A DNA stretch of 64,000 nucleotides. It comes from Ilumatobacteraceae bacterium (lineage in GTDB: Bacteria; Actinomycetota; Acidimicrobiia; Acidimicrobiales; Ilumatobacteraceae). The first letter of the stretch is position 1; every line of letters begins with the position of its first letter. The position numbers and the translations under genes were made by a program. Of this stretch, positions 1-64,000 are shown piece by piece. Location of the stretch: the NCBI GenBank assembly GCA_964203235.1, contig CAXNLE010000001.1, positions 876,069-940,068 on the forward strand, read 5' to 3'. The notes beneath the pieces are model-generated. The model was given only the letters and a program-made list of their open reading frames with translations, ran no database searches and was not told the DNA's origin.

Positions 1-1042
1 CACAAATATCAAACAAGCGATTCATGGTCGGAAAACTCGGTGAACCGTCGTAAAGCACTGCTGTTGCACCACTAGCCAATACGGACACGAGCCAGTTCCA
101 CATCATCCAACCAGTGGTCGTGAAGTACATCACTCGATCACCAGCACGGATGTCGCAATGCAATTGATGTTCTTTCAGATGCTGAAGTAGCACCCCGCCA
201 GTTCTATGAACGATACATTTTGGCACGCCCGTAGTGCCCGAGGAATAAAGCACATACCACGGATGATCGAAACCGAATCTTCTTGGATCGATTGACGCTC
301 CTAGATATGACGAAATGAAACTTTCATAGGGCGTCATTATTAAATTTGTGCTCACTGTTGTTTGGCCGACCAGCAAAGTTTTAAGCAGCGATGGCAACCC
401 GGTTTGTATTACTGCGAGTCGCTCAAAACAATCAAACTTCTTGCCACCATATATATAAGAATCAGTTGCAACTAAGACCTTCGGCGAGATCTGACTGAAT
501 CGATCAAGCACTCCTTGAGCTCCAAAATCTGGCGAGCATGATGAGAAAACAGCACCAATCGATGCAGCGGCAAGCATTGTCTCAATCGCTTCGATTCCAT
601 TTGGAAGCCATGCGACAACGCGATCACCATCAACAACGCCCAAGTTTTCTAGGGCACCAGCGAGGCGCGCAACTCGCAGCCGCAATTCATCCCATGTCCG
701 AATAACTCGATTCCCGGTTTCGCCAATTGCGACGATTGCTTCACCTTGACCTGCATGACGAAAAAAATTTTCAACGACACTCAAATTCGCATCAGGAAAA
801 AACCTGGTGGATATAAATTCACGCGACGGATCTGATGGAAACTCAGTCCGTTGGATAATTCGCTCGCCACGCTCACCAACAACACCACAAAAATCCCAGA
901 CACTTGCCCAAAAATCTTCTGGCTGGGCGATAGACCAACTATGTAAATCTTCAAACCCTCGAGAGCCCGCGAACTCGTGAAGTCGAGTTCGGCCAACTAG
1001 TGCTGGGTCGGGGGCATATACGATTTCGCCTCGCTGGATCAC
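1..1042 (-). CDS. acetoacetyl-CoA synthetase (AMP-forming), N-terminal ~347 aa only; C-terminus lies beyond the left window edge
   Basis: Own minus-strand translation; the ORF is missing from the track because it has no in-window stop. It starts at GTG 1042: VIQRGEIVYAPDP..WSIAQPEDFWASVWDF..DHPWYVLYSSGTTGVPKCIVHRTGG..TTGWMMWNW. The YSSGTTGxPK AMP-binding motif and N-terminal layout are typical of acetoacetate-CoA ligases. Confidence 0.8.
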   Translation of the reverse strand, partial: MIQRGEIVYAPDPALVGRTRLHEFAGSRGFEDLHSWSIAQPEDFWASVWDFCGVVGERGERIIQRTEFPSDPSREFISTRFFPDANLSVVENFFRHAGQGEAIVAIGETGNRVIRTWDELRLRVARLAGALENLGVVDGDRVVAWLPNGIEAIETMLAAASIGAVFSSCSPDFGAQGVLDRFSQISPKVLVATDSYIYGGKKFDCFERLAVIQTGLPSLLKTLLVGQTTVSTNLIMTPYESFISSYLGASIDPRRFGFDHPWYVLYSSGTTGVPKCIVHRTGGVLLQHLKEHQLHCDIRAGDRVMYFTTTGWMMWNWLVSVLASGATAVLYDGSPSFPTMNRLFDIC

Positions 1043-1061
1043 GACATATAAACTAATTGCT

Positions 1062-1958
1062 ATGAATTGGGATGTCTTCATTACATGCGCGGTGACTGGG
1101 GCTGGCGAGACCACAAACAAAAGTGACAAGGTTCCGGTTACTCCTAAACAGATTGCAGAATCGGCTTTAGATGCCGCCAAGGCAGGCGCCGCTGTTGTTC
1201 ATATTCATGTACGTGATCCAAAAACTGGTAAAGGTTCACGCGATGTCGACCTGTATGCCGAGGTCGTTGACCGCATTCGGTCGTCAGATACTGATGTTGT
1301 ATTGAACCTAACTGCAGGCATGGGAGGCGATTTAGTACTCGGTGGGGATGAAAATGTTTTACCGATAGATGTTGCGAACACCGACATGGTCGGCGCAACG
1401 GAACGGCTCGCTCATGTTGCACGCTTAAAGCCCGAAATTTGCACACTCGATTGTGGCACGATGAACTTTTCATCTGGTGGCGACTACATCATGGTCAATA
1501 CGCCAAGTGTGTTGCGATCAATGGCCAAGCAAGTGCAAAAACTTGGAGTGCGAGCCGAACTTGAAGTATTCGACACGGGTCATCTCGTCATGGTGAAAGA
1601 TTTAATTACTGAAGGTCTGCTTGATGACCCTGTGATGATTCAACTTTGCATGGGTATCGCTTATGGAGCACCGGATGATCCGACTACTTTCATGGCGCTA
1701 GTTCATCAACTTCCCCCTGGAGCCGTGTTTTCTGCATTTTCGATCAGTCGAATGCAGTTGCCATTTGTGGCGATGGCTGCGCTTGCGGGCGGCAACGTGC
1801 GAGTGGGACTCGAAGACAACATTTATCTATCGCGTGGCGAGATGGCTTCGAACGCTGACCTGGTTTCGCGTGCGGTGAACATTCTTGAAAATATGAACGT
1901 CAACGTAATTGGCCCAGATGCTGTTCGCGAAAAACTTCAACTCACAAAGCATTCGTGA
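1062..1958 (+). CDS. beta-keto acid cleavage enzyme (BKACE/DUF849, 3-keto-5-aminohexanoate cleavage family); dehydrocarnitine cleavage enzyme-like
   Basis: 298 aa. The N-terminus MNWDVFITCAVTGAGET..PVTPKQIAESALDAAKAGAAVVHIHVRD is typical of BKACE TIM-barrel enzymes. It is the first gene of the carnitine operon, immediately before the carnitine dehydrogenase. Confidence 0.8.
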   Translation: MNWDVFITCAVTGAGETTNKSDKVPVTPKQIAESALDAAKAGAAVVHIHVRDPKTGKGSRDVDLYAEVVDRIRSSDTDVVLNLTAGMGGDLVLGGDENVLPIDVANTDMVGATERLAHVARLKPEICTLDCGTMNFSSGGDYIMVNTPSVLRSMAKQVQKLGVRAELEVFDTGHLVMVKDLITEGLLDDPVMIQLCMGIAYGAPDDPTTFMALVHQLPPGAVFSAFSISRMQLPFVAMAALAGGNVRVGLEDNIYLSRGEMASNADLVSRAVNILENMNVNVIGPDAVREKLQLTKHS

Positions 1959-3436
1959 CTGCCAACTCAACACTTAAAACTGTAGGACTTCTTGGTGGAG
2001 GTGTAATTGGCGGCGGTTGGGCTGCGCGTTTCGTTCTAAACGGTTACGACGTAAAAATCTATGACGTTGACCCTCAGGCAAAACGAAAAATTGGTGAAGT
2101 TATGGCAAACGCCCGCCGTGCCTACGCCAAACTAACGCTCGCACCCTTACCACACGAGGGCACGATTACATTCGTTGATACTCCTGAAGATGCAGTCACT
2201 GGCGTTGACTTCGTTCAAGAGAGTGCGCCTGAACGTGTCGAACTAAAACAAGAACTACTCGCAAGAGCAAGTCGCGTAGCGCCTGCGCATGTCGTATTTG
2301 GATCATCAACTTCTGGAATTTTACCAAGTCAGTTGCAACGCGATATGACGTTTCCAGAGCGACTTGTCGTTGGTCATCCATTTAATCCGGTTTATTTATT
2401 GCCCTTAGTTGAGATATGCGGTGGCGACAAAACATCACTAGATGCTCGCGAACGTGCGCGCGAGGTATACGAATCAATTGGAATGCGACCATTGATGTTG
2501 CAAAAAGAAATAGATGGTTTCGTCGCCGATCGACTTATGGAAGCAATGTGGCGCGAAGCACTTTGGCTGATCAATGACGGCGTCGCAACAGCAGAAGAAA
2601 TAGACGATGCAATCCGTTTTGGTGCTGGTCTGCGCTGGTCATTTATGGGGACCTTCTTGGTATACCGAATCGCAGGCGGTGAAGCAGGAATGCGACACTT
2701 CATGGCGCAATTCGGACCAACTCTAAAGTGGCCGTGGACGAAACTGATGAATGTCCCGGAACTAGACGATGTATTACTTGAAAAGATTGTTTCGCAATCC
2801 GATGAACAGGCTGGAAGTCGAACAATCCGCGAACTTGAAATACTGCGTGATGATTGCCTAGTTGCGGTGATGCAAGGACTCAAACATGTCGGCTTCGGTG
2901 CAGGCGAAACTTTGGCCGCCTACGAAAGAAAATTATTCAGTGGCGCGACTGTTGCTCCAACAAATATTGAAAACCCGATCGAAGTACAACGTCGACGCAT
3001 CACAGCCGACTGGGCAGATTACAACGGTCACACCAATGACAGTCGGTACATGCAACTCTCAAGCGAAGCGTTAGATGTTTTCTTTAGATCAATTGGGTTT
3101 TCGAATGATTATCTCGCAACCGGTCGCTCGCTCTACACACTTGAAAGTCACATTAGGTATATCAACGAAAGCAAAGTCGGTGATGAAATCGTCGTAACGG
3201 CTCAAGTAATTGCGCTTGACGATAAGAAGGTTCACATGCATTCAGTGATGTCGCAGACTGACGGCACGATCGTTGCAACTGGAGAACACATTTATCTTCA
3301 TGTCGATACGAAACTTAAGAAGTCGTGCCCGATCGGCACTGAGTTACTAGTTCTACTAGAACCAATCGCCAAGGCTCATGCGAATTTATCTAGACCTGAA
3401 GGCGTAGGTCGCTTCGTAGGTCAAAGTATTAAATGA
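1955..3436 (+). CDS. lcdH: L-carnitine 3-dehydrogenase (3-hydroxyacyl-CoA dehydrogenase fold) fused to a C-terminal hotdog thioesterase domain
   Basis: 493 aa. It has an N-terminal Rossmann motif (GLLGGGVIGGGWAARF) and a 3HCDH-like core. The C-terminal ~160 aa are paralogous to the next ORF (DWADYNGHTND..YTLESHIRY vs DWVDYNNHMTE..YTVETHIVY). A GTGA overlap links it to the upstream gene. Confidence 0.7.
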   Translation: MTANSTLKTVGLLGGGVIGGGWAARFVLNGYDVKIYDVDPQAKRKIGEVMANARRAYAKLTLAPLPHEGTITFVDTPEDAVTGVDFVQESAPERVELKQELLARASRVAPAHVVFGSSTSGILPSQLQRDMTFPERLVVGHPFNPVYLLPLVEICGGDKTSLDARERAREVYESIGMRPLMLQKEIDGFVADRLMEAMWREALWLINDGVATAEEIDDAIRFGAGLRWSFMGTFLVYRIAGGEAGMRHFMAQFGPTLKWPWTKLMNVPELDDVLLEKIVSQSDEQAGSRTIRELEILRDDCLVAVMQGLKHVGFGAGETLAAYERKLFSGATVAPTNIENPIEVQRRRITADWADYNGHTNDSRYMQLSSEALDVFFRSIGFSNDYLATGRSLYTLESHIRYINESKVGDEIVVTAQVIALDDKKVHMHSVMSQTDGTIVATGEHIYLHVDTKLKKSCPIGTELLVLLEPIAKAHANLSRPEGVGRFVGQSIK

Positions 3437-3960
3437 CAGAACCCCTACGCCAGCAAACAGAGCCATGGAAAAATGGCGAAGAGGTTGATGCTCCTCTAGA
3501 TATTTATCGTTGCCAAGTAATTCAAGACTGGGTCGACTACAACAATCACATGACAGAAGCTGCATACCTAACGGTGTTTGGCTGGGCGTCAGATGTATTA
3601 TTTCAGTACATCGGGGTTGACGATCACTACCGTGCTGCTGGTAGTTCGTTCTACACCGTCGAGACTCACATTGTTTACGAGCGCGAAGCAGCCATAAGTG
3701 ACTCACTCAGAGTCACAACCCAAGTGCTTGATTTTGACACTAAGCGTTTGCACTTCAATCATGAAATGTTTGACATAAGTACCGGAAACCGATTATCCAC
3801 TTGTGAACAGATGCTTCTTCACGTTGACTCGGCGGCTGCTAAGTCGTCAGCGATCATGCCATCAGTTGCCGTTGCGCTTAGCGCGATTCTGTCGAGTCAT
3901 CGCAAACTTGCTACCCCACCAGAAGTTGGTCGAATTATGAAAATCAAGCACAAGATCTGA
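3433..3960 (+). CDS. 4HBT/hotdog-fold acyl-CoA thioesterase (betainyl-CoA / carnitinyl-CoA thioesterase-like)
   Basis: 175 aa. It is a clear paralogue of the C-terminal domain of the preceding fusion protein. An ATGA overlap with the upstream gene indicates translational coupling. Confidence 0.65.
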   Translation: MTEPLRQQTEPWKNGEEVDAPLDIYRCQVIQDWVDYNNHMTEAAYLTVFGWASDVLFQYIGVDDHYRAAGSSFYTVETHIVYEREAAISDSLRVTTQVLDFDTKRLHFNHEMFDISTGNRLSTCEQMLLHVDSAAAKSSAIMPSVAVALSAILSSHRKLATPPEVGRIMKIKHKI

Positions 3961-3971
3961 GAGAATAGATC

Positions 3972-5132
3972 ATGGACTTTCGTTTAACTCAAGAACAAGA
4001 GATGATTGTTGATACGACTCGTACTTTCACAGAACGCGAATTGATTCCCCATGAAGAGCAGGTTGAACGTGACAGACAAGTTTCCCCAGACCTCGTTAAA
4101 CAAATTAAACAACGCTCAATTGATGCAGGTCTTTACGCTTGCAATATGCCGACCGAACTTGGTGGTGGCGGACTCAATTCATTTGACACAACACTTGTAG
4201 ATCGTGAATTCGGAGTCACCTCGTATGCATTGCATTATGTAGTTGCGCGACCAAGCAATATCTTGCGCGCCTGCAAAGATCAACAAATAGCCGAGTATTT
4301 AATCCCTACGATTACAGGCGATCGCGTCGAATGTCTTGCGATGTCGGAGCCTGATGCTGGTTCAGATGTACGCGGAATGAAGTGCACCGCAACCCAGGGT
4401 GGAGATGATTGGATCATCAATGGCACAAAACATTTCATTTCACACGCCGACATGGCCGATTACGTTATTTTGTTTGCAGCAAGCGGAGAAGAGCAAACAT
4501 CAAAGGGAGTCAAGAAAAAGATCACAGGTTTTTTAGTCGATTTTGAAACTAAAGGTTGCGAGCGAATCAAGGGTTACAACTGCGTATCAAATAATGGTTA
4601 TCACAACCTGATCATTAATTTTGATAATTGTCGCGTACCAAATAGAAATGTCTTGGGCGAAGTTCACAATGGTTTTGACGCCGCTAATGAGTGGCTTGGT
4701 GCGACTCGCCTACAGGTCGCTGCAGTATGTGTTGGCCGAGCACGTCGCGCACTCAAACTTGCGGTCGAATGGGCCGCTACGCGTGAACAGTTTGGCCAGC
4801 AGATCGGCAAGTTTCAAGGCGTGTCGTTCAAACTTGCGGACATGCAAATTCAACTTGACGCTGCAGAATTGCTGACTTTACGCGCTGCGTTCAACGATGC
4901 GGCTGGCAATTTTAGCGACACCGAAGTTGCTATGGCGAAAGTTTTTTCAAGCGAAATGTGTCAGTTCGTCACAGATGAAGCAATTCAAATTTTTGGCGGC
5001 ATGGGATTGATGGACGAATTGCCATTAGAACGCATGTGGCGTGACACTCGTGTTGATCGTATTTGGGATGGCACTAGCGAGATTCAACGCCATGTTATTT
5101 CGCGCGCTTTGTTGCGTCCTCATGGCGGATGA
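3972..5132 (+). CDS. acyl-CoA dehydrogenase (CaiA / gamma-butyrobetainyl-CoA dehydrogenase-like by context)
   Basis: 386 aa with canonical ACAD layout: MDFRLTQEQEMI.., ..LAMSEPDAGSDV.., C-terminal ..RMWRDTRVDRIWDGTSEIQRHVISRAL. Confidence 0.9.
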   Translation: MDFRLTQEQEMIVDTTRTFTERELIPHEEQVERDRQVSPDLVKQIKQRSIDAGLYACNMPTELGGGGLNSFDTTLVDREFGVTSYALHYVVARPSNILRACKDQQIAEYLIPTITGDRVECLAMSEPDAGSDVRGMKCTATQGGDDWIINGTKHFISHADMADYVILFAASGEEQTSKGVKKKITGFLVDFETKGCERIKGYNCVSNNGYHNLIINFDNCRVPNRNVLGEVHNGFDAANEWLGATRLQVAAVCVGRARRALKLAVEWAATREQFGQQIGKFQGVSFKLADMQIQLDAAELLTLRAAFNDAAGNFSDTEVAMAKVFSSEMCQFVTDEAIQIFGGMGLMDELPLERMWRDTRVDRIWDGTSEIQRHVISRALLRPHGG

Positions 5133-7158
5133 ACAACGACTTTCAAGAACGCTAAACCCGCGTTCAATTGCACTGTTTGGCACTAGTCCTGCGCAAAGTG
5201 TTATTGAACAATGTCTAAAGCTTGGTTTCACAGGCAATCTATGGCCAGTTCACCCAACGCGCGAAACACTCGCAGGAGTTGAGTGCTATAAATCTGTCTC
5301 TGATCTTCCGAGTGCACCAGATGTTGCTTTCGTTGCCGTTAATCGCATCGCAACTATCGATGTAATCGCACAACTGTCGAAGGCTGGCGCTGGTGGTGCG
5401 GTTTGTTACGCCTCAGGCTTTGCCGAGTCGGGCATGGACTCTGGCGTGAATGGTGTTGAATTACAACAGCAACTTGTTAACACCGCTGGTGAGATGCCGA
5501 TTCTCGGACCTAATTGTTATGGCTATATCAATGCGCTGGATGGCATTGCATTGTGGCCCGATCAACACGGCTGCAGGCCGTTAACAAGTGGTGTTGCGAT
5601 AGTAAGTCAAAGTGGCAATGTGGGTTTGAATTTAACATTGCAACAGCGAGGGCTAGACCTCGCTTACCTGGTAACAGTGGGAAACCAAGCATCGGCGGGA
5701 GTCGAAGATTGCCTCGAAGTTTTCATCAACGACAGTCGCGTTACGGCAATTGGATTATTTATCGAAGCGATCGTTGATCCAATTCGTTTTGCAAAACTCG
5801 CGTTGATTGCAGATCACCGAAATATGCGAATAGTCGCACTACAAACTGGGCGTAGCGAGGCAGGTGCAACGATTGCTGCGTCACATACGGCATCTCTCGC
5901 AGGGCGTCGCAGTGCGTATGAAGCCTTTTTCTCTAGATGCGGCGTAGCAATGGTCAATACACCGGTGGAGTTAATCGAAACTTTGAAATTGCTACATCAA
6001 GGTGGCGCATTGTCAGGCAACAAACTTGTATCGCTGTCATGCTCTGGCGGTGAAGCATCGTTGATTGCTGATCTTTGTGAGAAGACTTCTCTAGTTTTTG
6101 AGCCATTTTCTAATGAACAACATAGGAGAATTAGTTCAACACTCACAGAATTAGTAACTGTCGGTAATCCATTTGACTACCACACATTTATGTGGGGTGA
6201 CCGAACTGCGACAGCAAACACTTTCACTCAAGTTATGTCCGGTCCACAAGATGCAACATTGCTGATTCTTGATACGCCGCCAAGAAGTGATCATGACTCG
6301 AGAACTTGGGTTACCGCTGCGCAATCAATTGGAGATGCTGCAAATACAACAAATCGTCGCGGTGTAATCATCGCAACTGTCCCCGAATGTGTCACCGATG
6401 CAGTTCGTGCAGCCGCAAATGAAGCGAACATAGTTGTTTTGCAAGGATTGCAAGATGCCGTCGTTGCGCTTGATGCCGCGGCATGGCTAGCAACTCGCCA
6501 CGCTAACGAAGCACCTGCACGAGTTGAAATCGCTACCTCAACAAAATTGATAAACGAGGCTGACGCAAAATTGCTTTTGGTTAAAAACGGCGTGAATGTG
6601 CCATCAGGCAAGAAGTGCTCACGCGACACTGTTCTTGAAACTGCAAATCAGATTGGCTACCCGATAACGCTTAAAGGACTTGGCTTAGCCCACAAAAGTG
6701 AATCTGGTGCAGTGAAAGTTGGTCTGCAGAATGAACTACAAATTGTTGAGGCAATCTCTTCAATGCAAGTTTCAATATCGGAATTTCTCGTAGAACAGAC
6801 TGTTACGAATGTTGTTGCTGAAATACTCGTCAGTGTGCGACGTGACGCCCCTGTCGGTTGGCTAATTACCTTAGGAGCAGGTGGAATTTATACAGAATTA
6901 TGGCGTGACACGACTTATCTCCTAGCACCAGTTAGTGATTCAGCCATCAAACAAGCGCTTGCGAAATTGCGTATTTTTCCATTACTAGACGGTTTTCGCG
7001 GAAAGCCAGCAGGCAATCTGAAATCACTTATTGAGTTAATCCAAAACGTCATTTCAGCAGCGATGAACAACGACCTTGTAGAGATTGAATTGAATCCTGT
7101 GCTAGTTACACCCGAAATAGCAATCGCGGTTGATGCACTAATGATTGCGAGCATCTGA
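5122..7158 (+). CDS. ADP(NDP)-forming acyl-CoA synthetase (CoA-binding + succinyl-CoA-ligase-like + ATP-grasp domains)
   Basis: The track ORF starts at 5041, inside the ACAD gene. I prefer ATG 5122, which overlaps the ACAD stop (ATGGCGGATGA). MADEQRLSRTLNPRSIALFGTSP..GFTGNLWPVHP is a typical N-terminal CoA-binding domain, and the C-terminal part resembles an ATP-grasp. Confidence 0.75.
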   Translation: MADEQRLSRTLNPRSIALFGTSPAQSVIEQCLKLGFTGNLWPVHPTRETLAGVECYKSVSDLPSAPDVAFVAVNRIATIDVIAQLSKAGAGGAVCYASGFAESGMDSGVNGVELQQQLVNTAGEMPILGPNCYGYINALDGIALWPDQHGCRPLTSGVAIVSQSGNVGLNLTLQQRGLDLAYLVTVGNQASAGVEDCLEVFINDSRVTAIGLFIEAIVDPIRFAKLALIADHRNMRIVALQTGRSEAGATIAASHTASLAGRRSAYEAFFSRCGVAMVNTPVELIETLKLLHQGGALSGNKLVSLSCSGGEASLIADLCEKTSLVFEPFSNEQHRRISSTLTELVTVGNPFDYHTFMWGDRTATANTFTQVMSGPQDATLLILDTPPRSDHDSRTWVTAAQSIGDAANTTNRRGVIIATVPECVTDAVRAAANEANIVVLQGLQDAVVALDAAAWLATRHANEAPARVEIATSTKLINEADAKLLLVKNGVNVPSGKKCSRDTVLETANQIGYPITLKGLGLAHKSESGAVKVGLQNELQIVEAISSMQVSISEFLVEQTVTNVVAEILVSVRRDAPVGWLITLGAGGIYTELWRDTTYLLAPVSDSAIKQALAKLRIFPLLDGFRGKPAGNLKSLIELIQNVISAAMNNDLVEIELNPVLVTPEIAIAVDALMIASI

Positions 7159-7928
7159 TGAGCGTTGAGGTAACTCGTGATGGCGAAGTTCTCGAAGTAA
7201 CAATCAACAGACCGAAAGCGAACGCTATTGATGCAGCGACGAGCCGAGAACTGAGCGCAATTTTCGAATCATTTATGAACGATACGAAGTTGCGTGTTGC
7301 GATCCTTACTGCTGCAGGTTCTAAATTCTTCTCAGCCGGATGGGATCTTGTTGCTGCTAATGAAGGGGAAGCATTCGAGTCTGACTATGGCGTTGGCGGA
7401 TTCGGTGGAATCTGCGAACTTAAGTTTCGCCCTAAGCCGATTATCGCAGCAATAAACGGCATGGCTGTTGGTGGAGGTTTTGAGATTGCCTTAGCAGCTG
7501 ACCTGATTGTGGCTGCCGAGCATGCAACTTTTTTTCTTCCAGAATCTACACTCGGATTAATTGCCGACAATGCGACAATTCGTCTACCAAAAATATTGCC
7601 ACCAAATATTGCGCGCGAATTCTTGATCTCAGGTAGACGAATGCTGGCCACCGAAGCACAATCTTGGGGAATCGTAAATGAAGTCACTTCTGCTGATGAC
7701 TTGCTGCCCGCGGCGCGACGACTCGCTCAACGAATTTGCCAGTCAGCACCACTAAGCGTCACTGCGGTGCTAGATCTGATGCGAACTCTTGAGACGGTTG
7801 CTACTTCTGATGCAATGAAGGTACTTCGAGACGATAATTCATATCGTTCAGCTATTGATTCATTAGACGCAAAAGAAGGCACCATTGCTTTTGCAGAGAA
7901 ACGCAAACCAAACTGGCAGGGCCGTTAA
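7158..7928 (+). CDS. caiD: carnitinyl-CoA dehydratase / crotonobetainyl-CoA hydratase (crotonase superfamily)
   Basis: 256 aa. It matches E. coli CaiD as I remember it over long stretches: KFFSAGWDL, RLPKILPP, GRRM..EA..WGIVN, SAPLS, AFAEKRKPNWQGR at the C-terminus. The start overlaps the upstream stop. Confidence 0.8.
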   Translation: MSVEVTRDGEVLEVTINRPKANAIDAATSRELSAIFESFMNDTKLRVAILTAAGSKFFSAGWDLVAANEGEAFESDYGVGGFGGICELKFRPKPIIAAINGMAVGGGFEIALAADLIVAAEHATFFLPESTLGLIADNATIRLPKILPPNIAREFLISGRRMLATEAQSWGIVNEVTSADDLLPAARRLAQRICQSAPLSVTAVLDLMRTLETVATSDAMKVLRDDNSYRSAIDSLDAKEGTIAFAEKRKPNWQGR

Positions 7929-7988
7929 CACCGACATACGTTTATTCTGAACAAAATCAGTTTCCTTGATGAGATGTAACCTTCAAAT

Positions 7989-8666
7989 ATGTCAGGTTCG
8001 GAGATAATGCGAAACAATAACGGCATTGACTTATCTGATGCATATGCGGTAGAAACTCCTGAAGATAGTCGTCGACTTTACGCCGCATGGGCCGATAGCT
8101 ACAACGAGACATTTATTGAAGCAAATAGTTACGTTTACCCACGCCGAGTCGCTGAACTGTTTGCAAAAAATATTCCTGTGTCTGGATATACGGATGTGAT
8201 TGATATTGGTTGCGGGACTGGTGCTGTTGGTAGTTTTCTGGCGAACCTTCGACCTCACTCGATAATAGATGGATTTGATATCTCCCCAGAGATGCTTGCT
8301 CAGGCTGCGCTGACTCGTCGAATCGATAATTCGCCCGTGTATCGCAATTTGCAAGAAGTTGATCTCACCAGCGAATTACCAAACAAGACATACAGCGCCA
8401 TGACGAGTGCAGGTACTTTTACTCATGGACATCTCGGACCTGAAACACTTCTTCAATTGATTGATCTTGTGAATGTTGGTGGCTGGTTTGTCATCGGTAT
8501 CAACGCCGAGCACTTCAAAACTCGTGGTTTTGCCGAAACCATTAACAGAGCAACTCTCTCAGGAAGCGTTAGCGAACCCGAAGTTCATATTGTAGATGTC
8601 TACGAGCCAGGCAGCCCTCACTTTGGTGACAAAGCAAACATCTGCATTTTTCAGCGTAAAAAATGA
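7989..8666 (+). CDS. class I SAM-dependent methyltransferase
   Basis: 225 aa with SAM-binding motif I (VIDIGCGTGAVG) and a following acidic residue (IIDGFDIS). Confidence 0.7.
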   Translation: MSGSEIMRNNNGIDLSDAYAVETPEDSRRLYAAWADSYNETFIEANSYVYPRRVAELFAKNIPVSGYTDVIDIGCGTGAVGSFLANLRPHSIIDGFDISPEMLAQAALTRRIDNSPVYRNLQEVDLTSELPNKTYSAMTSAGTFTHGHLGPETLLQLIDLVNVGGWFVIGINAEHFKTRGFAETINRATLSGSVSEPEVHIVDVYEPGSPHFGDKANICIFQRKK

Positions 8667-8731
8667 TTCAAATCACAATTCACAATCTTCTTGCGTTGAG
8701 ATCAACAGAGCGCGTCAACTAATATCAAGGT

Positions 8732-9760
8732 ATGCGTGATTACACAGTTGGTGGACCAAGTTCGATAACCGCGGCAGAAAATGGACTCGTTGATGCCGAC
8801 TGCTACAAACCAAAAATAGATCGAGAACTAATTAAGCAATTGATGATGCGCAACAACGGTTGGGCGATTGCACACATCGCAAGTTGGATTGCGGCGCTTG
8901 GGATATTTGGTTGGCTCGCTCATTTAAGTTGGGGATCCTGGTGGGCTGTGCCAACATTCGCAATTTATGGAGTGCTCTACGGTTCTATGAGTGATTCTCG
9001 ATGGCACGAGACCGCCCATCGCACTGCGTTTCGAACTAAATGGATGAATGATGTTGTCTATTACATCGCATCATTTATGATCTTTCGCGAACCAGAGACA
9101 TGGCGTTGGAGCCATGCTCGACATCACTCTGACACGATTATTGTCGGCAGAGACGCTGAAATTGCTTTCAAGCGAAATGTCCCTTTTCATAAATTTGTTT
9201 TAGAACTCGTTGGCATATCTGCAGTACCAAATGAATTCAAACAGTGGATCCAAAATTCTTTAGGAAATTTCACACACAATCAAAAAGAATTTCAGCCCGA
9301 AGAGACTTTTCGAATATCAAAGTGGGCATCTCGCATTTACATTTTAATTCTTGTAGGAGTTGTTGTCTCATGTGTTCTGGTTCGCAGTATTGAGCCTTTG
9401 ATGTTCATCGGGCTTCCTAGTTTTTATGGTCACTGGCTCGTGGTCACTCTCGGGATCACCCAACATGCAGGACTTGCTGAAGACGTTACAGATCATCGAC
9501 TCAATACACGAACCATATATATGGGCCCGTTGACACGCTGGATCTACTGGAATATGAACTATCACGTTGAGCATCACATTTATCCATCAGTGCCGTTTCA
9601 CTCATTAAAAAAATTGCATCTTGCGATAAAAGATCAATTGCCGACTCCCTACCCAAGTCTCTACAGAGCATTGCGTGAGGTAGTTCCAACTTTGCGCCGC
9701 CAAGCTGGCGACAGTGCCTATTTCGTAAAACGCGAATTGCCTCTAAGCGTAAATAACTAA
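8732..9760 (+). CDS. membrane di-iron oxygenase of the fatty-acid desaturase family (MocD-like)
   Basis: 342 aa, hydrophobic, with three His boxes (WHETAHR, HARHHSDT, NYHVEHHIYP). Confidence 0.75.
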   Translation: MRDYTVGGPSSITAAENGLVDADCYKPKIDRELIKQLMMRNNGWAIAHIASWIAALGIFGWLAHLSWGSWWAVPTFAIYGVLYGSMSDSRWHETAHRTAFRTKWMNDVVYYIASFMIFREPETWRWSHARHHSDTIIVGRDAEIAFKRNVPFHKFVLELVGISAVPNEFKQWIQNSLGNFTHNQKEFQPEETFRISKWASRIYILILVGVVVSCVLVRSIEPLMFIGLPSFYGHWLVVTLGITQHAGLAEDVTDHRLNTRTIYMGPLTRWIYWNMNYHVEHHIYPSVPFHSLKKLHLAIKDQLPTPYPSLYRALREVVPTLRRQAGDSAYFVKRELPLSVNN

Positions 9761-9763
9761 AAC

Positions 9764-10093
9764 ATGACTGAGATGGGTACCGATTGGATTTCAGCATGCG
9801 ATGAATCATCAATTACTAAAAGTGACGTCGCGAGATTTGACCATCTTGACGGCACATATGCAGTAGTTCGCACGTCTGATGGCGTATGCGTTGTGATGGA
9901 TGGTCTTTGCACGCACGGCAAAGCACACTTGGCAGAAGGTTTCGTTGACGGCACAACAATTGAATGCCCGAAACATAACGGACGATTTAATGTTTTGACA
10001 GGAGAGCCAGTTGCTTCACCGGTGCGTGTTGCGACAAGAGTTTACGAAACTCGAGTCAACAACTCAAAAATTGAATTTCGGCTAGCTAAATAG
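9764..10093 (+). CDS. Rieske [2Fe-2S] ferredoxin (MocE-like)
   Basis: 109 aa with Rieske ligand motifs CTHGKAH and CPKHNGRF. It starts 4 nt after the desaturase-family gene. Confidence 0.8.
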   Translation: MTEMGTDWISACDESSITKSDVARFDHLDGTYAVVRTSDGVCVVMDGLCTHGKAHLAEGFVDGTTIECPKHNGRFNVLTGEPVASPVRVATRVYETRVNNSKIEFRLAK

Positions 10094-11165
10094 CCTTTGG
10101 TTTTGTTTCGCGACCAGTGCCAAGTTTGTAACCAGGTCGACCTGCTTGCGACCACTCGCCGACAAACTTAAAAAACTCGTCTCCAAATGGGTCCACTCCG
10201 GCTAGTGGCATATTGCCACGGCGAATGGTCCAGTCGAATGGCGCTAGCTCTTCAGCGCGAGCTAAATGCTTGCGCGAACCAATCTCATCCCTCGCGTCTC
10301 CGCGCTCCCGCAGTGCGATAGCGATACGTCTGTGCAAGCGAGCGTCTTGTAAATCTTGCGTAGGCGGTAACTGAAAATCACGAACCTGAGCATCATCTAA
10401 ATCGCGCGAATTATCAAGAACCCATGAGCGCAACAAGTTGTGGTGCACCTCAGAATCAACATGAGAAAACGATCTGAACAGATCGCTTCCTGGCGTACCG
10501 TCCGCAGGGCGCACTATTTTGTCATTTTCGTCGATCCAGATTGCAGCTGGCACATTTACTAATCCATACAAGTCAGCAACGATGTGGAACTTATCTATAA
10601 GCACTGGAAACGTGAGCGTTTGTTTTGTCGCCCATTCAACAACTGCCTTCTCATCTGCATCAAGTGCGACCGCGATTATCTGCAAACCAGAATCTTGCAA
10701 TTCGTTAGAGAGTTGCTGCCAGACCGGCAGCTCGTAACGGCAGCCTCACCAAGATGACCATGCGAGCAACAATCTCTTTCTTCTATTGAAATCGCTGAAC
10801 GAAACCTGTTTGCCATGAATATCTGGCAATCTAAAATCTGGTGCATTAAGTGTCGACATAGATTTGGCCCTAGCTGGTGCCAACTCGCCCAGTGCAGCGA
10901 CTTCGTACTCTCTATCAAACAGGAGACTTTGATTCGTTAACTTCGCAAAAACTGCTAAATCAATATTGACGCCGTCTGACAACTCATCAACATTGCGCAC
11001 GGGGTAACAGATATCACCCTTACATAAACCCTCGGGCTTTAAAACCCAGCCAGTTGCTTCTTCAAAATCTGTTGAAGCCAAATCAACTCGGCCTGATCTT
11101 TGAAAGACGTCAACTGATGACACGCCCCCATCGGCTTTAACAACTAACACTGCAACCATGGTCAA
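10086..11165 (-). CDS. thioredoxin-fold redoxin (TlpA/ResA/AhpC-TSA-like) with in-frame UGA at the CxxC position; candidate selenoprotein (alternative: pseudogene)
   Basis: Track ORFs 10746..11165 and 10086..10700 are in the same frame, separated only by TGA 10746..10748 and 15 sense codons. Read-through gives ..[11 protein letters not shown][UGA][26 protein letters not shown].., which puts UGA on the first Cys of the WCxxC motif. There are no other disruptions in the 1080 nt. Confidence 0.55.
10703..10739 (-). promoter_or_regulatory. SECIS-like stem-loop 3' of the in-frame UGA
   Basis: The RNA is CGUUACGAGCUGCCGGUCUGGCAGCAACUCUCUAACG. It folds into a 6-bp apical stem (GCUGCC/GGCAGC), a GGUCU loop (10721..10725), and lower pairings GA/UC and CGUUA/UAACG. 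The loop begins 20 nt after the UGA. Confidence 0.45.
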
Positions 11166-11264
11166 ACTCTAGCAAAAGAATGTTTTAAGATTGACAATAC
11201 GAAACACATACAGCAATTCAGAGATTAACTATCGTAAAATTTAGCGATAACTTAAGGCCCCTTT

Positions 11265-12566
11265 TTGAAAATTAGAAATATCTATTCAGCATTATTTATA
11301 GCGATTCTTAGTGCCTTACCGTGGATTTTGTTTACTACGAATACGAAATTGGCAACGTTCGCTCCTGTTTGCTTATTTATTGTTTTGTTAGTTAATGACC
11401 AACATTCATTTAGATATTCAAAAATTGTTTTTGTAACATCTCTTTCCATAATTGGTTTAATTTTGATTCGACTAGGTGTGGTTGCACAGGGTTCACAGAG
11501 CTATCGCGTACCTAGTCGGGCACTTCTAATATCAGTGTTACCGATTATTTTTCTAACAACACATAGACGAAAACTCCGCAATTTGATTGCCATTAATTTC
11601 ATTATTTTAATACTCGGACTTGTCGCAATTGAGAGCACCCTAAGACTCATTAATCCAAAAGTAAACGAACAAGCAAAATGGTCCGAAATTAAAACCCAGT
11701 TTGATGAGGCCCCGACGCCAGAACCCAACCCAGACGTATCGGATAGTGACCGTGGTCGTTTGACCACCGACCAACCAATTACAGCGGAAAACAGAATTCT
11801 CTTCTACGGCGGTTCCACCACATTCAACGGTGAGGTGTCAAACACTTTCACATATGCATCCATGACACAAAGATTATTGAACGAAAATGGCATGAATTTC
11901 GTTGTTGAAAATCGTGGTGTAATTGGAGCATCAGTCCAAGATTTAACACCATGGTTTCTGAATTCAGAAGGCGACGACCAGGTTGCGCAAGGCTTGTATC
12001 GCAATCAGATCCGGCCACGCATTAAAAAAGGTGACGTCGTAGTCTTTTACATTGGCGTTAATGAAGCCAAAAATACGATGCAATATCGCAACCCGATTAC
12101 TCGCCTCTCTTACAGATTCAAGAATTTCGCAGCCGCGAGCGATTGGCTTTTTAAGAAGACAGATATCGGGTACGTGCTCAATAATTTACTTTCGCTCGGG
12201 CAATATTCGGTGAATGAAGAGTATTTATTAGAGATTAAATACGACTTAGAACGAATAAATTTATTCGTGTCAAATCGTGGTGGAGTTTTTATCCCAGTAT
12301 TGCAACCACATGCATTCACGCGTTCAGATCCGTTACCGTACGAAGAAGCAATCCGGAAATCTATGGGTACATTTCCAGCAGCAGTTGACTCGATATATCC
12401 ACGGCTTGCCGAAATCGTACTATCCTTTGATAATTCAGCAGACGGACGTAAAATTTTTGACCAACTGGAAACATCTCCGTTCATTGATTGGTGCCATGTT
12501 GGAGAACTTGGCAATCGGAGAGTTTCCGAGTTTATGTTTCAAGTCATTAAGCAGAATTCAAAATAA
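11265..12566 (+). CDS. membrane-anchored SGNH/GDSL-like hydrolase or acyl-esterase (tentative)
   Basis: 433 aa with a TTG start. It has about 4 N-terminal TM helices followed by a soluble domain with RILFYGGSTTFNG (SGNH block-I-like) and VVFYIGVNEA. The region looks AT-rich by eye. Confidence 0.4.
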   Translation: MKIRNIYSALFIAILSALPWILFTTNTKLATFAPVCLFIVLLVNDQHSFRYSKIVFVTSLSIIGLILIRLGVVAQGSQSYRVPSRALLISVLPIIFLTTHRRKLRNLIAINFIILILGLVAIESTLRLINPKVNEQAKWSEIKTQFDEAPTPEPNPDVSDSDRGRLTTDQPITAENRILFYGGSTTFNGEVSNTFTYASMTQRLLNENGMNFVVENRGVIGASVQDLTPWFLNSEGDDQVAQGLYRNQIRPRIKKGDVVVFYIGVNEAKNTMQYRNPITRLSYRFKNFAAASDWLFKKTDIGYVLNNLLSLGQYSVNEEYLLEIKYDLERINLFVSNRGGVFIPVLQPHAFTRSDPLPYEEAIRKSMGTFPAAVDSIYPRLAEIVLSFDNSADGRKIFDQLETSPFIDWCHVGELGNRRVSEFMFQVIKQNSK

Positions 12567-12589
12567 TATGTCCAACAAAGGATCTAACC

Positions 12590-13366
12590 ATGACTAATAA
12601 GACAGCAAAAGTAGTTTTAATAACCGGGGCAGGATCAGGTTTCGGCAAAGGTACTTCAGTAGCGCTTGCGACGCGGGGCCATAAAGTGATAGCCACTACG
12701 GAAACTGAGGCTCAGGCTGAAGCTTTGCGAACAGAGCATCCTCAATTACAAGTTGAGAAACTAGACATCACTTCAGGCGTCGATATTGCTAAAGCAGCAA
12801 AATTTGATGTCGAAGTTCTAATCAATAATGCCGGGGCTGGACAAACTGGCCCGATGGCTGACGTACCAATGGATCGTGTGCGACACTTATTTGAAGTCAA
12901 TGTTTTTGGTACTCTCGCTGTGACTCAAGCGGTCTTACCGAAAATGGCGGTCCAAAAGACTGGACGAATTATCATTGTTTCTTCAATAGGAGGCGTAATC
13001 GCGGGACCATCATTTGGTCCATATGCCATGACCAAACACGCGCTAGAAGCCATGGGCAAATCAATGCGGGCTGAACTCGCCACAAGCGGTATCGATGTGA
13101 CTTTGATTAATCCTGGACCATATAACACTGGTTTCAATGACCGCATGGCGGCATCAATGTGGGAGTGGTTTGGTGACAAAGCAATTAGTGCGCCTGCGAC
13201 AGATTTGCTTCGAGCAATCGGTTCTATGGTGACGACGAATCAGATGGATCCAATTGATGTTGTTAATCGCCTTGTTGAACTCGTGGAAGCCGATACCACG
13301 ACTGAAAATAACTTCATGCCACCTGAAATTCGTGATTTAGTAAAGGCACAAATCAACGCTGGCTGA
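12590..13366 (+). CDS. short-chain dehydrogenase/reductase (SDR)
   Basis: 258 aa with TGAGSGFG cofactor motif, NNAG, and a YxxxK catalytic pair (YAMTKHA). Confidence 0.85.
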   Translation: MTNKTAKVVLITGAGSGFGKGTSVALATRGHKVIATTETEAQAEALRTEHPQLQVEKLDITSGVDIAKAAKFDVEVLINNAGAGQTGPMADVPMDRVRHLFEVNVFGTLAVTQAVLPKMAVQKTGRIIIVSSIGGVIAGPSFGPYAMTKHALEAMGKSMRAELATSGIDVTLINPGPYNTGFNDRMAASMWEWFGDKAISAPATDLLRAIGSMVTTNQMDPIDVVNRLVELVEADTTTENNFMPPEIRDLVKAQINAG

Positions 13367-13375
13367 ATTACTGTT

Positions 13376-14788
13376 TTACCAGTCACCAAGCATTTCTTCC
13401 AATCGTTCAACATATTGATATGGCGACAGTTCAAGAATGCTTTTTCCATATGGTTCAATATCAAATAACCCCGCCTTATACAAATTCTGAGCAAAGCAAA
13501 AATTTGACAGCGGATCATGACCAGCAAACGAGGATGTGATCTCAACTTTCGGATACCTCACATGAGTTCCTAAAAGGAAACCATCACCGATCTTCCATCC
13601 AGCCCTCTCATAAAAAGATTTCATTCCAGTGTTATAGGGCTCAACTTCCGAATAAAAATCGTATCCAAAAATTTTCAAAGACGACGGAGATTGTCTTATT
13701 AAACTTGTAAGCAGTCGCAGGCCACTCGTGACATTCGTTCGATACATTGGTAAATCTTGATTTTCTGAAAAAACCGGGGTATTTCTGACAGCAGATGAAT
13801 CTTCCTCTCCAGTAACAATCAAACGTAGGTCATCAAAATATTCATAAGAAGACAAGTTTGCCAAATCTCTTAGAGGATTTAAGCCCGGATACTGAGAGAT
13901 ATCACATCGTTTACCGAAGAGTCGTTGGTCAATCAAATATTCCGATCCAGGATATTTGATACGGGCAACGATGTCGGCTGAATCAATTTCCTCCCCATAC
14001 TCGCCATGCGCTACACCTGGTCCTACTAAGACTACTTGCTTTCCCCTGACCAGTTCATCAAATAAACGGACTGACCCGTTGTTTTCTGATTTTTTAGTAA
14101 GAGAATTCTCTACAAGGTGCCCCTCAAACCAATTCAGCGTTTCACGAAACGAACGTTGACTTTTTGAATTCTGATCAGTATTTTGCATTAGCCAATTTCT
14201 AACAAAATCAAAATTCCGGCGCTCTAGTTGTGCTTCAATCATGCGATTGACAACTGTGACACTAGGAACTGAGTTCAAACCTTCAGCGATCGAAAGATCC
14301 AGTGAATTTTCCCGAGCAAACCACGCCGCACGAAAATACCCTAGAGAAAAAAGGCCGCGAGAGAGCTGATACCAACTCGTGGCATCGAAAGTCGTGGGTA
14401 CAAGATTTTGTGTAGCAATTAATATTGAAGAAGATGTAGAAACACGATCACTTGGGTCTTGAATTGTCGCAGAAATCGCACTGCGCAATAACCTTTTATA
14501 ACCATTTGGGAAATTCGACTCAAGAAGCCCAGTAGCGACACCAAAAAGTCGTTTGCATTTCAGTGCCTTGTTAGCTCCGTAGGCTCTGTTAGAAAGGTCA
14601 AAATATTTATACGACTCTCTTTTCAATCTGTAATCAGATCTGATTAAAAGATACCTAAGAATCCAAACTGAAACAGACGCGGGCAAATAGTTGAAAACAA
14701 CTGATCGATTAATAAGAGGACGAGTTTTCGGTGGCCACTTTGAATACTTTTTCTTGAGTTTGGCGATTTCTTTTGAATTTGAACTCAC
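13376..14788 (-). CDS. hypothetical protein with GT29 (sialyltransferase)-like L and S sialylmotifs
   Basis: 470 aa. VVLVGPGVAHGEYGEEIDSADIVARIK resembles sialylmotif L (..VVGNSG..YGxEIDSHDFVxRxN). TNVTSGLRLLTSLIRQSPSSLKIFGYDFY resembles sialylmotif S (PSTGxxxxxxxLxxCDxVxxYGF). Confidence 0.45.
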   Translation of the reverse strand: MSSNSKEIAKLKKKYSKWPPKTRPLINRSVVFNYLPASVSVWILRYLLIRSDYRLKRESYKYFDLSNRAYGANKALKCKRLFGVATGLLESNFPNGYKRLLRSAISATIQDPSDRVSTSSSILIATQNLVPTTFDATSWYQLSRGLFSLGYFRAAWFARENSLDLSIAEGLNSVPSVTVVNRMIEAQLERRNFDFVRNWLMQNTDQNSKSQRSFRETLNWFEGHLVENSLTKKSENNGSVRLFDELVRGKQVVLVGPGVAHGEYGEEIDSADIVARIKYPGSEYLIDQRLFGKRCDISQYPGLNPLRDLANLSSYEYFDDLRLIVTGEEDSSAVRNTPVFSENQDLPMYRTNVTSGLRLLTSLIRQSPSSLKIFGYDFYSEVEPYNTGMKSFYERAGWKIGDGFLLGTHVRYPKVEITSSFAGHDPLSNFCFAQNLYKAGLFDIEPYGKSILELSPYQYVERLEEMLGDW

Positions 14789-14874
14789 GAGCGAAAGTCT
14801 AGAAGTCTATTAAAGGGTAAAATTAGCTTTAGCCAATAAGAAATAGCTATAGGACTGGGTGCTAATCTGAGGGC

Positions 14875-15300
14875 GTGTCAAATGCGCTTGGATTAGATAA
14901 AAATATTAAAACGAGCACCGCTACTGACCGCAGTTTTGGTGTCATGTTCGGCTGCATATTTGTCATCATTGCAGCGTTGCTGCGACTTCGCGATGAGCCA
15001 CAGAAAGTACAGTTTTTACTTCTCGCACTGAGTTTTCTAACTTTTTTGGTTTCGTTTACCCAACCGAGATTGCTTAGCACACCAAACAAATTATGGATGA
15101 AGTTCAGCCTGTTGTTGGCTCGATTTATAAGCCCAATCATTCTCGGGGTGTTGTTTTTTATCCTAATCTCCCCATTGGCACTCGCCCTGCGACTATTTGG
15201 TCGAGACGAATTGCGCCTCAAAACCAAGAATCTCGCAACTAACTGGCAAAGCCGAAAAATCGACGGTTATTCATTAGACTCTTTCAAGAATCAATACTAA
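14875..15300 (+). CDS. SxtJ-family small membrane protein
   Basis: 141 aa with a GTG start. TDRSFGVMFGCIF..NKLWMKFSLLLARFISPIILGVLFFILISPLALALRLFGRDELRL matches my memory of the SxtJ family. It lies upstream of a carbamoyltransferase, as in that family. Confidence 0.65.
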   Translation: MSNALGLDKNIKTSTATDRSFGVMFGCIFVIIAALLRLRDEPQKVQFLLLALSFLTFLVSFTQPRLLSTPNKLWMKFSLLLARFISPIILGVLFFILISPLALALRLFGRDELRLKTKNLATNWQSRKIDGYSLDSFKNQY

Positions 15301-15317
15301 AAATCTCGAGGGATCCG

Positions 15318-15467
15318 ATGTCATTCGTTAAAGAGTTTCTTAAATTTCTTAAGCACAATAAAAAACTCTGGCTTGCACCAGTTCTTTTGGTTTTGATAAT
15401 AATCGGTGGGTTGTTAGTGCTGGCACAGTCTTCGCCGCTTGCACCGTTTATCTACGTCCTGTTCTAG
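15318..15467 (+). CDS. DUF5989 (SxtK-like) 49-aa membrane peptide; not in the supplied ORF track
   Basis: Own translation: MSFVKEFLKFLKHNKKLWLAPVLLVLIIIGGLLVLAQSSPLAPFIYVLF. Its stop TAG abuts the ATG of the carbamoyltransferase. The KK(L/F)WL..P..LVL...GGLLVL..S...PFIY(T/V)LF pattern is typical of this family. Confidence 0.7.
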   Translation: MSFVKEFLKFLKHNKKLWLAPVLLVLIIIGGLLVLAQSSPLAPFIYVLF

Positions 15468-17294
15468 ATGACAGCAATCCTCGGTATTTCGGGCTACTAC
15501 CACGATTCGGCGGCTTGCCTTGTTGTTGATGGCGAGATCAAATCTGCCGTTCAAGAGGAGCGGTTCACTCGCGTAAGACATGACGCAGACTTCCCTACCA
15601 ATGCAGTCAAATATTGCATCGCATCATCAGGATTGAAACCTGAGCAAATTGATCACGTTGTATTTTACGACAAACCATTTCTGAAGTTTGATCGAATTCT
15701 TGAGACGTATTTGGCTTTTGCACCAAAAGGCTTTCGATCTTTTTCGCGCTCGCTACCCGTGTGGTTAAAAGAGAAGTTGTTTCAAAAGCAGGTCATCGCA
15801 AACGCGCTCGAGCCGATATTCGGCGACCTCGGTGATCGACTCCTCTTCTCTGAACATCACTTGAGTCACGCAGCAAGTGCGTTTTTTCCGTCACCGTTTA
15901 AGGATGCAGCCGTACTCACCATGGATGGTGTTGGCGAGTGGGTCACAACTTCCACCAGTATTGGTCGCGGAAATCATCTTGAGACTCTCAACGAAATTCA
16001 TTTTCCGCACTCACTCGGGCTTTTATACTCAGCATTCACCTATTACACGGGATTCAAAGTTAATTCAGGCGAATATAAAGTCATGGGACTAGCGCCCTAC
16101 GGCGAGCCAAAATATACCGACATTATTCGCGAGAACTTAATCAACATCAGTGATGACGGTTCGTTCTCATTGAACATGCAATATTTCAACTACTGCACTG
16201 GCTTGACGATGACCAATTCGAAATTCGCTGATCTATTCGGTGCTCCGGCACGTGGTTTTAACGATGAACTAACTCAACGCGAAATGGATCTTGCGGCGTC
16301 GGTACAGAAAATAGTAGAAGAAGTGATGCTTAAAATCTCGCGAAGTATTCGCAACGAAACAGGCATGCGCAATTTGTGTTTGGCAGGTGGTGTCGCCCTT
16401 AACTGTGTCGCCAACGGCGTGTTGCATCGTGAAAACATCTTCGACAATATTTGGATACAACCTGCTGCTGGAGACTCTGGTGGCGCGGTTGGTGCAGCAC
16501 TTGCCGTTTATCACCTCGGTCTTGGCCGAGAGCGAGTTTTGAAACCCAACACGGATGCGATGAGTGGATCTTTTCTCGGACCCGAATATTCGCAAAGTGA
16601 GATCGCAACTCGACTCAATGCCTCGGGTGCGATATTTAAAGAGCTGACCGACGAAGAAATTGCAACTAGTACTGCGACTTCACTTGCTGCGGGCAAATCA
16701 GTTGGATGGCATCAAGGCCGTATGGAGTTTGGTCCACGAGCATTAGGTTCGCGTTCAATCTTGGCAGATCCACGATCACCTACTGTACAAAAGAGACTTA
16801 ATCTTCAAGTAAAGAAGCGCGAATCATTTCGTCCATTTGCACCAAGTGTGCTTCGTGAAGATGTCTCAGAATGGTTCGACCTTACAACCGATAGCCCGTA
16901 CATGTTGTTGGTCACTGGGGTTGCATCGTCAAAACTCATTGCAACGTCACTTGCCGATAGTGACAAAACGGGAATTGCACGGTTAGAGGTACAACGATCG
17001 GTTGTTCCAGCCGTGACTCATGTCGATAACTCAGCGCGAGTTCATACAGTTGCACGCGATGTAAACCCCCGCTATCACGCTTTGCTAACAGAGTTCAAAT
17101 CTCAAACTGGTTGCCCAGTACTGGTTAATACCTCATTTAATGTTCGAGGAGAACCGATAGTAGAAACACCTGAAGACGCTTTTCGATGCTTTATGCGAAC
17201 CGATATAGAAGTTTTGGTTGTCGGAAATTGCTTTCTACTGAAGTCAGAACAACCTCAGCATTTGATTGACAATACAACTTTTGAATTGGATTAG
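15468..17294 (+). CDS. carbamoyltransferase (NodU/CmcH family)
   Basis: 608 aa. ILGISGYYHDSAACLV.., EERFTR and a C-terminal YrdC/Kae1-like arrangement are typical of NodU/CmcH O-carbamoyltransferases. Confidence 0.9.
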   Translation: MTAILGISGYYHDSAACLVVDGEIKSAVQEERFTRVRHDADFPTNAVKYCIASSGLKPEQIDHVVFYDKPFLKFDRILETYLAFAPKGFRSFSRSLPVWLKEKLFQKQVIANALEPIFGDLGDRLLFSEHHLSHAASAFFPSPFKDAAVLTMDGVGEWVTTSTSIGRGNHLETLNEIHFPHSLGLLYSAFTYYTGFKVNSGEYKVMGLAPYGEPKYTDIIRENLINISDDGSFSLNMQYFNYCTGLTMTNSKFADLFGAPARGFNDELTQREMDLAASVQKIVEEVMLKISRSIRNETGMRNLCLAGGVALNCVANGVLHRENIFDNIWIQPAAGDSGGAVGAALAVYHLGLGRERVLKPNTDAMSGSFLGPEYSQSEIATRLNASGAIFKELTDEEIATSTATSLAAGKSVGWHQGRMEFGPRALGSRSILADPRSPTVQKRLNLQVKKRESFRPFAPSVLREDVSEWFDLTTDSPYMLLVTGVASSKLIATSLADSDKTGIARLEVQRSVVPAVTHVDNSARVHTVARDVNPRYHALLTEFKSQTGCPVLVNTSFNVRGEPIVETPEDAFRCFMRTDIEVLVVGNCFLLKSEQPQHLIDNTTFELD

Positions 17295-17303
17295 TCTTTT
17301 CGA

Positions 17304-17924
17304 ATGATTACAAAGTTTGATAAGAACTCTTGTCTGTTATTGATTGACGTACAGGTCGGTGTTGATGTGCTTTCGCACTGGGGAGGACCGACTGGCAGGC
17401 GCAACAACCACGATGCCGAAACTAAAATGTTGAAGTTGTTGGCTGCGTGGCGCAAGGCTAATCTGCAGGTCGCATTCACTCGTCATGACTCACGAGAGGC
17501 AGCGTCACCATTAAAATTCTCACTTTCAACTGGGGCGCAAAAACCCGGCTTTGAACCAAACCAATTAGACATAGTTGTCGAAAAAGACGTGAACAGTGGT
17601 TTCATCGGCACGTCGCTAGAGGTGCAACTCCGTCGAGCAAAAATCTCGCGTTTAATAGTCGTTGGATTTTTTACAAATTTTTGCGTTGAGACGACAACGC
17701 GAATGGCAGGAAACCTCGGATTTGATACTTATCTAGTTGACGATTGCTGTTCAACTTCAAATCGTGTCGGCCCAGACGGCATCGACCGAGACCCCGAGTT
17801 AGTGCACGCGATGACGGTTGCCAACCTACACGGAGAATTCTGCACCGCAATAACATACGACGATGCAATATCTTTAATAACCGCAGACAATTCAGCGCTT
17901 ACTCGCTGCCAAGGCAACGAATAG
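17304..17924 (+). CDS. isochorismatase-family cysteine hydrolase
   Basis: 206 aa. LLLIDVQ near the N-terminus and VVGFFTNFCVETT (catalytic Cys context) are typical of the family. Confidence 0.8.
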   Translation: MITKFDKNSCLLLIDVQVGVDVLSHWGGPTGRRNNHDAETKMLKLLAAWRKANLQVAFTRHDSREAASPLKFSLSTGAQKPGFEPNQLDIVVEKDVNSGFIGTSLEVQLRRAKISRLIVVGFFTNFCVETTTRMAGNLGFDTYLVDDCCSTSNRVGPDGIDRDPELVHAMTVANLHGEFCTAITYDDAISLITADNSALTRCQGNE

Positions 17925-17949
17925 TAACTAGTTTTAACTAGTTTTTAAA

Positions 17950-18051
17950 TCAGCTCTTCTTCTTTTCTTGTTTCTTCAAACGCTTCTCTTTGAGTGAGAG
18001 TTTTGCTGCTTTTTTATTATTTGGATTACTCTTTTGTTCTTTATTAGCCAT
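17950..18051 (-). CDS. possible 33-aa lysine-rich small protein (not in track)
   Basis: Own translation: MANKEQKSNPNNKKAAKLSLKEKRLKKQEKKKS. It is preceded by AGGGAGAAACAGTC-ATG (good Shine-Dalgarno spacing) and lies downstream of the PhyH/SDR genes on the same strand. Confidence 0.3.
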   Translation of the reverse strand: MANKEQKSNPNNKKAAKLSLKEKRLKKQEKKKS

Positions 18052-18131
18052 GACTGTTTCTCCCTATTTTTGTAATCAATTAGTTTAATAAATAACTCAC
18101 TAACCATCTAGAGATTAGTCGCTAACACGAC

Positions 18132-19334
18132 TCACGCACGGTCAGTCTGCTGGCGGCTCGAAAGCGCCTCAAGAGTTGCGCTGAGGTCAGATGCAGATTT
18201 ATCACTCTCAAGAGCTTGCCAAACGAAATCGGATTGTGACTGCGGCGCCAAACCCTTAAGCGGTGGGTCACGATCAAGATTTGTCGGAAATGCATATCCC
18301 TCGGCGCACGCTGCAATGCTATTTTGCAATGACTGCCGCGACCATCCGTCGGCTTTTCGTTTCTGTAAAGCCGGATAGATCGCATTTGACATCTGCTGTC
18401 GATCTACAGTTTCAAGAGTACGACCAAATGCAGAACCGATTTGCATCAAATTCGCCATCCGCTTTATATCTTTAGTTTGATTTGTTCCGGCGGCATGAAA
18501 CACAGCGGGGTTAAAAAATGCTCCATCACCCTTTTGCAGAGGCAACTGCGCATAATTTTCTGCGAAATACTCCCTTATCACCGGATTACGCCAGGCAACA
18601 TATCCAGAAACCATTTTTTGCGAATGCGGCAGATACATAGTTGGCCCTGTCTCACGGGGCATATTCGTGTGAGCAACAGCTCCTTGCAAAGTCAACACAG
18701 GCGACAACAAATGCACGTGCGTCGGGTAATCAAAAGCCTGTTCGTCAGTTAAAAACCCCAAGTGATAATCACGGTGCGGCTGCTGAGCATCTCCACCAGG
18801 ATTGACTACATTCACCTGGGTCGTAATTTGATACGCAGGTCCGAGCCATGCCGTAGCAATCAGAGAAATAAAGTCGTTGGCGTAGTAATCGACGAACGCC
18901 TCTGGATCACGCAACGCTAATTTTTCTTGCACATTCCATACACGATCGTTTGACCCTGGTTTGGCGTAATGATCGCCCTTCGCTTCACCTCGCGCATGCT
19001 GTTCTTCGATGATCTGCCAATACACATTCGAAACACGATCAACAATTGCAGTATCTGGGTACATGCCCTTGAAAGCGACAAGGCCAGGACCAGAAAGTAA
19101 TGCGCGACCTAGTTCGGCCATCACCGCTCGTCGTCCGTCTTGACTTGCAATCTGTGGCACCAATTTTTCACAGTCGTAGACGAGAGTATTTTGCTCAACC
19201 GACGAAGCAAATTTGTAATCACTCAAAAGTGTTTTTGACTCAGCAAGAACCTTCAGTTCAGTGAGCTGATCACCCTTATTACTCACCCATCCACATTCAT
19301 CAAACATATATCTCAGATTAGTCGCGTTGCTCAA
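18132..19334 (-). CDS. phytanoyl-CoA dioxygenase (PhyH) family Fe(II)/2-oxoglutarate oxygenase
   Basis: 400 aa with an HxD facial-triad context (QQPHRDYHLGF) and a distal His (FNPAVFHAAGTN). Confidence 0.65.
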   Translation of the reverse strand: MSNATNLRYMFDECGWVSNKGDQLTELKVLAESKTLLSDYKFASSVEQNTLVYDCEKLVPQIASQDGRRAVMAELGRALLSGPGLVAFKGMYPDTAIVDRVSNVYWQIIEEQHARGEAKGDHYAKPGSNDRVWNVQEKLALRDPEAFVDYYANDFISLIATAWLGPAYQITTQVNVVNPGGDAQQPHRDYHLGFLTDEQAFDYPTHVHLLSPVLTLQGAVAHTNMPRETGPTMYLPHSQKMVSGYVAWRNPVIREYFAENYAQLPLQKGDGAFFNPAVFHAAGTNQTKDIKRMANLMQIGSAFGRTLETVDRQQMSNAIYPALQKRKADGWSRQSLQNSIAACAEGYAFPTNLDRDPPLKGLAPQSQSDFVWQALESDKSASDLSATLEALSSRQQTDRA

Positions 19335-20091
19335 GCCTCAGCGATTGCCACGAACCGTCTGCTGTCCAACCTCCATCGACTGGCAACGCAACTCCATTGA
19401 CAAACCCTGATTTAGAACTATCGCAAAGCCAGACAATCGCCTGTGCAATATCGTCTGGGCGAGCAAATCTTGCCATCGGCACATGATCAGTGATATCGAG
19501 ATCTGTGTACGAACCACCAGCCTGATCCTTATGATCCATTTCAGTCTTTACCCAACCAGGACACACGGCATTGACGCGTACTCCGCGAGCTCCCCACTCA
19601 ACAGCGAGAGTGCGAGTCAAGCCGATTAGCCCGTGTTTACTTGCGTTATAAGCGGATCGATCGGCGATACCTTGCAGACCCGCAACAGATGAGATATTTA
19701 CAATACTGCCCGAACCCGCACTAAGCATGAGGTCACCAAACGCCTTACACAACAAAAATGGCGCCACCAAATTTACGTCTAAAACTTTTCGATAAGTCGC
19801 GACTGATGTTTCTAAAGCCGACTCAATATTCGAAATACCTGCATTATTAACTAGCGCGTCGATTCGCCCAAACTTATTGAAACTCTCGGCCGCAGTCATT
19901 GAGACAAAGTTTTCATCAGTGACATCACCCGTGAACGCAATTGCATTCTTGTAGTCGGTCAACTCAATTTGTTGTAGATCAATTAATACCAACGACCAAC
20001 CAAGTGCATCAAAAGCTTCAGCCGTCGTTCTGCCGATACCTTGCGAAGCACCAGTGATAACCCCCACCTGAGCCAACACTGGATAACTCAA
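19318..20091 (-). CDS. short-chain dehydrogenase/reductase (SDR, FabG-like)
   Basis: 257 aa with TGASQGIG, NNAG and YNASKHG motifs. It overlaps the start of the PhyH gene by 17 nt. Confidence 0.85.
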   Translation of the reverse strand: MSYPVLAQVGVITGASQGIGRTTAEAFDALGWSLVLIDLQQIELTDYKNAIAFTGDVTDENFVSMTAAESFNKFGRIDALVNNAGISNIESALETSVATYRKVLDVNLVAPFLLCKAFGDLMLSAGSGSIVNISSVAGLQGIADRSAYNASKHGLIGLTRTLAVEWGARGVRVNAVCPGWVKTEMDHKDQAGGSYTDLDITDHVPMARFARPDDIAQAIVWLCDSSKSGFVNGVALPVDGGWTADGSWQSLRLEQRD

Positions 20092-20106
20092 GATTCGAAT
20101 TTGAAA

Positions 20107-21147
20107 CTATGAGGCAGCAATTAGGCGAGTACTCGAGCGCGCAATCGCCGCATGAGTCAAAACAGCGGCAACACCTGATGCAGATTTGATCGTGCCATCA
20201 TTCAAAACAAGGGCATTCGCAGCCACCCCTAAACCGGTGCTGTCAATATCGCCAGAAAGAACTGTGTAACTAAAAATGAGACTTGTTCCACCTGTGCCTT
20301 CAAGGTAAGTAAGTTTATTGATTCCATCTGAAAGAACAGATAAATACGGCGAGCCTGTGATCACAACTGCAACGTCAAAAATGATTCTCACTTGAACATT
20401 CTGACCAATTACCCATTTGCCACCAGGTTCTTTGAAAGCTATTGACGTGATCTTCGGCGCCGCACTTGATGCGACAGTGGTGGTGGTAGTAGAAGTAGTC
20501 GTAGTTGTAGCAACAGTTGTAGCGGTGGTAGCAACCGTGGTGACAGTCGTAGCAACGGTGGTCACAGTTGTAGTAACTGCTGGCGCGGTCGGACCTAATT
20601 TTCGGGTAGGTGATTTCGCAATTCCAGGGTGCGTCAGTGTTGCTGCAGTTCCATTAAGCGATTTGATCGATCCGTCATTCAAAATAAGCGAATTGGCTTT
20701 GAGACCAAAACCAACATTGTCGATATCGCCAGCAACTGTCATATACGAAAACAGCAAACTTTGCGAACCTGAGCCACCTACGTAAGACATTTTGCCAATT
20801 GTGTCAGAATCCAAATAAATCTGAGGCACGCCAGTTACCAAAACTCCAGTATCAAACGTGATCACGACATGGATAATCTGACCAACTAAATAATAAGTCA
20901 GTGTCGAACTCGGTGCAATTGCTACCGACGTAATCACAGGTGCAGTAAATGCCGAGTTATCTAGTGCGACCCAAACTTTAGTGGTGCCAACTTTGGCACA
21001 AATCAATCTTGCAGAACCAACAACTACGATTTTGCCGGTTGACCTACACTTGGAACCTGCGCTTGCTGCTGCCAAAGCCTGAGTTTGCATGCCTCCCAGT
21101 AGACACAACGCGATGAATAAACCAAAAAGTTTTTTGACCATTACCAA
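20107..21147 (-). CDS. secreted protein: signal peptide, two-Cys module, two ~120-aa Ig-like modules separated by a poly-Thr/Val/Ala linker
   Basis: 346 aa with signal peptide (..GGMQTQALAAAS) and the module KCRSTGKIVVVGSARLICAKVGTTKVW. The linker VTTTVTTVATTVTTVATTATTVATTTTTSTTTTTV spans nt 20470..20577. The module ..LFSY.TV.GDID..G.G..AN.L.LNDG.IKS..G.AA.LTH occurs twice. Confidence 0.7.
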   Translation of the reverse strand: MVMVKKLFGLFIALCLLGGMQTQALAAASAGSKCRSTGKIVVVGSARLICAKVGTTKVWVALDNSAFTAPVITSVAIAPSSTLTYYLVGQIIHVVITFDTGVLVTGVPQIYLDSDTIGKMSYVGGSGSQSLLFSYMTVAGDIDNVGFGLKANSLILNDGSIKSLNGTAATLTHPGIAKSPTRKLGPTAPAVTTTVTTVATTVTTVATTATTVATTTTTSTTTTTVASSAAPKITSIAFKEPGGKWVIGQNVQVRIIFDVAVVITGSPYLSVLSDGINKLTYLEGTGGTSLIFSYTVLSGDIDSTGLGVAANALVLNDGTIKSASGVAAVLTHAAIARSSTRLIAAS

Positions 21148-21182
21148 ATCTTAGTCAAAAGAGCCACGTCGGTGGCCCAAAT

Positions 21183-21881
21183 CTAAGATCGTTTAACTGT
21201 CGTTGATTGGGGTGATCCCAAGAGCGTTGTTTGAGCATTACCGGCAGTATCGGTTATCGAAAAATTACCCGAAGCCGTTAATGTCGCGATGTGATCGTCT
21301 TTGTCTCGTTCAGCGGTTGACCAAGCGGTGATTGTGCAAACCGTGGTCGACGTCTGAACTATCGAACCAATAATCGATATCTTGTCCCATGTGAAATCTT
21401 CGTCGTAATTCTTCGAAAGCGTTGAACATGTAATCGGCTCATCACCAGTAACTGTGAACGTCAAGGTGCTACTGGACGAACTTCCGACACCACGCAGAAG
21501 CGTGACAATTGGCGCACGTTTATCGGCAGCCACTGTTGTAGTTGTGGTGGTGGTTGTAGTTGTACTGGTGGTTGTAGTTGTACTGGTGGTTGGAGTAGTA
21601 GTAGTAGTAGCAACTGCCGTTGTTGTCGTAGCGACCGGAAACATCGTAGTGGTTGTTGTTGCTACAACAGTTGCTGTATTCGTAATCGCCACCGAAACAA
21701 TTGTCCAGATGTACCTCTTGCCCGATTTGGCGCAGACAAACTTCGTGTTAGCAACAACGACAACTTTGCCTGCTTTTTCACACTTTGCCCCAGATCGGGC
21801 CTGTGCGGATACCGTCAGAGGATGCGTACCAAATACGCCCAATACACCGAGCAATAAGCATGATGCGACGAATTTCCTCAT
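21183..21881 (-). CDS. secreted protein: signal peptide, two-Cys module, long poly-Thr linker, distinct C-terminal beta-rich domain
   Basis: 232 aa with the module KCEKAGKVVVVANTKFVCAKSGKRYIW. Thr-rich region covers aa 67-117 (nt 21531..21683), including (ACT)n codon runs. Confidence 0.7.
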   Translation of the reverse strand: MRKFVASCLLLGVLGVFGTHPLTVSAQARSGAKCEKAGKVVVVANTKFVCAKSGKRYIWTIVSVAITNTATVVATTTTTMFPVATTTTAVATTTTTPTTSTTTTTSTTTTTTTTTTVAADKRAPIVTLLRGVGSSSSSTLTFTVTGDEPITCSTLSKNYDEDFTWDKISIIGSIVQTSTTVCTITAWSTAERDKDDHIATLTASGNFSITDTAGNAQTTLLGSPQSTTVKRS

Positions 21882-21927
21882 TATTTCAATTTACCAGTTA
21901 GCCCGAAGTATGGCTCAATGAATCTCA

Positions 21928-22620
21928 CTACGGTGCAACTAGACGGGTTCCCGATCGTGAAATCCTTGCATGGGTTAGGTCAGCACTGACCCCTGTGAGC
22001 GATTTAATTGTCCCTCCATTTAATACGATCGAATTTGCAATCAATCCGACACCAGACTCAACATCTCCCACCGCAACGGTATAAGAAAACATCAAGTTTG
22101 TTGTGCCATTGCCGTCTAAAAATGGAGTTTTGCCGATTGTGGTGGCTTCAAGCATCACATACGGGGATCCAGAGACAATAACCGGAATAGAAAAAGTAAA
22201 CGCAACTCGCACGAATTGACCGATGTTGTACGTGCCATCTGAATCGGGTTGACGAAAAGCCACTGACACAATCTTTGGAATCGCAGTCGAAACCGTCGTC
22301 GTTGTAGTAGTCGTTGTTGTAGTCGTCGTTGTGGTTGCGGCAACAGTTGTCGTAGTCGTTGCAGCAACTGTCGTAGCTGTTATCGGAATCGTAATAGATG
22401 AAGTAGCGACTATGACCGGTGACGCAACTGCAGATTTTGAAATCAAAATCCACTTCAACTTTCGATTCACCTTGCCACAAACAAGTTTGATGTCAGAGAT
22501 GTTAAGAACTTTTCCCGCTTTGGAGCAACGTGCATTTTCTCTACCAATCGCCCCAACTTCTGATGATGATCCGATAAATAGACAAGCAAGTGCCAGGCTA
22601 GAAATAACCCTCTTCCCCAT
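21928..22620 (-). CDS. secreted protein: signal peptide, two-Cys module, poly-Thr linker, one Ig-like module paralogous to those of 20107..21147
   Basis: 230 aa with the module RCSKAGKVLNISDIKLVCGKVNRKLKW. T-run nt 22285..22380. The C-terminal module is ..LMFSYTVAVGDVESGVGLIANSIVLNGGTIKSLTGVSADLTHA. Confidence 0.7.
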   Translation of the reverse strand: MGKRVISSLALACLFIGSSSEVGAIGRENARCSKAGKVLNISDIKLVCGKVNRKLKWILISKSAVASPVIVATSSITIPITATTVAATTTTTVAATTTTTTTTTTTTTTVSTAIPKIVSVAFRQPDSDGTYNIGQFVRVAFTFSIPVIVSGSPYVMLEATTIGKTPFLDGNGTTNLMFSYTVAVGDVESGVGLIANSIVLNGGTIKSLTGVSADLTHARISRSGTRLVAP

Positions 22621-22725
22621 GAATGCACCTTATCTATCAGGATTCGCGAATCACCATGCTCCAGATTTAGCCTTGCCGGGGTTGAACCTGAGGTTATCTC
22701 AGAAGCGGTACTAGCAAAAACGATG

Positions 22726-23346
22726 TCAGTTAACACCCTTATTTAACGATCGGCAGTTCACGATTTCAGAACCAGCGGTGACCGTTGTGAACATACACAA
22801 AAATTTGACTATTTTATTTGTGGCAACATCACCTGTTGAATCCAAGATAGCCGCCACATTGCCCGCCAAAGTTGCCGTTTTTGCTCCACGATTCCAAATG
22901 ACGAATTCGAAAGATGATCCCAAAACTTCACCGCTATAAGCCAATGCAATATTGGCTCCAGTATCCATCGTCAAAGTTCTTGCCGTACCCATCGTGATAA
23001 TACTAAAGAGAGTGTTATTGACCAACTGTGCCGCTGTCAGAGTTACAGATGCATCCGCCAATGAAGCAACCGCATAATTGCCAACTGAACCAGTCGCACC
23101 ACTATTTCCTGTTAGGCCGTCAGTGCCCAAACTTTCTTGTCTCAAGACAACCAAATATTCAGTTTTTTTGCAGACTGTCGCAACCCTCATAACACCTGTT
23201 CGCTTATTGGCACAAGTAGAAATATCTGCAGCACTGACCGCAACAGCGTCAAAGAAAAAAGAAGAAGAAACAGTCAGAGCCACGATCAGAAGGGTTCGGT
23301 TTCTAAAAGAAATTTTCATAGTGACAAATTCACTCTCTTTATGCAA
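22726..23346 (-). CDS. secreted protein with short collagen-like GXY run and ~125-aa C-terminal domain (paralogue of 23376..23957)
   Basis: 206 aa; the real start may be MKISFRN at 23319. It has a signal peptide ending AVSA-ADIS and CANKRTGVMRVATVCKK. GTDGLTGNSGATGSVG is five GXY triplets (nt 23080..23127). Confidence 0.65.
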   Translation of the reverse strand: MHKESEFVTMKISFRNRTLLIVALTVSSSFFFDAVAVSAADISTCANKRTGVMRVATVCKKTEYLVVLRQESLGTDGLTGNSGATGSVGNYAVASLADASVTLTAAQLVNNTLFSIITMGTARTLTMDTGANIALAYSGEVLGSSFEFVIWNRGAKTATLAGNVAAILDSTGDVATNKIVKFLCMFTTVTAGSEIVNCRSLNKGVN

Positions 23347-23375
23347 AAAATTATAAGGTAAGTATTACGAATTGA

Positions 23376-23957
23376 TCAGACATTAAATGATTGACAGGCA
23401 ACAACTTCGGCGCCAGAAGTGATTGTTGTGAACATGCATAAAAACTTGACTATTTTCCCCGCGGCAACTTCACCCGTGCCAGTCAACGTGGTGGTTGCAC
23501 TGGCGGTCAAAGTGGCAGTCGCAGCTCCTCTGTTCCAAATAGCGAATTCAAAAGATGACCCTAAGACTTCACCGCTATAGGCCGAGGCAATATTTGGGCC
23601 TGTATCCATTGTTAAGGCTCTTGCCGTACCCATCGTGATGATATTAAAAAGTGTGTTGTTAACTAATTGTGCTGCAGTCAATGTTGCGGCATTGTCTGTC
23701 AAAGCAACAATCGCATACCTACCCACTGTGCCCGTCACGCCTGTCGCGCCCTTAGCGCCTACACCGTCTTGGTTCCATACGAGTGAATATTCATTCGCCT
23801 TACAAACTTTAGAAACCCTCAAAATACCAGTTCGTCTATTAGCACACCCAGAAATATCAGCAGCCGACGCGCTCGTTGCGTATGACAAAGTCAACCCGAG
23901 AACTAAAGCCGCACTTAACCACACCACAGATTTCGAATCTGACCTATTTGAAAACAT
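23376..23957 (-). CDS. secreted protein with short collagen-like GXY run and ~125-aa C-terminal domain (paralogue of 22726..23346)
   Basis: 193 aa with a signal peptide ending SASA-ADIS and CANRRTGILRVSKVCKA. GAKGATGVTGTVG is four GXY triplets (nt 23721..23759). The C-terminal domain is highly similar to its neighbour (AAQLVNNTLF.IITMGTAR.LTMDTG.NIA.AYSGEVLGSSFEF.IWNRGA). Confidence 0.65.
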   Translation of the reverse strand: MFSNRSDSKSVVWLSAALVLGLTLSYATSASAADISGCANRRTGILRVSKVCKANEYSLVWNQDGVGAKGATGVTGTVGRYAIVALTDNAATLTAAQLVNNTLFNIITMGTARALTMDTGPNIASAYSGEVLGSSFEFAIWNRGAATATLTASATTTLTGTGEVAAGKIVKFLCMFTTITSGAEVVACQSFNV

Positions 23958-24073
23958 TCAACCTCTATCGCACGTAAGACCACTAGAAACCAAACACGAT
24001 TAAAGAATAGAGCAGATCCTGTTGAATTTCGGGGATTTACTGCCAACGCTTGAAATGCCTTGCCGCCACGACG

Positions 24074-24766
24074 CTAAGAATAAATTGATCCGTCTGGCAT
24101 GATTGCCCCCTGCAAAAAGGCACCGGTGAGGTTGGCCCGTTTAAGTAGTGCACCACTGAGATTTGCGTTCTGTAAATTTGCATAACTTAAATTCGATCTC
24201 GTCAGATCGGCATCACGAAGGTTTGCACCAGATAGGTCAACACTGGACAAATTCGTATCAAGCAGGTCTGCTCCTGCGAGATTTGCGGTATTTAACCGAG
24301 CAAAAGATAAATCACTATCTGAAAGATTTGCATAACTAAGGTCTGCTCCTGAAAGGTCTGCGTCTGACAAATTGGCATTCAGTATATTCGCACCAGGAAA
24401 TGACGCGCCGCGCGCATCAACTCTAAACAGATCACAATCAATCAAGATCGTTTCGCGAAAATCAGAGTCTTTCAACACTGCATTACTGAGATCAGCACCA
24501 GTCAAGTTTGACCGCATCAAATCGGCACGACTCAAATTCGCTCTCACAATTTTGGCATTATTCAGCCGAGCGTTAGAGATGTCGGCATCTCGCAAATTAG
24601 CATTTGAAAAATCAGCCTCACGTAGATCAGATCCCTTAAGGTTTGTGCCTGCCAAATTTGCCGAATTAAAATTTGCGCCGCGTAATTTTTGATTTGAGAG
24701 ATTTAGATTTGTCATAAAACCACTTAACGCTAGAGTACTTTCGATGTCCGGTTTAGCCAAACTCAT
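24074..24766 (-). CDS. pentapeptide-repeat protein
   Basis: 230 aa, almost entirely A(D/N)LxG-type pentapeptide repeats (ANLSGADL, ANLRDADL ..). The start may be the internal MTNLNLS at 24715. Confidence 0.85.
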   Translation of the reverse strand: MSLAKPDIESTLALSGFMTNLNLSNQKLRGANFNSANLAGTNLKGSDLREADFSNANLRDADISNARLNNAKIVRANLSRADLMRSNLTGADLSNAVLKDSDFRETILIDCDLFRVDARGASFPGANILNANLSDADLSGADLSYANLSDSDLSFARLNTANLAGADLLDTNLSSVDLSGANLRDADLTRSNLSYANLQNANLSGALLKRANLTGAFLQGAIMPDGSIYS

Positions 24767-25439
24767 GAGATTGGCATTCTCAGGATTAGTTCTAGGCTCT
24801 GCAGGCAGTTCAAGGCCAAATTACTGCGTTGATTCACAAAAGAGAAGAATCGAACACACCGTTTATTCTGTTAATGAAGTCAAAGTTTTAAGCAAAATTC
24901 GCACTAAAGACAAAGTTGTATTTATCACCATTGACGACGGGGTCACAGTATCCGATGAATTGGCAAAGTTCATCGACGAGAATCTAATACCGATAACTAC
25001 CTTTGCACTGGCTGGTGAACTTTGGCAAAATCGCGATTGGTTTACGCAACGCGCAAACATGACATTCGAAAATCACACCAATACACACGCCAACATGACA
25101 TTGATCAAACAAGAACAACAAATTTTTGAAATTTGTCGGGCGTCGCAAGTGATAAAGAATGTCACTGGAGAGCGACCAGTCTTCTTTCGCCCGCCAGGAG
25201 GTAGTTGGAATGAAGAAGTTCGCGATTCTGTGGGTCGTAGTGGCATCAAGTATTTACTGATGTGGAATGTCCAGATCTACAGAGGGTCAATTTCAATGTC
25301 GGGTAGAAAATCACTCACCCAAGGCGACATTGTTTTATTGCATTACACGCCAAGTCTTGAAAGCGATCTGAAGATTTTGCTGGAAAAAATGAAACAGGCT
25401 GGCTTAAGACCGGCACTGCTTCGAGATTATCTAAAATGA
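24744..25439 (+). CDS. polysaccharide deacetylase (NodB homology / CE4)
   Basis: 231 aa with NodB motifs VVFITIDDG, HTNTHANM and FFRPPGG. The start is uncertain (M at 24765 is possible). Confidence 0.8.
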   Translation: MSGLAKLMRLAFSGLVLGSAGSSRPNYCVDSQKRRIEHTVYSVNEVKVLSKIRTKDKVVFITIDDGVTVSDELAKFIDENLIPITTFALAGELWQNRDWFTQRANMTFENHTNTHANMTLIKQEQQIFEICRASQVIKNVTGERPVFFRPPGGSWNEEVRDSVGRSGIKYLLMWNVQIYRGSISMSGRKSLTQGDIVLLHYTPSLESDLKILLEKMKQAGLRPALLRDYLK

Positions 25440-25473
25440 ATAAAAATCTAGACCTGCCAAAAAGACTCTTAAG

Positions 25474-27534
25474 CTAAGGCACAACTTTTGTTGGAATCTT
25501 AAAGAACAAAAATGGGCTGTCTCCATCTGGCTCATACGGAACAAACCCAGGACAAGGTACATCTGGTACGTCCCAGTCACCCTTTGGCACCAATGCAAAA
25601 TCAGCCTGCGAATTCAATGCTGGCCTGCAACCGACTTCTCTAATCTCGTCACTAATTAAGAGATCTTTAATCAAAATAAGCCCTAGACCATTTTTGACTT
25701 CACTCAGCATCGAAATCGTAGGACCATTGTCACCCATGAACACATACTTTGTTCCAGAGTCTCGATCGCGGAGATCAATAAGAGTTAGGAATATATTCGT
25801 TTTCTTTATTTGTTGAGAACTCCAATTATCCCCCGCACCGCCCATTCGAAGCCATTCAAAGCTTGGATTGGGTGCCTGTGTTAATGAAATTATTGGAATC
25901 AAGAGCACACAAAACAGTGGCGCAAAAACCAACTTAAGTGGTTTATTCTCCAAAGGGTTGGAGTCTTCAAGAGACAAAGTCGAAATCTTTGATCTCGTCA
26001 GCCCGGCAAGCCCAACAATACAAAAACTAAGAGGGATTAACGATGAAACTAGTGCCGGCACGAGCGACCGTCCCGAAAAATAAATTAGGGTCGAAGAACC
26101 CCAAAGGCCTCCGAAAGCCAAAAGTATTGCAGATCGTATATCAGTATTATCTAGTTTTGTTGATCTAAAAACACCGAACAGACAATTTGATCCGAGAATC
26201 GCACTGGCTCCAAGAATTGCATAAAAAAAAGTCCACAGCCCGAAGAATGGCATCGCTAGATTAAGGACCCCGTCAACACCGTGAGCTCTAGCCATTAACG
26301 ACCAATTTGAAAGATTGATGCTGGATTCGTTCGCTTTGTACGACGCAACGATGAAAGCTAGCGCGGCTAAAGAACCGAGAAATACATTTAGTAAATCATT
26401 GCGACCGACAAGTGAAAGTCTTGTGATAAAAAACAAAACAATAATTACCGCTATTGAAGCAGGTACCCCGAATTCAATATTATTGAAAGGGGTAAAAACA
26501 AGAGACAATCCCGCTATAAAACAAAAAATTGATTTGGTGCGACTCTGACTTCGGGTAGCAACTTCAGAGATCAAAACAAGTAACACAATTGGTAGAACAG
26601 TTCGAGCTGGGATGATGCTCATGTACTGTGCAATTGATCCCCATGCACGCCGGTATGTTGCCTCCTCAACTGAGTGAATATTGGGTTGCACCTTTATATA
26701 GATAACTGCAACTGGGATCAGAAGCGCTACGCCCCAATGTTTGAGGTTTAGTGACTTCTTGGTGAGATACCCGATACCAAATATTTGTATAACAACCAGA
26801 AGATTGACCCAAATAAGTGCAGAATTAACCACTGCATCAACTGGCAAAAAGGCAATGGCTTTCAGTGGCCAACTCAAGAATCCGACATAGATCGGGACAA
26901 TCTCCGAATATGGCATTGCACCACTCGCGACTATCAGGAATTCACTCAAAACATAGCGGGAGTGCCAAATGTCGATTATCCCATTAGATGGTTGGATCGC
27001 TGACGGTAAGTAGTAGCAGAACAAAACTATGTATGCCCCAATATTCAACAGGCTTGTCACATGTGATTTATCAAACTCACCAAATTTTTTCAACTGGGTT
27101 GAAACCAAATATGTCAGCAGCAATGAAACCGCGAGCATTATTAGCGCGAATTTATCGCCCCACCCAAACCACAACACTTTTGAATATTCAGCAAATAGCG
27201 GATCGCCCCAACGCCAAGAAATTGTCAGCACTATCAATGCAACCGCGGTGATTGACCAAAATTTAATTGCGGTTTCAGAAATTATTTCTGAAATAATTTT
27301 CGGAATTACAAAAAACCCGATCAAGCAAAGTATCAATAAAACAACAACTGTCAAACGATCAGCGATTTCTGCTTGGGAGAGATTGGCAAAGGTCTCAAGT
27401 TGCTGTATCCGATATGTAATTGGTGAGCCGAAACGCATGAACATCGTCAGCACAACTACCAAACACACGACTAAAGCATTAAATGAAAATGCCAACTGTT
27501 CGACAGCACTAAGCCTTCTGCCTTCGCTTTTCAT
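25474..27534 (-). CDS. 686-aa polytopic membrane protein, unknown function (duplication copy 1)
   Basis: The track ORF extends to 27585. I prefer MKSEGRRLS at 27534, which makes it collinear and equal in length (2061 nt) with copy 2. It has more than 12 predicted TM segments plus a C-terminal ~130-aa soluble domain. Confidence 0.7.
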   Translation of the reverse strand: MKSEGRRLSAVEQLAFSFNALVVCLVVVLTMFMRFGSPITYRIQQLETFANLSQAEIADRLTVVVLLILCLIGFFVIPKIISEIISETAIKFWSITAVALIVLTISWRWGDPLFAEYSKVLWFGWGDKFALIMLAVSLLLTYLVSTQLKKFGEFDKSHVTSLLNIGAYIVLFCYYLPSAIQPSNGIIDIWHSRYVLSEFLIVASGAMPYSEIVPIYVGFLSWPLKAIAFLPVDAVVNSALIWVNLLVVIQIFGIGYLTKKSLNLKHWGVALLIPVAVIYIKVQPNIHSVEEATYRRAWGSIAQYMSIIPARTVLPIVLLVLISEVATRSQSRTKSIFCFIAGLSLVFTPFNNIEFGVPASIAVIIVLFFITRLSLVGRNDLLNVFLGSLAALAFIVASYKANESSINLSNWSLMARAHGVDGVLNLAMPFFGLWTFFYAILGASAILGSNCLFGVFRSTKLDNTDIRSAILLAFGGLWGSSTLIYFSGRSLVPALVSSLIPLSFCIVGLAGLTRSKISTLSLEDSNPLENKPLKLVFAPLFCVLLIPIISLTQAPNPSFEWLRMGGAGDNWSSQQIKKTNIFLTLIDLRDRDSGTKYVFMGDNGPTISMLSEVKNGLGLILIKDLLISDEIREVGCRPALNSQADFALVPKGDWDVPDVPCPGFVPYEPDGDSPFLFFKIPTKVVP

Positions 27535-27696
27535 AGAAATCCACCTTAAGCAACTTTCACCCAAAGTCCAGATTACCCCTTGCATTGATTAGTAGTAAAA
27601 GAAAATGACGTGGTGAGCTTTATATAGGTGAAAGCGACTCGTTCATCTTCAACGACAGATACGGCGTTTGAGCCATATAAACCCCAGAGGCGAAGT

Positions 27697-27979
27697 CCAT
27701 AACGACCTTTGCATTAGCTGGGGAAATTTTGCGAAACCGTGATTGCTTCAAGCTACGCACATATTTCACTCATCAAACCAAAACAACAAATATTTGCTGA
27801 TGTGGAATGTCCAGATTTATCGAGGGTCAATTTCAATGTCGGGCAGAAAATCACTCACCCCTGGCGACATTGTCTTATTGCATTACACGCCTAGTCTTAG
27901 AAGCGATCTGGAGATTTTGCTGGAGAAAATGAAACAGGCTGGCTTAACACCGGCACTACTTCGAGAATACCTAAAATAA
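27697..27979 (+). pseudogene. decayed partial copy of the polysaccharide deacetylase gene
   Basis: TFALAGEILRNRDCF.. aligns to TFALAGELWQNRDWF of the parent. An internal deletion of ~170 nt then removes the HTNTH/RPPGG motifs and causes a frame break. The last 63 codons (KYLLMWNVQIYRGS..LLREYLK) are ~90% identical to the parent C-terminus. Confidence 0.6.
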
Positions 27980-28013
27980 CTCAACGACTTACATTGAATA
28001 AACACTTCTTGTT

Positions 28014-30074
28014 TTAAGGATCAATTTTTGTTGGAATCTTAAAGAATAAAAATGGGCTGGCTCCGTCTGGTTCATACAGAACAAATCCAGGACAAGGTAC
28101 ATTCGATAAGTCCCAGTCACCCTTTGGCACTAATGCAAAATCGGCCTGCGAATTCAATGCTGGCCTGCAACCGACTTCTCTAATCTCGTCACTAATTAAG
28201 AGATCTTTAATCAAAATAATACCTAGACCATTTTTGACTCCGCTCAGCATCGAAATCGCAGGACCATCGTTACCCATGTAAACATATGTTGTGCCAGAGT
28301 CTTGATCGCGAAGATCAATAAGACTTCGGTAAACCTCCGTTTGCTTAATTGCTCGAGAACTCCATTGATTCCCTGCGCCGGCCATTCGAAGCCATTCAAA
28401 GCTTGGGTTGGGTGCCTGTGTCAGCGAAACAATTGGAATCAAGAGGACACAAAACAGCGGCGCAAAAACCAACTTAAGTGGTTTATTCTCCAAAGGGTTG
28501 AAGTCTTCAAGAGACAAAGTCGAAATTCGTGGTCTCATTAGTCCGGCAAGGCCAACAATACAAAAACTAAGAGGGATTAACGATGGGACTATTTCTGGCA
28601 CGAGTGAACGTCCTGAAAAATAAATTAGGGTCGCTGAGCCCCAAAGGCCTCCGAAAGCCAAAAGTATCGCAGATCGAATCTCTGTACTATCTAGTTTTGT
28701 TGATCCGAAAACACGGAAGAGGTAATTTGATCCGAGAACCGCACTGGTTCCAAGCATCGCAAAAAAGAAGGTCCACAGCCCGAAGAATGGCATCGCTAAA
28801 TTACCAAACCCGTCCACTCCATGAGCTCTAACCATTAACGACCATTTTGAAAGGTTGATGCTCGATTCGTTTGCCTTGTACGAGACAACGATGAAAGCTA
28901 GCGCGGCTAAAGAACCGAGAAATACTTTCAGTAAATCATTGCGACCGACAAGAGAAAGTCTTGTGATAAAAAACAAAACAATAATTACCGCTATTGAAGC
29001 AGGTACGCCGAATTCAATATTGTTGAAGCCAGTAAAAATAAGAAAAAGTCCTGTTAGGAAACAAAAGATTGATTTGATGCGACTCTGACTTCGGGTGGCA
29101 AGCTCACAGATCAAAACCAGTAACACAACCGGTAGGACACTTCGAACGGGGATGGTGCTCATTTGCTGGGCAATTCCTCCCCATGCACGACGGTATGTTG
29201 CGTCCTCAACTGAGTGAATATTGGGTTGCACCTTTATACAGATCACCGCAACTGGTATCAGAACCGCAATACCCCAATGTTTAAGGTTTAGAGACTTCTT
29301 AGTGAGATACCCGATACCAAATATTTGTATAACAACCAGAAGATTGACCCAAACAAGAGCAGAATTGACCACTGCATCAGCTGGCAAAAAGGATAGGACT
29401 TTCAGTGGCCAACTCAGGAATCCTGAATATTGCGGCGCAATCTCCGAATAAGGCATTGCTCCGCTTGCCATTATCAAGAAATCATTCAAAACATAGCGAG
29501 AGTGGTAGAGATCAATTATTCCTTTAAATGGTTGGATCGCTGACGGTAAGTAGTAGCAGAACAAAACAATATAAGCTCCGATATCTAACAGGCTTGTCAC
29601 ATGTGATTTATCGAGCTCAACAAATTTTTTCAACTGAGTTGAAACCAAATATGTCAGCAGCAATGAAACCGCGAGCATTATTAGCGCGAATTTATCGCCC
29701 CACCCAAACCACAAAACTTTTGAATATTCAGCAAATAGCGGATCGCCCCAACGCCAAGAAATTGTCAGCACTATCAATGCAACCGCGGTGATTGACCAAA
29801 AGCTGACTTCGGCTTCAGAGATTACTCTCGAAATATATTTCGGTATTACAAAAAACCCAATCACGCAAAGCATGAGTAAAACAACAACCGTCAAACGGTC
29901 AGCAATTTCTGCCTGCGAGAGATTGGCGAAAGTCTCAAATTGTTGCATTCGAGAAGTAATTGGTGAACCGAAGCGCATGAACATCGTCAGCACAACTACC
30001 AAGCACACGATTGAAGCATTAAATGCAAATGCCAACTGTTCGACAGGACTAAGCCTTCTGCCTTCACTTTTCAT
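28014..30074 (-). CDS. 686-aa polytopic membrane protein, unknown function (duplication copy 2)
   Basis: It is collinear with 25474..27534 over its full length. By eye identity is roughly 85% at the amino-acid level. Confidence 0.7.
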   Translation of the reverse strand: MKSEGRRLSPVEQLAFAFNASIVCLVVVLTMFMRFGSPITSRMQQFETFANLSQAEIADRLTVVVLLMLCVIGFFVIPKYISRVISEAEVSFWSITAVALIVLTISWRWGDPLFAEYSKVLWFGWGDKFALIMLAVSLLLTYLVSTQLKKFVELDKSHVTSLLDIGAYIVLFCYYLPSAIQPFKGIIDLYHSRYVLNDFLIMASGAMPYSEIAPQYSGFLSWPLKVLSFLPADAVVNSALVWVNLLVVIQIFGIGYLTKKSLNLKHWGIAVLIPVAVICIKVQPNIHSVEDATYRRAWGGIAQQMSTIPVRSVLPVVLLVLICELATRSQSRIKSIFCFLTGLFLIFTGFNNIEFGVPASIAVIIVLFFITRLSLVGRNDLLKVFLGSLAALAFIVVSYKANESSINLSKWSLMVRAHGVDGFGNLAMPFFGLWTFFFAMLGTSAVLGSNYLFRVFGSTKLDSTEIRSAILLAFGGLWGSATLIYFSGRSLVPEIVPSLIPLSFCIVGLAGLMRPRISTLSLEDFNPLENKPLKLVFAPLFCVLLIPIVSLTQAPNPSFEWLRMAGAGNQWSSRAIKQTEVYRSLIDLRDQDSGTTYVYMGNDGPAISMLSGVKNGLGIILIKDLLISDEIREVGCRPALNSQADFALVPKGDWDLSNVPCPGFVLYEPDGASPFLFFKIPTKIDP

Positions 30075-30243
30075 AATAACTAAACCACCCTGAAACCGAA
30101 AATCTCAACCAAATTGTATATATACGACTTACGTTGATTAGTAATAAAAGAAAATGACGTGTCGCGCGACAAAAACAATCCTAGACATAGAGACTCGTTC
30201 AACTTCCACGACAGATACGGCGTTTGAGCCATATAAACCCTAG

Positions 30244-30315
30244 AGGCGACGCCGAGAATCGAACTCGGTTAAAGGGCTTTGCAGGCCCGTGCCTAAGCCA
30301 GTCGGCCACGTCGCC
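30244..30315 (-). tRNA. tRNA-Cys (GCA)
   Basis: Manual cloverleaf: GGCGACG acceptor, anticodon loop CUGCAAA, T arm CCGAG-TTCGATT-CTCGG, 3' strand CGTCGCC. CCA is not encoded. Confidence 0.9.
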
Positions 30316-30324
30316 AAACTTAAT

Positions 30325-30367
30325 TTGACTTGCTCACCCTATCTGACTTAACGAGTGAGCAAGTCAA
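30325..30367 (-). terminator. hairpin downstream of the DUF3048 gene (putative intrinsic terminator)
   Basis: A perfect 13-bp inverted repeat TTGACTTGCTCAC / GTGAGCAAGTCAA with a 17-nt spacer. On the minus strand it is followed by ATTAAGTTT. Confidence 0.45.
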
Positions 30368-30378
30368 CTATTTAAGAA

Positions 30379-31353
30379 CTACTTAACTGTTACTGGCGCT
30401 TTCTTGACAGTGCCGTCAACCAACACGATCATCACCTGACCAACGTCAAACGGTAACTGAGTACCGTTGAAAGAGAACTTTGTGCCAGAAGTTTCTGTTG
30501 GCCGCGACCAAGTTGACTCGAATGACTGACCATTGCGCAAAATAATTGCACGACCCGAACCGACCGATTTGAGCAACGGAGTCTTGCCGCCAAATTTGTC
30601 ACCAAATTTAGTTGTCTTGCGATCAACAAATTGGAGCACAACAGTCTTCGGAGTTAGCAATTTTCCAGTTGCTGCGTCTTTGTGAGTCGTTCCATCAAAA
30701 GCAATAGTCCAGCCAGTGCCGTTCCATGTTCCGGCAACTTTTGCAGATGCCCAAGATGCACTAAATGTTTTAGCTGCAACACCGCCAACGGCTGGCGCAG
30801 CGTTGAACGTCAAACCAATATCTTTGACTGCGCCCACTTTTGTCTCTTTAGCCATCATTGCGGCGAGTTTCAATAACTGATTATGTGGCGCCGACTTTTT
30901 TGAACTTCGGAAATAATAAGTAGAGCGGTCGCTTGGTGAGAGCGAAACCGACTGCGACTTGCGGATGATATTCAAGAGAACATCATTGGCGCCGCTGAAA
31001 GCAAGACCTGGTTTTGTGAATTGCTTCAAAAGCTCAAGGTCAGAAATACGGGCACTGCGGGTTGGCCCAACGACATCCGGGAACTTTGAGTTAAACATCG
31101 CAGCAACCCTCGTTAGGCCCCACTCAACTTCTTCGACGTAGAAAAGATCAGATTGATTGAGGCTGTAGTGCGGACGGTCAGGCCTCGCATTGCCGTACTT
31201 GACCATTACAACTGGTCGACCTTCACCACCAGGTAGACCCGACAGCGGGCTGTCACCAGCGGCTGCATTTACTGAACCACTAATGCCGGAGAGACCGGAA
31301 ACAGTTAAGCCGAGAGTTAATAAGACTGTGATTAATTTGTTTTTTCTCATCAC
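30379..31353 (-). CDS. secreted DUF3048-family protein (YerB-like)
   Basis: 324 aa with a signal peptide. PVVMVKYGNARPDRPHYSLNQSDLFYVEEVEWGLTRVAAMFNS..GPTRSAR matches the DUF3048 N-terminal pattern as I remember it. Confidence 0.65.
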   Translation of the reverse strand: MMRKNKLITVLLTLGLTVSGLSGISGSVNAAAGDSPLSGLPGGEGRPVVMVKYGNARPDRPHYSLNQSDLFYVEEVEWGLTRVAAMFNSKFPDVVGPTRSARISDLELLKQFTKPGLAFSGANDVLLNIIRKSQSVSLSPSDRSTYYFRSSKKSAPHNQLLKLAAMMAKETKVGAVKDIGLTFNAAPAVGGVAAKTFSASWASAKVAGTWNGTGWTIAFDGTTHKDAATGKLLTPKTVVLQFVDRKTTKFGDKFGGKTPLLKSVGSGRAIILRNGQSFESTWSRPTETSGTKFSFNGTQLPFDVGQVMIVLVDGTVKKAPVTVK

Positions 31354-31433
31354 ACGAGATTAGTTAAAACAGCTGTGTAAACCGTGGCATTGATTCTTCG
31401 TCTGCCATAGCCACTATTCGTTAACCTATTTAT

Positions 31434-32603
31434 GTGACAGATAATCAGCCGATGCAGGTCGCAACTACAGCAATAACTTCGGGCCGCGATGGATCAAAAG
31501 CACTCGCGCCATCACTGTCGACTTCGAGTACTTGGACGAGTTCAGGCCTTGAGGAGAGTAATCGACAAGCAAATGCGCTGCATCAAATAGGAAACTATTC
31601 GCGCTATGCCAATCCAACGGTTGAGTATTTCGAACACGCCGTCGCCGAATTGGAAAATACCGACTCAGCACTTGCATTCGCATCTGGCATGGGGGCAATT
31701 TCTAGCGTGATTTTGGCATTGTGTTCAACTGGCGACCACATTGTTGCACAACGAAATTGCTATGCAGGAACACTTGCGTTCCTTAATGGACCATGCGCGC
31801 GACTCGGAATTGACGTGACGTTTGTAGATGGACGCAACGCGCACGAGTTCGCCTCAGCGGTGCGAGCAGGAAAAACGATGTTGGTGATGGCCGAGTCGCC
31901 ATCTAATCCACTTATTGATTTAGTTGACCTCACAGAATTTGGCAAAATTAAAGGACCGTTCACACTTGTTGACTCGACACTCGCAACGCCGTTGGCGCAA
32001 CGACCACATGACTACGGAGTTTCTATTGTCTTACATTCAGCGACTAAAGGTATCGCAGGACACAACGACGCAACACTCGGTGTGATAGCCGCAGATTTAG
32101 ATTTGATCAATGACATCTGGGCGTATGCCGTTTTGCACGGGGCTACAGCTTCACCGTTTGATGCAATGAACGGCTTACGCGGAATTCGCACACTCGATGT
32201 GCGACTCGCAAGACAAAGTGAGACTGCACAAGAGCTCGCGCTGTGGCTATCGACTCAAAAGAATGTAACAGGCGTGCACTACCCTGGTCTCAAGTCGCAT
32301 CCACAACACGAGTTAGCAGTGAAACAGATGCGTTATTTTGGATCTGTTCTTTCATTTGAAATCGTTGGCGGAAAGCCCGCGGCATCAAAGTTGTTGAGTG
32401 AGTTAAAACTCGTGCGACCGGCCGTCACACTCGGAGGTCCAGAAACACTTATTAGTCATTCAGCGTCAAGTACACATAACAGTGTTGACGTTGAAACTAA
32501 AACTAAAACTGGATTGAACGATTCGCTATTGCGGATCTCAATTGGTCTTGAGTCTGTAATCGATATCAAAAACGACTTAGAGAAAGCCTTGAAAAGCTGT
32601 TAA
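31434..32603 (+). CDS. Cys/Met-metabolism PLP-dependent enzyme (cystathionine gamma-synthase/lyase family)
   Basis: 389 aa with a GTG start. The PLP-lysine context is [12 protein letters not shown], and the family-typical C-terminus is ..LLRISIGLE. Confidence 0.85.
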
Positions 32604-32770
32604 CGCTCTTCTTTGAAGATCACGTGCTTGCGCACGACTGGGTCATACTTTTTAAGTTCTAAACGCTCACGAGAATTTACTTTGTTCTTGCGAGTGACAT
32701 AAGTAAAACCTGTGTCTGCTGTGCTGCGAAGTTTAATGATTGGACGCTTGTCTTTACTTTTAGCTGCCAT
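32600..32770 (-). CDS. rpmG: 50S ribosomal protein L33 (Cys-free form); not in track
   Basis: Own translation: [56 protein letters not shown]. Confidence 0.9.
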
Positions 32771-32779
32771 GACGGTTGC

Positions 32780-33016
32780 TCAAACTTTCTTTCCGGCGCG
32801 ACGCATTTCGGCGACGACTGATTCGATACCACGCTTATCAATTGTGCGAACACCCTTGGTGCTTACCGTGAGTGTCACCCAACGACGCTCTGATGGTAAC
32901 CAGAAACGGCGTTTGTGTGAATTGACTCTCCACCAACGCTTTGTACGAATATGGGAGTGAGAGATTGTATGACCCTTACTTGGGGTCTTTCCGAGGACAT
33001 CACAGCGATTTGGCAT
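32780..33016 (-). CDS. rpmB: 50S ribosomal protein L28
   Basis: It lies inside track ORF 32780..33208, with the real start at [46 protein letters not shown] (78 aa). Confidence 0.9.
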
Positions 33017-33061
33017 TTGAACAGTATAGAGGGCACGAATACCCCGATACACTTTGTCACC

Positions 33062-33352
33062 ATGAAACCCGACATCCACCCCGACTATCAACCAGTAGTT
33101 TTCGAAGACGCTTCTGCGAACTATCGATTCTTGACCCGATCGACTTTGAAGGCTGATCCAACCAAGACTGTTGTCTGGGAAGACGGGAACACTTACCCGC
33201 TCGTTCAATTAGATATTTCGAATGCGAGTCACCCGTTCTACACGGGTCAAATGAAGATCATTGACTCTGCTGGTCGTGTTGAGCGTTTCAACAAGCGCTA
33301 TGGCGCACGCAAAAAGACAGTCGTTAAAAAGGAACCTACCTCAAAAAAGTAA
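33062..33352 (+). CDS. rpmE2: 50S ribosomal protein L31 type B (no CxxC zinc motif)
   Basis: It lies inside track ORF 32951..33352, with the real start at [42 protein letters not shown]. Confidence 0.9.
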
Positions 33353-33375
33353 AAGATTTAAGTTTGTAAAGCAAA

Positions 33376-34584
33376 CTATCGCTTGACGATAATTTCGCTT
33401 GACAGGTTCTTAACAGAAGTCTCACCAATCAGCGCCATTGTGCGCGAAATTCCGCTCGTGATGTGATCAAGCGCCCACTGCACACCAACTTCGCCGGCCG
33501 CACCCAAACCATAAAGATAAGGTCGCCCAAACATCACTGCACGCGCACCGAGCGCACAGGCTTTAACCACATCAGAGCCGCGGCGGGCGCCGCCGTCAAC
33601 TAGTACTTCAATTGAATCGCCGACTGCGTCAATCACACTTGGCAGCAATTCGATGGGTGCGGGCGCACCGTCAAGTTGACGACCGCCGTGATTTGAAAGC
33701 GCGATCGCATCAACGCCAAGCGATGCAGCAGTCTTAGCATCTTCAACGCATTGAATGCCCTTGAGCATGATCGGCAGACCGGATTCTTCTCGAATCCACT
33801 CAAGATCTTTCCAACTTAAAGTTGGGTCAAATTGCGAATTGACATAGTCGGATAAATTGATCGCCTTTGAGCCATCAACATCTGAGCGACCAGCAACAGC
33901 GGAAAATGTAATCGGCTCGTTTGTAACGAACTTATATGTCCAACGCGGATGACGAATACCGTCAATAAAAGTTTCAAGACCAATTTTTGGCGGAAGTGTG
34001 AAACCGCGACGCACATCGCGCTCACGCCGACCAAAAACAGAGGTATCAACCGTGACCATAATGGATTTGTAGCCCGCCGCTTTGGCGCGTTGAACGAGTT
34101 CGCGAGATAGACCGCGATCACGCCAAACATAGAGCTGGTACCACAACGGGCCAGTTGCAACCGCTGCGACTTCTTCGATACTTCGTGTACCAAGCGTTGA
34201 CAATGTAAACGGCAGAGAGTTTCGCCCTGCAACACGAGCAACGGCAAGTTCGCCCTGCGGGTGGGCAATTCGAGTGAAACCAGTTGGTGAGAGAGCAATC
34301 GGAAACGGCACTGGCTGCCCCATGATCGTTGTCGCGGTGTCGATTTGCGAGACATCACGCAAGACTTTAGGGATTAGTCCAAATTTTGAATAGGCCGAAC
34401 TGTTATTGGCAAGTGACCATTCGTCTTCTGCTGCTCCATCAAAATAGTCAAACACGCCGCCGGGCAGATTCCGTTTGGCGAGAAGGCGTAAATCTTTGAG
34501 ATCACCACATGCAGCCAACCGGCGCTTGTCGCCATTGAATTCGAACTTGCGGAGTTGAACTACTGATCTAACTGATTTGAGCAT
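33376..34584 (-). CDS. FMN-dependent alpha-hydroxy-acid dehydrogenase/oxidase (LldD / glycolate oxidase family)
   Basis: 402 aa with the signature LSNHGGRQLDG and the TIM-barrel FMN family layout. Confidence 0.85.
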   Translation of the reverse strand: MLKSVRSVVQLRKFEFNGDKRRLAACGDLKDLRLLAKRNLPGGVFDYFDGAAEDEWSLANNSSAYSKFGLIPKVLRDVSQIDTATTIMGQPVPFPIALSPTGFTRIAHPQGELAVARVAGRNSLPFTLSTLGTRSIEEVAAVATGPLWYQLYVWRDRGLSRELVQRAKAAGYKSIMVTVDTSVFGRRERDVRRGFTLPPKIGLETFIDGIRHPRWTYKFVTNEPITFSAVAGRSDVDGSKAINLSDYVNSQFDPTLSWKDLEWIREESGLPIMLKGIQCVEDAKTAASLGVDAIALSNHGGRQLDGAPAPIELLPSVIDAVGDSIEVLVDGGARRGSDVVKACALGARAVMFGRPYLYGLGAAGEVGVQWALDHITSGISRTMALIGETSVKNLSSEIIVKR

Positions 34585-34588
34585 GAAC

Positions 34589-36022
34589 CTACCCTAGCGA
34601 ATTTATAATATCTGATACTTCATCAATCGTCGTTCGTGGATTAATAATGCAAAAGCGAAAAATAGTTTCGCCGTTAAGTGTGGTTGGCACTACGAATGCA
34701 CGACCTTCGTTGAGCATCTTGTCACTCCAGGCTTGATATTGCTGTGGCGTCCAACCAATGCGCTTAAACACAATTACCGATAGTTCGGGCTCAAGCAATA
34801 ATTCAAGGTACATCGCATTTTTGATTAATTGCGTTGCTTCGCGCGTGACTTGCAAGGTGATCTCCATTGCTTCTTCGTATGCCTCAGTGCCGTGTGTTGC
34901 AACACTGAACCAGAAAGGCAAACCTCTTGCACGCCGCGACAAGTGATGAGCCATATCAGCGGGATTCGCAAGTGCGTCACCGAGTTCTTGTTGTTGCAAA
35001 ACCTCTAGATATTCGGCACGTTGAGTATGCGCATGGCGAGCCGTTTCGGGGTCGCGATAAATCAACGCACAACAATCGAATGGACCAAAAAGCCATTTGT
35101 GAGGATCGACGATAAAGCTGTCAGCAAGTTCGATGCCAACAAAGAGATGTCTCACACTTGGTGCACATAACGCTGCCGCACCGTAAGCCCCGTCAACATG
35201 AAACCATGTTCCGAGATCTCGCGCTTGCTCGCCCGCCGCCACAAGATCATCAATCACACCAAGATTTGTTGTACCCGAAGTTGCAACAATTGCACAAATT
35301 CTTTGACGGTCTTGGTCGTCTAATTCAGCAATGGCGGCGCGCAAGTTAACGCCAGACATTCTGCCCTGTGCATCGGCTTGAACTTTGACCACATCTGAAT
35401 CCATCGCATTTGCGGCGAGCGCAACCGAAGAGTGTGCACCCGACGATGTGACGAGAATTGGTCGAACGCGGTCGTAGGCACCTTTGCCGTTCTGTCGCCA
35501 ACGCCAACGGGCGGCGATTAATGCAGAAAGATTGCCGGCGGTACCACCGCTAACAAAAACACCGGCGCTAGTAGCGGGAAAGTTTGCCAGACTTGCCACC
35601 CATTGCAATGCTTGATTCTCGGCGTAGACCGCACCAGAACTTTCTAGCCAAGACCCCGCATAAATATTCGAAGCACTCAACACGAGATCAAACAACACCG
35701 CGCTTTCTGTAGGGGCGCCAGGCACGAACGATAAAAACGAAGGATGATCAACACTGATGCACGCGTGAGAGAGATGTTTAGTGAAAATCTCAAGAGCTTT
35801 AAGACCGCCAAGACCTTCTGGAGTAATCGTGTTACCGACTAAGGCTTCTAGTTGGCTCAATGTTTTTGGGCCATCCAAGGGTGGCGGATCAAGCCGAATT
35901 CGGTCGAGTGCATATTCAACTACTGCCTCTGCGAGTTTTTCACTGTCTTGATCGTGATAGTGCATCCAATAACCATCAGACTCGTTGCCAGTTGACGGAT
36001 GCTGTGGGAGACTTGTCACCAT
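34589..36022 (-). CDS. group II PLP-dependent amino-acid decarboxylase
   Basis: 477 aa with PLP-lysine context (FIVDPHKWLFGPFDC) and HVDGAYGAAA. Confidence 0.85.
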   Translation of the reverse strand: MVTSLPQHPSTGNESDGYWMHYHDQDSEKLAEAVVEYALDRIRLDPPPLDGPKTLSQLEALVGNTITPEGLGGLKALEIFTKHLSHACISVDHPSFLSFVPGAPTESAVLFDLVLSASNIYAGSWLESSGAVYAENQALQWVASLANFPATSAGVFVSGGTAGNLSALIAARWRWRQNGKGAYDRVRPILVTSSGAHSSVALAANAMDSDVVKVQADAQGRMSGVNLRAAIAELDDQDRQRICAIVATSGTTNLGVIDDLVAAGEQARDLGTWFHVDGAYGAAALCAPSVRHLFVGIELADSFIVDPHKWLFGPFDCCALIYRDPETARHAHTQRAEYLEVLQQQELGDALANPADMAHHLSRRARGLPFWFSVATHGTEAYEEAMEITLQVTREATQLIKNAMYLELLLEPELSVIVFKRIGWTPQQYQAWSDKMLNEGRAFVVPTTLNGETIFRFCIINPRTTIDEVSDIINSLG

Positions 36023-36076
36023 ATTTTCAGAACCACGGTGCCGAACTCTACTTGCGCAAAACGATATTCTTTAACC

Positions 36077-36478
36077 ATGCCCTCAAATTTTAGATTAATT
36101 AAATTTATTTCAACTTCAGTGTTGCTTATTTCAGTTGGCCTCTTCTTGGGCTCTTGCTCGTCAAGCAGTAGTTCTTCTTCGATTGAATTATCTGCCGAGG
36201 CTCAGGCTGGGCAAACACTTTCATCGGCTTCTGGGTGCGCAAGTTGCCATGGTTCAAATGGCGAAGGTCGTGTTGGCCCGAAGTGGACTGGTTTGGCCGA
36301 TTCGCAAGTGACGATGTCTGACGGCACAACCGTTATCGCCGACGATGCGTATTTGTACACGTCGATTCACGAGCCGAACGCAATGCGCCGAAAAGGTGCG
36401 GTTGGGCAAATGCCGTCAAATCAATTGACTGACGAAGAGATCGCCAGCATCATTGTTTATATACGTGCGCTTAAGTAA
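36077..36478 (+). CDS. class I c-type cytochrome, probable lipoprotein
   Basis: I prefer the start MPSNFRL at 36077 (the track ORF starts at 35999, inside the convergent gene region). It has a lipobox-like FLGSC, heme motif CASCHG, and a distal Met in GQMP. Confidence 0.75.
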   Translation: MPSNFRLIKFISTSVLLISVGLFLGSCSSSSSSSSIELSAEAQAGQTLSSASGCASCHGSNGEGRVGPKWTGLADSQVTMSDGTTVIADDAYLYTSIHEPNAMRRKGAVGQMPSNQLTDEEIASIIVYIRALK

Positions 36479-36483
36479 ATCAA

Positions 36484-38100
36484 TTAAGCGAGAGTTACGA
36501 GTTCAAGCCACGATTCATTAAAATAGTCTTCTTGGCCGTCTGGCATTAATAAAATTTTTGTTGGTGCTAGTTGCTCAACGAACTCAGCGTCGTGACTGAC
36601 GAGCACAATCGCACCCTCCCAGTTCGATAGTGAGTCAGCGACTGACTGGCGGCTTGAAGGATCAAGGTTGTTCGTCGGCTCGTCAAGCAATAGAAGATTA
36701 TTTTTACCGACCATCATCATCGCTAGAGCAAGTTTCGTCTTTTCGCCACCAGATAAAGTTGCGGACTCTTGATAAACCTTGTCACCAGATAAGCCGAACA
36801 TACCGAGCATGCCGCGCAGTTGAGTTTCAGTTAGACCAAGAGCAGAAGGTGCCTGGTCGCGCATGTGCTCGACAAGGGACCTTTGCGGAATTAGGTTGTC
36901 GTGCTCTTGCGCGTAATAGCCAACTTGAACGTTGTAGCCGTATTTAAATTCACCATTATCGGGTTTGACTTCGCCTGCCAAAATTCGCAACAACGAAGTT
37001 TTACCGGCACCGTTAAGCCCGAGTACGAGCAACCGCTCGCCACGACCAAGATCGAAACTGACATCATGAAAAATATCTGGTCCGCCGAAAGTTTTTCGCA
37101 AGCCACTAACTGTTAGAACGGTTTCACCACAGTGTGGAGGCTCAGGAAATCGTACCTTCATTACACGTGCGCCACGTGCGGCATGCACACGAGTCTCTTC
37201 GATGCGACCAATTCGTTTTTCGATACTGTGCGCCATCGCTGCTTTACTCGCTTTAGCACCAAAGCGATCGACAACTCGTTGTAAACGCTCAATCTCTTTA
37301 CCTTGTTGAGTTGCCTTTTTCGCTTGACGTGCTTCATCCGCTTCGCGTGAAATACCGTATTGCGTATAGGTGCCGCGATATTCGACGATTGTGCCTTCAG
37401 AATCTTCGTCTGGACGATCAAGATGCAACACTCGCGTAATTGCTTCGTCAAGCAGTTCAAGGTCATGACTGATCACTAATAGCGCGCCTTTATACGAACG
37501 CAGAAAATCAAGCATCCAAGTTTTCGCATCAATGTCAAGGTGGTTTGTTGGCTCGTCTAGTAGCAGCGTGTCGCTACCGCTAAAAAGAATGCGCGCGAGT
37601 TCGACGCGACGACGCTCGCCACCTGAAAGAACACCTAGTGCAAGACTTAATCGATCTGGTTTAAGACCTAGACCAGCGGCGATTGCTCGCCCTTCACTGT
37701 CTGCGGCATAACCGCCCTTGATTAGAAAATTTTCTTCTGCTTTTGTGAATTTCGCAACGTTGCTATCACTCGCAGTTTCTTCCATCGCAATGCGAAGTTT
37801 CTCCATGCGGACAATGTCTTCATCGATGCCACGACCCGACAAAATGTGCGAAATTGCTGTTCGTGCATCAAATGACCCCGCGATCCGTGGATCTTGGGGA
37901 AGATAGCCGAACCCACCTTTGCGATTAATGGTTCCAGACTTTGGTTCGTTTGCACCGCCGAGAACTTTAAATAGCGTTGTTTTTCCTGCGCCATTGCGAC
38001 CGACAAGACCGACCTTGTCGCGCGGCATCACTGCGAACGATGCTCCATTGACGACCATCTTGCCCCCAATTTCGACACAGAGATCTTTGACCTGAAGCAC
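36484..38100 (-). CDS. ABC-F family ATPase (two ABC domains, no TM domain)
   Basis: 538 aa with two Walker A motifs (GRNGAGKTT, GLNGAGKTS), two LSGGE signatures and a charged inter-domain linker. Confidence 0.9.
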   Translation of the reverse strand: MLQVKDLCVEIGGKMVVNGASFAVMPRDKVGLVGRNGAGKTTLFKVLGGANEPKSGTINRKGGFGYLPQDPRIAGSFDARTAISHILSGRGIDEDIVRMEKLRIAMEETASDSNVAKFTKAEENFLIKGGYAADSEGRAIAAGLGLKPDRLSLALGVLSGGERRRVELARILFSGSDTLLLDEPTNHLDIDAKTWMLDFLRSYKGALLVISHDLELLDEAITRVLHLDRPDEDSEGTIVEYRGTYTQYGISREADEARQAKKATQQGKEIERLQRVVDRFGAKASKAAMAHSIEKRIGRIEETRVHAARGARVMKVRFPEPPHCGETVLTVSGLRKTFGGPDIFHDVSFDLGRGERLLVLGLNGAGKTSLLRILAGEVKPDNGEFKYGYNVQVGYYAQEHDNLIPQRSLVEHMRDQAPSALGLTETQLRGMLGMFGLSGDKVYQESATLSGGEKTKLALAMMMVGKNNLLLLDEPTNNLDPSSRQSVADSLSNWEGAIVLVSHDAEFVEQLAPTKILLMPDGQEDYFNESWLELVTLA

Positions 38101-38156
38101 CCGTCAAGGCTCGCACCGCTTTTGCCTCACCGCAACCTGTACACGAATCATCTAGT

Positions 38157-38954
38157 GTGATTCACGTGACTGGTGCTTCATTGGTTCTTTTAGGTTCTGC
38201 GATGGCGATCACTTGCATGATGCTTATCGTCTGGCTGATCAGTCTCAAAATGCGAGATGCGTCAATTGTCGACATCGCTTGGGGCTCAGGTTTTGTTGTT
38301 GTCGCGTGGGTTAGTTTTTGGTTGAGCGAGGGCGAGCCGACACGAAGTTTGCTACTTACATTGCTGACAACAATTTGGGGATTGCGTCTCGCATTTTATT
38401 TAGCGAAGCGCAATCTTGGTCACGGCGAGGACTTTCGATATCAATCAATGCGACGAAAGCATGGTGAAAAGTTTGCAATTGTTAGTTTGTATTCGGTTTT
38501 TGGTGTGCAAGGTTTACTGATGTGGATTGTTTCTTTGCCAGTGCAACTTGGACAGGTTCGAGATTCACCAAGCTTTGGTGTAATAGGCGCAGCAGGGGTC
38601 TTGGTTTGGGGTGTCGGTATGTTTTTTGAAGCTGTTGGTGATGCCCAACTTGCGAAGTTCAAACGGGACCCTGCGAATAAGGGTTTAGTGATGAACCGAG
38701 GTTTATGGCGCTACACACGTCACCCAAATTATTTTGGTGACTCATGTGTTTGGGCTGGGCTGGGACTCATTGCAGCTGAATCAAGCCTTGGTATTTTCGG
38801 CTTACTTGGCCCAGTTGTCATGACCATTTTGCTGGTCAAAGTTTCAGGAGCAGCCCTGCTTGATCGTGCGATGCTCAAGCGCAAGCCCGGCTACGAAAAA
38901 TACGTCGCCTCTACTTCGGGCTTTATCCCTCGCCCACCGCGCAGACTTAATTAA
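38157..38954 (+). CDS. DUF1295 / steroid 5-alpha-reductase-like membrane protein
   Basis: 265 aa and polytopic. GLWRYTRHPNYFGD is typical of the family. Confidence 0.75.
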   Translation: MIHVTGASLVLLGSAMAITCMMLIVWLISLKMRDASIVDIAWGSGFVVVAWVSFWLSEGEPTRSLLLTLLTTIWGLRLAFYLAKRNLGHGEDFRYQSMRRKHGEKFAIVSLYSVFGVQGLLMWIVSLPVQLGQVRDSPSFGVIGAAGVLVWGVGMFFEAVGDAQLAKFKRDPANKGLVMNRGLWRYTRHPNYFGDSCVWAGLGLIAAESSLGIFGLLGPVVMTILLVKVSGAALLDRAMLKRKPGYEKYVASTSGFIPRPPRRLN

Positions 38955-38960
38955 TTAGTT

Positions 38961-40493
38961 TTAAGGCGCTTTAGGGAGTTCGCGAAGAACATAAACGCGT
39001 GTAATTTTGCCGAGTACATTCATCGACTCGCGATGCAAAATTCTCTCTTTTATCAATTTTTCGCCCTCTAGGGAAGTTTGAATAACTTCGTATCTAATTT
39101 CGGCGGAGTTGATTCCATAAAAATGCTGTCCTGCGTGCACGCTGATTGGTGAAGCACTTGATTGATTTATTACACGGTTCTGCTCCATCCAAATAGCCAT
39201 ATTCTCTGAGGCATTTCCTTGGGCACGCAAATAAGAGAGCCCCAGCAAAGATACTGCAGCAAACCCCAGCGCAGTTACCCCCCAAGTTAAGTTACGCAAT
39301 TTCGAGCTCAAAATACCTGAGGCATCAACAACCAAAATGAGCGCACCTGGTACCACCAACATCACATAACGCTGGGTTGGGAGAGTAAACGAAATCATTA
39401 CCAAACTCGGGACTACCCCAAAAAATAAAACTCTAGATATTCGGGCCCGTGATTGCATAACTTTTAAAAGCACTAAAAAAACAGCAAAACCCACAACAAA
39501 ACCGGCTGTCTGAATTCCACGCAGCATGTTGATGCCAAATGGAAATCCCCCGCCAAAATCCATCTCGGCTACTTGAATACTTGAAAAATAAACACCAAAA
39601 ATTATCGCTGCCGAAACCGATATCAAGCCAAAAAACTGGCTCTTTTTATCTTTGAGACTTTTCGAAATTATAAATAGTGGCAATGGACCAAGACAGATTC
39701 CCAAAAAGACAAGATACTTACTAAAAGTAACTAGAAATTTCGGAAGGTCAAAAAAGTTGGGTTTACCTGGACCATATCCATAAGAAATAAAAACTGAATA
39801 CTTTGCGTACAGCCACCAAATATAAACAGATAAGATCGCACCGGGCACTAACACATAGATCGCAATATCTCGGCGAATCAATTTAGAACTTCGCCTCAAC
39901 TCTGTTTTGTCTAGAACCGCGATTGCGATGAATGCCGCACCAAAATATATAGGGATGTACTTGGTGACAATAGCTAGCCCAAAGATCAATGAAGCAATTA
40001 GTGGTTTGACCCAACTTTCATGTTTATTTTCATACGCGATTGCAATCGCTAACATCAGTAGTCCAACCTGCAACACATCGGCGGTACTAGACGTCGCAAA
40101 CGCAAAGAATAATGGATTTAGAATAATCAAACTGGACCAAAAATAGAATAACGAGCGACGACCTTGCCAGCGATCGCGAGTCAGTATCCAGCCTGAAACA
40201 ATTATCATCAATCCACCGCACAGCGAAGGCAATTTTGCCAACCAAAACCAATCGTGATATCCGAAAATCTTGTAGATGATTGCTAATACAAATGAATACC
40301 CAAGTGGATTAGCTTGAACAGCGAAATAAGTGTCAATTTGGCCTGCGTATTGTGAGTCAGACAGTGCCCTAGCAGCCATTGAGAAAGGGTATTCGAGGTT
40401 CACATAACCGCGGCCCATCCACGGTGCGTACAACACGACCATCGCTAGCAACATGTAACAAACTGGAGAATTGCGCTTTAAGAATAACTTCAT
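38961..40493 (-). CDS. polytopic GT-C-type glycosyltransferase (ArnT/PMT-like), tentative
   Basis: 510 aa with more than 10 TM helices and a C-terminal soluble domain. The call rests on architecture only; no diagnostic motif was confirmed. Confidence 0.45.
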   Translation of the reverse strand: MKLFLKRNSPVCYMLLAMVVLYAPWMGRGYVNLEYPFSMAARALSDSQYAGQIDTYFAVQANPLGYSFVLAIIYKIFGYHDWFWLAKLPSLCGGLMIIVSGWILTRDRWQGRRSLFYFWSSLIILNPLFFAFATSSTADVLQVGLLMLAIAIAYENKHESWVKPLIASLIFGLAIVTKYIPIYFGAAFIAIAVLDKTELRRSSKLIRRDIAIYVLVPGAILSVYIWWLYAKYSVFISYGYGPGKPNFFDLPKFLVTFSKYLVFLGICLGPLPLFIISKSLKDKKSQFFGLISVSAAIIFGVYFSSIQVAEMDFGGGFPFGINMLRGIQTAGFVVGFAVFLVLLKVMQSRARISRVLFFGVVPSLVMISFTLPTQRYVMLVVPGALILVVDASGILSSKLRNLTWGVTALGFAAVSLLGLSYLRAQGNASENMAIWMEQNRVINQSSASPISVHAGQHFYGINSAEIRYEVIQTSLEGEKLIKERILHRESMNVLGKITRVYVLRELPKAP

Positions 40494-40512
40494 AATTGCC
40501 TGTCAACCATTG

Positions 40513-40584
40513 AGCGGACGACGGGATTTGAACCCGCGACCCTCACCTTGGCAAGGTGATGCTCTACCACTGAGCCACGTCCGC
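40513..40584 (-). tRNA. tRNA-Gly (GCC)
   Basis: Manual cloverleaf: GCGGACG-TG-GCTC-AGTGGTA-GAGC-A-TCACC-TTGCCAA-GGTGA-GGGTC-GCGGG-TTCAAAT-CCCGT-CGTCCGC. Confidence 0.9.
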
Positions 40585-40608
40585 ATTTACTTCGGTTACT
40601 TCACTTAC

Positions 40609-41550
40609 TTAAGGCTTTGAGTTTAGCAACGGGTCGGCAGTACTCAACAGTTCATTATTCAACTTTATTGAGTTAGTTAAACGCACAACCCCAGCGAGTG
40701 ACACAAGCACAACTGCCCCGCCAAGCATCTGAATCAAAGAAATCTGTTGTTTATAGACAAGCCATGCGCCAGTGGATGAAATTACCGGGCCGAGTAGCAA
40801 GATCATTGATGAAACCGACGCATCAACATATTTCTGAGCCCAAATCATGAAACTGTGCCCAATCGTGCCTGAAAACAATGTCATTGCAAGCAAGAAGCCA
40901 AGATCTCGCCACGAGATCTCAAGAATGTCTTTACTAGTGATCAGCGCATAAGGAACAACAACACAAACCTGAATAACACTTACACCAAACAAAAACTGCC
41001 ATGTATCGACGCCATCTACGCGTCGGCGTTTCGATGAGATGAAATAGAGCGTCCATAAAATTGCATTTATCAACGCTAAAAAATCACCATGGTACGTAGA
41101 GCCGCCTGTGTTGCCCGCACCAACCACAATCGCCATTACCCCGACGAAACTTGTCAATGCCAAAACTATTTGCAAACCAGAAACTTTCTCATTGAGATAT
41201 TTTGGAGCCACGAACAAAACCATCGCTGTTGAAATATTCCCGATAATCGTGGCGTTAGCAACTGAAGTCGTCGTGATTGCCGTGAAGCCAAAAATTGTTG
41301 AAGCACCAAATAACACTCCAGGTACAAACACTGATTTCAGCAAACCCTTATTTAGACGCGAACCATTGCGTCGAACGAATAGATAGAGCAATGGCGGCCA
41401 AAACAACACCCGGTAAAACAAAATTGAATTAATTGAAATTGCAGGAGCCAAGAAGAGTAACGGTCCAACACCCCACGCAAAAACCGCCACGAAAACGGCA
41501 AGAATAGGAAACTCGGTAATCTTCTTGCGACCAAACGCAAGGATGCTCAC
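40609..41550 (-). CDS. EamA/DMT-family transporter
   Basis: 313 aa with about 10 TM segments in two similar halves. Confidence 0.75.
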   Translation of the reverse strand: MSILAFGRKKITEFPILAVFVAVFAWGVGPLLFLAPAISINSILFYRVLFWPPLLYLFVRRNGSRLNKGLLKSVFVPGVLFGASTIFGFTAITTTSVANATIIGNISTAMVLFVAPKYLNEKVSGLQIVLALTSFVGVMAIVVGAGNTGGSTYHGDFLALINAILWTLYFISSKRRRVDGVDTWQFLFGVSVIQVCVVVPYALITSKDILEISWRDLGFLLAMTLFSGTIGHSFMIWAQKYVDASVSSMILLLGPVISSTGAWLVYKQQISLIQMLGGAVVLVSLAGVVRLTNSIKLNNELLSTADPLLNSKP

Positions 41551-41777
41551 TTTGAATTTTCGGGTGGGCGCAAATCAATTCTCAGGGTCAAGACTCCATC
41601 CTCAATAGTCGCAGTAGCATCGCCGAGCATCGCAAAATCTTGAAAGTCAGATTGCGCCTGCGCCAGAAAATGTTGGCGCTCTTCACCTGCGACGGGTGGC
41701 AATGGCCGACGTTTCACTGATGCTGCACGATCACGAAACCTCGCAATCATTTCTGTCGGGTTAAACGTCTCGGCCAT
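41547..41777 (-). CDS. hypothetical 76-aa protein
   Basis: The ORF overlaps the EamA start by 4 nt. No motif was recognised. Confidence 0.45.
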   Translation of the reverse strand: MAETFNPTEMIARFRDRAASVKRRPLPPVAGEERQHFLAQAQSDFQDFAMLGDATATIEDGVLTLRIDLRPPENSK

Positions 41778-41786
41778 AAGACAAAA

Positions 41787-42017
41787 CTAGTTGTTGGCTA
41801 ACCCTGAGTGTTGATTCTCAGAAACATCGATTCGCACCGCATCTAATAGACGAATCTTTTCTCTATCGCTAGCCCTGACAAAGTTGCGATCCCCCATAAT
41901 TTCAAGAGGAGCAAGAACTTCCGGATCAGGCCGAGCCGCGTTCCAGAACCAAATCGTCACGCCGACCAATCCGCCACCGACAGCAATCATGATTAGGCCT
42001 AAAAACTTTAAAGACAC
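41787..42017 (-). CDS. hypothetical 76-aa membrane-anchored protein
   Basis: It has one N-terminal TM helix (FLGLIMIAVGGGLVGVTIWFW). No motif was recognised. Confidence 0.4.
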   Translation of the reverse strand: MSLKFLGLIMIAVGGGLVGVTIWFWNAARPDPEVLAPLEIMGDRNFVRASDREKIRLLDAVRIDVSENQHSGLANN

Positions 42018-42144
42018 GGCAGTGTTTTACACATGGGTCTAACGGCGCAATAACTTCTTAGAGTTATTGAAATTTAAGCAACGATTCATTTAAACCTCAA
42101 TTCTATGTGCAATGGTCTCAATGAAGATGGCAAAATAGACTCTA

Positions 42145-42537
42145 ATGAATAGCGATATTTCTAATGCCATTTCAGTCGTGTCTTTTTTTGCCGTGGGTTT
42201 TGGCTTACTCAAGTTATTAAATCGTTTTGAACCACAATGGGTGTCAAAAGATGGTCAGAGATTTACAGCGAAAATTTCTCTAGACAGTGCGAAAACCGAT
42301 AAGTTCACCGAAGTCAGAGTGCTAGTTGACGGCAAAAAGATATTCATCTCTGGGCGCGGGCGAAAAGCCAAAACTCTAAAAGGCAAATGGGCCATGTCGT
42401 ATTCTGCAGATACTCAAGATGCTCGTCGCCGTCACTATGTAATTGTGCGCTCGGGCGACACAAAACCAAACGCCCTGTTAAGCGTGCCGGCATCAAGCCG
42501 ATGCATCGCCGTGCTTGATGCTCTAACTAAGGCTTAA
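42145..42537 (+). CDS. hypothetical 130-aa membrane-anchored protein
   Basis: It has an N-terminal hydrophobic segment followed by a basic soluble part. No motif was recognised. Confidence 0.45.
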   Translation: MNSDISNAISVVSFFAVGFGLLKLLNRFEPQWVSKDGQRFTAKISLDSAKTDKFTEVRVLVDGKKIFISGRGRKAKTLKGKWAMSYSADTQDARRRHYVIVRSGDTKPNALLSVPASSRCIAVLDALTKA

Positions 42538-42546
42538 TCAATCGCA

Positions 42547-43719
42547 TTAAAGCGAATGTTTTCGCAAAAATTCAACAAGCGGTTTGCCGACTTGATCTAG
42601 ATTGATCAAAAATGCATCATGTCCATGCGGAGAATCAATTTCAACATATTCACATGATCCACCTGAATCGTTAATTATGTCACGAATCTGCTTCTGTTGA
42701 TAAGACGGATACAAAATATCACTCGAAATACCCATAGACAACACAGGTGCAGTGATTCGTGACGCAGCAGTTTGCAAACTGCCACGTCCGCGGGCGACGT
42801 CATGAAGATCCATCGCCTTACCAATAATCAAATAACTATTGGTATCAAAGCGTCGAATGAGTTTGTCGCCGTGGTGATCTAGATAGTTCTCAACTTCGAA
42901 CTTGTCCCACAATCCAAGACCGTTATAGTCGGCATTCGTATCTGCTAACTCTCGACCGAAACGATCGGTGAAGACGTTGTCACTACGAAATGTCACTTGA
43001 GCAACCATTCGCGCAATCGCCAAGCCTTGCCACGGTCCATCGCCGATTGCAGCATCGTAGTAATCACCACCACGCCACCTTGGATCAAGGCGAATAGATC
43101 TGCGCCCAATCGCCCCCCATGCAATTTGTTGTGCGGTTGCTTGGAGACACGTAGCAATCGGCACAAGAGTTCGTACGCGATGAGGAAATGTGACTCCCCA
43201 TTCGAGAACTTGCATACCGCCCATTGATCCACCGATAACACAATGCCAAACATCAATACCGAGCATGTCGCTGACACGAACTTGAGCGCGCACCATGTCG
43301 CGAACCGTGATCACTGGAAAACGTGAACCATATGGCTTGCCATCAGATGGGTGCAGCGATGCGGGCCCGGTTGAACCCTGACAACCGCCGAGCGAGTTGG
43401 TGCAAACAACAAAATATTTATCGGTGTCAATTGCGCAACCAGAACCAACAAGACCATCCCACCAACCTGGTGTTGGCTGGCCGTCTTGCGCGCTACCTGC
43501 AGCGTGTGAGTCGCCTGTCCATGCGTGGCACAACAAAATCGCATTCGACTTATCGCTATTCAACTCTCCCCAAGTTTCATACGCAATAGTCACCTGCTGC
43601 AGAGTTTTGCCGCTGTCGAGTGCAACGGGGCGATCCTTTGGAAATTCTAAAAACTTGCGAGTGCCAAAAGCTGCGCCTTCATACCATGCACCTGTCGCCG
43701 GATAATCTGTTCGCATCAT
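42547..43719 (-). CDS. metX: homoserine O-acetyltransferase
   Basis: Alpha/beta hydrolase with nucleophile elbow IGGSMGGMQ and a typical MetX N-terminus. The track start is TTG 43746; I prefer ATG 43719, preceded by AAAGGA. Confidence 0.9.
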   Translation of the reverse strand: MMRTDYPATGAWYEGAAFGTRKFLEFPKDRPVALDSGKTLQQVTIAYETWGELNSDKSNAILLCHAWTGDSHAAGSAQDGQPTPGWWDGLVGSGCAIDTDKYFVVCTNSLGGCQGSTGPASLHPSDGKPYGSRFPVITVRDMVRAQVRVSDMLGIDVWHCVIGGSMGGMQVLEWGVTFPHRVRTLVPIATCLQATAQQIAWGAIGRRSIRLDPRWRGGDYYDAAIGDGPWQGLAIARMVAQVTFRSDNVFTDRFGRELADTNADYNGLGLWDKFEVENYLDHHGDKLIRRFDTNSYLIIGKAMDLHDVARGRGSLQTAASRITAPVLSMGISSDILYPSYQQKQIRDIINDSGGSCEYVEIDSPHGHDAFLINLDQVGKPLVEFLRKHSL

Positions 43720-43799
43720 TGGTTGATCCTTTCTTGTACTAATCAAAGTAGAAGATCAAAAACTTGCGTCAGAGTTCGGCCGTTGCTCCGCAAATGCGG

Positions 43800-43885
43800 A
43801 ACCACATCCCCACCCGAAGGTGAGCTGGCACCGTGGGCTCTAAACCCCGGTTGCCGGACCAAATTGGCCACTCCTGATGCAACTT
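43800..43885 (-). promoter_or_regulatory. SAM riboswitch-like leader (SAM-I clan, SAM-IV or SAM-I/IV-like)
   Basis: The RNA is GCAUCAGGAGUGGCCAAUUUGGUCCGGCAACCGGGGUUUAGAGCCCACGGUGCCAGCUCACCUUCGGGUGGGGAUGU. It has closing helix GCAUC/GAUGU, GGCC/GGUC hairpin, the conserved CGGCAACC and GGUGCC elements, and an extra UUCG-capped hairpin. It lies in the 5' leader of metX. Confidence 0.6.
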
Positions 43886-43979
43886 CTTGCGCTCCCACTC
43901 TCGTGGCATTGCTGAAACAACGATAGCGGGATAGCCTCACTAATAACACGCGATTGGAGTTGGGTGTTGGAGTTATCTG

Positions 43980-44426
43980 CTAGTCAGACGATTCTAAAGC
44001 GCATGCCGCTGTACCGCCAGGCAGATGTTGACGATTTTTGGCAATTAATTTATAGATTGCGGATGAAAATACACGAATAATCGGCAAGTCGATTAACACG
44101 CCCAACACTGGCCATGCTCCGTTGGCAGTTTTCAATAGCTCAGAAACAGCGCGACTACCTGATCGAATTATTCCTTCACTGTTAACCCACTGCAATGCTT
44201 GATTACATTGTTCGGTTGTTAAGCCGAGAACATTCAGATCTGCTTTTTGATGCGCAACAATTTTTGCTGACGTATGCACTCGACGCTGAATGAAGTTTAC
44301 ACAGCGCGCGCAAAATGCGCAGTCGCCATCCCAAATCAAAAACGATTTCTCCGCGTTAGTTCTTGCGTGTGACATAATTCTAAGTTTACTAGCAGGATTA
44401 CCAGCAGGATTACCAGCAACAACCAA
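43980..44426 (-). CDS. DCC-family thiol-disulfide oxidoreductase (DUF393)
   Basis: IWDGDCAFCARCV is the DCC motif. The real start is possibly MSHARTN at 44375. Confidence 0.8.
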   Translation of the reverse strand: MVVAGNPAGNPASKLRIMSHARTNAEKSFLIWDGDCAFCARCVNFIQRRVHTSAKIVAHQKADLNVLGLTTEQCNQALQWVNSEGIIRSGSRAVSELLKTANGAWPVLGVLIDLPIIRVFSSAIYKLIAKNRQHLPGGTAACALESSD

Positions 44427-44445
44427 TTAGATACGCTTAGGCGAA

Positions 44446-45183
44446 ATGTATAAGTTTCTAATTAAGCCAATTTGGCTTTTATTACATGTGACGGTTGTTG
44501 CAACAATTCTATCGATGGTCAACTTGGCGCTCTGGCAAATCGGTAGATACCACGAAAAAGTTGAATTTAATCAAACTGTCAAAGAGCGAATAAGCGCACC
44601 GATCTTGCCTGTCGAGCAGTTACTTGATGCTATTAAGAGTCGTTCAGAGTCGCCAGAAACCGTTGAGTGGCGAACAGTACTAGTGGTGGGCGAATACATC
44701 GATGGCGAAACTGTTGAAGCGGTCAATCGCGCCCAAGATGGTTATTCAGGCAAAGATCCACTCACGCCCATCCGTTTGGCAAATAATCAATTGTTATTAA
44801 TGAATCGTGGATTCATTTCAATTTCGAAAGATGTTGGCCCAGCGCCACTTGGTCAAGTACAAATCATTGGTCGCGTCAGAGCACCAGAAATTCGTCGTCG
44901 CTTTCGCATCAGCGACCCAGCGCAAGGCGAACTTTTAGAGATGAGCAATATTGACCTAGAGCGACTGAATATGCAAATGCCCTCAGAGCTAGCGCCAATA
45001 TACGTTGAAGTTCTTGAATCTAAACCATCAGACTCGCCCGAACTATCCCGTATTGCGGCTCCGGCGCTATCTACAGGCTCGCATCTGAGCTACACATTTC
45101 AATGGTTTACATTTTCAGTGTTTGTATTGGCCGGCTGGATAATAGTGATCCGCCGAAAAATCAATTCGTTGAAAACTACTTAA
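44446..45183 (+). CDS. SURF1-family cytochrome oxidase assembly protein
   Basis: 245 aa with TM helices at both ends. The N-terminal ..LALWQIGRYHEK.. and C-terminal HLSYTFQWF patterns are typical of SURF1. Confidence 0.75.
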   Translation: MYKFLIKPIWLLLHVTVVATILSMVNLALWQIGRYHEKVEFNQTVKERISAPILPVEQLLDAIKSRSESPETVEWRTVLVVGEYIDGETVEAVNRAQDGYSGKDPLTPIRLANNQLLLMNRGFISISKDVGPAPLGQVQIIGRVRAPEIRRRFRISDPAQGELLEMSNIDLERLNMQMPSELAPIYVEVLESKPSDSPELSRIAAPALSTGSHLSYTFQWFTFSVFVLAGWIIVIRRKINSLKTT

Positions 45184-46628
45184 GTTAAGTTTTCGACAAA
45201 ACCTTCTAATTGTCGCAAGTTGCGACATTCGAACACGCCATCTGTGTGCGCACCATATTCGCCAACTATTGAGTCACCGGTATTCCAGTATGACTTTGGC
45301 TCTGGGTTGAGCCAATAGACGTGTCTTGCGCGCTTGGCGATTTCTTTGACAACCCAAGATTGTGCGGCGTGATAATTATTTCGCGCATCACCAAGCAGCA
45401 ATACGGTTGTTTTTGAATTGATGTCTTTTCCGTAACGCTCCCAAAAGACTTCGAAAGCATGCCCATAATCACTATGGCCGTCAACCCAAACAACATCTGC
45501 CTCGGTATTCACACGATTGATGGCTTCACCGATGTCTTCAGTCGATTTAAAATATTTTGTAACTTCATCGATGCCGTCAATGAAAACAAACGACCGCACT
45601 TTAGAAAACTGATTTTGAATTGCGTAGACAAACATCAGAGTAAACCTTGCAAACGCCGCAACGCTTCCCGAAATATCGGCGACAACCATTAGCTCTGGCT
45701 TAGCCGGGCGTGGATAGCGAAACTTCGGGTCAGCAGGCACGCCACCATAACTCAGTGAATGGCGCACAGTGTTGCGAAAATCTAAAGGACCTTTGCGACC
45801 ATGTCGGCGTTTGCGCGCCAAACGCGCAGCAAGTTTTCGAGTCAGCGGATACAAGGCTTTTTTAAGGCTCTGCATTTCATCGCGACTGGCATGCATAAAC
45901 TCGACATCTTCGGGCAACGGTTTGCGCAAGGTCTTCGCCATTGCTTCTGCACCACGGTCGGCGACAAGTCTTCGCCGAATCTCTGACTCGACTTCTTGTT
46001 TAAATTGCTCTATTCGGCTCTCGAACTCATCTTTTTCAAGACGTTCTTCAAGCGATGTGAGATCTTGCTGGCTTGAATCACGATTCGCATCCATCAATTT
46101 TTGCAACATGTTGTCGAGATCTAAATTGCGAAGCGTGCGATACAAATAATAAGTACCGCCAACTGGCCGACCTGGCTCCATTCCGGCAAAGCGTTGCACA
46201 GATTGTTTGGCGAGAGCACGCATCATTGCTTGGTCGCCGCTCATTAAAGCACGCATCAGCATCGCATTAATTTCTTCTGGGGTTAACGAATCCATTCCGC
46301 CGCCAGAGCCTTTGCCTTCGCCTTGGCCTTTGACCTGGTCCATTTGCTCTTGCATATCACGCCAGAAATCATCTGGTTGACCGTCTTGGGTGATCGCGTA
46401 TTCTGGGCCGCGCAACGAGAAATAAACCTCAAAAATAGTTTCGAACACTCTCCAGTGAGCATTATTTTTTACGAGCGTCGCCCCCAGCGCATATTTAAAG
46501 GCATCACGATCTTCTATCGGGATGACCTTGACAGCCTCCATCGCATCGAGATTCTCTGTCAAACTTACGGGCAACCCCGCATTTCGTAATTCAGCAATGA
46601 AACCCGACATCAGGTCAAGCACTGGCAT
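45180..46628 (-). CDS. VWA-domain protein (CoxE-like)
   Basis: 482 aa with a C-terminal VWA domain carrying MIDAS DISGS. It lies downstream of the MoxR-type ATPase. Confidence 0.8.
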   Translation of the reverse strand: MPVLDLMSGFIAELRNAGLPVSLTENLDAMEAVKVIPIEDRDAFKYALGATLVKNNAHWRVFETIFEVYFSLRGPEYAITQDGQPDDFWRDMQEQMDQVKGQGEGKGSGGGMDSLTPEEINAMLMRALMSGDQAMMRALAKQSVQRFAGMEPGRPVGGTYYLYRTLRNLDLDNMLQKLMDANRDSSQQDLTSLEERLEKDEFESRIEQFKQEVESEIRRRLVADRGAEAMAKTLRKPLPEDVEFMHASRDEMQSLKKALYPLTRKLAARLARKRRHGRKGPLDFRNTVRHSLSYGGVPADPKFRYPRPAKPELMVVADISGSVAAFARFTLMFVYAIQNQFSKVRSFVFIDGIDEVTKYFKSTEDIGEAINRVNTEADVVWVDGHSDYGHAFEVFWERYGKDINSKTTVLLLGDARNNYHAAQSWVVKEIAKRARHVYWLNPEPKSYWNTGDSIVGEYGAHTDGVFECRNLRQLEGFVENLT

Positions 46629-46637
46629 TGTGCAACC

Positions 46638-47510
46638 TCACTTGGTAACGGAAAGTTCTTTGGCTGCTTTTGCTATGTCTGTCTGATATTTAAGAAGAAT
46701 ATGCAAAGTCTCTTTTGCTTCTTGGGCGTCAATCGTCTCTATCCCAAGCAACATCAAAGTTCTTGCCCAATCGAGTGTTTCGCTGACAGACGGAGCCTTC
46801 TTCAGATCAAGTTGGCGGATACTTCGAACGATGCGTGCAATTTGATCAGCCAAATTTTCACTAATATCCGGAACTTTATTCAACACAATTTCTTTTTCGC
46901 GCTCAAGATCTGGATAATCAACGTGGAGATACAAACAACGACGCTTCAGCGCTTCTGATAACTCACGAGTGTTGTTCGATGTCAAAAACACGAGTGGAAT
47001 CTGCTTGGCGGTAATTGTGCCCAACTCTGGAATCGAAACTTGGTACTCGGAAAGAATTTCGAGCAATAGCGCTTCGGTCTCAAGTTCAACACGATCAACT
47101 TCATCGATCAACAAAACCACTGGTTCTTCACTGGTGATTGCCTCAAGAAGAGGTCGAGCCAATAAAAACTCGCTACTAAAAATGTCATCATGGACTTCGC
47201 TCCAAGAATCACTATTTTTATCGGCTTGAATACGAAGCAACTGCTTCTTGTAGTTCCATTCGTAGAGTGCCTTTGATTCGTCAAGACCTTCGTAACATTG
47301 CAAGCGAATCAATCGCGCGCCAGTGAGTTCGGCGACGCTCTTGGCGAGTTGAGTCTTGCCGGTGCCTGCTGGTCCTTCAATTAAAACTGGTTTACCGAGA
47401 CGATCTGCCAAGAACACAACACCGGCGATCCCGTCGTCTGCAAGATAATTGACATTCTTAAGCCCGCTACGCACGGTAGCTACATCGTTAAATCGAGGTT
47501 TCACCCGCAC
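46638..47510 (-). CDS. MoxR-like AAA+ ATPase (CoxD-like)
   Basis: 290 aa with Walker A GPAGTGKT and Walker B VVLLIDEVDR. Confidence 0.85.
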   Translation of the reverse strand: MRVKPRFNDVATVRSGLKNVNYLADDGIAGVVFLADRLGKPVLIEGPAGTGKTQLAKSVAELTGARLIRLQCYEGLDESKALYEWNYKKQLLRIQADKNSDSWSEVHDDIFSSEFLLARPLLEAITSEEPVVLLIDEVDRVELETEALLLEILSEYQVSIPELGTITAKQIPLVFLTSNNTRELSEALKRRCLYLHVDYPDLEREKEIVLNKVPDISENLADQIARIVRSIRQLDLKKAPSVSETLDWARTLMLLGIETIDAQEAKETLHILLKYQTDIAKAAKELSVTK

Positions 47511-47570
47511 AACTCTAGCGGTTCGGGTTCACCACAACGAAGCGCAACCGAGCCAGAATTCGCAATACGA

Positions 47571-49169
47571 TTGACCGCAATGGCAACGCCCGAAGGCAGT
47601 CAAACACTTTGGCGTGCGAACCTGATCGTGGCTTGTGGCACAGCGCTTAGTCGCGTGACTGGTCTGATTCGCATAATCATTTTTGGCGTAATGATCGGCC
47701 AAACTGCCGTTGCCGATGCATATGACGCGGCGAATAATGCACCCAACGTAGTTTATGAACTTTTACTTGGCGGAGTTTTAGCCGCGTCGTTGATCCCGCT
47801 TTTCAGTCGTTACTTACAAGACGGAGACGACGATGCTGTCAACGCGATTTCTAGTTTTGCAGTTCTGGCTCTGGCCACAATCACAATGCTGGCATTATTT
47901 GCATCGCCACTAATCTTTCACGTCTTTTCTCTGAATCCTGCCAGCGATATCGACGTTGCGTTGTTCAGATCAACAGGCACAAGTTTGACGCGTCTTTTCA
48001 TTGTGCAAATATTTTTCTATGGACTAACAGCAATTGCGAGCGCTATTTTGAACTCAAAACGGCGATTCTTCGCCGCCGCATGGACACCCGTTATTGCCAA
48101 CCTGGTAACTATTTTCACATTATTGGCTATCCCTCGGGTTACTTCAATGAAACCGCCCACTATTAGTGAAGTTTCAACTAATCGCTCGTTACAACTGCTT
48201 CTAGGACTTGGTTCAACATCTGGGATAATTGCAATGACTTTGTTTATGGTCATCGCACTCTCGCGCAGTGGATTGAAACTTAAGTGGAACTTAGATCTAA
48301 ATCATCCAGCGGTCAAGAAGTTATTAAAACTCTCTGGGTGGGCAGTCGGCTATGTTGTCGCGAATCAAATTTCATTAATCGTGATAAAAAATCTCGCTTC
48401 GCCCGGTAGTGGAAACGTTGATGCGTATTCAAAGGCTTACGCTTTTTTCTCACTGCCCCACGGTCTACTCGCAGTTTCAATCGCGACAACATTTGTGCCT
48501 GACCTTGCTCGAGCCGCAGCAAATCTAGACCTAGCAAAATTTCATGAGAAATTTGTTTCTGGATTGCGATTAACTGCGCTTGTGACAATCCCGGCGGCAT
48601 TTGGGATGTTCATACTCTCTCGTCCGCTGGTTGCAATGTTATTGCAACATGGCAATTTCAATTTGTCAGCGACCCAGAACACAGCCCGCGCACTGTCTGG
48701 TCTGGCCATCGGTCTGGCAGGCTTCTCAATATATCTTTTTGTTTTGCGCGGCTTTTACACAAATAACGACACGCGAACTCCGTTTTGGATCAATTTATTC
48801 GAAAACGTTTTAAACATAGTGTTTGCAACTTTGTTTGTTGACCACTTTGATGTCTTTGGTCTGGGTTTGGCATTTTCACTTGCCTATTTGATTAGTGCAG
48901 TTGTTGCATTATTCACGATGCAACGAAAATCACGAGGATTTAACGCCAATTCATTGCTTGCTAGTTTTGTACCAATAGTTATAAGCGCGGGTGTCATGGC
49001 AGTATGCGTTCGCTTGGGGTCAATGTTGTTTGCTAATCACGAATCTGCAGTTGGGATCAACGCAACAATACAGGTGTTGAGTGGATCAATAATCGGTATA
49101 ACTGTTTATGTTGCGATGCTGTATTTGTTTCAAGTCAGTGAAGTGCGAAAATTGTTTCACCGCAACTAG
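47571..49169 (+). CDS. murJ: lipid II flippase MurJ (MviN family)
   Basis: 532 aa with about 14 TM segments. The N-terminal ..GTALSRVTGLIRIIIFGVMIG.. is typical of MurJ. Confidence 0.85.
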   Translation: MTAMATPEGSQTLWRANLIVACGTALSRVTGLIRIIIFGVMIGQTAVADAYDAANNAPNVVYELLLGGVLAASLIPLFSRYLQDGDDDAVNAISSFAVLALATITMLALFASPLIFHVFSLNPASDIDVALFRSTGTSLTRLFIVQIFFYGLTAIASAILNSKRRFFAAAWTPVIANLVTIFTLLAIPRVTSMKPPTISEVSTNRSLQLLLGLGSTSGIIAMTLFMVIALSRSGLKLKWNLDLNHPAVKKLLKLSGWAVGYVVANQISLIVIKNLASPGSGNVDAYSKAYAFFSLPHGLLAVSIATTFVPDLARAAANLDLAKFHEKFVSGLRLTALVTIPAAFGMFILSRPLVAMLLQHGNFNLSATQNTARALSGLAIGLAGFSIYLFVLRGFYTNNDTRTPFWINLFENVLNIVFATLFVDHFDVFGLGLAFSLAYLISAVVALFTMQRKSRGFNANSLLASFVPIVISAGVMAVCVRLGSMLFANHESAVGINATIQVLSGSIIGITVYVAMLYLFQVSEVRKLFHRN

Positions 49170-49179
49170 CAACTAGCAA

Positions 49180-50271
49180 CTAGCCAATCAATATCACGAG
49201 GTCGTCGCGGTGAATCACCTCTTGAGCCACACCGTCGACTAGATCGCGACTGTGCATGCCAGCACTTGCGCCTGCCTGTATCGCAGTTACCCCCGACATA
49301 CCGCGTGCAAACACGACACCGTGTTGATTCTTAACTTCAATCGTGTCACCAATTTCAAAGTCGCCGGTCACTGCGATCACACCAGCATGTAAAAGTGAAA
49401 CAGTTTTGCGAGCAAGGGCATCACGCGCACCATCGTCAACTGTGACTGAGCCAGTCACTTGAGCAGCAAACGCAATCCATAACTTGCGAGCGGTTAGTTC
49501 GCGTTCACGCGGCAAAAACTGCGTTCCTGCATCTGCAACTTTATTCAAGGCATCAACCACAACATTCGCACGTTTGGCTGAACCGATGACCGTTCGTACG
49601 CCTGACCACGAGGCAATACGCGCCGCCGCAAGTTTTGAAGCCATGCCACCACTGCCGCGCGTGTTATTTGAAGTGCCAGCACGAACAGAAAGCAGTTCAT
49701 CATTGGCTTCAACCGTTTCAATAAAAGTAGCTTTCGAATCAACGCTCGGGTCTGCCGTAAACAAACCTTTTAGATCGGTGAGAAGAATCAAGACATCTGC
49801 CGAAACACTGTGGGCAACAAGTGCCGCAATTCGATCGTTATCGCCAAAACGAATTTCGTCGCTGGCAATTGCATCGTTTTCATTGATAACTGGCACACAA
49901 CCCAATTCAAGTAATCGCAAAAGAGTCTGACGCGCATGCAGATACTGATGTCGATCAATGAAGTCATTTGGTACAAGCAACACCTGCGCACTAACTAACT
50001 GATGACGATCAAGTTGCACGTTGTACTCTTGCATTAATCGGCTTTGCCCTGCTGCAGCAAGTGCTTGCAGAGTCAACATATCGGTTGGTCTTTGACTAAG
50101 TTTGAGCGCCGCGACACCGCCCGCAACAGCACCTGAAGTGACAATCAAAACTTCGTGACTTAAACTTCGCAAAGTTGCGACTTCTTCACACAACGCACTT
50201 ACGGCAGACGAGTTGATATTGCCTTCACTAGTAGTGATCGAAGATGTACCAATCTTTACAACGACACGCAT
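49180..50271 (-). CDS. proB: glutamate 5-kinase
   Basis: 363 aa. MRVVVKIGTSSIT.. amino-acid kinase fold plus a C-terminal PUA domain. It lies directly downstream of obg. Confidence 0.9.
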   Translation of the reverse strand: MRVVVKIGTSSITTSEGNINSSAVSALCEEVATLRSLSHEVLIVTSGAVAGGVAALKLSQRPTDMLTLQALAAAGQSRLMQEYNVQLDRHQLVSAQVLLVPNDFIDRHQYLHARQTLLRLLELGCVPVINENDAIASDEIRFGDNDRIAALVAHSVSADVLILLTDLKGLFTADPSVDSKATFIETVEANDELLSVRAGTSNNTRGSGGMASKLAAARIASWSGVRTVIGSAKRANVVVDALNKVADAGTQFLPRERELTARKLWIAFAAQVTGSVTVDDGARDALARKTVSLLHAGVIAVTGDFEIGDTIEVKNQHGVVFARGMSGVTAIQAGASAGMHSRDLVDGVAQEVIHRDDLVILIG

Positions 50272-50276
50272 GTCAA

Positions 50277-51524
50277 TTACTCAGGTGTGTAGTCGAACGA
50301 GAATGTGCCGATCCATATCACAGCGCCCTGCGTCGCACCTGCGCGTGCTAATAATCTCGGTACACCGAGTCGACCCATTCGGTCATCAATGTAATTAAGT
50401 GCATCAGCATTAGTCACATCGTTGAGGGCAATAGATCGTTCAATATCGCGACCATGTAATCGAAACTCATTGGCGCTAATCCGCTCTACACGAGTGCCCT
50501 GTGGCTCTGGGCGAAAAGTAACTGGGCCTTGCGGTGGTGGTTCTGTTGTACGAGCTTCAGCAACAAGTACAGCGAGTTTATTTAAGACTTCACGCACGCC
50601 GTCACCAGTGACAGCAGACATCTTGTCGCCACTCCATGCATCAATAACTTCAGCCGGCGCAGAATCTGTTTTTGTAGCAATTACTAATCGTGGACGATCT
50701 AGAAGTTCTGGTTGATATGCCTTTAGTTCGCGCAACAAAACTTCTTCTTGATCTTTTGGCGAGATTTCTTCCATTGAAACTAGATCGACAAGAACACACA
50801 AAACACGGGCCCGCTCAATGTGGCGAAGAAACTGATCGCCGAGGCCTTTGCCTTCACTTGCGCCTTCGATTATTCCTGGAATGTCGGCTATCACGAACTC
50901 GGTTGTATTATTTAGCCGCACAACGCCGAGGTGTGGCTCGAGTGTTGTAAATGGATAATTAGCGATCTTTGGCTTGGCCGCCGAGACAGAACTAATAAAT
51001 GTGCTTTTGCCCGCATTTGGAAACCCAACAAGTGCAACATCGGCCATAAGTTTCATCTCAAGTTTCAGCCAGCGTTCAAAGCCGTGCTCTCCCTGCTCAG
51101 CAAATTTTGGTGCTCGACGACGATTTGATAAAAATCTTGCGTTACCACGACCGCCTTCACCACCTTGTGCGGCCAACCAGCGCGAACCATGTTGCGCGAG
51201 ATCAGCGAGAGAGTCACCTGTGTACATGTCTTTAACCACGGTGCCCTCTGGAACACCGATCAATAATTCTTCACCGCGACGGCCGTGCAAATCCTTTCCC
51301 ATTCCAGATACTCCGTCTTGGGCGCGACGATGCGGGTGATCACGAAACGCCAACAAACTAGCGACATTTCGATCAGCAACAAGCCAAACAGACCCGCCGT
51401 TGCCTCCATCGCCGCCGTTTGGTCCGCCATTGACAACTGGACCTTCGCGACGAAAACTTACACAGCCACTACCGCCATCACCGCCACGAACATTAAGTTG
51501 TGCTTCGTCAACAAAGGCACTCAT
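50277..51524 (-). CDS. obg: GTPase Obg/CgtA
   Basis: 415 aa with a glycine-rich Obg fold (GGDGGSGCVSFRRE..GGPNGGDGGNGG), G1 motif GFPNAGKST, and a C-terminal Obg_CT domain. Confidence 0.95.
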   Translation of the reverse strand: MSAFVDEAQLNVRGGDGGSGCVSFRREGPVVNGGPNGGDGGNGGSVWLVADRNVASLLAFRDHPHRRAQDGVSGMGKDLHGRRGEELLIGVPEGTVVKDMYTGDSLADLAQHGSRWLAAQGGEGGRGNARFLSNRRRAPKFAEQGEHGFERWLKLEMKLMADVALVGFPNAGKSTFISSVSAAKPKIANYPFTTLEPHLGVVRLNNTTEFVIADIPGIIEGASEGKGLGDQFLRHIERARVLCVLVDLVSMEEISPKDQEEVLLRELKAYQPELLDRPRLVIATKTDSAPAEVIDAWSGDKMSAVTGDGVREVLNKLAVLVAEARTTEPPPQGPVTFRPEPQGTRVERISANEFRLHGRDIERSIALNDVTNADALNYIDDRMGRLGVPRLLARAGATQGAVIWIGTFSFDYTPE

Positions 51525-51626
51525 TTGTCTCCATTTTGAGTCTGCCGGTTCTAAAGACTGACAAGAACCGGGCTAACCAAGGCTACAAGCACGACCAATG
51601 ACTCACCCTTTGCCTAAGGTTGTGCG

Positions 51627-52769
51627 ATGGCAGAAGAAGTAACACACCAGCCAGTTAGTACGTCTTGGGCACAAACAATGCATGGGCACACTTCGGTTGA
51701 CGCGACTGAGATACGGCTCGCTCATTCTGATTCGTGGGCAGGCACTGGCAGCACGCAATTAGTTGAACGGCTTGAGCGAGAGGATAGAGAAGATAAGAAC
51801 TTGTCGGTTCATGCGACCCGAAGTTTTGGTGCAGGTAATCGCGCGATTTCAGAACAACCCGATAAGTTTCGAACCTGTTTTGAACGTGATCGAGATCGAA
51901 TCTTGCATGCATCATCATTTCGACGATTGGCTGGCAAAACTCAAGTGTTCGTGTTTCCACAAGATCATCAACGCACACGCCTAACGCACGCGCTTGAAGT
52001 CGCACAGGTTGCTAGTTCTGTCTCAAGAGCAATCGGTCTGAATATTGCTCTAACAGAGGCAATTGCACTCGGACATGACTGTGGACATGGCCCAGGTGGA
52101 CATGCCAGTGAAGATGCGTTATCGGTATTTATCGACGGCGGCTATGACCACGCTGTTTGGGGCGCAGACGTGACACTAGTGCCGCTCAACTTATGCAACG
52201 AAACCCTTGACGGAATTCGAAATCACTCATGGTCACGGCCGGCACCCAAAACGCCCGAAGGTGAAGTTGTGTCATGGGCAGATCGCATCGCGTATGTTTG
52301 CCATGATTTTGAAGATGCCGTGGCTGCGGGCGTTGTCACCAGCGAACAACTACCCCAAGAGGTGCGCGAGGCGTGTGGCGTGCAGCGTGATCAACAACTT
52401 CGAGCTTTCATCGGCGCGATGATCGAAGCCACCGCGACAACAGGTCGAATCGCAATGACTTCAAAATGTGCCGATGCATTAGCTACATTTCGAAAATTCA
52501 ATTACGAAAACATTTACATGCGTCGTGAGTCGCGTGCGCAAGCCGATTCGGTTGTGCGACTTTTACGTGCTCTCGTTGAGCATTACGTGGTTAATCCAAA
52601 ATTGATGTACGCGCCTCTTGAGCGAGAACTATTTGATGCACACAGCGCTGAAGCAACAAAACTTGCAGTCACATACGTTGGCGGAATGACAGATCGTTTC
52701 GCATGTCGACAGGGTGTCAGTCTGCTCGGCTGGCAAGAATCGCAATTACCACAAGGCATTGGCATTTAG
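51627..52769 (+). CDS. dGTP triphosphohydrolase-like HD-domain protein
   Basis: 380 aa with RDRDRILHASSFRRLAGKTQVF, RTRLTHALEVAQVA and LGHDCGHGPGGH. Confidence 0.85.
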   Translation: MAEEVTHQPVSTSWAQTMHGHTSVDATEIRLAHSDSWAGTGSTQLVERLEREDREDKNLSVHATRSFGAGNRAISEQPDKFRTCFERDRDRILHASSFRRLAGKTQVFVFPQDHQRTRLTHALEVAQVASSVSRAIGLNIALTEAIALGHDCGHGPGGHASEDALSVFIDGGYDHAVWGADVTLVPLNLCNETLDGIRNHSWSRPAPKTPEGEVVSWADRIAYVCHDFEDAVAAGVVTSEQLPQEVREACGVQRDQQLRAFIGAMIEATATTGRIAMTSKCADALATFRKFNYENIYMRRESRAQADSVVRLLRALVEHYVVNPKLMYAPLERELFDAHSAEATKLAVTYVGGMTDRFACRQGVSLLGWQESQLPQGIGI

Positions 52770-52788
52770 CCTTTAGAGTGGTTTTCGC

Positions 52789-53733
52789 ATGACTCAAATT
52801 ATTTCAAAACAAAAAATGTGGATTGATACAGACACGGCTTCTGACGACGCAGTCGCGTTAATCCTTGCATTAAAAAGTCCGACAACAAATGTGATCGGTA
52901 TTTCAATAGTTGCCGGCAATGTGCCAATAGAACTTGGGGTGCAGGCGGCGCTATACACAATCGAGATGTGCGAAGCGAAAGTTCCGGTTCATGTCGGCGC
53001 GACCAAGCCTCTTGTGAGATCTTTTTCATCTGCACAAAATGTTCATGGCACAGACGGCATGGGCGATATCGGGCTCAAGTTGAGTGGTCGACTGCCGACA
53101 TCTCACGATGCAATACGGCAAATAATTGAAACCTTTCGATCAGCCCCAGGAGAAATAGACCTCGTAACTCTCGGACCATTGACAAATATTGCGTTGGCTT
53201 TGTCAATTGAGCCCGAGTTCGCCAGATGGGTTAGGCGCTGCGTAATCATGGGTGGCACGGGCGTTTTACCAGGCAACGTTACTGTTGCATCCGAGTTCAA
53301 TGTTTGGGCAGACCCAGAATCAGCGCGAATAGTTTTTGACTCAGAGTTACCACTTGAAATGGTCGGCTGGGATGTCTCAGTTGCCGATGCAGTTATTTCC
53401 GATGAACTCGCCATCGAATTTAGTGAACTAAGCAATCTTGGCAAATTCGCCATGTCAATTCAAAGACAAGTGCGAGAGTTTTGCCGCACAGAAACAAAAC
53501 TTGAAGGCTTCGATTTGCCAGACCCAATCACGATGAGTGTGGCTATCGACTCGTCAATGTCAATTTCTGAAATTCGCAAGTATGTTCGCGTTCATCTTGG
53601 CGATGGTGACACCCGCGGGCAAACAATCGTTGACCATCTTGACGTGCTTCGCAGAGGCCAAAACTGTCGTGTTGTGTTGCGCGTAGATCGCAAACGTTTT
53701 GTCGCGATGATTCGCGATGCGCTAGTTAACTAG
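52789..53733 (+). CDS. nucleoside hydrolase (IUNH family)
   Basis: 314 aa with the N-terminal fingerprint WIDTDTASDDAVAL (DxDxxxDD). Confidence 0.85.
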   Translation: MTQIISKQKMWIDTDTASDDAVALILALKSPTTNVIGISIVAGNVPIELGVQAALYTIEMCEAKVPVHVGATKPLVRSFSSAQNVHGTDGMGDIGLKLSGRLPTSHDAIRQIIETFRSAPGEIDLVTLGPLTNIALALSIEPEFARWVRRCVIMGGTGVLPGNVTVASEFNVWADPESARIVFDSELPLEMVGWDVSVADAVISDELAIEFSELSNLGKFAMSIQRQVREFCRTETKLEGFDLPDPITMSVAIDSSMSISEIRKYVRVHLGDGDTRGQTIVDHLDVLRRGQNCRVVLRVDRKRFVAMIRDALVN

Positions 53734-53741
53734 TAGGAAAA

Positions 53742-53999
53742 CTAGTTGCTAGCAGGGTTAACGTCGACCACTTTGCGGCCGCGACGTTCTGCGAACTTAA
53801 CATTGCCGTGCACGAGAGCGAACAATGTGTCGTCGCTACCCTTGCCAACATTTTTGCCCGGGTGAACTTTTGTTCCTCGTTGGCGAATAAGAATTGTGCC
53901 AGCATTAACGAGCGTGCTATCAAAAACTTTTACACCGAGTCTTTGGGAATTTGAATCGCGGCCGTTTCGTGTAGAACCGCCACCTTTGGTTTTTGACAT
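53742..53999 (-). CDS. rpmA: 50S ribosomal protein L27
   Basis: [26 protein letters not shown].. is canonical L27. Confidence 0.95.
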
Positions 54000-54002
54000 T
54001 AG

Positions 54003-54314
54003 TTAGCCTTTCGCAATCGATGTAATTTCAACAAGGCTATATCGCTGACGGTGGCCGAAGCGTCGTCGCTGATTGGTTCGACGCTTGTACATAAAACCAT
54101 CAATCTTTACACCGGCAACTTCACCCAGAACTTTACCCTTGACCGAAGCCTTGGCAAGTTGAGCAGGTGTGGCAAGAACTGTTTCGCCGTCAACGAGCAT
54201 GACTGGCGTAAACGAAACTTCAGCACCTGTTGCTACACCCAAAAGCTCTACCTGAACTTGTTGGCCTTGAGCGACCTTCTCTTGTTTTCCACCTGAAGCA
54301 ATGATTGCGTACAT
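54003..54314 (-). CDS. rplU: 50S ribosomal protein L21
   Basis: MYAIIASGGKQEKV.. is canonical L21, immediately upstream of rpmA. Confidence 0.95.
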   Translation of the reverse strand: MYAIIASGGKQEKVAQGQQVQVELLGVATGAEVSFTPVMLVDGETVLATPAQLAKASVKGKVLGEVAGVKIDGFMYKRRTNQRRRFGHRQRYSLVEITSIAKG

Positions 54315-54406
54315 ATTGAACCCCGAGCCTATCTGTGTAATTTCTGAACTTGCGATGTTTTATGGGTAGATTCTGCGTTTTGTGTCATTTTCTATTGCTC
54401 GATTAA

Positions 54407-56071
54407 CTAGTCAAGCATTGAGTGATCGACGATGATTCCACGGCCTTGGCAAGTCGGGCATGAGTCGACGAAATTGGTCAATAGACCCTCACCTATTCGT
54501 TTTCGTGTCATTTCAACAAGACCCAGTTCAGAAATATCAAATACCTGGGTGCGCGTCTTGTCACGCGAAAGAGCATTCTTAAACCGATCTAGTACTTTGC
54601 GACGGTTCTCACGGATCTCCATATCGATAAAGTCAATAACGATGATTCCACCGATGTCACGTAGTCGCAACTGTCGTGCAATCTCGTCAGCAGCTTCAAG
54701 ATTATTTGTGAACACTGTCTCTTCAAGGTTCGTTTTGCCAACATTTTTACCGGTGTTCACGTCAATCACAGTCAACGCTTCAGTGTGCTCAATTACGAGT
54801 GAACCTCCCGACGGCAGCCAGACCTTAATGTCAAGGGCCTTATGAATTTGCTCGTGAACATGCTGGTTCTCAAAAAGTGAAAGACCCTCTGCCTGAGTGT
54901 CGAAGAACTCAACACGATCCAAAAATTCAGGATTAAAGTCACCAATATATTGTCGCACTTCTTCATAAAGTTCTCGCTCGTCAATGATGATTCCGCGATA
55001 GTCACTGCTGAATTCTTCACGGATAACACGCACTGCAAGAGGTGGCTCTCGATATAACAACGTCGGACCACTTGACTTCTTAGATTTCTCTTTGATTTCT
55101 TCCCATAGTGCGAGCAATCTCGTCATATCGGTTCGCAGTTCGTGTTCGGTGGCGTTTTCGGCTGCTGTCCGAACGATGATTCCGTGTTCTTCTGGTTTGA
55201 CGCGATCCAATATTGAGCGCAACCGACGGCGCTCGTCGTCCGGCAATCGCTTGGAGATGCCGTAAGTGCGCGAATCTGGGATTAATACGACAAACCGACC
55301 TGGTAACGAAACCTCTTGAGTAAGGCGACCACCCTTTGCACCGATGGGGTTTTTAGTAACCTGACATAAAATAAGTTGGCGAGCCTGCAATACGTGTTCG
55401 ATTCTTGGCTCAGGACCCTGCTCAACCACATCTTCTTTATCGAATTGAACATCACCTCGATACAACACGGCATTTTTCGGCGTACCAATATCAACAAACG
55501 CAGCTTCCATACCTGGTAAAACATTTTGCACACGACCCAAGTAAATATTGCCGTGAATTTGCTCACTGTCATCGGCCGGGCGACTGACATAATGCTCAAT
55601 CAAACTTCGACCTTCAAGCATCGCAACTTGAGTGAAATCTTTTCGAACTTGAACGACCATCATGTAGCGGCCTAGGGGTCGACCATTACGTTCTTTTCCG
55701 CGACGACGCTCAATTAATTCAGCGTCCGTTTCAACCGGAGAAACAGGTTTTGACCGAGAATTGTCATTACTCGGGCGACGACGACGATTACGGCCACCGC
55801 GACGATTTCGCCGAACTGTTTTTTCGCCATCTTGAGTACCGCTCGTTTCCGAACCTTCTGCTGAAGAACTATTAGTCTTTTGTCGTCCTCGCTTTGTCAG
55901 GCCAATTCTTTTGGAAGCGTTTGATTCAGCTTCATCCCCCTGCACAGCCGGTTGAACAGGCGCGGGTCGGGTGTCTCCAATTTGTGGCTTTCGCACAAGC
56001 GATGCATCCGCAGCTTCCGGTGAAACTAATCGACCTTCTCTTGGGTGTTCTGGTAACTCTGGGTAACTCAT
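54407..56071 (-). CDS. rne: ribonuclease E/G family endoribonuclease
   Basis: It has an S1 domain (NIYLGRVQNVLPGMEAAFVDIG) and a catalytic core (..TVIDVNTGK..). I prefer ATG 56071 (MSYPELPE), preceded by GAAGGA, over the track start 56125. Confidence 0.85.
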   Translation of the reverse strand: MSYPELPEHPREGRLVSPEAADASLVRKPQIGDTRPAPVQPAVQGDEAESNASKRIGLTKRGRQKTNSSSAEGSETSGTQDGEKTVRRNRRGGRNRRRRPSNDNSRSKPVSPVETDAELIERRRGKERNGRPLGRYMMVVQVRKDFTQVAMLEGRSLIEHYVSRPADDSEQIHGNIYLGRVQNVLPGMEAAFVDIGTPKNAVLYRGDVQFDKEDVVEQGPEPRIEHVLQARQLILCQVTKNPIGAKGGRLTQEVSLPGRFVVLIPDSRTYGISKRLPDDERRRLRSILDRVKPEEHGIIVRTAAENATEHELRTDMTRLLALWEEIKEKSKKSSGPTLLYREPPLAVRVIREEFSSDYRGIIIDERELYEEVRQYIGDFNPEFLDRVEFFDTQAEGLSLFENQHVHEQIHKALDIKVWLPSGGSLVIEHTEALTVIDVNTGKNVGKTNLEETVFTNNLEAADEIARQLRLRDIGGIIVIDFIDMEIRENRRKVLDRFKNALSRDKTRTQVFDISELGLVEMTRKRIGEGLLTNFVDSCPTCQGRGIIVDHSMLD

Positions 56072-56245
56072 CTTGCTAATCCTTCTAAATCTTATAAAAC
56101 GAAGTCCGCCAAGCGGTTTCGTCAATCACGATCTCGCACTAACACAGGAGACTGAGCGCGCTATATTCGTGAAATCGAACTGGTGGGGTTCACACCCCGT
56201 CTGGACAGGCTACCGCCCGCCCGCCCCACTCGGACGGATCACTAT

Positions 56246-57415
56246 CTACCGCAGACGACGCATATAAATGCTCTGCATCAAACCCATCAATAGACCACTT
56301 GAAGCCAAATGCGAACCGCCATACGAGATGAACGGAAGCGGCAAACCGCTAACAGGTGTTACCCCAAGCGTCATTCCAATATTCTGAAAAACTTGAAATA
56401 ACAGCATCGTAAAATAACCGGTAGCAAGAAGCCGGTCAAATCGATTTCGTGACAACTTTGCAATTACCCAAACTCTCCAACAGATAATCGCAAAAATCGC
56501 CAAAACAACAAAACCACCGATCATGCCAAACTGCTCACCAATTGCGGAGAATGGGAAATCTTGAAACTGAACTGGGATAAACGCTCCGTTCGTGAGTGGC
56601 CCTTGCAAATATCCCTTACCAAAAAACCCGCCACTCGAAACTGCCCGCTTAGCAAAACGCACCTGCAAAACAATTCTCTGCAATGAAGGTTCGTTTGAGT
56701 TTTGATTTAGCCAAGCATCAAATCTTCTTAATTGATATTTGTCAACGATTCCAGAAATTGCGAATGCAACTGCCGAAACCGCCGCCAAGAGCGTAAACAT
56801 TACGACCCATAAACGCTTTGCACCTGAAAGCAAAAGAATGCCAACCACACCTGCGACAAGAACCGTTGCTGAACCCAGGTCAGGTTGTGCCAAAATGAGA
56901 ATAAATGGCACCGTTAAAATCAAGACCGAATAAACAAGTTCCTGATAACTAATTTCGTCTCTCGCCGCATCAGACGTGTAAGCCGCAATCAAGATCAAAA
57001 CTGTAACTTTTACTAATTCGGCGGGTTGAACCGAGATGGGGCCTAAGTCAAAAGATAATCTCGCACCACTGCTCACCGCACCGATTACAAGAACAAGCAA
57101 GAGCAAAAATATTGAGCCCGCATACAAATACACTCCGCGTTCACGAATCAGATCATGCCCGAGAGCCATAATCACGAACATCAACCCTGCTGCAAACAGA
57201 ACAAAAAACACCTGACGTTGTACATAAAAATACTGGTCGAAGCCTTGGTTCAAGAGTCGTTGTCTAGTCGCTGAGTAAACAGTAAACAAACCAAAGATGC
57301 TCTGCAAAGTTACTGCTGCCAACAAAATCAAATCAATGTTCTTCCAGACTGAGGCGACGTCGTATGTCTGGCGAAACCATTGAGAATTCTTTATTTGAGG
57401 TATAAATCTTGACAT
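56246..57415 (-). CDS. rodA: SEDS-family peptidoglycan glycosyltransferase RodA
   Basis: FtsW/RodA/SpoVE family. It follows mrdA; I prefer the start MSRFIPQ at 57415, 2 nt after the PBP2 stop. Confidence 0.9.
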   Translation of the reverse strand: MSRFIPQIKNSQWFRQTYDVASVWKNIDLILLAAVTLQSIFGLFTVYSATRQRLLNQGFDQYFYVQRQVFFVLFAAGLMFVIMALGHDLIRERGVYLYAGSIFLLLLVLVIGAVSSGARLSFDLGPISVQPAELVKVTVLILIAAYTSDAARDEISYQELVYSVLILTVPFILILAQPDLGSATVLVAGVVGILLLSGAKRLWVVMFTLLAAVSAVAFAISGIVDKYQLRRFDAWLNQNSNEPSLQRIVLQVRFAKRAVSSGGFFGKGYLQGPLTNGAFIPVQFQDFPFSAIGEQFGMIGGFVVLAIFAIICWRVWVIAKLSRNRFDRLLATGYFTMLLFQVFQNIGMTLGVTPVSGLPLPFISYGGSHLASSGLLMGLMQSIYMRRLR

Positions 57416-57417
57416 TG

Positions 57418-59598
57418 CTACTCGCGGACATCCGATGCACCGCTGACAAGACAAAGCGGGTTACGCAACCGAACTGGTTGAGCGACAATATTACTCGCTT
57501 TATCTAATGGGTCAGCCGGTAACACTCTGTCGTATTTATAACCACCATTTAATGCTGTGAAAATACACTTCACCACGGGAGCCGCCGCTTGAGAACCGTA
57601 ACCAGATTTTTCTAAATATGCATAGATCGTATACGGGTAATTTGAGTCCAAACTGAAGGCACCGAATGCCGAAGAGTCGTTCCATGGCAAGTTGTTTAAA
57701 CCCTGCACTGTTCCAGTCTTTCCGGCGATTGGCAAGGCTGCATAGTTGTAGTTGCTAAATAGATTCTCGCCTGTTGTTTTGTGATAATAATCAAACGTGA
57801 CGCCAGGTCCGGTAATCGCTCGCGCCATGCCTTTAACTATCGGCTCTCTGATATTTTCTGTCATATCAATTCGTCGTTTTGGAGAAATTGGCGCAAGGTT
57901 TTTGACAACCTGTGTAGTCGTAAAATCGGCAAAACCAGGTCGCGCATCTAGTGTCCCTGGGGCGAGCAGCGAGACAGCAACTCGGGGCTCATAAACGCGA
58001 CCGCTATTTGCGATAGCCGAATATGCAAGAGTCATTTGCAATGGTGTGACCGACAATAATCCCTGACCAATCGCAAACAAGATTTGGTCCCCAACGTAGT
58101 ACGCCTCACCAGCCTCTTCTGTGATGACACCCAAACTCGCCAGTCGCTTTTTTAATTCTTTACTTGGAATCGTCCCTGCATATTCATATGGCAAATCAAT
58201 ATTTGTCGGAGAGCCCAGTCCAAATTTTCGAACCTCCTGTTCTAAAACGGGCGCATAACCTCGCTCGGTGAGAATTTGTTCACCAATCTTGTAGAAAAAA
58301 GTATCGCTTGAAACCGCTAAGGCTGCCTCAACATTTACTTCGCCATATCTGCAAGGAAAACCAGTCGAAAGACAAATTGCATTTCTAAAAACACACTTGA
58401 CGCCATCTTGGCACCTCTCTTCTGGGATGCTCTCAAGTTTGTAAGTGCCGCGGTCTTCAAAAGTATATTTATCGCCGTTGGGCAACTGCCCGGTTGCGAG
58501 CGCAGCGTATGCGACGAGAGGCTTAAACGTTGAACCCACGTTGTACCGACCCGATATCGCGCGATTGACTAATATCGTCAAGTCTGGGTCGTCAGTTCTC
58601 GGAAACAATTGCGAAAACTTGTCTTTAGGTAATCCCCCGTCAAACCATCGTAAATCGAACCTTGGATACGATGCCATAGCAATCACTCGCCCATTATTGT
58701 GATTCATCACTACTACTGATCCGGCAGGCGCCTTGTAATAATTTACTTCTTCGTAGCGTGGGTCAGGAGTACCGTCGGGCATCTTGACTTGCCCTGCTTC
58801 AACACGACGGCGAACAAGTAATTGTGTTTCAAGTGCTTGCTCAGCAAATTGCTGAACATCTAAATCGATTGAGAGTTGCAAGTCATTTCCTGTGACTGGT
58901 TCAACTCGCTCTACGAGTTTAAGAATTGTACCTACGGCATCAACCTCGTAGCGCACATATCCTGGTATTCCACGCAACAGCGTTTCATAACTCTCCTCGA
59001 CACCGTATTGTCCAACTCGTTCGTTGGGGTCATAGCCGATTGATTTGTAGTAAAGCAAATCATCCTCAAGAATCGCGCCCATATAACCCAAGACATGACC
59101 ACCTAACGCCCCATATGGATAGTTTCGTCGCCATTCTTCGCGAACATAAATTCCGGGGTAATCCTCGACACGCTCCATAAGATAAAGCGCCAATTCTTCT
59201 GACACACCTTCGCGCAAAGGAATCGCTTCGAACGGGCCATAGCGCTCATCAAGCATTCGTTTGATCAACACTTCAACAGGAACATTGAGCGGACCCGAAA
59301 GACGTTGTGCCAACTCGTTTCTCTGCGTAGATTTGCGCACAACTGAGTGATCAATTGTGACCACAAGCGTTCGCCTGTTATCGGCGATTACTCTTCCTGC
59401 TGAATCGAAAATCCGACCACGCTCAGGCAACAAATTAATTGTTCTTGAACGCACTTTACCAATGATCACCTCGACATCTCGAGATGAAACTGCCTGCAAA
59501 AACCAAAGTCTCGCGCCCAAGATGCTGAAGAATACGATTCCTACCAAACCTAAGATAATGAGTCGCTTCGGCGCACGACCGAAATTTTGCATTGACAT
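57418..59598 (-). CDS. mrdA: penicillin-binding protein 2 (class B transpeptidase)
   Basis: 726 aa with an N-terminal TM anchor, STFKP (SxxK) and GKTGT (KTG) motifs. Its position is between mreD and rodA. Confidence 0.9.
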   Translation of the reverse strand: MSMQNFGRAPKRLIILGLVGIVFFSILGARLWFLQAVSSRDVEVIIGKVRSRTINLLPERGRIFDSAGRVIADNRRTLVVTIDHSVVRKSTQRNELAQRLSGPLNVPVEVLIKRMLDERYGPFEAIPLREGVSEELALYLMERVEDYPGIYVREEWRRNYPYGALGGHVLGYMGAILEDDLLYYKSIGYDPNERVGQYGVEESYETLLRGIPGYVRYEVDAVGTILKLVERVEPVTGNDLQLSIDLDVQQFAEQALETQLLVRRRVEAGQVKMPDGTPDPRYEEVNYYKAPAGSVVVMNHNNGRVIAMASYPRFDLRWFDGGLPKDKFSQLFPRTDDPDLTILVNRAISGRYNVGSTFKPLVAYAALATGQLPNGDKYTFEDRGTYKLESIPEERCQDGVKCVFRNAICLSTGFPCRYGEVNVEAALAVSSDTFFYKIGEQILTERGYAPVLEQEVRKFGLGSPTNIDLPYEYAGTIPSKELKKRLASLGVITEEAGEAYYVGDQILFAIGQGLLSVTPLQMTLAYSAIANSGRVYEPRVAVSLLAPGTLDARPGFADFTTTQVVKNLAPISPKRRIDMTENIREPIVKGMARAITGPGVTFDYYHKTTGENLFSNYNYAALPIAGKTGTVQGLNNLPWNDSSAFGAFSLDSNYPYTIYAYLEKSGYGSQAAAPVVKCIFTALNGGYKYDRVLPADPLDKASNIVAQPVRLRNPLCLVSGASDVRE

Positions 59599-59601
59599 TA
59601 T

Positions 59602-60120
59602 CTAACTTTCCTTCTTTCGCTCGCTTAATGTCCAGCGAGTAATCAAAAAAAATCCCGGAGAAAGAACAATATTTATTGTTGTCACCACCGCAATAATCGT
59701 TAGAAGTCGAAGCTCTAGTACTACACCTAAACCAACCATTGCTTGAGCGATTAGCAAATACATTTCACCAAAGACCGAAACGATCGCTATTGATATCATT
59801 CGTAACCACCAAATTGGACTCGGGAAAAAATATAAATATAAACCTGCGGTTGCGCCCGTGACACCAAGTGCGATTGACCCTAAACCTGCGGGAGTTGAAA
59901 CTACAAAATCAAACATTAATCCCGCGACCAATCCGACGATTGCCCCAATGCTGATACCGAACTGAATTCCCGCACAGATTACGAAAAGTAAAATTACTTG
60001 CCCTGCAACACCGAATGGTCGAAGTTCTTTGAACAATGTTGTCTGAATAGACAAAACCAAGAGAAGCACGAGCACTAATCGTGTCCAACGACTTGCCAAA
60101 ATTATCAACAGTCGATTCAA
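59602..60120 (-). CDS. mreD: rod shape-determining protein MreD
   Basis: A 172-aa polytopic membrane protein directly downstream of mreC, overlapping it by 4 nt. Confidence 0.8.
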   Translation of the reverse strand: MNRLLIILASRWTRLVLVLLLVLSIQTTLFKELRPFGVAGQVILLFVICAGIQFGISIGAIVGLVAGLMFDFVVSTPAGLGSIALGVTGATAGLYLYFFPSPIWWLRMISIAIVSVFGEMYLLIAQAMVGLGVVLELRLLTIIAVVTTINIVLSPGFFLITRWTLSERKKES

Positions 60121-61184
60121 GGAGACTTCTTCTCAGTGATTGGTTGATACAGCAAGATACGCACAAACGATAAATTCGTTAACTCGGCAGCAATTTCTAT
60201 TTCAAGCAACGGGCCGGCTGACCCAACTCTTTCAACTACACGAGATACAACACCAATTAACACATCAGGTGGTGCAAGGCTGCGCGAACCACCGGCCGTC
60301 ACTATCGGTACACCCGCCTCTATCGAACCAAATCGCAATGAGTTATCTATAAATCTCACCGTTGGCTGACGTGTCGGACCGTTGCCTTGAATGACTCCCG
60401 TTTCTCTAACGTCAAGATCACTCGCCAAGGGGATTGTGATCGAGGTCAAGCCTTGCGGAGTTGCTGGCAATGTGGTCACAACAGCTGTGAAACCGGCAAT
60501 CGGGATCGTTGTAGTTGTAGTTGTAGTCTCAGATTCAGGAGTGTTTGAAATCGGTTCAAGTGGTACCGCAGTTGAGGTTGTAACACTGGCAACGCCTTGC
60601 AAAGTTGACTCAGTTGCCTTTCGCCCCGTGCTGACAACTTTTACCGAAATCGAAAAATCAGGGTCAGTGATCAGCATCACAAACGAACGGTTATTGAAAA
60701 CTTTTGTGATTCTTCCGATGAGACCTGCGGCATTCAGAACTGGCATACCGACCCGAATACCACTCTCGGCACCTTGATTAATTTCAATCGTTTGTGAGAA
60801 ACTTGTTGGTGACTCTCCGATTACTTGTGCTGTAACTGCATTGATGCCCGCCAATGTAGGCAATCCGTTTAGTGCGAGCAATTCTTGTGACAATCGAACT
60901 GAAGCGGCGGCGGCGACCGTGGCACCCTCTTGCTGCGCGACCTGTTGGCGAAGCAACGAATTTTCATCTAGCAACTTGTTGTAATGCGTGACTCCGTACC
61001 AAGCGTTTCCAACGGGTCGTGTTATCACCCTTGCAACGCCCTCAATTGGGTAGAACAGGCTTCCGAAAACAGATCGTAAACCCGCAACTCTAGGTGAATC
61101 TTGCAAATCAAGTGTGACCAACATGATCGAAGTCAAAGTCAACAAGATAATTGCTCGTCGCTGAGTCGAGTTTTTAGCAGCCAT
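60117..61184 (-). CDS. mreC: rod shape-determining protein MreC
   Basis: 355 aa with an N-terminal anchor, a coiled-coil (LLDENSLLRQQVAQQE) and beta-barrel domains. It carries an internal Ser/Thr/Pro-rich segment. Confidence 0.85.
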   Translation of the reverse strand: MAAKNSTQRRAIILLTLTSIMLVTLDLQDSPRVAGLRSVFGSLFYPIEGVARVITRPVGNAWYGVTHYNKLLDENSLLRQQVAQQEGATVAAAASVRLSQELLALNGLPTLAGINAVTAQVIGESPTSFSQTIEINQGAESGIRVGMPVLNAAGLIGRITKVFNNRSFVMLITDPDFSISVKVVSTGRKATESTLQGVASVTTSTAVPLEPISNTPESETTTTTTTIPIAGFTAVVTTLPATPQGLTSITIPLASDLDVRETGVIQGNGPTRQPTVRFIDNSLRFGSIEAGVPIVTAGGSRSLAPPDVLIGVVSRVVERVGSAGPLLEIEIAAELTNLSFVRILLYQPITEKKSP

Positions 61185-61220
61185 TAACTGAGAGAACTTT
61201 CGCCTTGCGCTTCACTTTGA

Positions 61221-62252
61221 CTAGTCTTCGCCTTGAGGTGATGATCCTTTAATTGCGCCAAGATTATCAAGCGAGTATCCGGCTCCAAGAATCACCGTAA
61301 GTAGAGGCTCTTGTGGAATGAATGCTTGGATTCCAGTTTCATGGATGATGCGCTCCTGCAAACCTGCAAGTAACGAACTTCCGCCTGTGATGTGCATACC
61401 GCTACTAATTACATCAGATGCTAATTCAGGTGGTGTTCGCTCAAGAGTTTTCTTGATCGCATCTACAATCTTGTTCACACCATCATCAAGAATCTCTCTG
61501 ATTTGTTCAGTCGTTACTTCTTGCGTTCGCGGTAAACCAGTTGCAATATCGCGTCCACCAACGTCGCCAACAATTTCTTGGGCAAGCGGCCACGCCGAAC
61601 CCATATGAATCTTCACTTCCTCTGCCGTATTCTCTCCGATATCTAATTTAAATATTCTTTTAAAACCCGCAATAATAATGCTGTTTAACTCATCTCCACC
61701 AATACGTACCGAATTCTCGGTGACAATTCCGCCGAGAGATATAACTGCAACTTCGGTAGTGCCACCGCCGATCACAACCACCAAGTTTGCACTTGGCTCG
61801 TAAACCGGCAAACCTAAGCCGATTGCAGCGGCAATTGTTTTTTCAATGACTTCAACCGGACGTTTAGCACCGGCAAACTCTGCAGCATCTTTAAATGCGC
61901 GACGCTCGATACCTGTGATTCCCGAGGGTACAACAACAAGTAACGATGGTTTGCTCCATCGACTCGTCAGAATGCGTTGGAGAAACTGTTTAAACATTTG
62001 CTCACATAGTTCAAAGTCAACAATCACTCCATCTTTTAAAGGACGCACGAGCCTGATATTTTTTGGAGTGCGTCCTCGCATTCGCTTTGCTTCGTGACCA
62101 ACAGCAACAACCAAGCCACTTCGATTATCAACCGCGACCATAGTTGGCTCGTTCAGTACAAGACCTTGACCCTTAACAAATATCAGAGTGTTGGCAGTAC
62201 CTAGATCTACTGCGATTGCTCTACTCAGTGAGAGAGGATTTCCTCCCGCCAT
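61221..62252 (-). CDS. mreB: actin-like rod shape-determining protein MreB
   Basis: 343 aa. IAVDLGTANTLIFVKGQG.., GGGTTEVAVISLGG. Confidence 0.95.
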   Translation of the reverse strand: MAGGNPLSLSRAIAVDLGTANTLIFVKGQGLVLNEPTMVAVDNRSGLVVAVGHEAKRMRGRTPKNIRLVRPLKDGVIVDFELCEQMFKQFLQRILTSRWSKPSLLVVVPSGITGIERRAFKDAAEFAGAKRPVEVIEKTIAAAIGLGLPVYEPSANLVVVIGGGTTEVAVISLGGIVTENSVRIGGDELNSIIIAGFKRIFKLDIGENTAEEVKIHMGSAWPLAQEIVGDVGGRDIATGLPRTQEVTTEQIREILDDGVNKIVDAIKKTLERTPPELASDVISSGMHITGGSSLLAGLQERIIHETGIQAFIPQEPLLTVILGAGYSLDNLGAIKGSSPQGED

Positions 62253-62253
62253 T

Positions 62254-62679
62254 TTAGGAAATTTTCTTCTCGCTACCTGGAAAGAATATCTCTAACTCTC
62301 TCGCGGCTGATTCTGCAGAGTCGCTGCCATGCACGAGATTTTCGGTAAATAAAGTTCCTAAGTCTCCCCGAATTGTGCCAGGTGCAGCCGCCCGTGGGTT
62401 AGTCGCACCCATCATTGACCTAACGATCTCCCAAGTGTCTTGCGGACCCGACAACGCAAGAGCAACAACAGGCCCACGCGACATGAACGAAACTAACTCG
62501 GCGTAGAAGCCTTTACCTTGATGCTCCTCGTAGTGGCGAGCAAGGATATTTGAATCTAAAGTGCGCATTTGCATTGATGAGATAACCAAACCCTTGGCTT
62601 CGAATCGTGCGAGAATTTCACCGACGAGGCCACGCTCTACTGCGTCAGGCTTTAAAAGGACAAGTGTGCGATTTGACAT
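62254..62679 (-). CDS. ndk: nucleoside diphosphate kinase
   Basis: RTLVLLKPDAVERGLVGEI.. and NLVHGSDS (active-site His). Confidence 0.95.
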   Translation of the reverse strand: MSNRTLVLLKPDAVERGLVGEILARFEAKGLVISSMQMRTLDSNILARHYEEHQGKGFYAELVSFMSRGPVVALALSGPQDTWEIVRSMMGATNPRAAAPGTIRGDLGTLFTENLVHGSDSAESAARELEIFFPGSEKKIS

Positions 62680-62715
62680 CCCTTCAGGCTAAAGGATGTT
62701 CTAGAGGCTCGCACG

Positions 62716-64000
62716 TTATGGGTGATTTGTAGTTCTGCTTAGGAGGAATGGCCGAGCAGCGCTGACAATATAAAGTGATCCTGCAACGAGCACAGCATCT
62801 TGCGATTGTGCAAGTTTCAAGGCGGTCTCACATGCAGATTCAACTGTTTGTGCAACGATCACCTCGTCACAACCAACTCGTCGTGCGACCTCAGCCATTT
62901 CATTTGCGGGAAAACCGCGAGGCGATGGCGGCGTGCAAGTAATTACAATGTCAAACTCTGACGCGCGAAAAGTAGTTAATAACTCATCTGGGTCTCGACT
63001 TCGAAGCGCGCCGGTCACGAGAATCTTGCGCCCACTCATATTGAAATCTTCAAAGAACACTTCAGCGCAAACTTTCGCACCGGCCGGATTATGGGCGCCA
63101 TCTAAAATCACGAGCGGTTGATGACCGAGCACTTCAAATCTGCCAGGCATCACTACGTTTTGCATTGCTTCAGTCAAAATCTCCGAGTCAATAATTGAAT
63201 CAAAGAATGCTTCAACTGCACTAATCGCAAGTGATGCGTTATCACCCTGATGTTCACCGTGTAACGGCACAAGAACATCTTCATAGGTCGTACGCGGCGT
63301 GCGCACCGTGATTAATCGCCCACCGACTGCGAGCCGATTATCTTCACAACTAAAGTCATCACCCCGACTAATTTGCGCTTGCGCGGGCATTTCAAGAAAT
63401 ACCTCGCGTAAAATTTCATCAGTCTCTCCGAGAACGACGATGCTCGATGGTTTGATAATTCCGGCCTTTTCTGCTGCAATGTGCTTGACTGTCGGCCCGG
63501 CATATTCGGTGTGATCAAGTGCAATATTCGTGATAACTGCGACATCTGAATTAATAACATTTGTCGCATCCCAACGTCCGAGCATTCCAACTTCGACGAC
63601 CGCGACATCTACAGCCTCATCAGCAAACCAGCGAAACATTGCCGCCGTCATTATCTCGAAAAAACTTGGGCGAACTCCCGAAATTATTTCGAGATCAGAA
63701 ATTGCACCAACCTGCAAACCGAATTCCTCGTCGCTGATAGGCTCGCCATTTATACAGATTCGGTCATTGATGCGGTCTAAGTGTGGACTCGAATAGGTTC
63801 CGACTCGCAAACCATGAGCCATCAAAAGCTTCGTTGTAATCTGAGCCGTTGAACCCTTTCCATTAGTGCCCGTTATATGTATTGATCTGTAAGCATGTTG
63901 CGGATTCGCAATCGCATCCATCAGACGTTCAATATTTTCTATTGACGGTGAGTCAACTCGGCCAGTTCGCTCGTAGTTTGACCGCTCGTCAAGGTAACGC
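62716..64000 (-). CDS. folC: dihydrofolate/folylpolyglutamate synthase; N-terminus probably beyond the right window edge
   Basis: IHITGTNGKGST P-loop. The reading frame stays open upstream of the track start (63921) to the window edge, reading YLDERSNYERTGRVDSPSIENIERLMDAI.., which looks like genuine FolC N-terminal sequence. Confidence 0.85.
   Translation of the reverse strand, partial: RYLDERSNYERTGRVDSPSIENIERLMDAIANPQHAYRSIHITGTNGKGSTAQITTKLLMAHGLRVGTYSSPHLDRINDRICINGEPISDEEFGLQVGAISDLEIISGVRPSFFEIMTAAMFRWFADEAVDVAVVEVGMLGRWDATNVINSDVAVITNIALDHTEYAGPTVKHIAAEKAGIIKPSSIVVLGETDEILREVFLEMPAQAQISRGDDFSCEDNRLAVGGRLITVRTPRTTYEDVLVPLHGEHQGDNASLAISAVEAFFDSIIDSEILTEAMQNVVMPGRFEVLGHQPLVILDGAHNPAGAKVCAEVFFEDFNMSGRKILVTGALRSRDPDELLTTFRASEFDIVITCTPPSPRGFPANEMAEVARRVGCDEVIVAQTVESACETALKLAQSQDAVLVAGSLYIVSAARPFLLSRTTNHP

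Follow-up and report, generated by a model that had tools for sequence, protein, structure and literature searches.

Two open reading frames lie on the minus strand of the 64,000-nucleotide stretch of Ilumatobacteraceae DNA that was analysed here (hereafter the window), at 10746..11165 and 10086..10700. They occupy the same frame, and the sole stop codon within 1080 nt is the TGA at 10746..10748. This arrangement raises the question of whether the locus holds two genes, a damaged gene or a single gene in which UGA is read as selenocysteine (Sec). The original prediction had noted that TGA alone interrupts the shared frame, which translation confirmed, and had proposed a candidate selenoprotein; that proposal is now supported by the Cys found in the corresponding column of homologues, the conservation of the TGA, purifying selection and a Sec-specific hairpin. 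We conclude that 10086..11159 (minus strand) is very probably one gene of freshwater Acidimicrobiia (Ilumatobacteraceae/acIV), encoding a 357 amino acid, three-domain, apparently cytoplasmic redoxin with UGA decoded as Sec.

The UGA codon and its reading frame

The complete selenoprotein gene, as we read it, extends from an ATG at 11159..11157 to a TAG stop at 10088..10086, with the UGA (10746..10748) as codon 138. A TTG at 11165 is an alternative start that would lengthen the protein by two codons. Read as selenocysteine (U138), the UGA codon lies within the motif W-S-S-W-U-G-C-R, where a redoxin active site has its N-terminal nucleophilic Cys. One check suggested with the original prediction was whether homologues carry Cys or Sec in this column. 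All 88 full-length homologues carry Cys, within the motif W-[AS]-S-W-C-G-C-R, and these proteins, 330–367 amino acids long, align with the product of 10086..11159 from end to end. At the nucleotide level, the codon is TGA in 67 and TGC in 9 of the 76 GTDB species-level genomes with a readable site, and TGA is also found at this position in about 50 metagenome contigs. The TGA carriers span Acidimicrobiia, other Actinomycetota, Myxococcota/'Deltaproteobacteria' and Binatia, include a cultured isolate (Actinospongicola halichondriae Hal317, complete chromosome NZ_CP171622.1) and retain the codon down to about 44% protein identity.

Gene callers cut the relatives' genes as well, into a 137 amino acid piece and a piece of about 200 amino acids. 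The downstream fragments annotated in relatives range from 197 to 215 amino acids and differ in their first residues, so that the internal 'start' picked by the caller moves from one genome to the next. The ratio dN/dS is 0.12–0.16 upstream of the TGA and 0.05–0.10 downstream of it, with dS near 1 or saturated even for the nearest relatives; judged from these substitution rates, both halves of the gene are under purifying selection. TGA-bearing relatives with decaying flanking frames and no conserved hairpin would have spoken against a selenoprotein. The relatives instead keep the hairpin described below, and their frames are open on both sides of the TGA in every locus except one, in a long-read MAG (L045), where the protein ends early at 276 amino acids.

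A scan of the 64-kb window for other TGA-split open reading frames gave no further candidate with a redox motif. One TGA-split candidate, at 46638, was rejected as two adjacent genes, the second with an ATG 9 nt past the stop. Among 80 species loci, no neighbour of the selenoprotein gene is conserved, and genomic context gave no clue to function.

A hairpin downstream of the UGA codon

The transcript can form a candidate bacterial SECIS core hairpin at 10715..10731 (minus strand), made up of a 5' arm GCUGCC (10731..10726), a loop GGUCU (10725..10721) and a 3' arm GGCAGC (10720..10715). This 17-nt element, with a 6-bp stem, a 5-nt loop and a predicted energy of -10.1 kcal/mol, begins 14 nt past the UGA and overlaps the codons for E-L-P-V-W-Q-Q. 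Its loop begins 20 nt past the UGA, the distance given in the original prediction. The published bSECIS consensus (PMC13188914) specifies a loop of 3–9 nt, an upper stem of 4–16 bp, a G within the first two loop positions, a spacing of 16–37 nt and an energy of -7.5 kcal/mol or lower; the hairpin, with its 5-nt loop, 6-bp stem, 20-nt spacing and -10.1 kcal/mol, falls within all of these limits. A hairpin compliant with the same constraints follows 48 of the 2644 TGA triplets in the window (1.8%).

The minimum free energy of the 71-nt region is no better than that of shuffled sequences (z = -0.34). Thermodynamics alone is unremarkable, and it is sequence comparison that supports the hairpin. 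RNAalifold, unaided, predicted exactly the helix at 10731..10715. The apical stem is 97.5% paired across relatives, compared with at most 65% for slid controls; three of its six pairs show compensatory (double) changes, and none of 500 shuffles reached these values of pairing and compensation. Of 107 distinct Sec sequences, 42 have G-C and 49 have C-G at pair 18-34; at pair 21-31 the split is 99 G-C to 8 C-G. In those eight, a synonymous Leu change, CUG to CUC, accompanies a replacement of Gln (CAG) by Glu (GAG). Among the 107 Sec sequences one loop G never varies, and 96 of them have GU there; the loop has the form N-G-[U/G]-N-U.

The stem is also specific to genes that carry TGA. All 107 distinct Sec sequences keep the inner 5 bp whole, as against 11/31 Cys sequences (Fisher p = 1.4e-16, without phylogenetic correction). 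Because the conserved peptide L-P-x-W-Q fixes part of the stem, 11 of the 31 Cys genes can form it as well, and L074 is a Cys form in which the hairpin is still complete. In all 107 Sec forms the middle residue of P-x-W is Val or Gly; among Cys forms Ala, Gly and Ser prevail. On these sequence comparisons, the hairpin is conserved, covarying and specific to the Sec forms.

The structure originally proposed was longer, a 37-nt stem-loop in which lower stems extended the apical helix. Its apical part, GCUGCC/GGUCU/GGCAGC, is the element that is conserved. The extended structure was rejected, as the lower stem CGUUA/UAACG is only 57.7% paired across relatives versus 97.5% for the apical stem; the intervening GA/UC step is 82.8% paired, on bases that are forced by codons. 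An Rfam search of 10600..10850 with E-values up to 10 returned no SECIS family and just two hits, both due to chance (E = 0.19 and E = 1.7), as one would expect given how poorly current models capture bacterial SECIS elements.

The original prediction also likened the hairpin to that of E. coli fdhF, and the comparison proved accurate: E. coli fdhF has GCAGGUCUGC, with a GGUC loop 18 nt past the UGA. Both elements lie within the coding sequence just after the UGA, present an apical G-G-U-C-U with G-U in the loop, and are similarly spaced (18 versus 20 nt). In fdhF, however, the SECIS helix is longer (about 40 nt), is interrupted by a bulged U and ends in a 4-nt loop with a closing A-U pair, whereas the hairpin at 10731..10715 has a perfect 6-bp stem and a 5-nt loop, and a conserved lower helix or bulge was not found.

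Alternative explanations

Could the TGA reflect damage or error rather than recoding? A pseudogene, formed by a recent TGC- or TGT-to-TGA nonsense mutation in a Cys-type redoxin, would fit both the splitting of the gene by callers and the TGC Cys forms in related genomes. Set against this, 67 species-level genomes and some 50 metagenome contigs share the TGA, in proteins as little as about 44% identical; synonymous sites are saturated, with dN/dS no higher than 0.16 on either side; and there are no additional stops or frameshifts apart from the early downstream end in L045. We give a pseudogene virtually no probability. A sequencing or assembly error at the TGA is an a priori possibility alone, and its chance is vanishingly small when assemblies made independently, in many projects and with many sequencing technologies, have TGA at the identical codon. 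The alternatives listed in the original prediction itself were a base-calling error and a nonsense mutation of recent origin, and both are excluded because the TGA is conserved across species and metagenomes. ORF finders report two genes, and one could take this output at face value, as a 137 amino acid N-terminal protein and a 200 amino acid protein translated from an internal start. The break would then fall within the thioredoxin fold, just before the active-site helix, so that neither of the two would amount to a whole domain; moreover, the internal start chosen by callers varies among relatives (197–215 amino acids) and every Cys homologue is a single chain. Two true genes are thus extremely unlikely.

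The UGA might also be read through without selenium, if near-cognate or suppressor decoding supplies Cys or Trp or if UGA is reassigned. In favour of such decoding, Sec machinery was not found in the window or in related loci. Using tblastn with E. coli SelA, SelB and SelD, we obtained no match to selA, selB or selD in the window and 161 related loci (694 kb), and ARAGORN found no tRNA-Sec in the same sequences, in agreement with the original report that the window contains none of these genes. TGA is, however, the normal stop of 11 of the 46 long open reading frames in the window, and therefore UGA is not reassigned. The UGA also stands at a redox-active Cys column, a classic Cys/Sec pair, and is followed by a SECIS-type hairpin that is kept by compensatory changes in TGA forms only and that plain read-through would not need. 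Selenium-free read-through is accordingly very unlikely. Decoding as Sec, the reading that we prefer, presupposes Sec machinery in the source genome, which we assume to be present; such machinery is documented in Actinomarinales, another order of the same class (bioRxiv 10.64898/2026.04.03.716425).

Domain organisation and active site

With UGA read as Sec, the protein comprises three domains. The N-terminal domain, of about 100 amino acids (10860..11159, minus strand), matches positions 7–100 of the NCBIfam profile NF041054 and contains a Cys pair, C46 and C51, in G-L-C-K-G-D-I-C (nt 11007..11024), which is invariant in 79 sequences. This domain has no Pfam match. Its AF2 model reaches a pLDDT of 85.6, and a fold search against the PDB gave no significant match, the best (E = 0.29) being beta-grasp-like noise. 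The second domain is a thioredoxin-fold redoxin domain of the AhpC-TSA/Redoxin, ResA/TlpA-like type (10509..10847, minus strand; PF00578, 1.4e-19; PF08534, 5e-15), and contains the U-G-C. It matches ResA 4nmu in the PDB by sequence (E = 6e-16), and a Foldseek comparison placed a homologue's model on ResA 2f9s with E = 8e-11 and an rmsd of 1.5 A. The C-terminal domain, of about 135 amino acids (10089..10493, minus strand), is helical in the AF2 model and carries an invariant D-W-T-I-R-R-G-[NS]-M-P.

In an alignment to ResA, the UGA codon stands opposite the first Cys of CxxC, with a one-residue gap. Its originally proposed location, at the redoxin nucleophilic Cys, is thus upheld. The UxxC proposed with it is not: W-C-x-x-C in ResA corresponds to W-U-G-C here, and the motif is U-G-C.

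Relation to known families

A UGC-containing Prx/TlpA-like selenoprotein family is present in the literature (PMC2398784, PMC13188914), having been identified as 'Prx-like (UGC-containing)' in the GOS selenoproteome (Zhang and Gladyshev, 2008; PMC2398784); MDE0950781.1 is one of the published exemplars. The U138 protein has what defines this family, a PF00578 thioredoxin-fold domain (1.4e-19) with Sec in U-G-C, and the two have in common the PF00578/cd02966 redoxin domain, a single Sec and many Cys homologues. The family is enriched in non-marine waters, which fits the freshwater acIV host of the U138 protein. Motif, Pfam family and habitat together suggest that the U138 clade and its architecture correspond to the Prx-like (UGC-containing) family. 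This kind of predicted bacterial selenoprotein has been catalogued since 2008, and the present locus is an annotation correction, not a new kind of system. Searches of the literature for WAxxUGC, for the hairpin string or for Ilumatobacter with selenocysteine gave nothing useful.

The top NCBIfam match is NF041054 ('WAxxUGC_long', ResA-like WAxxUGC motif-containing protein, equivalog; E = 7.5e-61), the family that the original prediction had named. NF041054 proteins share with the U138 protein the N-terminal domain, the redoxin domain and W-[AS]-x-x-U-G-C; the WAxxUGC motif appears here as W-S-S-W-U-G-C, with Ser rather than Ala in second position, and in relatives as W-[AS]-S-W-U-G-C. The score of 206.4 bits nonetheless misses the cut-off of 300, and ten further clade members score 213–270 bits, all below it. 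The match covers profile positions 7–201 of 354 and is not end to end, with positions 202–354 unmatched in 10 of the 11 clade members tested. Because scores fall below the cut-off and usually only about 200 of the 354 positions match, we regard the U138 clade as a sister group of NF041054 with a divergent C-terminal domain, unnamed by the model.

ResA, TlpA and StoA, extracytoplasmic thiol-disulfide oxidoreductases, form a further group for comparison. A Cys homologue shares their thioredoxin-like fold (rmsd 1.5–2.2 A over 114–138 residues), and the position of the nucleophile and the downstream Pro-containing helix are alike. ResA and TlpA, however, are single-domain proteins with CxxC and a membrane anchor or signal peptide, whereas the U138 protein has two extra domains, shows no hydrophobic N-terminus and carries a U-G-C that is one residue shorter, aligning with a one-residue gap to ResA 4nmu and to 3kcm. 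All three curated models fell short of their cut-offs, with 77.5 bits for ResA (cut-off 170), 42.2 for TlpA (230) and 53.2 for StoA (210). Typical peroxiredoxins (AhpC/TSA, P-x-x-x-T/S-x-x-C) were rejected, as the protein carries Leu in place of Pro at -7, with Ser at -3, and PrxQ and BCP were rejected on model scores far below their cut-offs.

Proposed mechanism and wider reading

By the established bacterial mechanism, SelB-GTP-Sec-tRNA(Sec) would bind the 17-nt hairpin at 10731..10715 as the ribosome arrives at the UGA, the loop N-G-[U/G]-N-U offering SelB the conserved G that it recognises, usually followed by U. Sec itself would be inserted at UGA 10746..10748. From the fold and the Cys/Sec column, Sec138 is the probable nucleophile of a thioredoxin-fold site that has one residue fewer than CxxC. 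The target of its selenolate would be an oxidised substrate, which may be a disulfide, sulfenate or peroxide, and Cys140 would resolve the adduct to give an intramolecular selenenylsulfide. Reduction of this bond might then draw on the invariant Cys46/Cys51 pair or on a thioredoxin-type reductant. For this enzyme, Sec insertion itself, binding of SelB, the natural substrate and the source of reducing power are all inferred.

A bolder and tentative reading, whose probability we place just short of even, is that the U138 clade is a distinct selenoprotein subfamily, unnamed by curated models and acting on an undescribed substrate, in which a three-domain enzyme is entangled with its own recoding signal. 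The clade occurs in Acidimicrobiia, Myxococcota and Binatia, and its protein is built of an N-terminal domain without a recognisable fold but with an invariant CxxxxC pair, a redoxin domain with U-G-C and, at the C-terminus, a helical domain with DWTIRRG. The hairpin lies within the codons of the active-site helix (E-L-P-V-W-Q), and on this reading Sec retention would therefore dictate the residue within P-x-W and tie a synonymous Leu site to a Gln/Glu replacement.

The correction of the gene model bears on many genomes. Practically all freshwater acIV/Ilumatobacteraceae MAGs, and many Actinomycetota and Myxococcota from soil, have the gene split into 'hypothetical protein' pieces, and the NCBIfam model able to rescue it, NF041054, misses the U138 clade on score. 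Reading UGA as Sec would restore a conserved redox enzyme and mark abundant lake bacteria as selenium users. The locus also offers a clean case of a SECIS-type element embedded in, and apparently co-evolving with, an active-site helix, at a redox centre of a rare kind, U-x-C (CxC-type).

A conserved in-frame TGA replaces the redox cysteine

The minus strand from 11165 to 10086 forms a single frame of 360 codons whose sole internal stop is a TGA at 10746..10748. As originally predicted, the ORF list carries this frame as two pieces, of 139 aa (10746..11165) and 204 aa (10086..10700). The gene likely starts with the ATG at 11159, which would make the product 357 aa long and place the UGA at codon 138, within [21 protein letters not shown]. 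The genetic code is standard, since 11 of the window's 46 long ORFs end in TGA. At 46638..46640 (minus strand), a TGA alone also parts two long same-frame ORFs (296 and 485 codons); we rejected this pair as a second selenoprotein and take it as two adjacent genes, because an ATG lies 9 nt past the stop and a redox motif is absent.

In protein searches, relatives at 61–97% identity were all ~200-aa fragments starting past the TGA. Homologues at 41–52% identity were full length (329–367 aa), and Cys occupies the UGA column in all 88 full-length homologues, within the motif W-[AS]-S-W-C-G-C-R. Scanning GTDB, with one genome per species, yielded 80 loci; the codon was readable in 76 and was TGA in 67 and TGC in 9. 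The nearest relatives, freshwater Acidimicrobiia/Ilumatobacteraceae (acIV) MAGs at 87–90% identity, carry TGA, as do other Actinomycetota, Myxococcota/'Deltaproteobacteria', Binatia and the cultured Actinospongicola halichondriae Hal317. A metagenome scan added ~50 TGA loci.

A recent nonsense mutation of TGC or TGT, or a base-calling error, had been offered as alternatives. Early termination of the downstream part was seen at one locus, in a long-read MAG (L045); both flanks of the TGA are open at all others, and the TGA-bearing relatives keep the hairpin described below rather than showing decaying frames without it. With dS about 1, at or past saturation even against the closest relatives, dN/dS was 0.12–0.16 upstream of the TGA and 0.05–0.10 downstream. 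Conservation of the TGA across species loci and metagenomes, together with open flanks under purifying selection, therefore excludes both of these and a decaying pseudogene as well.

The downstream hairpin covaries in Sec-encoding homologues

The apical hairpin of the original prediction, GCUGCC-GGUCU-GGCAGC (10731..10715, minus strand), was recovered at -10.1 kcal/mol with its loop beginning 20 nt past the UGA. It conforms in all respects to the published bSECIS consensus (3–9 nt loop, 4–16 bp stem, G in the first two loop positions, 16–37 nt from the UGA, at most -7.5 kcal/mol; PMC13188914). The likeness to the E. coli fdhF SECIS named in the original prediction also holds: the two share the string GGUCUG, and the fdhF loop lies 18 nt past its UGA. 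Folding energy by itself says little, as the 71-nt region is no more stable than its shuffled versions (z = -0.34). Hairpins within the published bacterial SECIS constraints are nonetheless rare in the window, following only 48 of its 2644 TGA triplets (1.8%).

With the U of UGA numbered as column 1, RNAalifold on 62 homologues with TGA at the codon (Sec sequences) found one helix only, pairing columns 18–23 with 29–34, in which 97.5% of cells are paired and three of the six stem pairs have two-sided changes. None of 500 shuffles reached the observed pairing values, and slid controls were at most 65% paired. The lower stems proposed for a 37-nt structure did not hold up, being 57.7% paired across relatives and not conserved. 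All 107 distinct Sec sequences keep the five inner pairs intact, as against only 11 of 31 distinct Cys sequences (Fisher p = 1.4e-16, phylogeny ignored).

Since the hairpin sits within the codons for E-L-P-V-W-Q-Q, its compensatory changes are informative. Among the 107 Sec sequences, pair 18-34 is G-C in 42 and C-G in 49, the other 16 comprising three standard pairs (U-A, U-G, G-U) and 13 non-pairs. Pair 19-33 is C-G in 103, U-A in 3 and G-C in 1, with Leu UUG going with Gln CAA. Pair 21-31 is G-C in 99 and C-G in 8, and here the synonymous Leu change from CUG to CUC is always accompanied by replacement of Gln CAG with Glu GAG. Loop position 25 is G in all Sec sequences; the loop has GU (a Val codon) in 96 of 107 and GG (a Gly codon) in the remainder, and the same codon in Cys forms is mostly Ala, Gly or Ser. 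The locus illustrates neatly how a SECIS can co-evolve with the helix of an active site.

Judged from sequence, these comparisons show a single gene in which a putative Sec codon stands at the position of the active-site nucleophile, followed by a covarying hairpin specific to the Sec forms. We consider it highly probable that 10086..11159 encodes a selenoprotein, as first proposed, on the strength of the Cys column, the conserved TGA, dN/dS and the hairpin.

Two loci carry variations on this arrangement. A Myxococcota-type homologue (L074:2866-2919) has TGC yet retains a perfect CCUGCC-GGUCU-GGCAGG hairpin, as in its Sec-containing sisters, and is probably a recent Sec-to-Cys switch with a relic SECIS. 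One Acidimicrobiaceae MAG contig bears tandem paralogues (L069:1773-1826 and L069:2998-3051), each with its own in-frame TGA and intact hairpin.

Sec machinery and proposed mechanism

We found no selA, selB, selD or tRNA-Sec in the window, as already noted from its sequence, or in related loci totalling 694 kb; the only two tRNA genes in the window are tRNA-Cys(GCA) (30243..30315, minus strand) and tRNA-Gly(GCC) (40512..40584, minus strand). Sec machinery has been reported in all genomes of Actinomarinales, which belong to the same class as the window's host (bioRxiv 10.64898/2026.04.03.716425), and this lends indirect support. If decoding follows the known bacterial mechanism, SelB-GTP-Sec-tRNA(Sec) would attach to the hairpin as the ribosome reaches the UGA, and Sec would enter the chain there. 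The U138 selenolate could then attack an oxidised substrate and C140 resolve the adduct, giving a strained U-G-C selenenylsulfide that may be recycled by the invariant C46/C51 pair or a thioredoxin-like reductant.

The protein belongs to a UGC-containing redoxin family

Residues 107-219 form an AhpC-TSA/Redoxin thioredoxin-fold domain (Pfam). The top NCBIfam match is NF041054 (E = 7.5e-61), the 'ResA-like WAxxUGC motif-containing protein' named in the original prediction. The match spans only profile positions 7-201 of 354 and, at 206 bits, falls short of the curated cut-off (300); ten diverse relatives follow the same pattern (213–270 bits). By sequence, the clade therefore apparently stands as a sister group beside the curated family, differing in its C-terminal domain, and lies beyond the reach of the model.

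Among solved structures, ResA-type thiol-disulfide oxidoreductases come closest by sequence (4nmu, E = 6e-16). The UGA does fall at the nucleophilic Cys, as predicted, but aligning W-U-G-C with the W-C-x-x-C of ResA requires a one-residue gap, which makes the motif U-G-C, of the CxC type, rather than UxxC. AlphaFold gives a confident three-domain model (pLDDT 95) for a Cys homologue of 52% identity, and a structure search with it found PDB neighbours for the redoxin domain only (ResA, E = 8e-11). For the N-terminal domain (~100 aa), which carries the invariant C46 and C51, a model built on the window sequence itself (pLDDT 85.6) gave no significant structural match. Unlike ResA and TlpA, the protein looks cytoplasmic, because no hydrophobic N-terminus is visible by eye.

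This kind of selenoprotein is already known, since the GOS selenoproteome lists a 'Prx-like (UGC-containing)' family (pfam00578, UGC motif; 46 sequences with Sec, 855 Cys homologues), significantly commoner in non-marine samples (PMC2398784), and NF041054, a close relation, is curated in NCBIfam. Judging by motif, Pfam family and habitat, the clade is probably identical with the GOS family. The window gene, from a freshwater acIV actinobacterium, adds a new and so far mis-annotated member; the result soundly corrects an annotation rather than revealing a new system.

Gene neighbourhood and other features of the window

Gene context gives no help on substrate, because the neighbours (a Rieske protein, fatty-acid desaturase, methyltransferase, GDSL-like protein and SDR) are convergent or divergent and none is conserved across the 80 species loci. 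In one subclade (L025-L049, ~15 species loci), the selenoprotein gene is flanked by Prok-JAB/MPN upstream and PALP (CysM-like) downstream, with a tmRNA gene nearby (for example L039:2584-4640 and L025:968-2506). This arrangement, absent in the window's own clade, recalls the actinobacterial mec-cysO-cysM sulfur-carrier cluster.

Elsewhere in the window, a SAM-I/IV riboswitch aptamer (43769..43885, minus strand; Rfam RF01725; 47.5 bits, gathering score 41.1) lies directly upstream of a 402-codon ORF (42547..43755, minus strand). A 470-aa ORF (13376..14788, minus strand) matches no Pfam family at E <= 0.001, and a syntenic contig (L163) carries at the same position a 450-aa counterpart, likewise without a Pfam match.
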